A stretch of 63,759 bases of DNA, filler included, from Reticulomyxa filosa (taxonomy: Eukaryota; Protista; Foraminifera): NCBI GenBank assembly GCA_000512085.1. It is 14 parts of 14 records of this genome, joined end to end, with 100 filler letters (N's around TTAATTAATTAA, not from the genome) between each part and the next. Parts side by side here need not be neighbours in the genome. Positions count along the whole stretch, not along the records: positions 2,312 to 4,724 come from ASPP01001759.1; 13 more parts are not named here. The stretch is one strand, 5' to 3'. The first letter of the stretch is position 1; every line of letters begins with the position of its first letter. This document shows, in pieces, positions 1-63,759 of this stretch. The translations under genes and the position numbers were made by a program. The notes below the pieces were generated by a model, which saw only the letters and a program-made list of their open reading frames with translations, ran no database searches and was not told the DNA's origin.

Positions 1-2211
1 TGTTTTCCAGATGATGCATCCCACAATCGAATGGTAAATAAAGTGGCAATAGGTGCAACACTAACTGGAAGAGAAAGAGACAGATATGGATTTGCATGGC
101 TATGGATTTGGGCAGTCAATGAGACAACAGTCATCTCAAAAAAACTCACTAAGTGCCGGAAATACCCTTGACACTTCTGACTTGAAGTCAGAAGTTACCG
201 AAGCTTTTCAGAGCTCTCAAAACAGCGAGGTACCAGAAAATAAAAGCGAAAGAGACGATAGTACTCAAAAAACGGAAAACGAAACTGAAAAAGTGACTCA
301 GTTTTATCCGAACCAAAAACTACGTATATTAACTGCAGAACGTGCAGGATTCCGATGTCCCTATTGTGACTATAATCAAGATGCATTTGACAAAATTGCC
401 AACCACATGTGGAAATTTAATGACAGCAATAGTACGAAGAAGCAATGCAGCGGAAAAACAAGTACAATCGTTAATATCGAACCAAAAATTCTCACAGGGA
501 AAGTTGAATCGCAACTCCGTTCAGACTTCACAAATTGGAACTGGGACATTATAAAAACAAACATAAAAAACAAGATTGGACTGACTTGCAAAAACTCGGA
601 ATATAGATAGAACATAAAAAGCAAATGTCACAAAAACATAGAGAAAAAATCTGTATAAAAGAAATATTACAAGACGATAATGAAGCAAACGAAGAAGAGG
701 AACCTATGACAATAAGAGCCAAAATGACGATAACAATTTACACAACGATTGTGATAAGAAACGTCACGAAACTCCTACAGGTGCTGCGATAAAAATTACA
801 AGGAAAAGAACGTTATCACAAATTACAGATAGTAACATTTGCAGCGAAGATGTTACTAGTGAACACGACGATGATTACGAACAAGTCGAAACCCACCGTA
901 CAAAGATTGGCGATAGAGGATTACACTCAAACAAACGAATAAAAACGAAAGCAAGAATCTCTCCGGTCCAACATAGTGTAGATAAACCATTGTCGCCGAA
1001 AAACTTGCTAGATCAATTTGAGAACTCGGCCAAGCCAATTAGCCCAAAAAACGATTATCTCAGAAAAATTGCGGAACTCAATGCTGAAATCAAAAAACAG
1101 GAAACAATTGTTCAAAGCCTAAAACAAGAAAAAGAAAACCTAATCCAAAAATTGGAACAGAAAGAAAATGATATACGAAACTTACATAAGCAGAAGCAAC
1201 AAGAAAAAGTATCAAACCAAGCAAAGGCAACGATGCATAGCAAGGCTAACCAATTAACAAACAATTGATACTATTTGGACGAGGATTATGGAAATACCGG
1301 AATGTTGCAGAGATGTACAACCTGCTTCAATCCGGTGGTATTTCAACGGAACAGATCCAAGAGATCAAAACTATTGGACAGGCCTCTCCAGGAGGAAAGA
1401 TATTCTTTATCCTGGACTGTGCTGACGAATACATAGCGCAAATAGTCAAAAGGCAAATAATACAATGGATACCGCGCACAAGGCCTAGAGACATAAGTCG
1501 CGTAGAATATTACAACCCCAACAAACTGCAAAAACGGACACCACATAGTAATTGGAGGAACGAAAATGATCAATACTTGAAGGGACGAAACAGTTCAATT
1601 CACTATCAAAGAATATCTGAATATAGTAACAAGCCAATAATGCAGCGAACACCACTTAACTATCACGGTAACCGGAGATGGAACAACAATGGCAACGAAC
1701 ATGTGCATACCTATCATAACAATTTCGACTGGAGAAACAGGCATCATCGATTGCATCCACATTTCCGTTCGCGACAACAGTACAATCGGAATTCGTTTAG
1801 ATACAGACCAAGGCCAAGGTATCACTTCTGGAAGTACAAAAATGAGCCACGATATTGTAAAACATCACGAGATAACATGGAATGGGTGCCTAAGTGCAAT
1901 AATAACATAAACATACAACAAAACAACACAAATAATATTCAACAAGATCGGAAAAGTCCCTTACAAACTCCAAGAATAAACATAAGTACTGGAAGACGCA
2001 ATATGGACGTATGTTCCAATTGAGGACGTAGCCGCTGCTCCTCAATCCAAAATGCTACACAACAAAATATATTTAATTTATTTAATAGAGAAACCACCAC
2101 AAATGTATTTAAAGCACGTTTGGTTAGCCGCGACATGACCTTTTCTGTAACACCGTATATACAACCCTTGATAAACGTAAATCATATGCGAACTACACAA
2201 CCAACAAACAG
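1..2211 (+). pseudogene. Degenerate intronless ORF (CxxC..H zinc-finger-like motif, coiled coil, basic N/R/H-rich tail); possibly ORF1 of a retroelement
   Basis: ORF pieces 86-610 (FRCPYCDY..NHMW), about 720-1268 (coiled coil) and 1265-2023 link through stops and frameshifts; no introns seen. Confidence 0.35.
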
Positions 2212-2685
2212 NNNNNNNNNNNNNNNNNNNNNNNNNNNNNNNNNNNNNNNNNNNNTTAATTAATTAANNNNNNNNNNNNNNNNNNNNNNNNNNNNNNNNN
2301 NNNNNNNNNNNATTAACAAGAGCTGCGAAATAATAAGTAGATTTAATTATGCTTTGAAATTTATTTAAAGAACTATACGAATATTATAAATATACTACAC
2401 TTCTGAGACTACATTATTAACATTAAAGCAATTTAACCAATTTTTAGTGAAATATTATTCATTAATATCTGTAAATAATAGTTATGTCATAAATGCTAAA
2501 TTATCAAAATCATTAAATGATAATTTCTAAATTGGTTAAACAAAAAGCATTGTCTGGATAGATTATTCAAATTATTATCAAAATTAAATAATACCTTTTT
2601 TTTAAAAGTTAAATAATATGTTCTTTTGTTTCCTAAAAATCTTCATCAACAAGATATTTTGCATTGTTTGAATGTGAATATTTTT

Positions 2686-2775
2686 ATATTTTCTTTGCAC
2701 CTTCTGGCTAAGATCAGTTCTTTTCAGACTGATATCTGAGATTAGAAACTATTTATCCATAAACAGTTGATTAGG
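2686..2775 (+). ncRNA. U2: U2 snRNA-like sequence (5' half) lacking the branch-point recognition region; variant or pseudogene
   Basis: TCTTTGCACCTTCTGGCTAAGATCA|GTTCTTTTCAGACTGATATCTGAGA matches conserved U2 CCUUUUGGCUAAGAUCA[AGUGUAGUAUCU]GUUCUU(A/U)UCAG..AUAUCUGA; stems I, IIa and IIb can form. Confidence 0.65.
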
Positions 2776-3060
2776 ATGATTCCTTCACTGCGATCTACAA
2801 CACAAAAGGGCTTACTCATTTGTATGTTTACAACTCGAATGAATTTCAATTTGTTTGGGTTAGTTGAAGTGGTGATTCTAGTATCAAACAATATATTCTA
2901 AAAAATAGAATCATATTTATTCTACTACAAAAAAATTGGATTATATTACTTTTGATGTGGTCATGTGACTCAATAGTTATAAAAACAATTTAATTGAAAT
3001 TTTAAGTGATTTGCTTCTTTTATTTGAAAAATATTTCATCTCAAGAAATTTATTCCAGTA
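2770..3060 (+). pseudogene. Possible decayed coronin-like fragment
   Basis: The frame gives 'FVWVS*SGDSSIKQY' (coronin GKGDSSIRYF), and 'QEIYS' follows later in another frame (FQEDLYP); many stops. Confidence 0.25.
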
Positions 3061-3128
3061 AATGAAATAATATTCACAACGATTATATCAGGATTTTTAA
3101 AAGCAAGCAAAGTGCATGAAATTAAGTG

Positions 3129-3620
3129 CTAAGACGTCAAGTCTAATGAAAATTGTGTAGTCAATATATCTCTTAAATGTCCTAATAATTGTTTTATCTC
3201 TATACTAGAATGTATATCCCATAATCGTATTGTATTATCTTGCAAACCTGATACAACATATTTTCCATCTGGAGAAAAGTTTACGTCACATATTTCATTG
3301 GAACCATTTTTTAATTTCATTACTCCATTTCCTGTATTAATATCACATAATCGAATTGTTCCATTACCTGAACAGGAAACAACAGCATGTCCGTCTGGTG
3401 AAAATCTTGCATCAAATACTCGATCAGTATGTCCTCTGAAAATTTTAATGTGTTTTCCTGATGCAACATCTCATATTTTAACAGTGTGATCATATGATTC
3501 CGAAACAATTTTGCGACCATCTGCTGAAAATCTTACGCTGTTTACTATATTATCATGTCATCATAAATCCAATTAATAATTCAAAATCTCTTACCTATTT
3601 GAATGTGAATCACACACTTA
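3129..3620 (-). pseudogene. WD40-repeat pseudogene
   Basis: VNFSPDGKYVVSGLQDNTIRLWDI and FRGHTDRVFDARFSPDGHAVVSCSGNGTIRLCD in shifted frames. Confidence 0.85.
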
Positions 3621-3879
3621 TCGATTCTTTAAATGCAATCCATTTTTTCCTCGTATTGAATACTTGTGCACTGATTTTGAAATAACACTATAATCCCAAA
3701 TACGCCAACCAAAGAACAAGATGACACATATGCATACGCATAGAATGGTTTAATATTATGAGTTGATGAAATTGAAAGTGTTATCATTTTCATCATATTC
3801 AATTGATAACACTGTTTTCTACAAAATAACAGCATTTGATAATCTTGTTTATTTTTTGTTGATTTGTTTTCATCATTTC

Positions 3880-4210
3880 TTGTCCTTGTCCATTTTCTGG
3901 CTTTGATACAAAGCAATGATATTATATCCAATTATTAGTTGGTAAAGTATTATGTTTAATAAATTGAAATGTATTTAAATCAAACACATTATTATCACTA
4001 AAATAAGTGATAAATAACAAATAATTGTTTCTTCCACCAATCTCTGCAATCACTTCTTGATATTTATCTTGATCTCTTCTAATGATAATTGGATGATTGT
4101 GATTGTCTGTAAAAGGAATCCATTAGTTGTAATTATTCAATTCATTTGATTTGTGATAAACTTATATTCGTTTTTGAGTATATGATAAGAATAACAAGCA
4201 TTTTCATTAA
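3880..4210 (-). pseudogene. Kelch-like repeat pseudogene (lineage-expanded family)
   Basis: Minus strand reads PFTDNHNHPIIIRRDQDKY..IGGRNNYLLFITY..VFDLNTFQFIKHNTLPTNNWI*YHCFVSK. Confidence 0.6.
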
Positions 4211-4913
4211 AACCTCAACAAATGATGATTTCGTGTTAAATGGGGCTTATTTATGCAAAAAATAAAAATAATTAATACCAAAGCCCAGCTATTGAATTTC
4301 GAAAGATAGTTGAATAATAAAATATTAGCTTTGTTATATAATGTGAAATTTTTCATGTTGGGAAAATACAAATCAACTGATTTGCTCTTTATTTAGCACA
4401 CAACAAAAGCTAGGCTTACGAAATATTCATGTTTATGTTAAAACAATAACAAAAAAGAAAGAATAGTCTTGAGTCATTTAATATTTCCTCCTTTCATTTC
4501 AATATCACCATCATTTATACACTTTTTCCAACTCTTGCTTTTCCATAGATACTAATATAAAGCAGTCGCCGTGTTGTACGTGTCAGAGATTACCAACTGA
4601 TTTATTGCGCCCTTTCAAAGGCAATGCGAGCTGTGAGGTCCTTGCAAACACAAAATGTGATACGTTTCTGGACTTGTAGCTTCAAGACATGAAAAAGAGG
4701 ACGTTGCATCAAAACGGATACAAANNNNNNNNNNNNNNNNNNNNNNNNNNNNNNNNNNNNNNNNNNNNTTAATTAATTAANNNNNNNNNNNNNNNNNNNN
4801 NNNNNNNNNNNNNNNNNNNNNNNNAAAAAAAAATTAAAAATGATCCAAATGAAGTTGGATACTGGACAGAAGTCAAAAATCAAATCAACAACTTCTTGAT
4901 CACTTAGAAAAAG

Positions 4914-5228
4914 TCAGAGCATTTCCCAACGTCTGCACAAATTCAAATTCAAGCCTAAAATGCACACTTGTTTGTCAAGATATATGAAATCATTTCGTAC
5001 TTGTCTTCTCAATTGCCGGACAAACACAGTTTCGGATGATGTTGTCCTTGCCATTACAATACAGTTCACTGAATGTAAACCAATGCCTTCGTTGAAAACG
5101 TTAACATTGATCCGCACTTGTAAGTGCCCATTTACAAAAGCATTCATCGTGTCCAGATATTTATCTGTAGACATAAGATAATGCACTGAGCCTGCGCGCA
5201 GTCTATTGGTTGTACATAACTCTGGCAT
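4914..5228 (-). pseudogene. SF2 helicase C-terminal domain remnant (ResIII/RadD/IRC3-like)
   Basis: FVNGHLQVRINVNVFNEGIGLHSVNCIVMARTTSSETVFVRQLRRQVR resembles motifs V-VI (EGxD..RpT.S...QqlGRglR) with key residues eroded. Confidence 0.7.
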
Positions 5229-6096
5229 TACAAAATAAAAAGATGCAATTGAACTAAACTAGGTAATTATTGCCACAAATGAAACAACTTTACATTAATC
5301 GCAATCACTCTTTTGAGACCATGTCCATGCTATCCATACGAAGAGACTGATTGACAATCACTTGACAGTTGGGGTCTGTAAACGTACATGAAGGTACAAA
5401 TGTATTGTTCTAATTATGTATATACAAAACATGTTCAAAATTTGATTCAAAAAAACAAAACGGTGAAAAATTAGTGACTTTGACGGTAATTAACGTTTAT
5501 GCAGGACATTATATAGCAGCAAATGAAAAAAAAGATTTTAGCCTATAAAAAATGCCTTTATTTGGATATACGTATACACAAAAACGTTTTCGTTTGCACA
5601 CACGCCAAAAAAAAAAAAGAAAAACAAACTTGAAATAAAACTTATCAACCATTATATCTTCGATTTATTGCCACCTTTCAAATTAGTGGAAACATATTTC
5701 AACTTTCTTCCAAAATCTTCCGCTGATGCGAGTGTGCAATATGGAGCAACGAGTTAATCATTCAAGGCAATCCCTTTTTGCCATGTTGGACTGCAAATTC
5801 ACTACATAAATAAGATATAATTTCTATCCACATTTAATGGCATATTTTCTTTATCTGCTTGTATCTTGTTGTTCAAGCAACTGGCTGGATATCAATGTAA
5901 TCACGAGAAATTCACGTAAGCGTCCATGTTTCGGTATTTCTTTCTTCAATCTTACTTAATGCACGTAAATATTTCCAGCTATTCTTGCGTTCTATTTACA
6001 CTTAGTCACGACTGTGCGTATGTATTGCAAAAACTCTTGTACACTTCATTCTTCAATTTTTCATATATTGTGTACTGTTGTTTCTTCCGTACCTTC

Positions 6097-7615
6097 AAGT
6101 TCGCCACTGTTTGGCACTTGTCAAAAAAATAACTTTCAAAGATTTCTTTGTAACCGCGATTATGAACTATAAACACATTCATATCCTTTACTCCACACGA
6201 GAAAGTCTTACAATTTACGAAACAAGTCTTTTCTAACATTACTCAAAGGGGGCTACCCCTAGATCAAACAAAATGAAGTGAACGAAAACATCAATTTTCT
6301 CTAATAATTACTTCCAAAAATGTTCATTTGTTTAATTTTTAAAAAAAAATTATAAAAATGATCTATTTTATTTCAATTGTATTTATTTACTATTTTTCAC
6401 TGTTTTTTTTATTTTAATTTTTTCAAAAGTGTTTCCAAAGGGATTTTTAAAAAAAAAAACTAGCTATTTGAAGTAAATTAATGTCATCGTAGAACAAAAT
6501 GAAATCTTTGTAATCTTTTTGATTAATTTAACAACAAATCAAAAATAAGAAAATGAACGATTATTATTTTTGGGCAGTCCAAATGTGCATTGAACTAAAT
6601 ATCACATAGTCTGAAATTTTGGAAAAAGCAAGCAAACACTCACTTGCCTTCAACATCTTCTCTCCATGTACAACATTCATCTTCAAGTATTTTTTTTGTT
6701 TATTGATTTAGCAAAGGGATTTGAGTTCGGGCAAAGATATTACTTTTTTTTTTATAACATATATCAGTCATGTTTTCAAAGACTTGTTTTGTCTCTTTGG
6801 TACTACCAGGTATATTTGTAATCTCTTTGGCACAAAAACATGTTTTCATATACATAAAAATCATGTTTTTTTGAAACATTATCTGCAAATGTTCAAGTGT
6901 TCCATAATCAAGAAAAAATAAAATACAATTCATTATGAAAGAAACATATGACTAGTTTGATAAAAGGGCAACAAAATATAATAAAAAATAACAACTAAAT
7001 TTTCTCATAAGCTCAGTTGTTGTTTGGTAATAAACAAAAGCAAAATTACTGAAATATGTTAATTCTATTGGATTTCTATCTTTTTCTAAAAACTCAAATA
7101 TAAGCCATTTATTCAATAGATGAACATACAGTTGTTTTGGCTTAATTGAAAAACTTTATCATAGAATTTGCAGTTACAATTATAGTCTGCTTGGACCTTT
7201 TCCAATAATCTTTCATTTCCTTTAAAACGCGATTGTTTCAAAATTGTAATTTCGTATTTGTGTAATTTTATTACCAAATTCTTAATTTCAATGCTCTATT
7301 TTTTCCTGCAGTAATTACATTTTCAAATAGCCAAGTCAACATTTTAATCTATCTTATCACATTTCAAGAATATAATTTCCATAATTGTATTGCGTAATGT
7401 CATTTCTTTTCTTCCGTGTGCTCATACACACTTGTCTGAAGTTCACCACAGTCTGACAAGTGTCTAAGAAAAAAATTCCAAAAGTCCTTCGTAATCGCAA
7501 TTATGAGCTACCAATTCACTCATATCCTTTGCTTCACGCGAGAAAATCTTAAAATTTACGAAACACCTCATTTCAGCCATTAGTCTGAGGGGGCTACCCC
7601 TAGATCAAACAAAAT
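6097..7615 (-). repeat. Diverged direct repeat of about 175 bp (6097-6274 and 7439-7615), probably a duplicated pseudo-exon
   Basis: Both copies end AGGGGGCTACCCCTAGATCAAACAAAAT; on the minus strand they read TTTGATCTAG|GGGT (acceptor) then GSPL..M.E..CFVN.K.FS...KDM. Confidence 0.8.
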
Positions 7616-7715
7616 NNNNNNNNNNNNNNNNNNNNNNNNNNNNNNNNNNNNNNNNNNNNTTAATTAATTAANNNNNNNNNNNNNNNNNNNNNNNNNNNNN
7701 NNNNNNNNNNNNNNN

Positions 7716-10278
7716 ATGTCATATTCATCTTTCTTTTCATAAGCAAGTCCCAAATTGTTATATGAATTACCAACATCAATATGATCCTCGCCTGATTTCT
7801 CTAATCTTATTTTTAGTCCTTTTTCGTAATATTCAATCGCTTTGTCCCATTCTTTTTTTTTTATATAATTGAATCCCAATTTGTTATATGATTCAGCAAC
7901 GTTAATATTATCTTCACCTAATTTACTCAATCTTATTTTTAGTGCTTTTTCGTGGTATTTAATAGCAATGTCATATTCATGTTTCTCACAATAAATATTT
8001 CCCAAATTGTTGTACAAATCAGCAACACCAATATTATCTTCGCCTAATTTATCCAATCTTATTTTTAGTTCTTTTTCGTAATATTCAATCGCTTTGTCCC
8101 ATTCTTTTTTTTTTTTATAACTGAATCCCAATTTGTTATATGAATTAGCAACGACAATATGATTTTCACCTAATTTATCCAATCTTATTTTCAAGGTTTT
8201 TTCATGGAATGTAATTGCTATGTCATATTCATTTTTTTTGTTATAAGCCTTTCCCAAATTGTTATATGAATTACCAACGTCAATATGATCTTCGCCTAAT
8301 TTCTCCAATATTATTTTTAGTTGTTTTTCCCAATATTCAATCGCTTTGTCCAATTCATTTTTCTTATAATAAATACATCCCAAATTGTAATATGAATCAG
8401 CAACGTTAATATGATCTTCACCTAATTTATTTAATTGTATTTTCAGTGCTTTTTCGTGGAATGTAATTGCTATGTCATATTCATTTTTTTTGTTATAAGC
8501 ATTTCCCAAATTGTTGTATATATTAGCAACATCTATATGATCTTCGCCTAATTTCTCTAATCTTATTTTTAATGCTTTTTCCCAATATTTAATCGCTTTG
8601 TCCCATTCATTTTTTTTAAAATAAATACATGCTTTTTCGTAATATTCAATCGCTTTATCCCATTCATTTTTTTTATAATAAACAAATCCTAAAAGAAGTT
8701 GTGATCTAGCAACATCAATGTGATCTTTACCTAATTTATCCAATCTTATTTTCAAGGCTTTTTCGTGGAATGCAATTGCTATGCCATGTTTATTTTTTTT
8801 GTTATAAGCCTTTCCCAAATTGTTGTATAAACTAGCAACATCAATGTGATCTTCGCCTAATTTATTTAATCGTATTTTCAGTGCTTTTTCGTAATATTCA
8901 ATCGCTTTGTCCCATTCGTTTTTTTTATAATAAATATCTCCCAAACCGCTGTATGAACTAGCAACATCAATGTGATCTTCGCCTAATTTATCTAATATTA
9001 TTTTTAGTGCTTTTTCGTGGTACTTAATAGCGATGTCATATTCATCTTTCTCAAGTCCCAAATCGTTGTATAAATCAGCAACATCAATATGATCTTCGCC
9101 TAATTTCTCTAATCTTATTTTTAGTCCTTTTTCCCAATATTCAATCGCTTTGTCCCATTCATTTTTTTTAAAATAAATACGTCCCAATTTGTTGCATGAA
9201 TCGGCAAAATCAATATGATCTTTACCTAGTCCTCTATCTAATATTATTTTTAGTGCTTTTTCGTAGCATTCAATTGCCATATCGTATTCATCTTTCTTTT
9301 CATAAGCAAGTCCCAAATCGTTGTATGAATAGGCAACATAAATATTATCTTCGCCTAATTTCTCTAATTTTATTTTTAGTTCTTTTTCGTAATGTTCAAT
9401 CGCTTTGTCCCATTCATCTTTCTCATAATAAGTAGATCCCAAGTTGTTATATGATCTAGCAACGCCAATATAATCTTCACCTAATTTCTCTAATCTTATT
9501 TTTAGTTCTTTTTCCCAATATTCAATCGCTTTGTCCCATTCTTCTTTATCATAATAAACATATCCCAAATCTCTGTATGAATTAGCAACATCAATATGAT
9601 CTTCACCTAATTTATCCAATCTTATTTTCAGTGCTTTTTCGTGGCATTCAATTGCCCTATCGTAGTTATCTTCAAACTCGTAAAGATTGGCCAGGTTGAT
9701 GTACAGTGTAACAACACAAATATCATCTTCACCAAATTTTGTTGATCGTATCTTCAACGCTTTTTCGTAATATTTAATCGCTTTTTTTGATTTCCATTCT
9801 TGTTCATAACTGAATCCCAATTCGTAATATGAATTAGCAACGTCAATATGATCTTCACCTAATTTACCCAATCTTATTTTTAAGGCTTTTTCGTGGAATG
9901 CAATTGCTATGTCGTATTCATGTTTTTTGTTATAAGCCAATCCCAAATTGTTGTATGAATTAGCAATAGTAATGCGATCTTCACTTAATTTCTCTAATCT
10001 TATTTTTAGTTCTTTTTCCCAATATTCAATCGCTTTGTCCCATTTATATTTCTTATAATAAATATCTCCCAAACTGCTGTATGAACGAGCAACATCAATA
10101 TGATCTTCGCCTAATATATCTAATATTACACCAAGTACAATTCGATAAAACTGAATTGCTTTGTCAAAATTTAATTCTTTACATGAAGAAATACCTAAAT
10201 TCACAAGATGATTCGTGTCGATAGGCCAAAGAGCAGTGCAAAGTGATGAATCAAAATTGTAATTGATAACAGATTGCT
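7716..10278 (-). CDS. TPR array protein with about 20 kinesin-light-chain-type 42-aa repeats (partial)
   Basis: Repeated unit AxSYNxLGxxYxKKxE(W/Y)DxAIxxxEKxLKIRLxKLGEDHIDV; the ORF is open to the contig end. Confidence 0.95.
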
Positions 10279-10415
10279 NNNNNNNNNNNNNNNNNNNNNN
10301 NNNNNNNNNNNNNNNNNNNNNNTTAATTAATTAANNNNNNNNNNNNNNNNNNNNNNNNNNNNNNNNNNNNNNNNNNNNAAAAAAAAAAAATATCAAAGAG
10401 AAAGTCCCAATTAAC

Positions 10416-13640
<3,225 letters not shown>

Positions 13641-14063
13641 CGATAACAAATGAACGCGTGGATGGTGTACACAAGACCAATTCAAACCAGAATTTACACC
13701 CCTAACGCGAAATTTTGCAGCGAAAATGGTTGAAACGTTAGTAGTGGCACAAAAAAATTCAAAACAAATTGAACCACAAAGGGTCTTTCAACAGAAAGAA
13801 GAAAGCTTTGGCCAAAACAGATATTTCGGGACGTCCGTGCGACTGTGTTGATCTAGTCCTTTTTTTTGAGTTTGTTTTGTTTTTTAAGTATCACTTTACA
13901 TTTTCATTCGACCTAACTGGAAATCTATGATAAATCGGACAAGAAAAGTTTTTAAAGATTTGCTTAAATCAATCGTTACTTCCTTATTCCTAATTGATTC
14001 TCAAAACTTTAGAGGCTGCTTCGGAACTGAGAAGTTAAAAGGAACAAGAAAAAATCACTAAAA
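13641..14063. promoter_or_regulatory. Putative bidirectional promoter between AlaRS and ERCC1
   Basis: Divergent start codons about 420 bp apart. Confidence 0.5.
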
Positions 14064-14900
14064 ATGAACACAAATACTTCAACAGCCGGGCAATCGAATC
14101 CTCGTCCGAAAGTTGGAGAAAATCAGAATAAAATTCAAGTTAATCCAAAGCAACAACTTAACCATGTGCTGTTAAGTATTAGAAAGGTCGGATTTGAAAT
14201 AAACACGCTGATTGAACCCGATTTTGTCATGGGCAATTCAATCTGTGCTCTGTGGCTCAGCATTAAATATCATAAGTTGCATCCTAATTATATCCACGGA
14301 AGAATAGCTCAACTGAAAGGAAAATACACCACTCGAATTCTTCTGACCTTTGTTGATGAAGTATTTGCTGTTTTTTTTTATTTACTTGGCTCTGGACTTT
14401 CGAATGAAAATGAATAAACATATAAACAAAAAAAACGAAAGGAAAATTGCGATGAAGCGATGATCGAAATAACGAAAATCGCTTGTATAAATAAATTTAC
14501 AATGCTGTGCGCATTCTCAATGAACGAAGCAGCACGCTATTTGGAATCGTTTAAAATATTCGAAAACAAAAGTATTGATGTTTTGAAAGGAAGTGAGTAT
14601 GACAGGGGTGGACATGACTCAAAAGACGCAAATGACAATACCAGTGATTATACAAAACGATTTGCGAAACAACTACCCAATCAAACATTACAACCCAATT
14701 TAAATGACGTAAGTGATATTTTAACAGAAATAAGAGCCGTCAACAAAACAAACGTCGCCACCCTAGTTGAGCATTTTGGTTCTTTGGCTGCTTTGTCAGC
14801 GGCTGACGAAGAAGCACTGGCCAACTTACCAGGGATTGGTCCAACTAAAATCAAAAATATTTTGAATGTTTTTGATGCGCCCTTCTCTTTGCAAAAGTGA
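14064..14900 (+). CDS. ERCC1: DNA excision repair protein ERCC1/Rad10 (intron 14361-14441)
   Basis: ALWLSIKYHKLHPNYIHGRI, NEAARYLESFKIFENK and C-terminal HhH FGSL..LPGIGPTKIK. Confidence 0.95.
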
Positions 14901-15898
14901 AGATGCTCTTTTTCAAAACGAACAATTTTTACATACACTCTTTCCTCTCCACTTTGATCAGCTCATTGTCTTCATTAACTGGTTTTCAACTTTCGTTGTG
15001 AAACAAAACTTAACATTCAAGCTTTTACAACTATTTATTTTATGGTTTTGAAACTTGCAATATCATTCATTTACATACAATGTTAACATGTTTTGTGTGA
15101 TCCATAAACTACGAATAATCTTCTTTAAATCATTCAGCTAAAACATCTTGAAAAAATAAAAACAAGCCATTTTATTTGCGTTTTTGGTTATAAATTGCTA
15201 ACTTGATACCAGATTCTTGAGGAAAAAAAAAAGAAATTTGGCTTATTTTTAGAATCCACTCTCTCGGGTCCCCAAAAAGGAGACCACTGATAAAAAAATA
15301 AAAATAAAAAAATAAAATAATAATAAAGAAAAAAATAAAACAAAAAAAAATAACAAAAATAAAACAATTATGAATGCATCGACCTGCATGCAAATGGATA
15401 GAGCTTGTAGTGCGAGTCAAGTGTCACTTGATCTAAAATGTTCCAAAAAAACACTGGTACGTTGTATTTTGTAAAATTGTCTTCAGAGCCACGTTAAAAA
15501 AAACATTGATACTACTAGTCGCTCTCGCCATTCAGCAGCAACAAGCGAATAAAATTATCGTATCCAAATTGTACAAACAGCCAGTCCAGTGTGTTTTCAT
15601 CTGTCCTCCATGGGCACGAGTATTTTGAATTTGGGAGTGGTTTTGGGAAACGTGCGTATTTATGATCCAACAGAGACTCGTCAAGTTTCTTATTTTTTTG
15701 TATTTGTTTGCTTATCCTGTCTGCTCAAGCAAATTATCTCTCTTTCTTGTGAATGGATTCAACATAAATATCCTTTTTCCTTTTCTCTCTCTCTCTCTNN
15801 NNNNNNNNNNNNNNNNNNNNNNNNNNNNNNNNNNNNNNNNNNTTAATTAATTAANNNNNNNNNNNNNNNNNNNNNNNNNNNNNNNNNNNNNNNNNNNN

Positions 15899-16146
15899 AA
15901 AATCAACATTTAGACCTAATTTTTTTTAAAAAAAATATATACAAATATTGTAGTTTTTAAATATGATATTGTCCAACAAAAAAAAAAGTTATTAAAAAAC
16001 CAATATCATATTTAAAAACTACAATATTTGTAGATTTTTTTAAAATAAAAAAAAATTATGTATAAATGTTGATTTTTCATGAAAAAAATCAATTATCATC
16101 ATAAGATATCGTTTTATGTGTTCAGTTTTCTTTGCAACCTACTGTA
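15899..16146. mobile_element. MITE-like Tc1 derivative: two facing TIRs, left end cut by the contig
   Basis: ACAAATATTGTAGTTTTTAAATATGATATTG (15941-15971) is perfectly inverted at 16001-16031; the right arm ends ..ACCTACTG|TA and matches the TIRs of the 47173-48462 element. Confidence 0.8.
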
Positions 16147-16317
16147 GAAATAGCACGTCACTACAGAAAAATTTGAAAAAGTAGAAAAAATACATTGCAA
16201 AAGCCTAATATATGCTAAAACAAATTCAATATTACAGAAAATTGAAAAAAGTGATAAAAAATATTTAAAAAATCTTTCAAATTTTGAAAGAAAAAATTTT
16301 TTGACAGAATAACTTTA

Positions 16318-16459
16318 TTTAAAAGCCAGTATCATATTTAAAAATTTCACATTCGTACATATTTTTTAAAAAATTAGGATTAATTGTTTATTGAGAAAAT
16401 CGATCATTTTCATAACGTAGCATTTTATGTTTACTATTTTTTTTTTGCAAACTACTGTA
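16318..16459. mobile_element. Solo Tc1-family TIR copy
   Basis: Similar to 15995-16146 and 48324-48464; ends TTTGCAAACTACTG|TA. Confidence 0.7.
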
Positions 16460-16995
16460 TATACACTATATATTATCATACATCACTTTTTTTTAAGAAA
16501 GTTAAAAAAATTCTCATTATACTTTATATTGAGAGAGCAACTGCCAAAAACAGCAACGAAAACATAAAGATATTTTTTTTCCCTTTTCATTTGAACAATG
16601 TAGTTATGCATTGTTCATATTACTTCTCTTACGGGAAAAGGGAAATGTTACAATTTCATACAGAAACTTTTGTATAAAAAATTATCGTGGTTTTTTACAT
16701 AAGAACGTATGTTTTTAAAATGCCATTTTGCATTGCAAAATATCACTATTAGTAATTTCTCTAAGGAAAAAGAAATTAGGTACTGTTTCTGTTTTTTTCA
16801 AATGACAAGTATAAATCGGAACACAGTTAAATAATTGACAAATATTGGTCACAGCGAAGCACAAAGATCATTAAATGCAGTCTGAGCTGAAAAGGATTTC
16901 ACTTGTAACTTGCATTTTATGATTAGCGCTTGGAATGTAAACGAAATGAGTAAATACAAAAAAAGAAAAAATCTAAGATCATTTTATTATTTGAT

Positions 16996-19644
16996 TCAGC
17001 GATCTTGTTCATTGAGGAGAAGTAATGAAATGTCAGTGTCAATCCTTTCTTTGGCAGGACAAGAAAGAATGTGCTGTTTGAGGGTAGGCATTGTTCGTAA
17101 TGGTGTTCGATGGCAGCGATGGCACTTCAAGTCTGTTTCCATCAATGTTTGATAAAGTTGAGTATCAATGTGATCTTTCAGCGTTTTGGATGCATTCAAA
17201 GGATTTTGTAACCATTGTAATAAAGATTTTGGTGAAAGAAAGAAATAAGTATTAAAAGAATTCCAGTGTTTTTATTTTCAAGTGACTGGATTCAAAATCG
17301 TTACTAATAATATGCATGTGTATTTGATTCATTGACGGCAAAGCATGAAATCCCATTTTTAAATCAACTCGGTCTTGGTCTTTTGTAGCAAGTTGCGACT
17401 TCAGACTGTTGAATGCAACAATAACGACAAAGCAAGATAAATAAATAAACAAATAAAGATAAAACAAAATACTTATGACATATCCATTGTCCCCTTGCAG
17501 CCATATCTTGAATCATTTGTATGTGTGTAGAATTGGATCCCATCAATTCTGATATGGACGCAAATGTGCAACGAGGTAAGAGAAGCAAATGAAATTTGGC
17601 TTTAAAAAAGCGATCGTAAACAAGTACATAGTTCTTATCTTCCCAATACACAGACTGGCCGCATTCTGGCTGTCTTTTTTCCTTTGGTAGCAAGTACACA
17701 CTCAAGGCATTTTTCCAATGTCCATTATATTGCCCAGACGCTTGATCCATTTTTAAGGGAAGAGCGTATGTTGGTAATTGCTGCAAATGGAAAGGAAGTG
17801 GCTCGTGTTTGGACACCGCTGTAATGGAGCCAGTCGTAGTAAGGATAGGCACGACTGTAGGAATGACAAAAGGCAAATGACAAAGTTGATAAAAGTGCAA
17901 AAGCACATCATTATAGCACTGCTTCAATTTGTCCAAAAGTAGCTGTTCACTGTCAATATAGTCGATCAAGCTAGAATTATGATTGGGCGGAACAATTCCA
18001 ATCACATGTTGCACTTTGTGTGACAGCTGAAAACTTGGAGGCATTTCCATTACATAAGGAGTGCACAATTTGGCTGTTTGTTTAGCAAATTTTGAGGCAA
18101 AGAGAAGTTCAAGATGACATCCACTGGGTAAACACGATTCCCAAACATGTTTGCATTGATTGGGAATGCACTTCCAATTATATTTCATATACTGCAAAAC
18201 AAATCGAATGCAATTCTTGGAATGCACAAACTGCTGACAAAAAAGAAGGCATTGCTTTACATATTGCTGCTGGGCAGTACTTTCGTTACATTGAATCCAA
18301 TTCAAAATCCGTGGTTGTCTCAGATTGAAATTTGCCATGGTGCTCCAAGACAATGGCCACTGCTTGAAATATTCAACCAAAGAGCGCGGGACAAATACAT
18401 AAATACGCAAATAAGGATGTGTATGTTGTTTTAAGAATGACTCCAAACACTGATATAACACCAAACAATATTGCTTTGGATCGATTTGCAATTTAATCCA
18501 ATCCAACACAAGTATGCCAATACTATATTGCGTGTCAAACTCATACTTCAAAATTGGTTCACTTTTTTCATCGTCTTTGTGTGATGCCCAGGTTGAGGCC
18601 ATTGATTGTAATTGCGATTGGGAAAGGATGTCATTTGATGCAGACGTGCTCGCCTCAATCACGGGCACATTGGTAATGGGTAATGACAGACCTGTCAATT
18701 CTGTTATTGGCAATGGTGGTGTTGCACTTGCATTGCCATTATTATCATTGCCATTTTTCTTTTCATTTTTATTCTCATTTTTATTTTCATTCCCATTTCC
18801 AATTCCATTTGCATTTGCATTGCCATTTTTATTAATGATATCTCTCTTTACACCTAACCTTGTAGGGCAAATGGGAGAGTTTTTGATCGAGTCCAAGCCA
18901 GACAAACTTTCAGATAACATATTGCGTTGATTGGAAGTGCTATGTAAGGGGCTGTTTGCAGTGATGGAACATGACAGCATTTTGAATGTATTTGTATTCA
19001 TTTTTTCGATCGAATCTTCGTTTTCAAATTTTCCTTCCAATTGTTTGTCCCTTTGATTGGGTGTGCCTGCACTTCGAAAGGAAGACGCCGCACTTGAATC
19101 CAAGCCCAGTTTCTTCACCTCGGCCAGAATGTTCTTCTCATTCATCACGATCTTATGCTTCCATCCTTCCACCCTCAAATAAAATATATTTTCTTTATCA
19201 TGTTTTTCATCAATTAAATACAATTTGTCCTCCTCCTTTGCAATGCAGCCATGGTTCTGTGATACCATTTCACTTGAACCATCACATCGCTCCACTCGCA
19301 GATAATTGCCCAGCTGAAATTTTCGTATGTGCTTTTCGCTTACACGTGTTCATTCTCCAAATTTGGGGACTATTTTGTTACTTAACTAAATGAACACCAA
19401 GGCAACCTCGACTTTCAAACTCGGACAATTTCCATAACTTTAAATGTTTCCTGCTGATTCTATTTCAACAACAGTCAAATATGTTCAGTGAGTTTTGTCT
19501 TACAAATGGAACAACAAAAAACCGGTTGCACGCGTGGTTATAGCCTTTCGTTACTCTTCCAAACACAAATGGCTCCTCCTCAGAATGGCTAATTGTTAGT
19601 ACATTATGCTTATTGTCTTGTAAAATAATTGCGCTACGAGACAT
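16996..19644 (-). CDS. APTX: Aprataxin-like protein: FHA, degenerate Macro, HIT and C2H2 zinc finger
   Basis: FHA 'FVFGR..RISRKHL'; HIT 'YDRFFKAKFHLLLLP' and 'GFHALPSMNQIHMHIISNDF..HWNSFNT'; ZnF 'LKCHRC..MPTLKQH'; introns near 19522-19461, 19386-19314 and 17472-17409; frame break at A-runs near 17270-17280. Confidence 0.9.
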
Positions 19645-20072
19645 TTTATCCTCCCCAGCCTCAAAGTTTTTTTTATATACGGAGATCCGTTCAAGGAACG
19701 TACTTGAAAAAGGTGGAGTTAACGAACAGACTTTACTTCTAGACTATTTACAATTTGAAAACGTTATTGTCTTCGATAGGTAATACATAAACAATGTTGA
19801 GATTAATTTTTTATATTGTAGTGTAATCATCAATGAAGCCTTTTCTTCTCTGATGTTGATTAGTCTAGATGTAGAAAACAGTATTGAAATCAACCATCTG
19901 AGTTATTCAACAACTATCTCTTTTAGTAAAGCGACACTACAAATTTTATAACTTTTTTTTGGCGCATGTTAAAGGAAAAATTTAAAAGTGCAAGAGTAGA
20001 CTTTTAGAATGCAAAAAAAAAGTTAAAATTGAGAGTATTGTTGTTCAAAAAAAGTGTACAACACCAGTGATT

Positions 20073-21403
20073 TCAATGTGCCCATTCAGGGTTAATCCAG
20101 TCAAGTGGTTTCAATTCAACAACATCTCTCCATTTGCTTTTATCATCTTTTTTGTCCAACTTGTGTTCATAAAAGGCCGCCCAAAACAAGCCTGATTTTG
20201 TGTCCTTCTTTATAGGCATTGTTGCTAATGTAGTTGCAGCCCATGCGCCTTGTTCAACAGTTCGAGGTCCCTTATGACTCGACATATCGGTTGCCACATA
20301 ACCTTTTTTTTGAATCAAACGGCACTACTAGAAATGATATGCAAAAAAAAAAGAGTGGTAGCTTTCATTTTACCTGGACACATGGCAGCTACAAATACGT
20401 TCTTATACTCTGGTTTGCTTGCTAAAATTCTGGAATACATGGACACTCCAACCTGTTTGTATTAGTATCAATTGCCAAAACTTGGTCAACTTCAATGTGT
20501 TACTACTCTTATAAAAAAAAAGAATCTGACAAACTCATAATGTAACAAAAAAAAATAATAATGCAACTACTTTTTAAAAAGTTGTACACAACTTTGGACA
20601 TTCCATAAGCAGATTTAGGCCAATATCCTAATTTGTCCTTGTCTTGTTTGACTGTGTCAACAAATTCGTTTAACAATTTGGTTAAGTCGTTAAAGTCATT
20701 ACACTGCAAAAACTGTTGCTGGACTTTCTCCGATTGAATCGAGGACAAACGACCTGCTCGAGAAGAAACGAATATGACGCGAGGATCGTTGTTACTTAAC
20801 AATGGCAAAAATGCATTGTTCACTGCAATTGTACCGTAATAATTTACAGCAAACGTGCTTTTCACCACTATTTTTTTTTAGAGAGCATTTTTTGCAAACG
20901 TAAACATTTTTATATAATAGTTTGTTACTTAAAAAAATGTTCAGCACAATAAAAAAAAATTCAAGTAGGCGAATATTATAAATGGACAAACAACTTACCG
21001 TCAGCATCAAATGCATCACCTTTAAAAGCCATTGCAGCATTGTGAATAATTGTGTCTACTTTTTCATGATTTTTTTTTACGTGCGCAGCCGCATTCTTAA
21101 TTGACTCCTCAGAGCTCAAATCTATTTGCACGCACTCGATGTTTTCATTCTTTTTGAAGTGTTTCTCCAACACTTCTTTGCCACTGTTTACATTGTTTTT
21201 TTTGTGTAAGTTTTTTTCGGGTGACTTTTTTCATTCTATTTTATAGGTGATACACAACACAAAGTCGCACACTTTTCCAAGTTTCGGGTTCCCAACAGAA
21301 CATGATGATGTCCGCGGTCCAACAATTGTTGAGCAATAGCTAAGCCAATGCCCTTGTTGGCACCTGTTATTAGGACGATTCGTTTTGTTATTGCTTGTGC
21401 CAT
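20073..21403 (-). CDS. Short-chain dehydrogenase/reductase, carbonyl reductase-like (five exons)
   Basis: LITGANKGIG, IIHNAAMAFK, VNYYGT, VSSRAG, catalytic YGMSK and CPG|YVATDMSSHKG. Confidence 0.93.
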
Positions 21404-21859
21404 ATTTCAAATATAAGGTAAAAAAAAAATTGAGCTCTGTGAAGGGCACAACTGAAAAGTTGTCAAACACTGCACTTTTCAAGCCGAAAGCAGAGTTTTT
21501 AAATTGCAAAAAAAAAAATATTTATGCAAGGTAAATATTAATATTTACTCATGGTATCTGCAAATAATCGAATGTTATTTGAAAAAAATGTAACAAGAGA
21601 AACATGTAAAAAAAACATATACACGGCGCAGAGAAAAAAGTGTCAAGAACAAAAGCTTTGAAAATGTACATTTCTGTAAGAGAAAACTACAATTGAGGTT
21701 TCAAATTGCGTAACATAAAGGTCTCTTTTTTGTGGATTTGAGAGTGGTCGATAAAAGCAGGAGAGTCAGAGGGAAAAAAAAAAGAAAACAATACTGAAGA
21801 TAAAATTTTGATGTTAGAAAGATGAGACGCGCAAGAGAGAAAGAGGAAAAAAAAAAAAA

Positions 21860-22732
21860 TCAATCAGTACCCAAAGAAGGAGATTTATTGAATTTGCTTT
21901 GCTGTTTTAAATCTTTGTTCCGTTCGAGTTCTTTTTGTTCCCGTTCCAAGCGCTTAAGTTTTTTGGTGAGTTCTTTTTCCGAGGATTTATTATGTTTGTG
22001 ATGGCGAGAATGTGGCGACGGAACATGTGGTAGTACTTGTGTTTGTGATTGTAATTGCAACTGTAATTGCAATTGTCGCTGTCGTAGTTGATGTTGTTTG
22101 ACTTCGTGTTCATCAGCCTGGGAGGTGGACATTTGCCGTTGCAAGCCAGTGTAGTTGTCCACATTGAAAGCGACAGTACCGTCGAAGCGACTGAAGCTAT
22201 CAAACAGCAACCCGCGAATGCCTGTGAGAACACGTTCGATGAGATCCAAAGCACGTTTCAAATTGATGCCGGGATTTCTGGCCTCAATATCATGGACAAA
22301 TTCTTGCCATTGTGTACGTGTTTTGTGAGACAAGTTCAACTCGAAACTGCTGCCAATCATTACATATTTGCGATACAAGGCGTCCATTTTGTCCCAAATA
22401 TCGCACGTTTCATCCCAAACCAATGACGACTTTGGAATGTCTTTGTAGAATTGGAAGTTGTACTTTTTGCTGAATTGGATACGTTCGTCGCTAGCATCCA
22501 TCATTTCTTTGATGATCAAGTCCTCCATCTGGCACATTTCTATCAGAGCCAACGCGTTTTCCATCGAAAACTCGCGTTGCAAATGGCTCATGAATACCTC
22601 AAAATCCTCTTGCGATTGCAATACAAAATTGAATTTGTCCACCCCACTTATTGTTTCGTTGTCCCTTTCTTCCTCGCTTTCATCTTTGTCATTACTTTTC
22701 TTTTTGTTTTTATCGTCATTTTTATTACTATT
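21860..22732 (-). CDS. RGS-domain protein (C-terminal part)
   Basis: FEVFMSHLQREFSMENALAL..LYRKYVMIGSSFELNLSH..DSFSRF. Confidence 0.88.
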   Translation of the reverse strand, partial: NSNKNDDKNKKKSNDKDESEEERDNETISGVDKFNFVLQSQEDFEVFMSHLQREFSMENALALIEMCQMEDLIIKEMMDASDERIQFSKKYNFQFYKDIPKSSLVWDETCDIWDKMDALYRKYVMIGSSFELNLSHKTRTQWQEFVHDIEARNPGINLKRALDLIERVLTGIRGLLFDSFSRFDGTVAFNVDNYTGLQRQMSTSQADEHEVKQHQLRQRQLQLQLQLQSQTQVLPHVPSPHSRHHKHNKSSEKELTKKLKRLEREQKELERNKDLKQQSKFNKSPSLGTD

Positions 22733-23008
22733 NNNNNNNNNNNNNNNNNNNNNNNNNNNNNNNNNNNNNNNNNNNNTTAATTAATTAANNNNNNNNNNNN
22801 NNNNNNNNNNNNNNNNNNNNNNNNNNNNNNNNGTTCATCAGCCCCTTTAACGATTCTATCTATACAGTAGGAGCTTCTCCTACAAGTATTTAACGCATAA
22901 TAAACACAGAAGAAAGTAAAAAGCATTATGTGGAAGCAATGTTATTAGTTTAAAAATAGAATAGCTTTCAAATGCTGTTGTGAAGTTTATGTGAAAAATG
23001 ACAAACAA

Positions 23009-23476
23009 GATCTGAATCCAATTGAGAACCTTTGTTAGATTACCAAGTGCCGTACTTACAAAAATGGGCCATTTTCCAGCAAAGAGTATATATTTGATTA
23101 GCTTATCATTTAATTGTTCTAGATTGAATGTGATTTGTGTGATAGTCTTATTGCTTCAATGACTAAGCGCATTCATGATGTGATAAAGGCCAAGGGCAAT
23201 TCCACCAAGTGCTAAACGTTTGTTAAATTGATTATTTTTTCTTTACAGCTTGATATTGATTTAACAAAAAAATTCGTTAAAAAAAAAGATATACTGTTAA
23301 AGCAAGCTAAAAAAAATTGAATGTATAACCTTTCAAATAAATGCAAGATATAAGATAGTACATCTAGAGTAAAGATAGATCTACAAAATTATTTTTACTT
23401 TTGCGCTTTTCAATAAAGATATATAAAAAAGGTCATCTTTTTTTTTGTCGTACGGTTTTTTTTACAAACTACTGTA
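23009..23476 (+). mobile_element. Tc1/mariner transposase C-terminal remnant with downstream terminus
   Basis: One frame at 23009-23215 reads DLNPIENLC*..YKNGPFSSKE..CDSLIASMTKRIHDVIKAKGNSTKC*; the region ends CAAACTACTG|TA at 23474-23476. Confidence 0.85.
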
Positions 23477-24938
23477 TTAGTCGCTTGGTGTTTGATTTGT
23501 CGTCGACCGTGCTAGCCTCATCGTACATTTTGGCAATGGTATTCTTGCTTTCCGCGATCAAAAAATGTAAAAATTTTCTGTCTTTTTATCATCTCACTCA
23601 AACTGAAGAAATTGCGATAATTTGATTGTCAGTATTATTTGTTTTATAACTTACATAAAAATAAATCTCCATTTCCTCAAAAAAAATTCATTTTAAAATA
23701 ATCTACAATCTGACATTTAAACCTGTTTATTAATTCAAACTCATACTAATAGAATTATCTTTTAATCTTGTTTTTTGTTATTGAAAAGGAGACATAATGT
23801 ATAAGCAATTTTTGATAATGTTCTACAATTGGACTTCGTAAATATCTGGACATTAGTATTGATGTCTTTAGATTTAAATCTTTTGTGTTGAGTTCCAAAT
23901 GAAAATACTATTGTCTGCAATTGTTTCAGTATCGTATTTCTTTCGTTTCCGTTTTGCTGTAGTTGTTCATTTTCAAATTTTTCATATATATTTGGAAATA
24001 TTTGCAAGTGTTGTTATCTCTTAATTGTGCTAAAAAAAAATTTGCTTTGCTTTCTATTGCCAACTTGGATGTAGAATTTTTAAAAAAATCTATCTCTTCA
24101 TAGAGATGCCATTTAGGTATGCCAGTTTTCTTAGCAAGGCTGTATATTTAAAATAAGATCACGTAAATTAAGTTGCAAATCTATTGCATTTTTATGTTTT
24201 TTGCAGCGTTTCATTTATAACGATGAATTTATAATACCACTATTACACATGACAAATGGTATCTTATCAAAAATGTTTTTCTAATACAACGTAGTATATA
24301 ATGCAATGAAAATGTTATATGATTATATAACCAAAAAAAATAAAATAAAATTTTGAAATGATAATGTGGAAATTATTTTATGTTGCGTTTTTTATGTGTG
24401 TTGACAAGTCCACATTGTCTTTTTGGTTTTATTTTGTTACTAAATTGTAAAAAAATGAAAAACATTTGAAAATGCACAAATATTGAAAAATGTTAATTTT
24501 CAAACATAAAATTGATTGTCGTCATTTTCGTGTTTCATGATCTTTTGTCACTACATATACATATATTCTAACTAGTGATCTCTGTTATCACATTCTTTAA
24601 ATCCCTAAATTTATATTGTGGCTAATTTCCATTTGATATATCATTTATCACATTGATTTAAATCTTTATCACCTATTATGTCTGATATGTAATTATATTT
24701 GACAAAAAAAAAAGATAATGCTTGATCAAAGATTAGTTATTTTATTCCCCTTGTACAACGTTTGGATCTTAAAACTGCTGATAAGCCAAAGCAAAAAAGG
24801 GACAACAAAGCCCGAGTACAAAATCAAAACTTGAACAAAAACTCAAAACATTAGCAAAAATAGAGAAAAATTAATTGTGGATTTTTGATGCAGGGAAAGA
24901 AAATCAAGTAGAAAATCTTTTTGATAATTTTTTTTCCT

Positions 24939-25441
24939 TTATACATGCAACATTTTGATAAATTCTTCTTTCGACAACTTGCCATCAGTTCCGGCCATGT
25001 CCATAATTTCTTTCAATTCTTCATCATTTACTTCTTCACCAATGGCATTGAAAAATGCTTGTAAATCACCAGTGCTGATCTTGACATTTTCACCAGCTAA
25101 AAAAAAAAGAAAAAAAAGAAATTATGATAACATATTCAAAATATTTGAATACTTTTTTTTCACTTACCAACAATCTCGAAGGCTTGTTGTAATTCTGCTT
25201 CTAATTCACCCATATCTTTATGAACGAATCTTGCCAAAAAATCTTCATATCTAACAGTTCCATCTTTTTTACTATCTGCGACTTGAATCATATCTACAAT
25301 TTGTTGTTCATTCAAATCAAATTTCAATGCTTTTAACATTGCTCCCAAGTCGTTCTTTTCAACTTTATCATCCTTATTTTTATCTAAGAAACGGAAGCCT
25401 TCTGAAAAATATTGCTTCTCAAATTCTGTCAAACCACTCAT
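24939..25441 (-). CDS. Calmodulin-like EF-hand protein (intron 25097-25167)
   Basis: FSEGFRFLDKNKDDKVEKNDL, MIQVADSKKDGTVRYEDF, LQQAFEIV|AGE..GEEVNDEELKEIMDMA; the C-lobe loops are degenerate. Confidence 0.9.
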
Positions 25442-25986
25442 TACTTTTTTCAGAAGTCAAGTTACTCACAAATGTCAAAAAATAAACAAAGTTTTTTTTG
25501 AGGAAAAAAAAACCTTTACACAACAAAAATAACTTTGTCCAAGCCGCGTTTTTTCAACTCACATTCAACACAAAATTTAACCTTTTTAAATAGAATATGT
25601 AAACTAATCTTATTTTGAAAGTTCTAACTGATTATTTTTTTAAATGTAGTCCACAACTTATGCTTACTGATTGAAACGTATGCATTCATTTTAAAAACAA
25701 TACAAACTAAAATGAAGAAGCAAGAAATTTGTAGAACATAGTTCACTCTTTTTTAAAAACTCTGCTTATTAGTGTATAAGAAAATAATAAAGTGCCTTGA
25801 TTGAAAATAAATCATAATATTTGTATTACCTATTCGCTGGCTTTGCTTTTTAGTGTCAAGTTTTTTTAAAAAACTGTTGTTTGATTATTTGCAACAATGG
25901 AATCTTTTTGTTGTTGTTGTTGTTGTATGATAATCTAATTTTAAATAATCAACAACAGCCAAAAAAAAAAAAAAAAAGATGGATTA

Positions 25987-27231
25987 CTACAATTGTAAGT
26001 TTTCAGTAGTATTGGGGTGCGGTATGTGTTTCCATTCAACACGAACTGCTTTAATAGTCGGAGAGACGTGTGTAATTTCTTTGATGAAACATTGATCGGA
26101 AAACATCTCTTTCAAATCAGTGTCTCCATCCATAGACTGAGGTAAAGTGATCATTAAAACAATGGACGGCGAATTCAAACGAGTATCCACCGAACCGGCG
26201 AGCGGACTGTTACTTTGAGAAGAGACGCTCTGAGTTTTGGAAGGATTAAAAGTGGGCCTCTTTTTCAAAAGATCAGCGACAGATTGACATTTTTGAGGTC
26301 TATCTAAAGCAAATTGGGCAATCAAAGGCACACCACGATAGGTGTGCGTGGCCAATTCCCTCAACAATCGTTTGGCTGCGTCTGTGCTTGAACATTCCAA
26401 AATGACGTGGCCACGCTTTGATATGTGAATGTCCACGATATTCCCACTGACTCTTGCCAAATTGTTTGTCCACTTGTTTATCCAGTCCATCACGTCTTCA
26501 CAATCTCCTCGAAAATGCATGTGCTTCAGAATCAGTCTCTTTGCGCTCTGTTCTATCATAGTCACATATACAGACATATATATATATATATATATATACG
26601 TATATTTATATATATATATACGTATATTTATATATTTATATATTTATATAAGAGTTATTTGGTAATCCATTGACAGACTTTACATCTCCTTGCAGACACA
26701 TTATCATACAAACAACTAACACAATTAAATTTTATATAACTTCGTCTCATGTTTTGACTTGACATTGAAATGCTGTGATATTTATTGAGTTGTGAAACTT
26801 TATTCAATTGTTCACCATTTGATCGATTTTTAAAGCTCTTTTTTTCTTTTATTTCTTTTGGCTGGACACTTTGCTTGTTCGTCGCTTCATTGTTTATTCT
26901 CGTTTTAAAATCTTTCTTTTTGCCTAGTTTTCGTGGCTTCTCGTTCACGCTATTGTCCTTGTTCAATGCTTTTTCTTCTTTTGGTTTGTATGCAGATTTT
27001 GATCTTGGCATATTGCGGAAGCTTCTGTTATTCACTCTTTGTGTTTGTTTTCCCGCCTGTTTGTGGTGTTCGTTTTGTATTTTTCTGTTCACCAATTTTT
27101 ACGAGTGGGACTGAGGCCAAAACTTGAAGCCGTTTTTCCTCACCAAACGCTTGTCGAGACCAATACACTATGCCATTACAATTTCGTAAGCAATAGGGAG
27201 AATGTAGCACTCTTTGCAATATTCTAGACAT
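25987..27231 (-). CDS. RRM-like RNA-binding protein with a basic low-complexity N-terminus; possibly mitochondrial
   Basis: RLILKHMHF..GNIVDIHISKRGHVILECSSTDAAKRLL..YRGVPLIAQFA; introns inferred at about 27149-27085 and 26678-26548. Confidence 0.6.
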
Positions 27232-27581
27232 GCGAAAACTCTGTTACTCGAGCTTCCGCCAGGAAATTTCTGGTGCCACTGAACCATTCTGCCCCAAAAA
27301 AAAAAGGGGATGACCGCACACTTTCACTATGTTAATTTTTATTGTCTTTAGTTTAATTCGATTTATTAACATTTAAGTTTTGTGAACAACTTCTAACTTT
27401 GATTCCGACACTTTTTTGTGACCGATTTTCAACAAGTTTCTTAAAATTAACACAAATTGTCGATGACGAAGCATAATAATAAGATTGGTAAAAAGCGAAG
27501 GAAGAAAAAAGAATGTCAATGAAATGAGTAATATGTATTGATCGACACCTAAAATACGTTTTTTAAATTCACAAAAGATAT

Positions 27582-28259
27582 TTATTTTTTGTCTAATTCA
27601 GCATACAGCTGTTCAATTTCCTCAATATCATTTTTACTGCCTAAGAAACAAGGTCTTTTTTCGTGGAGTGATTCAGGCTGTAGTTGCAAAATTCTTTCTC
27701 TGCCTGTGGATGCCCTTCCTCCAGCGGCCTCAACGATAAATGCCAACGGATTAAGTTCGTACAGCAATCTCAGTTTGCCACGAGGAGCATCTTTAGTGGC
27801 CGGGTACAAAAATATTCCACCATACAACAAAGTCCTGTGAACATCTGCGACCATTGACCCAACATAGCGAGCTTTTTTCGGTGGACCTTTCTGTTTGTCA
27901 CCACATTTTTTTTTTGTTTTTGTTTTTTTTAAAAAAGAGCCTGAATCATATATAGATCATATATTACTAAATAATAATAATCTTTTAAAAAATTCTTTTT
28001 ATTATATATTGACTTCACAAACCGGAGGATTTTTGCATCTATCAATGAAGGTTGTAACGGCCTTGTCAAAGTGTCTGGCATTACCCTCGTTGATACTGTA
28101 AATGCTTCCTTTTTCAGGAATGCGAATGTGACGATGAGTGAGAACAAACTCGCCAATTTGAGGATCCAACGTGAAGCCATTCACTTCATCACCAAATGTT
28201 AACACAAGTAATGTGGCGTCCCCATACATTGCATAACCAGAACAAGCCAATTTCTCGCC
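27582..28259 (-). CDS. FBP1: Fructose-1,6-bisphosphatase class I (3' part)
   Basis: [47 protein letters not shown] and GKLRLLYE. Confidence 0.97.
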
Positions 28260-29337
28260 CTTGTTTCATTCACATGCATGCATCATTACAATTTAAAAAA
28301 AAAAAAAAAAAAAAATAAAAAAAAATTTTTTTTTTTTTNNNNNNNNNNNNNNNNNNNNNNNNNNNNNNNNNNNNNNNNNNNNTTAATTAATTAANNNNNN
28401 NNNNNNNNNNNNNNNNNNNNNNNNNNNNNNNNNNNNNNTTAACAAGCCAAATTTACACAACATGGAAATCACTCTCAAACAGCTCCTTCTCCAATATATT
28501 CCTTTGCAAAAGTGCAAAAGAACATTAACACAAAACTATATTTTTTGTATACGTTATGAACATTGCACATAATCAATTGTTCAGCATTGTCGCATTCAAA
28601 TTTTATAATATTAATTTTGCTGTCGTTTCAACAAAGAAAAACAGTGTTTCACTTGTTTTTTTCGTTTTGGTGTTTGCAGTTTTAAATAGATTTCAAACCT
28701 ATATATCTCCTTTCGGAGACGGGGAGCTTTACCCCGTTTACCAATTTTTCTTCTTTTGCAGAGGGATGCACAGCATCCAAAACAATTCATTTCTTTTTTT
28801 TTTTGTCAAAGTGGACAGTCTGCTCAACCAACAAACAGATTTTCTTTTTTAAATCAAAAAAATATACAAAAAACATACTGTTGCAACGATGGACTAGGGG
28901 CAATATCACCCCGAATGTAAGCTGGCACAAGAACAGTCAATAAAAAAAGAAGAAAAAACTCTTTTTTTTTGTTCACTGAAACGTAGTGTGTTTTTAAAAA
29001 AAGATGTAAATTTTGAAATACTTTGATATCTTGTGCAGAATCATCACGGTATAAGCAGCAGAGTTTTTAAGTGCAGGTTGAGAGTGTCGATGTATCAACA
29101 TAATCAATTGAGGAAATAAAATGTTTACAATTAAACCTGTTTATCTCGAAGAGTTGGTGAGAAAAAGAAAAAACAAAGAACAGTTTTCTTCCGAAAGTCA
29201 AAGTTAACCAACAAACCATTTCTTTACAATCGATACCGTACACCACATAAAATTATAAAAAGAGGAGCGATAACAACAAACAAAAATAAAAATAAAAAGT
29301 GGATGCTGAAATGGTTGCATGGTGTTTTAATATATTT

Positions 29338-31868
29338 TTAAAAGATGCTAAAGCGCCTCTTTTTTTTATTGCTCTCTCGAATTAAAACGGCGATTTTTTC
29401 TTGTAAAGCATGGAGATCTACTTGGACCCTCCACACATCATTCTCCGCAATTTTCGTGTTCCTAGTGTTGCTGAATTCATATTGCAATTCATCGATTCGT
29501 TCTTCCAACTCGGACAATATTTGATTGATAGATGTACCCTCGTGCGATTTCTATGGAAAACAACGAAACAAATAAACAAAAAGGCTCTAATTCTCCTTTC
29601 ATATTTTGTGAATAAAAGAGAGTGACCTGTATAGCGTCATTGCGTGCCGATTCTTTAATATGATGAAATGAATTGGCGATGAGTCTTAGGTCCTCCATCA
29701 GCCGTCGTTGCACTGCAGGATCAAATTCATCATCTTTCATTTCGTGGCTTCGTATGAAATCACTGCTGTTATCCATATAGCATTGCACACACACGTATAC
29801 AGTTGTGCACATGCATAAAGGTCACTTTTTTTTTCCCTCTCACCAAACCTGCGTTTTCGTGTATGTGGACGACTTCTGTCTTTGAAATCCACACTCACTT
29901 CCAACGACTTCAAAGCAGACAAGTCCTCACCCCGACATGCTTTCTGTTGTAATAATTGCAAGGCCTCGACCCACATTTTCATTTCGTCCACAGACTTAGC
30001 CACAACATTCAACGATCGCTTGTGGCCATCGTACCATATCGTAAAAGATGCCGGTTCCAATGTTGTCCACGCAATACGCTGAAACTCTTTCGTGTTCTGT
30101 CCGACCACCACTTCGTCGATGTCTATCCAATCAACCTTATATTCATTCGATCCTTTGCTGTTGTCATTGGCAACAAAGGTGTATACGTATATGTACCTTT
30201 AATTTTAATCGAACTTTGCTCGAGTTTTTTTTTGGTTGAAAACCAAATTAATTCGTCATTGTTCTGTGATAAGTTGAATTGTCGAAAATGTGGAGAGCCT
30301 TGCTTTCCATACTTGAGCTATGTGCTCAGAAGGTAATTGGGAGAGGGGATTTACAAACAAACAAACAAAAAATTTATGGCAATAATGACAAAAAGAAAGA
30401 AAAGAGATAGAGAAACGAAAAGCCAGGGGGGGGGAGGGGAGGGAAAAAACAAAACAAAACAAAGTGTTCCACACCAATGCTGTTCCCCGTTTCAATTCTG
30501 GTAAACAATCAAATTGTTGGATTGGGGGTTTTGGTGCCTGCTTCGACGGAGGCTTTGGCACTGGCACTGTTGGTCGCTTCAGATGTGGTAAGTGCGTGTC
30601 ATTTGTTTTTTCATCGGCAGCTGTCTTTGTACTTATATCGGAGTGCACCCGAGCACTGGTGCCCTCTTTGTTTAAATTTACCCCAATCTTTCTCTCTGGG
30701 ATCATTGTTGCGGCTTTGTGTATACGTATACGTTTTTTTTTTTTTTATGTTTTGTTTTTTTTTTTTTTTTTTGGTGTATTTATTTTCTAATGTACGCCTG
30801 AGTGAAATGGCAGAATAGTGACGAAAGAGAGATCCAAAAAAAAAAACATATATATATGTACATATACATACCTGGAACACTTTTAAGTGGCTCACTTTGA
30901 CGCGCCTTGGATGGTAACTTATTCGAAGGGTATACGATGGAATCAGGTACATTCGACTTGACAGGATTGGATTGAGACGGACGACTGTGATTGCTTCCAT
31001 TGGAAAACACGGTCTGAAGATGGTCATACTCGTCATCGCTCATCTCCCCGGCATTGAATTCACTAGACAACTCATGTATTCCTTGCTTCGTCGTCTTGCC
31101 GATCTCAAAGTCTTTGTCAAAACTGTCGAAAATGCTTTCACTATTTTCCAACGCTTTCTGTGTCGTTGTTTCATTCGACGATGTTTCTTTCTCTTTCTTC
31201 TTCTTCTTCTTCTTGCTCTTTTTATTCTTGTCGTATGTTTCTTCCTTGTCCTTCTTCTCTTCCTCTAAGAATGATTCAATCACTTCTTCCACTGTTTTTT
31301 GTTTTTTGTTTTGCTTTTGCGAGGAACCGCTATTTTTTTTTTTTTTTAATTCATTTGAAATTTCAACGGACCTCTCCCAAATATTTTTTTTTTTTTTTTT
31401 TTAAGTTGCCAAGGGGACAAGGAGAACAAAACAAAATAAAGAAAAGAACACCATTATTATCAATTCTCTTTTTTTTTTAGATTTTTCCATATTTAGTCCT
31501 AGCTCACTTGTATTAGGGTGTATTTTGTCATTGTTGTGTTTGTCATCGTGAGGTGACCTCTCTTCGAATGTCGGTGATGTGCGGTTTGCTTCATATGATG
31601 TTTTGATTTTTTTTTGATTGACATCCGTATCTTCATCGCTTTCGAACGGGTTTGAGTCTGTATCAATGACATGCGTTTCGTTCGACAACAAAATATCACA
31701 CGAATCATGTCATAGCATATTGTCAACACTGTCCAGTGCTACACTTGTCAAGTGAAAACGTACATAACTCAAAACGTCACTAGTCTGGAGGTCAGATTGA
31801 TTGTCTGCAACCAACAAAGATGTGTCCTTTTCAGAAGAGCTCTCAACTAATGATTTTTTCTCCATCAT
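29338..31868 (-). CDS. PH-domain protein (PLC/PRAF-type PH) with low-complexity N-terminus and coiled-coil tail
   Basis: LKRGTAL|LKYGKQGSPHFRQFNLS..LIWFS..DIDEVVVGQNTKEF..SFTIWY..RSLNVVAKSVDEMKMWVEAL. Confidence 0.8.
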
Positions 31869-32222
31869 GTACAGATGAATATATAGAACGGAAAAAGTAA
31901 TAACCAGATTTTTTACTTTTTCATTTGCTACAAAAAAACACCAACAAATTCTTGTTTATGTGGAGACACAGAAAATACAATACTATTGAGATATGATACT
32001 CAGAGTGTGTATCCTAAACAAAAATTTATTGAGTTACGTTTAGGCAAAAAATAACCTGCAATTTGTGAAAATATTGTTAAGTTCTTAACTAGTTTAATAA
32101 ATGCGTTTGCTATGTGTTTTCTCAAATGCTGTTTAAAATAAGTTTGTAGTTGGATCGGTGCACGAATAGTTTAAGAAAAGAAAAAAAAACAAACAATTCA
32201 AAAGTGGAAATATAGCAATCTT

Positions 32223-32976
32223 TCATTGCGGGGGGTCGTCGACAGGGGAATGTTCAATGTAATAAAAAGGTTTGTTAACAAGAATGCCATGATCAGTCAA
32301 GCTTGGGATCAAAACGTTCATTTCTAAAACAGGTTTTTCAGCTGACATTTGATCATATGCCTTAGTGTCAAGTCTGTGCATATAATGTTTACGATATTGC
32401 ATGGCAGATTTGCAAACATTAAAAAATAAAGTATTTTGCAGCAATTCCGACCAGTCTTTGTCTATTCCACAAATATGCATATAAATATGTATGTATATAT
32501 TAAACCTCGATTGAAGGTGTCATTGAGATTTATCAAATCAAATACACGTCAAAATAGCCACATACACTTTGACATCTGGACAATTACACCCTGCCTTTTG
32601 CAAATTGTATTGAGCAATTTCATCTGGCACCTGTTTTATTTGAGCTCATAATCGATTTCAGAACTTACTATTAATCCTCTCTCTTCCTTCCCCTCAATGT
32701 TTTTGTATCTTTTATTTCCAAAAGAATCATATCGTGGTTTGTCAGAGTATGTATTTCTCTTTTTTTCTTCTGTTAAACTGTTATTGCAGTATTATTGACG
32801 TTTTCTAGTGAAAGCAAAAACTTCAAGGCATTTTGTTGGTTTTGTTGTCGCTCTTGGACTTTTCTTTTCTGCTTTCTTTCCAAAGATTCTTCAATAGTTT
32901 TCAAATGCCCTATGAATTTGGTCTGTCTTTGATTTATTGAGCTATTTTCTGTCCCTTGTTTGATATCCTCAGACAT
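32223..32976 (-). CDS. TAF10: TFIID/SAGA subunit TAF10
   Basis: Spliced reading LI|VPDEIAQYNLQKAGCNCPDVKV|QRLVGIAAKYFIF(+1)NVCKSAMQY..VLEMNVLIPSLTDHGILVNKPFYY matches the TAF10 histone-fold signature. Confidence 0.88.
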
Positions 32977-33246
32977 GATTAGTTTTTTTAAAATTTCAAC
33001 TTTGAACCACTGAAGAACAACACGTCGTAATCCAAGCGATATCACTTAAGCTGACAATAAAGCTTTTTCTTCTGATCATAGCAATTTACTAGGAATCTAG
33101 CCCACATTTAGAAATTTTCGTTTCCATGAAAAACTAGTTTTTTCAATTGTTATTTTAACTTATTAGCGTCCAAAAACTTCTTAAACAATGGAAATAACAA
33201 GTTTTTAAAAAATTGTGCTTGACTTTGAAAGCGTATTTTAATTAAA

Positions 33247-34168
33247 ATGAACGTAGGAAACGGAAGGAAAATTCCCAATAGCAGTTAAAAAAAAATGCGC
33301 ACGATAATGCAACATTATAGGCAGTACTCTAGCCAAGCAAAAAAATACTCTCACAAATAAAGAGTACAACAAACAACGGTTCCAAATGCTAAAGGAAAAA
33401 CAGGCAAGAAAGCCGTTGAAAGCAACCCTTACGTCTATCCCTTTCACATATAGACCACTGTTGCCTCTAAGTTTGACAGGTTTTCTCTGTGGAACTATGA
33501 TTTTGTATATGCAACCAAAAGCATATGAACAGAACAAAGGGCATACTGACGTCCCGTTGCCATGGCCAAAATTGCAAAGTTATAACAAATACTGTCAAGA
33601 ACGAATTTCAAAAACAAAAAAAAGTAAAATTTAAAAAAAAAAAGGGGATAATATCAAAGAAAGCTCTTTATTTGTCGTAAGTTTCGCATCAGCAGGGCTA
33701 ATGGCTGCCCATATTTTTCAAATACGACTAAAAAGCAGGCTGCCGTTGGAACGTACGTTGCACCGATTAGTTCATCAACCTTATCTTCCTTTTCTATACT
33801 TGTCCACATATGGTACGGCGATAACATACGGTGGTCTTGCAACTTCACTAATTGGGGAGTGCTTGATGAACGGACAACCTTATGGTTTTGAAAATATTGT
33901 CCAAGCTTGGAAAGATAACCCTCACGTGAATACTATTTTTCCACACATCGACCCAATTGCTAGAAATGTTGGGAAACCGTTCCGAGAATGCTCAAAGGCT
34001 CAAATAAATTCTCGTTTGCACTTTGGCATTGAACTTGCTGCACAAATGCTATGGAGCACTTACTTTCTTGTCATTCCCATGTACGGTGCATGCTCTGCCA
34101 CTTTTGTGTTGGCAAATAGACCATTGTGGGCACAATTACTGACAAGAGTCACTGCTGGTACTTTGTAA
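33247..34168 (+). CDS. Uncharacterised multi-pass membrane protein (three exons inferred)
   Basis: Introns at about 33284-33320 and 33579-33659 join the ORFs; several hydrophobic segments. Confidence 0.6.
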
Positions 34169-35558
34169 CTTCTGCACAAATGCTCCGCTTATTTTATCAC
34201 TTTCCTTATTTTCTCAAATTAATAATCTCATCAACACTTTTCATTAATGTAATTTCTTTGTAAATTAAAACAGTCTCTGATAACAAAAGATCTTCAAAGC
34301 GTTCATTATGTTGCTGCCTCTTATCTCCTTTAAAAAAGCTGCTATTTAAAATGCAATTAACATTTTTGGCCATGCTGACCAAATATATTTTTCATTTAAA
34401 ACTATCTATTGATGAAATAGAACTTGTCAATAAGAGTTTTGTTAAATAAAAAAAATTATTGCTGTTTTTTTTCCTGTTCTATTTTATGTTATGGAGTTTA
34501 AAAAGATTGCAAGAACGATGTAAGCAACAGTGTACTATTTTTAAATTGAGAAATAGAAAGCAAATAGCATTCGCAATAAGGCACCGTGTTGTGCAGTAAT
34601 TAAATGTTAAAAACGGAAGGACAACAATAATAAATAAAACAAAACTAAAAACGGAACACAACAAAGGAAGAAACTTCAACTAAATCAAACGTCCAATCGC
34701 AGCATGTTATAGGTTTTTTATACTTGCAGCGTCTCCTCAAACGCGTTCTTTCCCCCAAATATTTCTTTTTGTAAACACATCAAACTTAACAAAAAACCAA
34801 CAAATAAAAAAACCAATAACATTCCGAAATTGAATATTTTTTATTTTTCTTACAATTAATGCCCGTGAAAAATCACCCCAAACAAAAGTTTTTAAAAGCC
34901 CTAAAAACTTTTCTTCCTATGTTGTGGACAATTATTAGCTTTGTGCACAAGTCTTTTTACACATCAATCAAACAAAATTACACAGCAAAGCATTTAAAGC
35001 AAAAACACTCGAATAAAAACTTTTACACATCACATTTTAAAAAAGGAATCCGTTTTGCTAAAAACACAAGGCCGTGTAATGTTGTGTGATTCAAGAGAAA
35101 AAAAAGGAACAGCTAGAACGTAAGTGAAAAATGCAATACACGACAAATAAGCAATACAAACAAAGACACACCAAATCACCACAGACAGTACGTGATTTTT
35201 TCTTGTAATTTCCTTGAATAAGTCAAAAGGAAGAAAACAATCGAAAGAATTCAATGTTTTCAAAACGTAAACGAAAATAAAATTAAAAAAATCATAAAAA
35301 CCAAGTACTATGTGTGTCAATTGGGAATGAATTTGGTTGTTAACAAATCCATTTTTTTTTAAACACAAATCATCAACAATTCAGCAACTTCTACAAAGCA
35401 AGAGAGGGGGGGGGGAAAAAAAAAAGCACAACAAGTCGATGCACAAGTCTTTGTGTAAGTAACACAACAAATAGAAATGTAGAAAAAAAAAAAAAAAAGC
35501 AAAACAAAAACGCATTTTTTTTTTTGGAAATGCAATGCAATATGATGCCAATGGACAA

Positions 35559-37810
35559 TCAAATGACGTTGGCAATGCGGAGACATGAACCTTTGCCACA
35601 CAACGAAACGGCTGGTTTGACGGGTCCAACTAAATTATCAAAAGCCACACCTTGACTCTTGCCATTGACAAAAAATTCAATAGTATTTTTGTCCAAATTG
35701 ACTTCACACTTAATGACATCGTTGCCACCGTATTGAACTCCGTACTGAACCAATTTCCCGACTTGGTAGCACTTTCCACCGTTTCCGCCAATGTATCCCC
35801 ACGAGTTTTGGGATCCAACCCATGCCGTTTTTCGAGGATCGAATTTGGTTGGGACAACTCCGACAATGAATTTCCAGGTGTTACTAGTTTTAGCATCATT
35901 GATGACTTGAATTTCAAAGGAGTGTTTTCCACTCTCAAACGTCGCTTGCGAAACTACGCCTTGCCACGTGTCATTGCTTCCTTTGTTGGTCACAGACACT
36001 CCATCAGGGAAAATGGCCAAATATTGCGATTTCAATACTGCATCCCAGCCAAAGTTGATTGAATGAAACATTGATGGACTTGGATTTCGTGGCGAAAGAG
36101 TAGGTGATGCAACTGATCCCACAACTCGTTGCACTGTTTGTGGTGGGCCAGACGATGGCGATACTCGACTCATCAAACGAATGGCACTGTTCGTTGCTGT
36201 CAGCGACACTGCTGCAAACATTGCTCCTGAACTAACGTCAAAATTATCAAATGCTTTACCTTGCGAAACCCCGTTCAACAAGAACTAATTTTTTTTCCCA
36301 TTGATAGTTTGCACCCACAGATTTAATTTCGAATTAGTATTCAATGTTCACACACACACATGTAATACTCTAAAAAATAAATAAATAAAAATAATAAAAA
36401 AAAGTCAAAACTTCAATTGTTTTGTTTTTAGCATCCGCAATAACAGTAACACAGTCTCCGACACGTGCACCCCATTTTTCACCATAAGACAGAGATTTGC
36501 CGACATCATAACATTTTCCTCCGGTTCCGGCAATGTATCCCCATGATTTCTGGGCTCCAAGCCATTGCTTATTGTTTTGGCAAGTGAATGATTCTGGCGC
36601 TATTCCTGCCATAAATTTCCACGAGTTTGTTGTATTTTCCATCTTTTCAATCAATAAACTAAATTCGGCCAATCCTGTATGTACATACGTAGATAACACG
36701 TAAATTTTTTTTTTTTTTTTTTTTGCAATACGTATACGTTAGGTATGAAAAAGATAATTCTTACCGTCAAGGCCAAAGACAAGGGGCTCACGTGTTTTAC
36801 ATGTTTGCCATTGATCATTGCTACCAGAATTTTGAACGACGTTTTTGGCGGTGTCGACGTTGAGCGATTTGGACTTTGATTTTGGCCATTGGTCCCAAGT
36901 CAAAGTCGGGTGTTGTCGTAAGACGTGGCCATAAATTTCGAATCCGCTCAATGACAGGTAGTAGTGATTGTTGGAATTTTTATCAAATTGAAAGATGCGG
37001 AATCGCGAGAAGTAGCCACCAGCCGTAATACTCCAAGTAAATGTCTGACCTTTCAAGTTCAATGCCTCGTCATTCTTATGCTCGCGCAAGGTAGTCCATT
37101 TTTCTCCATCACAAGATCCCTTGAAAACAACGTGCAATGTATTAATACACAAAAGTGATTGTCATTATTATCATCAAAAAAAAAAAAAAAAAGGGGGCAT
37201 TTGATATTAGTCAAAACTTCAAGTTTCCAATTGCGAAGAGCTTCCGTGTCCCAGGATGAATAATGTCGTAACGTATAGTGTGTGGCCAGTATGGCGTAGT
37301 TTTGAAAATCAATTTCAAACCACGCTTGTTTGACAGGCTTTGTCACACATCGAACGACGTCGTGCCCAACAATGGCCTCGACTCCTACCGAGTCATTCAT
37401 CAATCCGTTGGATCGCACGATAACAAGACCACGTTTCATTGGATTTTGCCACGCTTCTGTTCCACAATTTGTACCGAGCCAATAGCATACTCCTTGTGTG
37501 TCCAAGTCGCCTGAGTACGAGAAGGCATCTCCAGACAATTCCGGTCCAACTTGTTGCGACACAACCACAGGGATGGCTCCTCTCACTGCTCCTGCGTCAT
37601 CATCAGGCAATGAATCGCCACTAGGAATGGCATCATTTTTCTTTTGTTCCGGAGATTTTTCTTCGGCGATCTTTGGAACTGGAGGAGGGACGGGCGCCAT
37701 TGGTGGAGGAGCATTGGCTTTAAGTGACACCAGTCCTCCAACAGCCTCTCCGTACAATTCGACACCCGAGCATGCCAAATACTTTGATCATATGTATTTG
37801 TGTAAAAAGC
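35559..37810 (-). CDS. Protein with HECTD1-type galactose-binding/discoidin-like domains and two SPRY domains (5' truncated)
   Basis: DLDTQGVCYWLGTN..WQNP..HYTLRHYSSWDTEALRNWKLE|GSCDG..LSLSGFEIYG; two SPRY-like units W(L/V)G.Q.SWGYI.G.GGKCY; the end of an earlier unit (YLACSGVELYG). Confidence 0.85.
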
Positions 37811-38190
37811 AGACAATTTTAATAACAAAGAAATTGCATATTTTATACACGATATACGTATATGTATATGTATATGCATATATATATATATATATANNNN
37901 NNNNNNNNNNNNNNNNNNNNNNNNNNNNNNNNNNNNNNNNTTAATTAATTAANNNNNNNNNNNNNNNNNNNNNNNNNNNNNNNNNNNNNNNNNNNNCTGA
38001 TTGTAATCTTTTTTTTTTCCCTTTTTTTTTCCCCTTTTTTTTTTCCCCCCCCAAATGTTCCAACTAGTTGAATATTATCTTACAAAATAAAAGAACTTTT
38101 TTTCCAAGTGGTTATAAATAATAAAAAGATAACTGCGAAAACCGAAATAAGTGCAAGTGTGTATATCTATGTGTGTGGTGTGTGAAATAG

Positions 38191-38333
38191 TGCGTCCAGA
38201 AATATTGTATCGTGAACAATTGTCCCAACTCAACTCGATGGGCTTTCGTGACGCAGATGCAAATATCCGAGCACTGGTGGCCACTGGAGGAAATGTTGAA
38301 GCTGCGGTGGAAAAACTGTTGTCAGGAAATTAA
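38191..38333 (+). CDS. Last exon of a ubiquilin/Dsk2-like protein (UBA domain)
   Basis: [42 protein letters not shown]. Confidence 0.88.
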
Positions 38334-38809
38334 TGATACTTTTGACATACTTTTTGTCAAAGCATTGTTGATGTGTAGCGTCTGAAGCCAAATGCAACGT
38401 TTGTCATTATTTTCTCTGCTTTTTTTTTTAACTTTTACTGGGTGTGGAGTTTTGACGTCTTAATTACGAGTCTTTAAAAATGCTTTGTCGACATGAACAA
38501 AATTCAACAACACGACTTTATAACACTTTCAACTAACTTGTGGCAATTGTCCTTTTTTTTTTTTTTCCGTCAGTATGTGCTATCAGCTTGTACAAAGCAA
38601 AACGAAAATGACACCACGCACTTTTATTTAAACTCATGTTAGATTTGCATTTCATTAACAAACATAAAGCATTAAACAATGAATGCAAACAAAAAAGATA
38701 AACAAATTTGTGGGCGAAAGTGTTGGTAACAAACACTCGTTGGTCCTTTTTTTTTATATATTTTTTTTTTTTTTTTTCTTCCCCCCTCCCTCTTAACGCT
38801 CTTGATAAG

Positions 38810-40688
38810 ATGCTCCGACAACCTTTGTTAACTGTGTACGAGCAAAGAGAATCATTGAGTTCGAGCCAGATTGAGCATTCCTACTTAAAGCTTGATGATG
38901 ATCTTAATACCTTTTCGCAAACGACTTGTTTGGACAGAGTGGAACAGCCGTTTCGGAGGTGCAATTTTGTGGAGACAAAAGTTTAACCGAAGTTCTTCAA
39001 AACAAACAAGCCAAAAAAAAAAAAAAAAGGGGGAGAAATAGTTAAAATAGGCAGTGGGCAACAAAAATGTGATGGTATTGTTGTGATCTGCGCCTAGGCA
39101 CGCGCTTGGTTGTGTTTGTGCATTTGTTACGGCCTAAGCCACGTGGACTACTCAGCAGTATCAGCGAACAAGAAGACATATATGTGGGTGATGCTGAGCA
39201 TATACGGACTGTTATTTGTGATATTGATGGCATGTCTGTGGACAGCATCACTTCGACTGTTGTGTTACAGTTGCGAGGAATGTTGTAACCTTTGTCTACA
39301 CGCCATTGCAAAGAAAAGACGACCGAAAACGCAAATGGATACAAACAAACAAGAAGAAGAAGAAGAAGAAAAAAAAGAAGACGAAAAAAAATCAGCAATG
39401 CTGACAGTGGCGGAAGGAGACTCGAAAATGGGCCTTCGCACAACGATAAGTAGCAATAGTGAATATGGGGATATCCCACTAGATCGAAACAACCTCGTAT
39501 CATTAGTCGGCATCAGCCAATTGGAACTCAAGTCAATTCTCCAATTTGTCGACATTACCGACAGCATCGAGAAAAACTATCGTATTCGGTTTGTCACTTT
39601 TGTCCACAATTTCCGGACCTTTGTCATCTTGTTCCTGCTCACGTGGACTCTCCTCTGTGCCACCGCTGGTCTCGTCGTCGTCCATGGCTACGCCGTCTCC
39701 CTCCCTGGAGGAGGCAGCGATCACACCCTTCCCGCCGCCGATCACACCAAAAGAACGGTGTTGGCTATTACACTTGTCGCAGTTTCGAGATGGTGTTGTT
39801 TTTTTTTTGGAATCATATTTGGGCATATATAATATATATAATATATACATATATATATATAATATATATATATGTATACGTATACGTATACATACACATA
39901 TACACATATATGTATATATGTGTACTTGTGTAACATTTTTTTTATCAAAATGCTTGAAAAAGTTAAGCTGGTGTATCTATCCGTTTATGGAATTATGCCG
40001 ATTCTTCCATCGCGAGGTGTATCATATCGACTTGAAATCTCTCGTAAGCGCCATTTGCTTGTATTTGATAATCGAATACGTCGTGAACCAATTGCAGCGA
40101 CTGAGGAAGTGGTGCCTTGGGTCTTTTCTGACGGCAATGCTGTGCCTGTTCTATCTCTGCTTGGTCAAGTACTTGCTGCGGGCCACCTCGATCACGGACT
40201 GGACACTGGATCTATGTCTATTGCTATGGTTAGGTGTCGTCAATTACATCTTTGTTATATTTATTCGTCAAATTTCGTTTGTTCAAAATTCTGTGAAAGT
40301 GTGGTTGGAAACGATGAAAAAAGAGCGATTGCAATTGATTGACCAAGGAAAAAACGTTTTTGGGGGACAGCTCTTGCCACATGAAATGATGATAACGACA
40401 AATGCTGCTACTATCAATGCCAATGCCAATGCAAATGCAAATGCCAATACCAATATCAGTATCAATATCAATACCAATGCAAATAACAATGACTCATATT
40501 CGATTTTGTCTTGTTGCAAGTGGTGTCAACGCTATCGACAAAAGCGATTGGAACAACAATGGATAGAAAATCATTTGTATCCCAACGGACGTATCAAAGC
40601 ATATAGTCGATACTTTATTGAGCCAAATATGGCTGCACCTTTGCCACCACCTTCCAAGCCGCCCATGGAAAATATCTACTTTGCAAAG
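38810..40688 (+). CDS. Uncharacterised multi-pass membrane protein (3' truncated)
   Basis: ORFs 39110-39832 and about 39962-40688 hold many hydrophobic helices and are separated by a (TA)n intron. Confidence 0.65.
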
Positions 40689-40890
40689 GTAGGTTTGTTC
40701 CCTCTTTCTTATCCTCTCTTCTATATGTACTTTTTTTTTTNNNNNNNNNNNNNNNNNNNNNNNNNNNNNNNNNNNNNNNNNNNNTTAATTAATTAANNNN
40801 NNNNNNNNNNNNNNNNNNNNNNNNNNNNNNNNNNNNNNNNAAAAACACAAACAAAATACGCGTAAAAAAAGGGTACGAAATAAAGTTTGT

Positions 40891-42482
40891 TTATTCTAAT
40901 TCCATCATCGTTGTCGTATCTTCAAAATTGAACAATTCGTCTGTCATTTGCCATGTTTGTACGATGTTATTGTCGGCCACAGAAGAAATAACCCAAGGAT
41001 CGTTGAAATTCCAACTCAAATCACTAACTCGATCCGTATGACCAGCATGAACAAACATCATTTCAGGAGGCCCATCATCCGCATCTTCAGGCGTTTGTTC
41101 CATTCCAATCATTGACAAATCCCAGACAATGACCCGTCTATCCGCACCACAAGATGCCAAATGCACTTCGCTATGTGGAGACCATTCCACTCGCAGTATT
41201 TGTTCGGTGTGTCCTTCTAACAAATGGAGCTATAATGTTAAAATATTTTTTTTTGAATTGGTTCAATATCAAATGCGATGTCTTTGCCATAAATGGAAAC
41301 AAACAAACAACAACAAAACTTTATGAGACAGCTTTCGTGCATCCCACAGCCCAATATATTTATCACTTGATCCAGTGAGAATAAGATCTTGATTGAAAGG
41401 TGAAAAGTCAACACAGTTGATTTCGGCCTTGTGGGCATTGCTCACGCACATTTGTGGTTTTGTTTTGGTGCGGCAGTCCCAAATCATTAGACATTTATCA
41501 TCGCCAACACTGGCAAACAAATGATCATGCTTTTTGTTCCAACACACGTCTTCACAGTTGTCTTTATGTGCCAAAAACTTTTGGTCACATTCAATTCGCG
41601 AACAACTTTCGTCTGTCTTTTTATCATTCGTGGAGGAAACATTTGTTGTTCCGCTGTTGTTTTCATTGGATTCGCTCACGCCATTTTTCGCCGCCACGCT
41701 TTTTCGCAAGTCCCACAAACAAATGCTATTGTCATCACTCGACGACAATACCAATCCTTCTGTTATTGGAGACCAATGCAATCCATATCCTTCTTTCGAA
41801 TGCCCCTTCAAAATTACTTGCGGTTTGCAAATCGAACTGTCTTCCGGTTTGTTGGAATGTTTCGAACGATCAAATATGTATACATCACCAACTTTTTTGT
41901 TGTTGTTGTTTTTTTCTTTTGGGGACCAAGCCTTTTCTTCTTCAAAAAAAAAAAAATTACGTATACGTATGTAATCATAACATACATTTTGTCTTTGTCG
42001 CAATGATATCGGGGTTTTGCCACATGTAACGAGCTCGGTTGATTTCGCCATTGTGGACAATTCTTTGAATTACTTCGATTTTACCTGTATTGCTATCAAA
42101 TGTTTCATTCATCTCGTTCGAGTCTTCTGGGTTGGTACTTTGTGATGTCTTTTTGTTTGCGGTTGGAATGCACACTTGACAAAACAGCAATGCATTTATG
42201 TCCAAGTCACTGGTATTTGTGCCAAGTAACAGCTTTTGTTTGCTGAAATTAAAATCCTTGCTGTCGTTTTCTCCGCTCTCCTTGCCTGGAAACCATTGGC
42301 ACGTTAGTGAAGGCCATTCCAATGCTGTTGATAATATCAAATCGTATAAATACGGTGAGTTTTTCTTCCAAATCTGTGCAACAAAAATACATTATATGAA
42401 TTATTAGCACTATCTTTCAGTTTGAAATTTGCAAAACTTTGTATTCTTCATTAATGATTTTTTCAGTGTCTAAATACGACAT
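40891..42482 (-). CDS. RBBP4: Histone-binding WD40 protein RBBP4/RbAp48/MSI1
   Basis: IINEEYK|IWKKNSPYLYDL..ALEWPSLTCQW, HNGEINRARYMWQNP and EDADDGPPEMMFVHAGHT. Confidence 0.97.
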
Positions 42483-42851
42483 TTTTGTGATTTTTTTTAA
42501 ATATGATAGAGTTTGTTGATAGTTTTTTTTTTATTCCAATTTCCAAACCCGGTCACTCAGTTTGGAAACAATGGCTTGTGGTTTTGGTAAAGTAATTCCC
42601 AAATCTTTCTCGAGCTTTTGAAAGTGTAATAAAATATTGTGTAACCCGTTATGGAATAGTTTTCTCAATTTTTACTGTAAAACACTTCGGATGAAATAAA
42701 AAAACAATAGCAAAGGATTAGATTGTTTACAAAGTTATTTTCTTTACTTGTATTTAATTGCTTTACACAAGTAAAAGATGACGTCAAGTTTTTGACTGCA
42801 GAAAATATATCAATAAAAGGAAAACAAAGGAGAATAAGAAGTGGAGAAAAC

Positions 42852-45813
42852 ATGACAGCAAAAGGATTGGACGTCATGATTAAAAAAACAGTTTTTGTTC
42901 AGCCTCGATCATATTTATTAAAATTGTATTTAATCGAAAGTGATAAAATGGATGACGAAAATTATATAAATTCATGTCCAATCTTTCAAACCGAAACAGC
43001 AACAATATCAAAAACTCCAACATTTATTAATAACAAGTTTCAGATACCTTTTTCAACACTTGTAAGCGATAATAAGAATTTAGAAGAGATCATCAAACAA
43101 CATTCATTAATTATTGAAGCATATATGTGCGAAACAATTGAAAATCAGGTTCATATTCTGAAAACAGATTCAGTCTACAAAAAGAAAAAATATAACAATA
43201 ATTTTTCATCTTTGATATAGATAAAACAAAGATTTATGGGAGATGTTGTTTATAATTTATCTTCTAAATCTGTTCAATTGTTTAATCAATTATCAATAGT
43301 TGAAGTTATCACGTTCATGGGAATTGTAAAATATGAAGGTATATTTATATTCGATTATATTTTATTTTTGTTAAGAACACAGAATATAAAGTTTAATTGC
43401 AAAAAAAAAGATGGAGCCGAAAAAGAAGTACCCATTGGTCGAACTTGTCTTCAATTTCAATGTATTCCAATAAATAATGCAACAGAGATTAACCTCTTTT
43501 CAATGCATCAAAAAATGTTTACTCAACTCCGAATTTTATCACTGTTAACTGTTCATATTGAAAAATAAATGTGATATCTTTTCACATTTTTCATGGCATT
43601 TGATCATAGATACAAGCATATTTATTCATATCCACTCAGTGCAAAATAATAATTCTGTCTTGTCACAATATTATATTCGAGCAAGTCATATTGATTTCGA
43701 GGAACAAAGAATGATTAACTCTCAGTGCAATGGGTTGGTTATTGAAAAATCTTTATTCAATAAAAAAAGAATAAAGGAATACAATAACTCTATTATTTTT
43801 TTTTATATAAAAGAGAATTACAGCTTCATCCAACATTGGTTATGAAATGCAAAGAAAGACAAAGTTTAGAGTCTGTACACGAAAAAGGAGGGCCTGTAAA
43901 ATTGGAGCTGTTCAATAAAGAAAATAATAATTGTGTTACCACGTTTCAATTACCTTTGGAATCGCTCTTTGCTGATAAACAGTTAGTTCATTGAAGATTA
44001 ACTTGATGAAAATACAAATGTTGTTGAAACACAAAATTATGTTTAGATATCACTTGAGTCTTCATTCTTGTGATGAAACAAGTCAGAGATTTGTCTTGGA
44101 ATGTTCCATTTGGTTCGAGCCAAAAATCACTACTTTGGCATCTAGAAACAATGCCATTTATCAAGTTATGACAGTACAAAAAAAGAAAAAACTAATGACA
44201 TTTACAATAATTTAAAAAAATAGGTTACTCTCTTATCATGTAAAGGATTAGATGAAAATCAAAGATACACATGTCTTGTTAATTCTTTGAATACAAATGA
44301 TAAATTTACTGTTAAGTCATCATTATATATTTTACTCACCATATCTGAAAATGGATCATTTATTGTTTTTTTATAGGATAAAAAACAATTACTCGAATTC
44401 ACTACCACAATACCTCTGGACAAACACCTATGCACTGATGACAAAATATGGAGTAATTTTAAACCGAGTGAGATTCCTCATTTGCTACCACTCTATTGCT
44501 TCTTAAATGCAGTTTTATTATTCATATTCTATTTCGTAATTTTCAAAAAAAAAAAATACATAAATAAATTCACAAACTAAACAGCACCAAGTGCAAGACC
44601 AAACTCAAAAAAGAAATGATTTAGCATTGAAAATGTTTGAAAATCAGTCAATGAAGTTTTGTTAATGTATTCACTCAATGTTTATTTTACAAGCAAATTA
44701 TCTTGTACATTTTATAACACATAGATGTATTGGATCTTGCCAACTGCAGTTTCCAAAAACAATAAATCATGTACAAATAAATTCAATTTCATTATGTAAT
44801 ACAGAAACCGCAACAGAAAAAAGACAACTAACATTTTCAGTGAAAATTTGGGACGGAAAAAATGAACCAGTATTTGATGTAGCTCAAGTAATATGTGTTT
44901 TTTTCAGTTTTAAGTGTTCATACAATACAAATCAATATCTTCAGTCCTCCTCTCTTCCTCTTTCAAATACCTTGCCGTTATCGGCCCAAGAAAAAAATGA
45001 CCAATCAAAAGAGCGGCAACAAAGTTAATAGATTGACCTATTTTTTATTTGAAAAAAAAGTTCATCCTTTTAAACTAAAAAAAAGCAAAAATTAAGGAAC
45101 TTATTCATAAATTATTTCAACTCGAAGAAAAAGAAAAACAATTACGAAAGGAGAATAAAGATTCCGATACATTATTAAATTTTGGCAAAGAAATAACAAC
45201 TTTGAGAAGTTTTGTTTTTATCTATCTTAATATGCTAATTAAAACAATACACATTTTTTTTAGATGATAATGTTACACTATCAAAATCAATATTGAAATT
45301 AAGTGAGCAATTGAAAGAATTATTAGAACACGATATTACAGAATATAAACATGTTGACCTAATGCCAATCAATAGAATAAAAATTCTAATTGTAAGATAT
45401 AATAATGCATATAAGTTAAAATCAATTAAAAATGATTTCCTTTTTTTGTTTTGTTTTTAAAAGATATTTTAAAAAAAACAAGAGACGAAAAAAGAAAACG
45501 AGAACTCTTAGAAAAACAGCTCCAAACAATGACCTTGCAGATTGAAGAAATTAATCAAATGAAAATCGAACTTCATCAACTTCAAACTGCTTCAAAATAT
45601 CAGGTTTTTTTATTTTTCAATCAATTAAAAAATTACTTAACACAAATCTGAATTGAACAGAAAGATTTTCTTGAAAATTTGAAAACTAAAACCAAACAAC
45701 TTCAATTATACAAAGAAACTGTCACATCGCACGAGAAAGTCATTGCGCAATTGCAAAAAATGTTATCATTGGCTTATTCATCCATAGAAAAAAATAAGCA
45801 ATCTAAACAGTAA
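42852..45813 (+). CDS. Intron-rich C2-domain and coiled-coil protein, CCDC33-like
   Basis: C2-like exons (FQTETATISKTPTF; VTLLSCKGL; TTIPLDKHL); the coiled coil ends QLYKETVTSHEKVIAQLQKML. Confidence 0.55.
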
Positions 45814-46203
45814 CACGTTTTTTAGTTAGCACATTGATCATATGACAATTAAAAAGAAACCCAAATAGTAAACAGAAAAAAATAAATATGAACACAAAAT
45901 AGCATTGAAAATTTGCAAAACGATTTTTTTGAATGGATTAGTTGAACAAGAAGAAAAATGATAATAATAATTGTTTTAACTAAATGCACTGTACTGATGT
46001 CTGGAAGCAGTCGCATACTTTGCTATATTGTAACTTTCTTGTATGCATAAACTATTATAGAAAATAATTAGACTATTGACCAATCTTGATATACTAAATT
46101 ATGTTTATTTTTACTAATACCACTATTTCGGAAGTAAACTCTTGTAGATCTCTTTTTAATTTAATTGTGGGAAAAAAAACCGTAACTTTTTTTGTGCCAT
46201 TTA

Positions 46204-46372
46204 GGAAAATAAAAACATATAGTCTCGTGAAGTATTGGCCGAAAAAACTATCGAGTTCAAAGGCACGAAAGGGGTTATGCTATCAGAACAGCAACATTGA
46301 CCTTTGGATTAAGATCGCACTTTGGGCGATTATAACATTAAGGGAGGCACATTGCATTTAGTGGCTTGACGC
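46204..46372 (+). pseudogene. Decayed ubiquitin-like domain
   Basis: The frame from 46229 reads EVLAEKTI..GVMLSEQQH*PLD*DRTLGDYNIKGGTLHLVA*R (ubiquitin [21 protein letters not shown]). Confidence 0.75.
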
Positions 46373-47172
46373 AAATGTAAGCTTTTAAATATTTTTTTGC
46401 TTTACAAAATAGAACGTGTTCGTGTTTTTTTCATTTTCAGCAATTTTGAACAATGTTATAAATACAATTCGCTCATCACAATTAAGCAGTCTGCATATGT
46501 TTACTTTATCTGCTTTAGTTTGTGATTAGTGTATGAAATACTAAAACTATTTTATAAAGCAAGTTGTGTCTATATCTTGTTGTAATAAAAAGTGGCAGCT
46601 GTCAATAAATCAATTGGATGAAAAAAGAACATCAGATCAAAGATTTAGTTTTCTGTTTGCATAACTGAACTACAAAAGACAAATCTAAAAGAAACGAATA
46701 GTGATTTTAATGTTTGCAAATCGTAATAATAATGTATGCTAACATTCACTTAGCATTTTTCACGAATTCAGAGAATTTCTACTTCTGATGATTTAAGTTT
46801 TGATTTATGTATTAAATAAAGCGACTATCTTATTGAAGTAAGTATTATTTATACTAATTGCTTGTGGTTAGATGTTGTGCGTTAGCAATAACTTGATAAG
46901 GAACTGCGCGTTTTATTTGATTTTGCGATATTTGAACATGAAAGATTTTATTGCAATACAGTGTATTGCAGAAGAAACTACAATATATAATAGTACATTA
47001 TGAATATAATCTATTATATATATATAAAATAAAGAAAAATTTAAACTTGGAATATAGTCATATTAGTGCGAATTTCTAACTTATAAATAGTTGCAAATAT
47101 ATAATCGTAATAAAAATATTATATTTTTATATGAAACAAAGATTAAGCAGTTATTTAATGACTAAACAAATA

Positions 47173-48462
47173 CATTAGAATGCAAAGTAAAGTTGAAACA
47201 TAAAATGGCACCTTATATATATGATCGATTTTCTACATGAAAAACAACATTTAGACTATTGTATTCACTCTGGCATTGATTTTATTAAATTTGTGCATAT
47301 TTCTTTGTCAAATTTTTACAATTCTAATTCAAATTGTTTCTAAAGTTCTTCTTTTGACATAAATGGTCCATTTTTGTATATATTTTTTTAACTATCCACA
47401 GCATATTTTCGATTGGGTTCAGACTGGAAAATTTAGATAGAAATCCAATACGTTAATAGCATTTTGCTAAAACACTTTTTTTATTGTAATTGCTTTGTGA
47501 GTGATATTATTATCTTGCTGAAATATACAATTTTCATTATCTAAACATCAATAAATGCTTTTGAGCATTTCATTAAATAGAATTTCTTTGTATATATCTG
47601 CATTGACACCTAAATCAATTTTACATTAATAACATATCCTAACTCTCCAAAGCAAGATCACACGATTATGCTTCCACCACCAAATTTTTACGTTTTTATT
47701 ATTGCATTTTCGTTAAGTGGTGCTACTGGTCTCTTCCAAATATGTTGTCTTTAATCACTATCTTTTAAATTAATTTTGCTTTTATCAGAAAAAAACACTT
47801 TTTTCCAATTATCGAATGTACATTCATTATACTTCTTGCAAAATCAAGTCTTGCTTTCTTATTTTTTTTTAAAAAGGTTTTTTCTTCAAAGTATATCATT
47901 CAATAAATTTTTTCTAATCATTCTGGTTATTGTTTCGCATGAAATTAAAGCAAAACATTCTTTTACAATCTTCTTTTTACTTCTTAAGCTTTAACAAATT
48001 TGCCAGTAATCATCCACCGTACAACAATACGTTGAATTCGTTATGGTACTTTTAACGAACGCTTTTTTATTGGTTTCTTATCAATAATTTTTTTAGTCTT
48101 AAAAGTAAGCTTCAATTTACTAACACATTAATGACTTACACTAAATTTTTTTTGCAACTTTGAGCAAATTCCAGCAATAACTCAACAGCTCAACATCAAG
48201 TCCTTTATTAAAATTCTCAACTTCTTTCAACGTTTTTTTAAAAAATAAAAAACTCAAATATTGAACTATACTGAACTAAAAAAAAAAGGACAAAATATTA
48301 AAATAATTAGTAAAGATTTAATAAAAAACCAAAATGATATTTAAAAAGTACATAATTTGTAGATATTTTTTAAAAAATTAGGTCTGTAGTTTTTTCATGT
48401 AGAAAATCAATCATCTCTATAAGATGCTGTTTTAGGTGTCGACTTTACTTTGCATTATACTG
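47173..48462 (-). mobile_element. Near full-length defective Tc1-family DNA transposon (DD34E) with TIRs and TA flanks
   Basis: The TIR TA|CATTAGAATGCAAAGTAAAGT..TTTCTACATGAAAAA is inverted at 48391-48462 (..TTTGCATTATACTG|TA). The minus strand reads WKKVFFSDKS, KFGGGSIIV*SCF, FQQDN and P(D)LNPIEN, with 34 residues between D and E after a 1-nt repair. Confidence 0.92.
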
Positions 48463-49536
48463 TATTTGCAATAAAGTGCAGAATCAAAAGATGAAAGTTA
48501 TTGAAAAAATAATCATAAGTTAGACTTGCTTGGCCCAAAATGTGTTATGATTGACATCAAGATATATTTTATAAATTATAAAATTTATAAAATATACTTT
48601 ATGCCAAACTTTCAAAAATCAATGAAAAAATTATTACTTTAATCAACATAAAAAAGTTATTATAAAACTAATTTTTTTAAATATATACAAATCTTGTAGT
48701 TTTTAAATATGAAATTAGTTAAATGTTTATTTTTCATGGAAAAATGTATTTTCTTCACAATATACAAGAGATATTGCAGTTTTTTCTGCAATACACTGCA
48801 TTTGTGACATCATGGATCCGTTTATGTTAATACCTCTTTCATTTACATATTGTATTGTTACTTTGAGCAAATTTCTTTGAATAAATTGGTAAAGAAAGAA
48901 AAAGTACAACGAGTAAAGAACAAAGCAAGTAAAGAAAGTAGATTTGTGAATAGAGAATTTCGCAATCACTTGAACCTTGTCGACACCCAATAGGGCTTTG
49001 TCTACAATGTCATGCTTCATAAATACGAGCAAATTTGATGGAACGGTTAACACATATTACTTTGGATAAAAAAAACATAAAAATCTATTTAAGATGAAAT
49101 TATGACAGAAATCTCTGATAATAGTGTATCAATCTTCTTGCATTATTAAAATATTTGTTCATAAAAGTAACAAGTCCATTGACTACTTGTACATTGTGAA
49201 GTCCTTAAAGACTACTCCAGAAGAAAAGAACAACAACTTGTTGCAATGAGATTTGAAGTATTTGATTCTGGACAATGATCACAACACAAAAGAACCGATA
49301 AAAACTGAAATTAAAAAAAAAAATTGAATCGAATTTGCTTTGTTATTTTATTTTTTAGTTTGCCAAACAATATTGTTATGTTACACTTCCACACTCACCA
49401 ATTGGTCACCACTTTGGGTGAAAAATATCAGCATGATACCGATAAAACGTCTTTTGAAGGAGTTAATATGAACACTTCGCAGCTGCCGACACCACCTTTT
49501 TTGCAGTCCAGCAAAAAATTTGGAAACCATTGCTAT

Positions 49537-52500
49537 CTATTTATCCCTAATGTCTAATCTGTCGACATTTCTTCAACTGTTGTTGCACTCGTTTCTTTTT
49601 GTCCCGATTTCTGTTGCGCCAATTTTTTCACCAAGTCCCAATTGGCTTTGCGACGTGTCTATAAATGTGTTTCATAAAAAAATAAAATAAAATAAAAAAA
49701 GGTGGTGATTAGCATTTGATCACTCAGCAAAAGAGCTAAAAAAAAAAGAACCACTTTGCAAACCTGTTTTTCAACTTTGGTCAAGTGTCTAGGTTTTTTT
49801 CATATTGTTTCACATTTGGCAACAGTCGTGAATACTCGACTTCGTTGAATATTTCAAGTGTAAATATCATAAAGCTATCATAAGGACGTTGCATGGATGA
49901 TTTGGATTCATCACTACTTGTATGAGCAGAGCTATCCGGAGCAGATGGTTCATTTGTCCTCCCCATCAATTGGTTGAGTCGAGCATCAGCCACCCCAACT
50001 CCAACATTGGCATAGCGTTTGCCAACTTTGAAGGGAAAAGGTGGAAGCCTGCCATATGCCAAAGCTTTGGAGGTTGCTTCTTCGGCATCTTTTTCGCGGA
50101 CCTCTTTTTTGGAAAGAAATTGTTGCATACTTTGCCAGTACTCAATGTCTTTACAATGATAGATCTTTTCTACAGTTTGATTGGACAATCGCAACTGCTG
50201 ATTGGAATGATTGCGGTTGCGAAAGAAGGCCTCCACCAATTGCGGCAAGAACGCCTTTCGATCTAAGTCCACCAGTTGTTGCATCGATGGCTCTTTCCAC
50301 GCTGCAATGGCACGCTCCGCTACCGGCTGTCGTGTAGAGAGCATACATTGCGTCAACTGCTGCGACGCTGCAACCAACACTTTTTTGAACGAAGCAAACT
50401 CAAACCCGTCCTGATGGTTCAGCATCACACTAATTATGTTCACCATTTCCATTATGAAGATTTCCTCTTTCTGCGGGGATTGCTTTGGCCAGTATCGTAA
50501 CAAGCCAAGCAACACAATTGCGCCGCTTTGCTTGTCCTTTGCGACAAAGTTCACACAGCATTGGGTCAAATGCTCCCAAAATTTTAAAAGACCACGGCAC
50601 TGTTGATAGATATTTATAGTATACGTATATACATATATACATATACGTATATGTATGTGTATGTGTGTGTGTGCATGCGTATAGACACAAAAGTTTACAA
50701 AGAGTGCTATTGTAACGTGCCTTGTGAAGCGGCACTAAAACGGTGGTTAAAAATTTTTTCCACGAGGGCTTGACCGGGACAGTGAGTCCTGGGATAACAG
50801 CACAAACGATTTGAAGCAGCTCTGCAACCCCGTTGAAGTGTTCCACATCGGTATAGTGAATCATTTTCGACAAGTAGTTGGAGGTCAACTCGATGATTTG
50901 TGTTCGCAGCTTTAGACAACGTCCATACATTTTGTGCAATATCATCATCAAGTATGCTTTTTCCCTTTGGTCTTCACTAGCAAATAATTCGACCAAACTT
51001 TTCAAAAATGAGCCCCCCATATATTTCTATATATGTATATATGCATATATGCATATACATATATATATGTTATATACATAAGTTTTATTTTGCAATGTTC
51101 ATAATAAAAAAAAAAAAAAGGTAAACAGATTCAACCTCCATAATTTGAGGGGTGACTTGGGTGGTGCAAATGATTCTCCACGCCAAATCGTAGACCAACT
51201 TCAGATGTTTCCAACTTGGATCTTCGTAGTTGGCTTCTTTTTCAAAGACTTCGTCGTGAAAGAACATGAGCGAAGGCGGGCGGAATTGGTAGGGCAATGG
51301 ACGGAACAAATTGATACTAATTGTCTTCATGCACTCCTCGAACAAGAAATCTTTGAACCAGTTGTGGCGTGAGATATAATCCGTTAAATCTTGCAACATG
51401 TCTTCTTTTTTTTTATCATTTCCGCTTTCACACGAGTCTAAATTGCACAAACGTGAATACATTAGCAAGTGTTTGTCAAATGGAAGAATATTTTTAAATG
51501 AAACCAATCGGACATATATGCATACATATATGTAATATAAATTAACCATGTCAGAGAAATCGCAAACGGCACGACAAAGTCTAAGTTTTTCTTTGATGAC
51601 GTCATCACGTGCAAGCCTGTCGGTATCAAAAATTAAAGGTAGGTTGGCTTCATACAATTCTTTGCGCAGTCCTCGCAATGTAATTTTGCGTTTTTTTGGT
51701 TTCGATTCCGAGATCTCTCTTCGCAGTCGTTCAGCTCGCCCATCTTTATCGTCATACAGTGTCACCCATTTATCAAAGGGCGTGTGCTCCTTTGCAGTTT
51801 CCTCATTGCTGTCTTCGACCTCCTCGTCGTCTTCATCGTCGTTTTCGTCTTCTTCGTCTTCGTTTTCATTTTCTTCTTCCTCTTGCCCTTTATCCTCGTC
51901 TTTTTCTTCATTTCCATTGCCTTTATCTTTGTCTTTGTCTTTGTCCTTGTCTTTGTCTTTGTCTTTGTCTTTGTCTTTGTCTTTGTCTTTATCTTTATCT
52001 TTGTGATCCTCTGTCTCTTCTTTGTCCCCTTTTTCTTCACTCTTCTTCTGATTCTTCTCATCCTCATCTTTCAACGGAGATGCAGACCCTTTGGCGACAA
52101 CTGCAAGCGGTTTTGGAATAATGTTAGTGCTCATGATCGCTTCCAAGTCCTCGATGGTCAATTTCATCTTCCGCGATTTTTTCAGTTTTTGGCTGGGCTC
52201 TTTTTGCAACTTTTTTGTTTTTCACTTTTTATTCTGCTCAACCTTGGCACTCCCATTGCTTTTTCTTTTTCTTTTCTTTTCCTTTTCCTTCTCATTCTTC
52301 TTTGTCTCAGTCTCGGCAGTCTCAGTAGTCTCAGGCTTCTCTTGACCCGCTTCAGGGTTGGCAATTATGATCCCAGTCGCAGAAGCTGCTGCGATAGGCA
52401 TTGTGATCACGTCCATACTAATATCTAACGCAGGTTCGATAACGATCGTTGGGGTGGTTGGGATCGGCGTGACAGGCGTGACGGGCGTGGTCGGAAAGGT

Positions 52501-53276
52501 TGGCGTGACGGGCGTCGAGGGGAAGGTCGGAGTGCCTGGCGTGATTGGAAACGTAGGTGTCTTTGGCGTTGTCGGCAGCGACGCGGATGGGTAATGAGGC
52601 TCCGACGAGGCTTCCGCCATGAACTCAAAGAGTTCCGTCTTGGTCTTGGAGGTTGATTTTTTTTTATTTTTTTTTTTAGGGGTTTTGATCTTTGCATTCA
52701 TCTCTGCTTCTGTTTCTGTTTCTGTTTCTGTTTCTGCTTCCGTTTCTGGTTCCACTTTTTTATCATTATTATTATTATCATCTTCATTATCATTTTCTTC
52801 TGTTACACTGCTACTATTGCTCGTCGTTCGCTTAAAGCTTATTCGTTTGGACTTGGACCTAGTCTTTGTCTTTTGCTTGGCCTTGTCTTTCGCTCTTTGC
52901 GACTGCTCATCTGTCTCAATGGCTATCACTGCAATGTCAATGTTCTTCTTTGTCGTCGGCGTCAGAGGCCGACTTTCGACTTCCCAGAGGATACAATGCG
53001 AACCTGTGCTCCTATGCCATTCGCTTTTTTTTCATTTGTCTCTTCCTTCTCTCTTTGTTGTTCTTGTTGCTGCTGCTGCTGCTGCTGCTGCTGTTGATGT
53101 TGATGTTCTTTTCTTTCGTCGCTATATTTAGAGAAACCATTGGTCGTATATGGCACGTCCCCATTGCTTGAACGTTGTTGATGGTTGTCAGCGGCGACAC
53201 TATGGTCACCACTACTCAGTGTAAGCGCTTTGCTATTTCCATTGGGACTACGGCCGGGACTAGGGCTGGGGCTGGA
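49537..53276 (-). CDS. PPP2R5: PP2A regulatory subunit B' (B56)-like with a very long low-complexity N-terminus (5' truncated)
   Basis: EKLRLCRAVCDFSD, SINLFRPLP, DPSWKHLKLVY, LVELFASEDQREK..LHKMYG, EHFNGVAELL, GLLRYWPK..KEEIFIMEM and VAERA. Confidence 0.92.
51926..52002 (-). repeat. (GACAAA)n hexamer repeat encoding a poly-(DK) tract
   Basis: Tandem TCTTTG units on the plus strand. Confidence 0.9.
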
Positions 53277-53376
53277 NNNNNNNNNNNNNNNNNNNNNNNN
53301 NNNNNNNNNNNNNNNNNNNNTTAATTAATTAANNNNNNNNNNNNNNNNNNNNNNNNNNNNNNNNNNNNNNNNNNNN

Positions 53377-54069
53377 TTTATATTCCATATTCTTATTGTT
53401 TTATCACTTGAACCTGATACAATATTATTACCATTTGGAGAAATATTTATATCATAAACTGAATTTAAATGTCCTTCTAATTTTATTTTTTCTTTTCCTG
53501 TTTTTATATCCCATAATCTTATTGTTTTATCATTTGAACATGATATAATATAATTTTCATCTAATGAAAATATTACATTATTTATACAATCTATATGTCC
53601 ATTTAATATTTTTATTTGTTTTCCTGTTTTTACATCCCATATTCTAATTGTTTCATCTTCTGATGAAGATACAATTGTATTTCCATTTGATGAAAATTTT
53701 ACACTTCTTACTGACATTTCATGTCCTTGTAAAATTTTTAATAATTCAAAATATTTTATCTATCATTTTATATCTTATATTTTATATCATTTTTTAATTT
53801 ATCTTATTCATTATAAATAATATAACTTAACATATTTTATAACTATTTTATCCAAATCATTAATCCATCCTATTTTAATATTTAAAATTCGAATCCAATT
53901 GTTAATTATTATTTTTATATCTTTTTTTAACTTATTTTTATATCAAATACAATACATTCATTTGTATTTCAAACAGGTTTACGAAAGGTAAAAGAAAAAG
54001 TCTTACCAAAGGTGATGAGTTCTGTTCAGTTTTGTTCACAACAGTATTCAACAAGAAAGAACTCGTCAT
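53377..54069 (-). CDS. WD40-repeat protein with lineage-specific 'NWIRILNIKIGWINDLDKIV' leader (3' truncated)
   Basis: GHEMSVRSVKFSSNGNTIVSSSEDETIRIWD-type repeats, plus short upstream exons. Confidence 0.88.
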
Positions 54070-54599
54070 TTCACTTGACTTTTATCATAGTAGAGTCAAC
54101 TAGTTTAAAGTTCAATCCAAAAGTTGTACTTTTGTTTCCCCTTGCTTTTTTTGTTCAGTTTATCATGTTTAAACTCGTTATTTCAAAATAGGACAAATGC
54201 TTACAAACTAATTAAAATATAATCTATGTTCAATTCTTTTGCTGCCATTATGTTTATACTTGAATTGTTTTATCATTGATGATGAAACAATCTTATAACT
54301 TTCCATTGAAAATGTTACGCTTTTTTTCTCTCTGTTATCTTTCTCAAAACTTTCACATTAATAAAAAATGTAGAAAGGAAAAAAAAAATATCCAGTTGTT
54401 TAAATAAGAACAATAGCATAAAATATTTCATGTTTGGTTTATTCTTTTTTCATGATTTTAAAGAACAAATATCAAGACATTTTTAAAAGATCTTGTTGTA
54501 ATTAAAACTGTGATGAGAACAAAGCAATCGCTTATTTTTCCTTTTGTAGGTCAAGTACAGTTTCCAGAATGTAATCTTTTTTTATATAAGAAAACATAT

Positions 54600-56068
54600 T
54601 TATCCCCAAATATAAATGTGACCTTTTACTGAGCCATAGCACAGTTCAAAACCTTTGTTTTTTAATGATGAAAATTGAAGACATAATATTCCATCATCCT
54701 CTTTTTCATTTCCTTTCATCACATGCAATTCCTTGCTTGATCGAATGTCCCAAAAGCGGATAGTGCTATCTTCTGATCCAGAGCAAATAACATTAGTACT
54801 ACCACCAACTTCGCAGTTATTTACAAACGGTGAATAGTCAACAGCTCTGACATAGTGTGTATGCCCTTTGAAAATGTGCATTTGTTTTTGGATCGAATGT
54901 CCCACAGACGAACTGTTTTGTCAGCTGATCCAGATAATATTGTATTTCCACCGCCACTAATTCCTAATTCGTATGGTGAATACTTTACGCTCCTCACTGT
55001 ATCTTTATGTCCTGAGAAGACAATCAATTCTTTTAGAGTTTCGACATCCCATACACGAATGGTGTCATCATATGATCCAGAACAAATGGTATATCCATTT
55101 CCACCAATTACACCAGCATTGCTACTTTTGTTGTGATCACCCTTGTTGCTTTGCAATGGTGAGAAATCAACACACCAAACGCCCCACGTATGTCCATTGA
55201 AGACATGCAATATTTTAGATGTTTGAACATCCCACAAGCGAATAGTTTGATCACTGGATCCAGAGCAAAGGAGTCGACTACCATTGAATGGTGAAAACTG
55301 AATTCCATAAGTACTTTTGTTATGTCCATCAAGTACTTGAAACTCTTTGTTGTCTTTGATGTCCCAAAAGCGAATAGTTTTGTCTTCTGACGAAGAGCAA
55401 ATGACAACACGACGATTGTTATGATAATGATATGGTGAAAATTTCACGCAGTTCACATAGCCTGTATGTCCATTGAACATTTTTGATGGCTTGCCTGTCC
55501 CCAAATCCCAAACACAAATTGTCTTATCACCAGATCCAGAGCAAAGGAATGAGCCACCATTAGATGAGCAATCAATGCTGTGTACACGACTGGTATGACC
55601 ACTGAATGTCTTGAGCAATCCAGATGACGATGATGACGATGATGACGATGATGACGATGATGATGAACAAAATATTTCAAAATCAAACGTGGAAATTGGC
55701 GGATGAATAGAAGGAGATGAGCCATGTCCAATTTTTTGAGATTCTTTTTGTTCTTCATTGTTCTGATGATTTGTGATCTGGGGTAATTGTGGATAATCTT
55801 GTGTTGATTTCAAATCCTTGTTCTCCAAAGTTTTCGCGACTTTGTCAGGATGTGGCAATAATTGCTTTTCTTTCTCAACCATTTGTACTTTTTGCAATTG
55901 AATATCTTGTTTCAATTTATCAATTTCTGCATCTTTGTTTTGGATATATTTCCTCAATTTGTTGAGTTCGTCTGAATTTGCATCTTGCTCATTTTTTTTC
56001 ATTTGCAATCTCAATTGGTTAATTTCCGATTTTAATTGATTTGATTCTCCCTGTAATTTTTATCTATT
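54600..56068 (-). CDS. Coiled-coil plus WD40 beta-propeller protein (last exon; 1-nt frame break near 54888)
   Basis: Six GH..WD repeats and a degenerate terminal unit ending HIYIWG*. Confidence 0.92.
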
Positions 56069-56097
56069 CTGTACAATTGCACAGTTATCATTGTTAA

Positions 56098-56136
<39 letters not shown>

Positions 56137-57989
56137 NNNNNNNNNNNNNNNNNNNNNNNNNNNNNNNNNNNNNNNNNNNNTTAATTAATTAANNNNNNNN
56201 NNNNNNNNNNNNNNNNNNNNNNNNNNNNNNNNNNNNGAAGTTGTCATCATTTTTATAAGCACCTTTCTAATTGCTTTGGGGAATGGCTTGCTTATATAGT
56301 ATGACCTTTGTTTCGGCAGCAATCGCTCTATTTGAATTTTTTTTTTTTTACTTTTGTGTTTTGTACGACGAAAAATTGTACTTTATATGTATTTTGATTA
56401 TTATTATTTTTTATATTCTTCAGCATAGAAAAAAACGCAAGTCTTTGACAAGATAATTTATTTTGTCTTAAAACAAAGTCTTAGACGAGAAGTTACACCA
56501 AGACAAGACAAAAGCATTAAGTCAATTCATCAACTGGGGACATTTCAACTCAGACCCTTCTGTGGTTGTTACGAGGTAAACATTATAGAAAAAAAAATGG
56601 AACCACACCTTTTTTGAGCACCTTTTCAGCTGTCTTCACATTTTTCAACAAAAAATTAGTTTTAACAATTTTTTGGTGTCTTTTTTACGTTTTTAAATTA
56701 GGAGAAATTAAGGAAAAAGTGTGTTAATAATTGCTTTTTGAGTGGTTGGTTTTTTATTCGCTTTGTCTATTTTGAGCATTTTGCTGTTTCTCTTTTTGGT
56801 CTACGTGAGTGAATACTCTAGAAAAAAAATTCTTTCTTATTTTAACAACCATGAGCCAGGTTAAATTAAATATCAATATTGAACTACTTAATTGAAATGT
56901 AGGGTCATTTTTGATTCAAAAAGAAAATGCGAAACAAGAGATTTTGCATTTCAGCTACATATATTTCAAAATCTTTATTGACTAGTTTTAAAAAATATAT
57001 CATCATAAGCAATTTTTGTTATCTTGTCAAGCCATTGACATTTCTCTCAAATGAAGCCTTTAATTATACTTATATATTGTACCTCTTCAAAAACAAAGCA
57101 ACGTCAGCTTAAAATAGAATAACAATAAGTAGAAACTAATGTCTCTAACAAACATCTCAGTCAGACAATACAAAAACGGACTAAATTATCAAAACACTTT
57201 CATAATCTCCATGAAGTGACTTTTTGTTCTTTATTTGTATTTTTTTTTTCCAACAGACAAGATTGCATTTTGGATCAAAAGTATTTCTTACGGAATCTAG
57301 CTCATTATAACTGCCACAAACGAGGATTTCTGCACGAGAAAGATATTTTGCATAGCAGTAAATTACTCAAACATAAACTTTTTTGTAGTTATGAGAACAA
57401 CAAATTCAATAATTAAATTGGTGTCTCTTTTGCTTTTTTTAAACGAAGACAACAACTTGTTATTCAACGACTTAAACAAAAACAAAAATTTTCTTTCTTT
57501 GAATTATTTTTAAGCTACTCTGTGGGAAAAAAACTACATATTTTTCCAGATTGAAAAAAAAATTGCGAAATTTCTTAAGAAATAATGTAATCACAAACAT
57601 ATCATTTCCTTTTGAAGAAATTGGAACATAGATCAAACAAGGAAGAACGAAAAGTCAATCACTTTCTTTAAAGTATTCAGTATAATATATTTATATTAAG
57701 TGTTTGCCAATTACAGAAAATATAGTCATGTTTATTTTTACTCCAAAAAATTAGAGTATATATAAAAACTTCAATTAAAATTGGAGTGAAAAAAATTAAT
57801 CTGCATTACATTTTTTTTAAGTAAAGACTATAATCAAAATTAATATTAGAACAAACTGATTTTGATGTCAGCTTAGTTGTCTTGCTCAAATACGCAATTT
57901 TTTTGTTTTTTTAAAAAAAAAGATGAATTTTACAACAACACAAATTTAGAAAGGAAAAAAAGTGGAGAATACTATCAGCGATAACAGCA

Positions 57990-60872
57990 TCGTACCAGTC
58001 GTCGTCATGTCGTATTGATTGTCAATGTGTACGTGTAATTGCTTCCACTGTCCAACAGGCATGCTTCGATTAAACTGTCCAACTAGTCCTCCTGTCTGGC
58101 CACAATGTCTTCGCAGTAGTGATGCACGCCCAGACAGTCCATGCTCGTGCAGTTCCATTTGATGTTGTAATACTCGGTCACGTTTTCGTTAGTCACTTAT
58201 GCAGGGAAGTTGAAGATAGATCGTGCGGACAGTGTGATATTCGGGTTGAAGTACACACCCGAGTATTGAATGCCGCCGGCATACGTCACTGGCGGTGGTA
58301 ATATGGTCAGAGACATGTATTCCGTGGTTGATATCGACTGATCCTTTGGATGCGTTGCCGTCACTGCAAACACATAACGTGTCACGTAGTCCAACTCGCC
58401 CGCCTGCACAAACAATGTCGTCACGTTGGTGGATGTCACATTCAGTGAACGTAAGTTAAGGGCATCCTTGGCCAAACTTGTCGTTTTTCCATTGTCGATC
58501 GCTTGGAATGGCGTCACAATATTATGTTTATCCAATTCACACATACATAATTTTTTATTTATGCATACAAATATATGTGTATATATTATGTCTTTTTCAA
58601 TGTGAGCTTTGCCATGAAATACGAGTCACATCGATATTGTTGGACACGGTTTGATCAAAGCTCGAAAAAGACACTCGGACGGAAAGAGGCACGAAATCAA
58701 TGTCCTTTTTTTCGGGATACAAGACGTAGTAGTGGTAGATGCTTCCGTCCACGTAAACGGTTGGCGCGTAGGAATTGCCCGCGATAATGACGGTGATGGA
58801 AGTGGTGTTTCGAGAGCCAAACCAATTGGTCACAGTCAGACTCACCCACAATACTGAGCTGGTCACCAGCGATGAGACTAACGTGTTGCTCACGTGCAGC
58901 GCTTTTTCATCCAATGCAACATCATTCTGTATCAATGTGTCATCCAAGTTCGTCAATGTGCTACCGTTTGTTACACTCCACGAATACTGCAGACTCTTTC
59001 CTGACCCTCCCAATGAACTGTCTGCGAACAGATTCACATCATTACAGTTCGATATGTATGTTGACCCTGAGATGCGAACTTGAACCAATGGATACGAACT
59101 TGGTCCAGTTACTGTTTTTTTTTTCACAGTTATCCCTTCACTCATTCTGTCTTCTTCATAAAGTACAGATTATTGTACAGGACGTAAATGCAACATAAGA
59201 GGCATATAATCAAGTTATACACATGTGTGTGTGTGTAATGTATATCTGGCCGTCTTACCTAAGGCGAAAAGCTTGGTTGAATCTCTTTGTTTCAACACAT
59301 TGCTGCAGTCAATTCCGATGGTGTCCGTCAAAATTTGCAAGGTAGATGAGCCGATGACCAACGAGTTTTGCCTGTCGAGTAGAATGAGCAAGATGGCTGC
59401 GGATTGCCAAGAGCAAAGTTGCTTGCCACCGTCCCGCTGTTACTTCTATTTTTTGTACATAACGTATATATACATTGTATATATATATATATTGTATACA
59501 CATATATACATATTTATCTATATGTGTATATATTTTTAGTTAGAGAGAGTGAGTGTGCTTTAAGCTGAGAATGTAGACAAAGCATTACTAGCACTATTTG
59601 TGATGGAGGCAATTTCTGTCGATGTCACGTTGATTGCATAGTATTCGCAAGACATAGGAATCTCCGGATATGGCTTTGACATCGTTGAAAGCGACAAAAT
59701 TGCTTAATTGATAGGTAATTTTCACATTGGCTCGGGACAATCAATGGTTGGGATGTTGAAATATGTGTCCCAACTAAAGTACTCTGCGAGCAGTTGTTTG
59801 GTAGTTACTTGATTGGTTGTGTCGGTACATTGCAAGGACGTCGTCTGGGCACTCACCACATAGCTAACAATGATGATATAATTGAATTGCATCAAAGAGA
59901 GAAATGGCACTGCCTTGGCCGGGGTCAGTTTAAGCGTTTTAATCGAAACTTGCAATAGTGCCTGTCGACAATAGGTCTGATAAATCAAATCCTCTAACAC
60001 CTTGTCGACGGTTATCTTCATCACAAATTCGTTGGTATAGAGCTTCGGTTGCAGCGTAGGGACCGGAGTGGTTATAAAGCTCGGCGCTGTGGTCAGAGGT
60101 TTGGTAGAATGCTTGATCGGATGTCTTGTTGGATGTCTGGCTGGTGGTTTGGTTGGAGCTTTGGTAGGACGATAAGTAGGAAATTTGTCGGAGGCTTGGT
60201 AGGAACCCCTGATGGACGATGGGTTGGAGCTTTCGTCGACGGTTTTGTGGGCGGCTTTGTGTGTTATTTCGTCGGATGCCTCGTGGGTGGTTTCGTTGGC
60301 TGTCTTGTAGGTGGCTTCGTATGTGACTTTGTGGGCTGCCTTAATGGATGTTTCGACGGGCTTTTGGTCGGATGTCTCGACGGCGGCTTGGTTGGCTGTT
60401 TGCTTGGATGTCGCGATTGTCGATTAGTCGGGTGCGCAGTGGGCTTTTGAGTTGGACTATGGGTCGGATTCCTCGAGGGGTGTTTGGTTGGATCATTGAT
60501 CGGAACCGGGGCATTGGTCGGATGACGCGTCGGAAGCTTGGTGGGATATCCAGTGTGGACTTTGGAAGGCAAATTCGTCGGGGCTTTTGAAGGATGACAC
60601 ACGGGGCCCTTGATGGATAATGCACGGGCGCCTTCGAAGGAGTACGAGTAGGTGTTCTTATGGGCCTAGTGGTTGGATGTTTGACGGGGGAATGCGTGGG
60701 GACTTTGTTGGAAAGCGAATAGGCGCCTTTGTGGGAAATTGAGTCGTGGGTGTGATGGAAGAATGCGTTGGAAAAAGAGTAGGAGCTTTGATAGGGGAAT
60801 ATGTGGGAGGAAAGGTCACTTGTTGCAACCGACGAAACATGGCATGCGTTGACTCAACGTGTGATAGTGGGG
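57990..60872 (-). pseudogene. REJ/polycystin-like extracellular protein with a PT(xx)-repeat mucin stalk; disrupted
   Basis: PTKxPTRH repeats at 60050-60800; REJ-like VRISGSTYISNCNDVNLFADSSLGGSGKSLQYSWSV and SLTVTNWFG; in-frame stops at 60264, 58197 and about 58084, plus frameshifts. Confidence 0.75.
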
Positions 60873-60972
60873 NNNNNNNNNNNNNNNNNNNNNNNNNNNN
60901 NNNNNNNNNNNNNNNNTTAATTAATTAANNNNNNNNNNNNNNNNNNNNNNNNNNNNNNNNNNNNNNNNNNNN

Positions 60973-61009
<37 letters not shown>

Positions 61010-61039
61010 AAAAATATAAAAAAAAAAAACACAAAACTT

Positions 61040-62092
61040 TTCTCTTTTTTTTTTTGTTTTGACATCTTGGTTTTGGGATGCGGATGGGTCTTGAGACTGC
61101 AAAGAGCTGGGTTCAGCTGGCAATTCGGTCGCAACGGTGGGTTGTTGTGGAGTGTCGGTTGTGATTGGAATGGACAGGACGGGCGAAAGATTTTCTTCTT
61201 CCTTTTTCGCCGTCTCTTCCATCGTCGTTTGTGCTACTGAGTCACTCGCAGAAGTTGCAATTGGCTCATTTGTTTTTGCTTCTTGCACAGTGGTATGTGT
61301 GGTATCCACATTCACGTGGACAGAACTTGATGAGTCCAATTGATGTTTCGTATTGTCCTCATTGGTATTCTCACGATTGTCTTGCTGTTCATGTTCAGTC
61401 GCATTCTCATTCTCATTCTTATTGTCATTGTCATTCTCATTCTCATTTTCATTCTTATTTTCATTTTCATTTGCTTTCTTGTTCTCTTCGTCCTCGTTCT
61501 CATCTTCCACCTCATCATTTTCATCTTCTTTCGACTGCCACAAGCGCGGAATATTGTGCTTCACTCGACAAATGTCCATATTCTTTGCAAAGTATTCATA
61601 ATGGCTGTCGTCTTGAAGTCGGTCCACATCGTTGCACGTGAACACAAAATTCAATTTCTCCGCTTTCTAAAATGGACAACAAGACAAACACAAAAAGCCT
61701 TTGTTTTTTTTATCTGAGTTATTGTTATTCACATAATTCATATATCAATATATATATATATTATATATATTATATATATTATATATATGTGTATATATAA
61801 TTAAATGTATTCTCACTTGGATTTGCAGCTTCAGTGAATTTCGATCATTACATTTCATAAGTGACCAGCTTTCATAACAACTGTCGTTAATATCCGCTAA
61901 TTTGTAAATATTATCTGCCAGTATTTTTCTATTTAATGCATAGCGTATCCATGCGCGTGCTTTGCCGATGTCGTTTAGCATACGCGCTTTGATGTCTTTG
62001 TTTAGTGCTGTCCAAGACTCGTGCAAAGGTCCAGGGGCGTTTCCCACATTTGATATTATTGTTGCAAGTGTCACTTTCGAAAACCATCCCTC
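61040..62092 (-). CDS. RUN-domain protein (internal part)
   Basis: DIGKARAWIRYALNRKILADNI..CYESWSLM..KLNFVF. Confidence 0.85.
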
Positions 62093-62237
62093 TTTAGTTA
62101 TTACAACAATATTTTTTTTTTTTTTTTTTTTNNNNNNNNNNNNNNNNNNNNNNNNNNNNNNNNNNNNNNNNNNNNTTAATTAATTAANNNNNNNNNNNNN
62201 NNNNNNNNNNNNNNNNNNNNNNNNNNNNNNNCATCGT

Positions 62238-63587
62238 TCACATAACGATTGCTTTTGGAGACATTGTATTGCTTTTTGTCCTTGTATGTTTCGTTACGTT
62301 ATTGCTTTGGTTCTGCAGATTAATATTGTCCTTCGGATCATTGTATGTATCGTTCATGTTCTTGTAACTACATTTTTTATTAACTGTAAAACGATTGTCT
62401 CTATCGTATGTATTTTTCTGTTCATAATACCTTTTATTACCTTTTGAATAACTTCCCCTTGATGTTGTTTGTTCAAATTTTTGTTTTCGATAGAATAGAT
62501 GCTTTGCTTGTCTTTCTTCATCGAATATGTGCTGTATGTTTTCCAGAGAAGTTTCTGTTTCATTCAATGTTGCTGAATTTTGTTCGTACACCAGTCGTCG
62601 CAAGATTCCAACTAACGACCCTAGCAACGATTCCATTAATCTTTCATCAGATAGTTTCAACCTCTTTCTTGCTGGAACATTACATTCTGCTGCGTATTAC
62701 AACTCCAACTTTAACGCAAACTTCACTTGTTTCAATCTGAGTAAAATATCAGCTTGTCCATCGTGATATCTTGTATTAAATTGAAGCAGGTCCAATGTCC
62801 TTTCTGGTACTTGATATTTGACTCCAAACATTTTACACATCCAGTACATCAATAAGCTGAATGTATTAATATTTTCTGCAAGTGCCATTTCTTGAATATC
62901 ACTATCCATAAATTGTGAAACTACATATTTTTTACAAAATTCGTCTGGAATTTGATATGTCGCTTTCCAAGATAAAAGTTTTCTTCGCCAACTTGGAAAC
63001 TAGTCTATATCTCCCTTGAAGATATAGTGAAATCGATTTGCTGATTACATTGCCAACTTCGTCAAATCATTGTCTGAATATCGAATGCACAGGTCTACCG
63101 TATAATCATTTCGTGATTGCTCAACATAAGGCTGCTCACTCAACTGTTTCGTACAAAGAACACCGAAATTCGACATGGAGCCCAATTTGACATCATTTTT
63201 GTCTTGATGTTTTTGCTCCATAATATCGTGTGATCCCTTTTGCTCCAACAATTGTGTTAGCTTCTTTACCTGTTCATCCAACATTGCTACTTGCTTTTTT
63301 AACGCAAGTTGATTATTGATTTCAATACCAATAACCGACTAGATCTCATTGTTGCTTTGTTTGCTTTTGTCTTGTGTTTCAACCCGATTTTACATTGGTG
63401 ATACGTACAAGTTAAGCTTTGTTGATACAAATGCTTGATCATCACTAATGTTATTTGTTCTTGAACGAATACTTTTGCAATTTGATGATAACCTTAACTT
63501 GGAAACTGCTTCAGATTTGTTAGGTCTGGCTGTTTCTCCTATTTATACAATTTTTGTTTTACCATTTGGTGATTCATCTTTGCGATT
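62238..63587 (-). mobile_element. Decayed retrotransposon gag-like ORF
   Basis: One intronless frame of about 450 codons: coiled coil, then FKGDID*FPSWRRKLLSWKATYQIPDEF (capsid-like F.G...F..W), then a basic N/K/Y tail; six internal stops. Confidence 0.6.
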
Positions 63588-63759
63588 TCATCTTCACTCG
63601 GCAATGTATTTCCAGATTGAGCTGATGCAATTTTTTTTTTTTCCGTTCGAAACACATTGGGTGCCAAATGTGGGGCGTCAGCTGGAAGAGGTTATACTAA
63701 ATGTAATACTAAAATGGTTTTACTCAAGAAACCAGTGTTCGGTAAAACAAAAGTGAATT

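What the first reader, a model, noticed from the sequence alone, without database searches (positions are those of the whole stretch)
2686..2775. U2 snRNA-like sequence missing the branch-point recognition segment
Seen: ATATTTTCTTTGCACCTTCTGGCTAAGATCA is joined directly to GTTCTTTTCAG-ACTGATAT-CTGAGA (junction 2716/2717). Stem I (UCUU..GCC/GGC..AAGA), stem IIa (UUUCAG/CUGAGA, 8-nt loop), a IIb hairpin (2747-2768) and a possible IIc partner (GATTAGG, 2769-2775) can all form. In IIa a U-G pair replaces the human A-U pair, which looks compensatory. Known: canonical U2 has AGUGUAGUAUCU at the junction; it carries the GUAGUA branch-site pairing motif and forms the top of the branchpoint-interacting stem-loop, while GCUAAGAUC pairs with U6. 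Inference: this is either a pseudogene made by skipping that hairpin, or an expressed U2 variant that keeps U6 pairing but cannot read a branch site. The second case would be notable in a genome whose introns show weak signals. No Sm site is evident right after IIc; AATTTGTTTGG near 2849 is only a candidate.
Basis: partly seen in the sequence, partly recalled or inferred. Interest (0 to 1): 0.75.

Follow-up and report, generated by a model that had tools for sequence, protein, structure and literature searches.

The report
Broken U2 splicing RNA gene copy
This is a full-length copy of the U2 splicing RNA gene that lacks exactly the 12 bases U2 uses to grip an intron's branch point, and it is likely a recently disabled duplicate rather than a working new kind of splicing RNA.

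Summary
Rfam matches the whole U2 model at 2686-2874 (38 bits, below the 46-bit cut-off, E 1.7e-5), with a clean 12-base gap at 2716/2717. All 51 other U2 loci retrieved keep that segment. Stems IIa, IIb, III and IV still form (36 of 38 pairs), so the parent was a real U2. The Sm site and loop IV are altered and stem I carries an insertion. It is not coding DNA: the neighbouring Kelch-WD40 pseudogene stops at 3141. About 5-8% neutral decay fits both the intact stems and the altered motifs, and matches the neighbour's decay. The window's introns do lack a branch motif (23 introns), but ciliates combine variable branch sites with an intact U2 motif. Verdict: likely a young U2 pseudogene of a foraminifer, with the gap perhaps made by slippage at a 3-base repeat. 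Copy number and expression could not be tested (no genome held, no runs listed). This scan noted a remodelled U2 copy in a shark before (e1-9241022).

The parts
2686..2874 (+). Full-length U2 snRNA-derived sequence with a 12-base internal deletion (folded part ends near 2862)
   Evidence: Rfam RF00004, model 1-192, 38 bits, E 1.7e-5; G+C 0.34 against 0.20 and 0.24 in the flanks
2692..2713 (+). Stem-loop I, remodelled by two extra bases (4+2 pairs, 8-base loop)
2707..2715 (+). Segment that pairs with U6 in helix I, intact
   Evidence: matches the Rfam consensus; the U6 role is established knowledge, and the host's U6 was not available
2716..2717 (+). Deletion junction; U2 positions 30-41, holding the GUAGUA branch-point recognition motif, are missing
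   Evidence: (only one exact deletion reproduces the junction)
2722..2741 (+). Stem-loop IIa, 6 of 6 pairs with one U-G; 8-base loop 2728-2735
2747..2768 (+). Stem-loop IIb, 8 of 9 pairs
2770..2774 (+). IIc partner: 5 pairs with 2729-2733, including a C-G where the consensus has U-A
2779..2787 (+). Sm-site position, reading AUUCCUUCA; C at the fourth position in 0 of 25 panel U2 genes
2797..2827 (+). Stem-loop III, 11 pairs, loop CUUA
2832..2861 (+). Stem-loop IV, 11-13 pairs with four G-U and no mismatch; loop AUUUCAAU lacks the conserved G
   Evidence: (z -4.5, 1 of 1000 shuffles, region chosen after seeing the fold)
3141..4235 (-). Neighbouring Kelch-WD40 pseudogene (4 stops in 280 aligned codons, frameshift), cut off sharply at 3141; context only
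   Evidence: tblastn with paralogues at 68-77% identity

Best explanation
This is a full-length copy of a U2 snRNA gene that has lost U2 positions 30-41 and is likely a young, dead duplicate (pseudogene) that would be unable to form the branch helix. Shown: U2 homology end to end, the exact gap, intact helices, altered Sm site, loop IV and stem I, no clear target-site duplication or A tail, and a truncated pseudogene 267 bases away. Inferred: (a) the copy arose at DNA level, by duplication or rearrangement; (b) the gap arose by replication slippage or microhomology repair between two ATC triplets that lie exactly 12 bases apart in U2, with one base at the junction differing from the simple product; (c) once useless for splicing it drifted by roughly 5-8%, enough to hit Sm and loop IV while G-U-tolerant stems survived; (d) intact U2 genes elsewhere in the genome splice the host's GT-AG introns.
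For: The segment is present in 51 of 51 retrieved U2 loci and missing in none, although the patterns allowed a gap of 0-14 bases. Outside the gap the copy departs at 7 of 47 columns invariant in 25 distinct U2 genes; leave-one-out range 0-6. These include the Sm site and the loop IV G. The neighbour's 4 stops in 280 codons imply decay of 0.08-0.10 per site (95% range about 0.02-0.26). At 0.05-0.08 the chance of at most 2 broken pairs is 0.16-0.66 and of at least 5 invariant changes 0.09-0.32, so one neutral history fits. ATC repeat at 12-base spacing. The window holds 23 curated GT/GC-AG introns that need branching. GUAGUA is kept in ciliates despite variable branch sites (PMC13685798, passages), and Leishmania substitutes the motif rather than deleting it (PMC4950102, passages).
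Against: No intact U2 from this organism was seen, because no genome is held. The copy is full length with 36 of 38 helix pairs, 6 of them G-U, and one double change in IIc. A non-canonical Sm site occurs in a working U2 (Leishmania), so the Sm and loop IV changes may be lineage traits. At least 7 invariant changes is only marginally expected at 0.05-0.08 (P 0.01-0.09). About 20 of the 47 invariant columns were fixed by my search pattern. The slippage product differs from the observed junction by one base, and the 23-base segment holds five 3-mer repeats. The helices were picked from the fold, not from a known parent.
Confidence: 0.78

Rival explanations
1. An expressed minor U2 variant that cannot branch introns but is transcribed and could bind U6 or U2 proteins as a decoy, alongside intact U2 genes.
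For: Full length from the 5' AU to stem IV, U6-pairing segment intact, helices intact. Many human U2 variants once called pseudogenes are expressed, some with changes in the branch-recognition region (PMC8457000, passages).
Against: Sm site and loop IV are altered, which would hinder assembly and stability (established knowledge). The human variants found in spliceosomes carry single-base changes, not a deletion. Changes in this hairpin lower U2 accumulation in human cells (PMC13019295, passages).
Confidence: 0.09
2. The gap is an assembly or consensus error, or a rare allele, of an otherwise working and divergent U2 gene.
For: All helices are intact, and the substitution load is only just above the most divergent natural U2 in the panel (7 against 6).
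Against: The gap is clean, is not in a homopolymer, and falls in register with a natural repeat; stem I, Sm and loop IV are altered as well.
Confidence: 0.05
3. An RNA-derived or element-related lesion: a retrocopy whose reverse transcriptase jumped the hairpin, a U2-headed SINE, or the repair scar of a cut by a U2-targeting retrotransposon (Utopia or Keno type).
For: The gap covers the upper hairpin and the Utopia/Keno insertion site between positions 38 and 39 (PMC4640811, passages).
Against: No A tail; the best flanking repeat is 11 bases with one mismatch, 38 bases upstream and 13 bases downstream of the ends, in AT-rich DNA. The hairpin is unstable and the gap off-centre. No second copy in the window. 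The Utopia paper does not mention Reticulomyxa (0 occurrences), and no element sequence lies at the junction.
Confidence: 0.05
4. The working U2 of this lineage lacks the branch-recognition segment, and introns are branched by protein positioning alone or cut by hydrolysis.
For: No enrichment of CTRAY (2 of 23 against 1.9) or YTRAY (6 of 23 against 7.7) in the window's introns, and A-rich 3' ends. Helices and the U6-pairing segment are intact.
Against: No such U2 in 51 loci or in the papers read. Only 6 bases would separate helix I from stem IIa. A purine-rich motif complementary to the new junction is not enriched in the introns (2 of 23 against 0.8, 182 of 1000 shuffles).
Confidence: 0.03

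Closest known systems
U2 spliceosomal RNA (Rfam RF00004)
   Same: Order and spacing of stems I, IIa, IIb, IIc, III and IV; U6-pairing segment; length apart from the gap.
   Different: Positions 30-41 missing; two extra bases in stem I; Sm position AUUCCUUCA; loop IV lacks the conserved G; score below the gathering cut-off.
U2 snRNA pseudogenes and variant genes, as profiled in human (PMC8457000, passages)
   Same: Gene-family copy with lesions in the branch-recognition region.
   Different: The variants described in the passages read are 3'-truncated or carry base changes; this one is full length with a clean internal deletion, in a foraminifer. Expression is unknown here.
Leishmania major U2 (PMC4950102, passages)
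   Same: Non-canonical Sm site and altered branch-recognition region in a protist.
   Different: There the motif is substituted (UUAUAA) and the RNA works; here the segment is absent.
Utopia and Keno U2-targeting retrotransposons (PMC4640811, passages)
   Same: Their insertion site at 38/39 lies inside the deleted segment.
   Different: No element sequence at the junction, and both U2 halves are joined directly.

Membership tests
Functional U2 snRNA | Covariance match above the Rfam gathering score | tested here: not met
   38 bits against 46, E 1.7e-5
Functional U2 snRNA | Branch-point recognition motif GUAGUA between helix I and stem IIa | tested here: not met
   12-base gap; present or singly substituted in 51 of 51 retrieved U2 loci
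Functional U2 snRNA | U6 helix I pairing segment | tested here: met
   2707-2715 equals the consensus; partner U6 not available
Functional U2 snRNA | Stems IIa, IIb and the IIa/IIc switch | tested here: met
   6 of 6, 8 of 9 and 5 pairs
Functional U2 snRNA | Single-stranded canonical Sm site after IIc | tested here: not met
   AUUCCUUCA at the Sm position; divergent sites exist in working U2
Functional U2 snRNA | Stems III and IV with the conserved loop IV motif | tested here: inconclusive
   stems form; loop IV G changed; 3' half alone gives no U2 hit
Functional U2 snRNA | Transcribed, capped, assembled into a snRNP | not testable with these tools
   no sequencing run was listed
U2 pseudogene (DNA duplicate) | Homology to U2 with an inactivating lesion | tested here: met
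U2 pseudogene (DNA duplicate) | Intact parent gene elsewhere in the genome, with shared flanks | not testable with these tools
   no genome held
Processed (retro) U2 pseudogene | Target-site duplication, A tail or 3' truncation | tested here: not met
   none evident at the ends
U2-headed SINE | Many copies with a shared body and tail | tested here: inconclusive
   one copy in 63.8 kb; genome not searchable
Utopia/Keno target scar | Element sequence at position 38/39, or such elements in the genome | tested here: inconclusive
   no insert at the junction; genome not searchable

The most novel reading that the evidence does not exclude
Foraminifera splice with a U2 that has lost the branch-point recognition segment altogether: it keeps U6 pairing and the IIa/IIc switch, and their motif-less, A-rich introns are branched without a U2/intron helix or are released by hydrolysis.
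Probability: 0.03. Interest if true: 0.97.

Novelty: new member of a known kind. Interest (0 to 1): 0.22.

Why it matters
As a pseudogene it matters little, though it is a first glimpse of a foraminiferal U2: my searches found no paper describing one, and its possibly native Sm and loop IV changes are worth a look in the parent gene. If instead this were the working U2, it would overturn a rule that holds in every spliceosome described in the papers read, namely that U2 pairs with the intron to present the branch adenosine. One genome-wide search would settle which.

Tried and rejected
Own-genome searches: no genome held. Sequencing runs: none was listed, no RNA holder listed; this is no evidence either way. 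Chance match inside coding DNA: a weak alignment of the minus frame over 2699-2885 to the C-terminal tail of distant WD40 proteins was not significant (34 and 73 of 200 shuffles scored as well); the closest paralogues lack that tail and their homology stops at 3141; Pfam finds 0 families in all six frames of 2312-3144. Coronin: not among the 25 of 39 Pfam families shown for the neighbour. Relatives: a lineage-tuned pattern gave 3 metagenome hits, all intact U2 genes of other organisms; two scans of viral contigs gave 0; prokaryote genome contigs gave 52 loci, 48 U2 genes and 4 judged chance by eye. Rows dropped before the panel count: of 55 loci, 31 were distinct; 4 non-U2 and 2 truncated were removed, leaving 25. 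Introns: 25 candidates examined, 23 kept, 2 dropped because no in-frame junction was found; they were called by reading frame and resemblance, without transcripts. The Sm candidate near 2849 was rejected (paired in stem IV). Whole-molecule folding is not better than shuffles (z -0.71). One search had stem IV one base out of register; its pair counts were redone, and its stop-codon, IIc and invariant-column figures are unaffected. The Reticulomyxa genome paper is not held. The supplement of PMC10245619 could not be read and may bear on the host's spliceosome. Table S7 of PMC11347168 has four count columns, all 0 for R. filosa; its methods cover minor snRNAs only. Other Rfam hits in the window are AT-repeat noise below their cut-offs.

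Full report
Observation. The stretch 2312-4724 is one piece of the pack. Rfam aligns the entire U2 model to 2686-2874 on the + strand at 38 bits, under the 46-bit cut-off but with E 1.7e-5, and places a 12-column gap at 2716/2717 (E 4.4e-4 over the whole window). An independent profile built from two retrieved U2 genes finds only this place and the same gap. Only one deletion of the intact segment reproduces the junction exactly: U2 positions 30-41.

Anatomy. Stem I forms 4+2 pairs around an 8-base loop because of two extra bases. The U6-pairing segment is unchanged. Stem IV has 11-13 pairs, four of them G-U, and folds much better on this strand than on the other (-9.6 against -3.7 kcal/mol; z -4.5 for a region chosen afterwards). 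Over IIa, IIb, III and IV, 30 pairs are Watson-Crick, 6 G-U and 2 mismatched. The 3' half alone gives no Rfam U2 hit, and the whole molecule folds no better than shuffles. By spacing the Sm position is 2779-2787, AUUCCUUCA, and loop IV lacks its conserved G.

Not coding DNA. The neighbour on the minus strand is a Kelch-WD40 pseudogene whose closest paralogues are Reticulomyxa filosa proteins at 68-77% identity. Homology ends sharply at 3141, 267 bases short of the U2. I checked a weak in-frame resemblance to a WD40 tail across the U2 and rejected it. The host is therefore likely Reticulomyxa or a close foraminifer; earlier notes on this genome say the same (unchecked).

Comparison set. Pattern scans that allowed any gap of 0-14 bases returned 55 loci, of which 51 are U2 genes; all 51 keep the segment (42 canonical, 5 with one extra A, 4 with one substitution). 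Among 25 distinct full-length genes, 58 columns are invariant. The window's copy misses 11 through the gap and differs at 7 more, against 0-6 for panel members left out in turn. About 20 of these columns were fixed by the pattern, and none of the loci resembles the window's copy closely.

Age and selection. Four stops in 280 aligned codons put the neighbour's decay at about 0.08-0.10 substitutions per site, with wide limits. At 0.05-0.08, at most two broken pairs has probability 0.16-0.66 and five or more invariant changes 0.09-0.32, seven or more 0.01-0.09. Decay of 0.15 or more is unlikely (P at most 0.056). The intact stems thus show that the parent was a real U2 and that the copy is young; they do not show present selection. 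Some of the Sm and loop IV changes may be native to the lineage.

Origin of the gap. U2 carries two ATC triplets 12 bases apart, and slippage between them gives a 12-base loss that differs from the observed junction at one base. The branch-point hairpin is unstable alone (about +0.1 kcal/mol; PMC13019295 passages) and the gap is off-centre on it, so a reverse-transcriptase jump is less attractive; no A tail or tight target-site duplication is present. The gap also covers the Utopia/Keno target at 38/39 (PMC4640811 passages), a lead taken from earlier notes, but nothing here shows such an element.

Introns. Twenty-three introns called by frame in this window have loose 5' sites (T at +3 in 14, G at +5 in 8), A-rich 3' ends (A at -4 in 18, AAG in 7) and no enrichment of CTRAY or YTRAY. 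A supplement table lists R. filosa introns as 6244 major, 29850 major-like and 11851 non-canonical (PMC11347168, Table S4). But ciliates pair variable branch sites with a strictly kept GUAGUA (PMC13685798 passages), and Leishmania substitutes the motif without deleting it (PMC4950102 passages). Weak signals do not predict loss of the segment.

Mechanism and verdict. By established spliceosome knowledge, an RNA without positions 30-41 cannot form the branch helix. The most likely reading (0.78) is a young, dead DNA duplicate. An expressed decoy variant (0.09), an assembly error (0.05), a retro or element-related lesion (0.05) and a working branch-less U2 (0.03) remain open, because no genome is held and expression could not be examined. 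Papers seen: passages of PMC10245619, PMC6053224, PMC4640811, PMC13019295, PMC11069148, PMC3079666, PMC8457000, PMC13685798 and PMC4950102; passages and supplement rows of PMC11347168; search listings only for the rest. No paper on a foraminiferal U2 appeared; the library lacks most subscription papers, including the genome paper. Novelty: new member of a known kind; interest 0.22.

Noticed in passing
window, 23 introns between 10899 and 51135: Unusually loose splice signals: 5' sites often GTTTTG or GTTAAT, 3' ends often A-rich with AAG, no branch motif enrichment. The host's U1, U6 and U2AF may be worth a look.
   Followed up: partly
window 50720-50600 (-): Likely GC-AG intron in a gene resembling a PP2A B56 subunit (name recalled, not from a call).
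   Followed up: partly
window 3141-4235 (-): Kelch-WD40 pseudogene cut off sharply at 3141, suggesting a rearrangement breakpoint next to the U2 segment.
   Followed up: partly
L004-L055: 48 of 52 hits in prokaryote genome contigs are eukaryotic U2 genes, several in tandem arrays, so these assembled genomes carry eukaryotic contigs.
   Followed up: no
window 1-2211: Three overlapping open frames of 181-257 residues in a stretch with no evident introns; perhaps a mobile element or virus remnant.
   Followed up: no
window 7716-10278 (-): Uninterrupted open frame of tandem TPR-like repeats running off both ends of its stretch (family recalled).
   Followed up: no
window 2902-2946 and 57717-57761: 46-base match at 80% (E 4e-4) between the U2 3' flank and another stretch; AT-rich, possibly chance.
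   Followed up: partly
window 2629-2640: A TTCCTAAAAATC word about 50 bases upstream of the U2 start could be a promoter element; no other snRNA gene of this host was available to compare.
   Followed up: no
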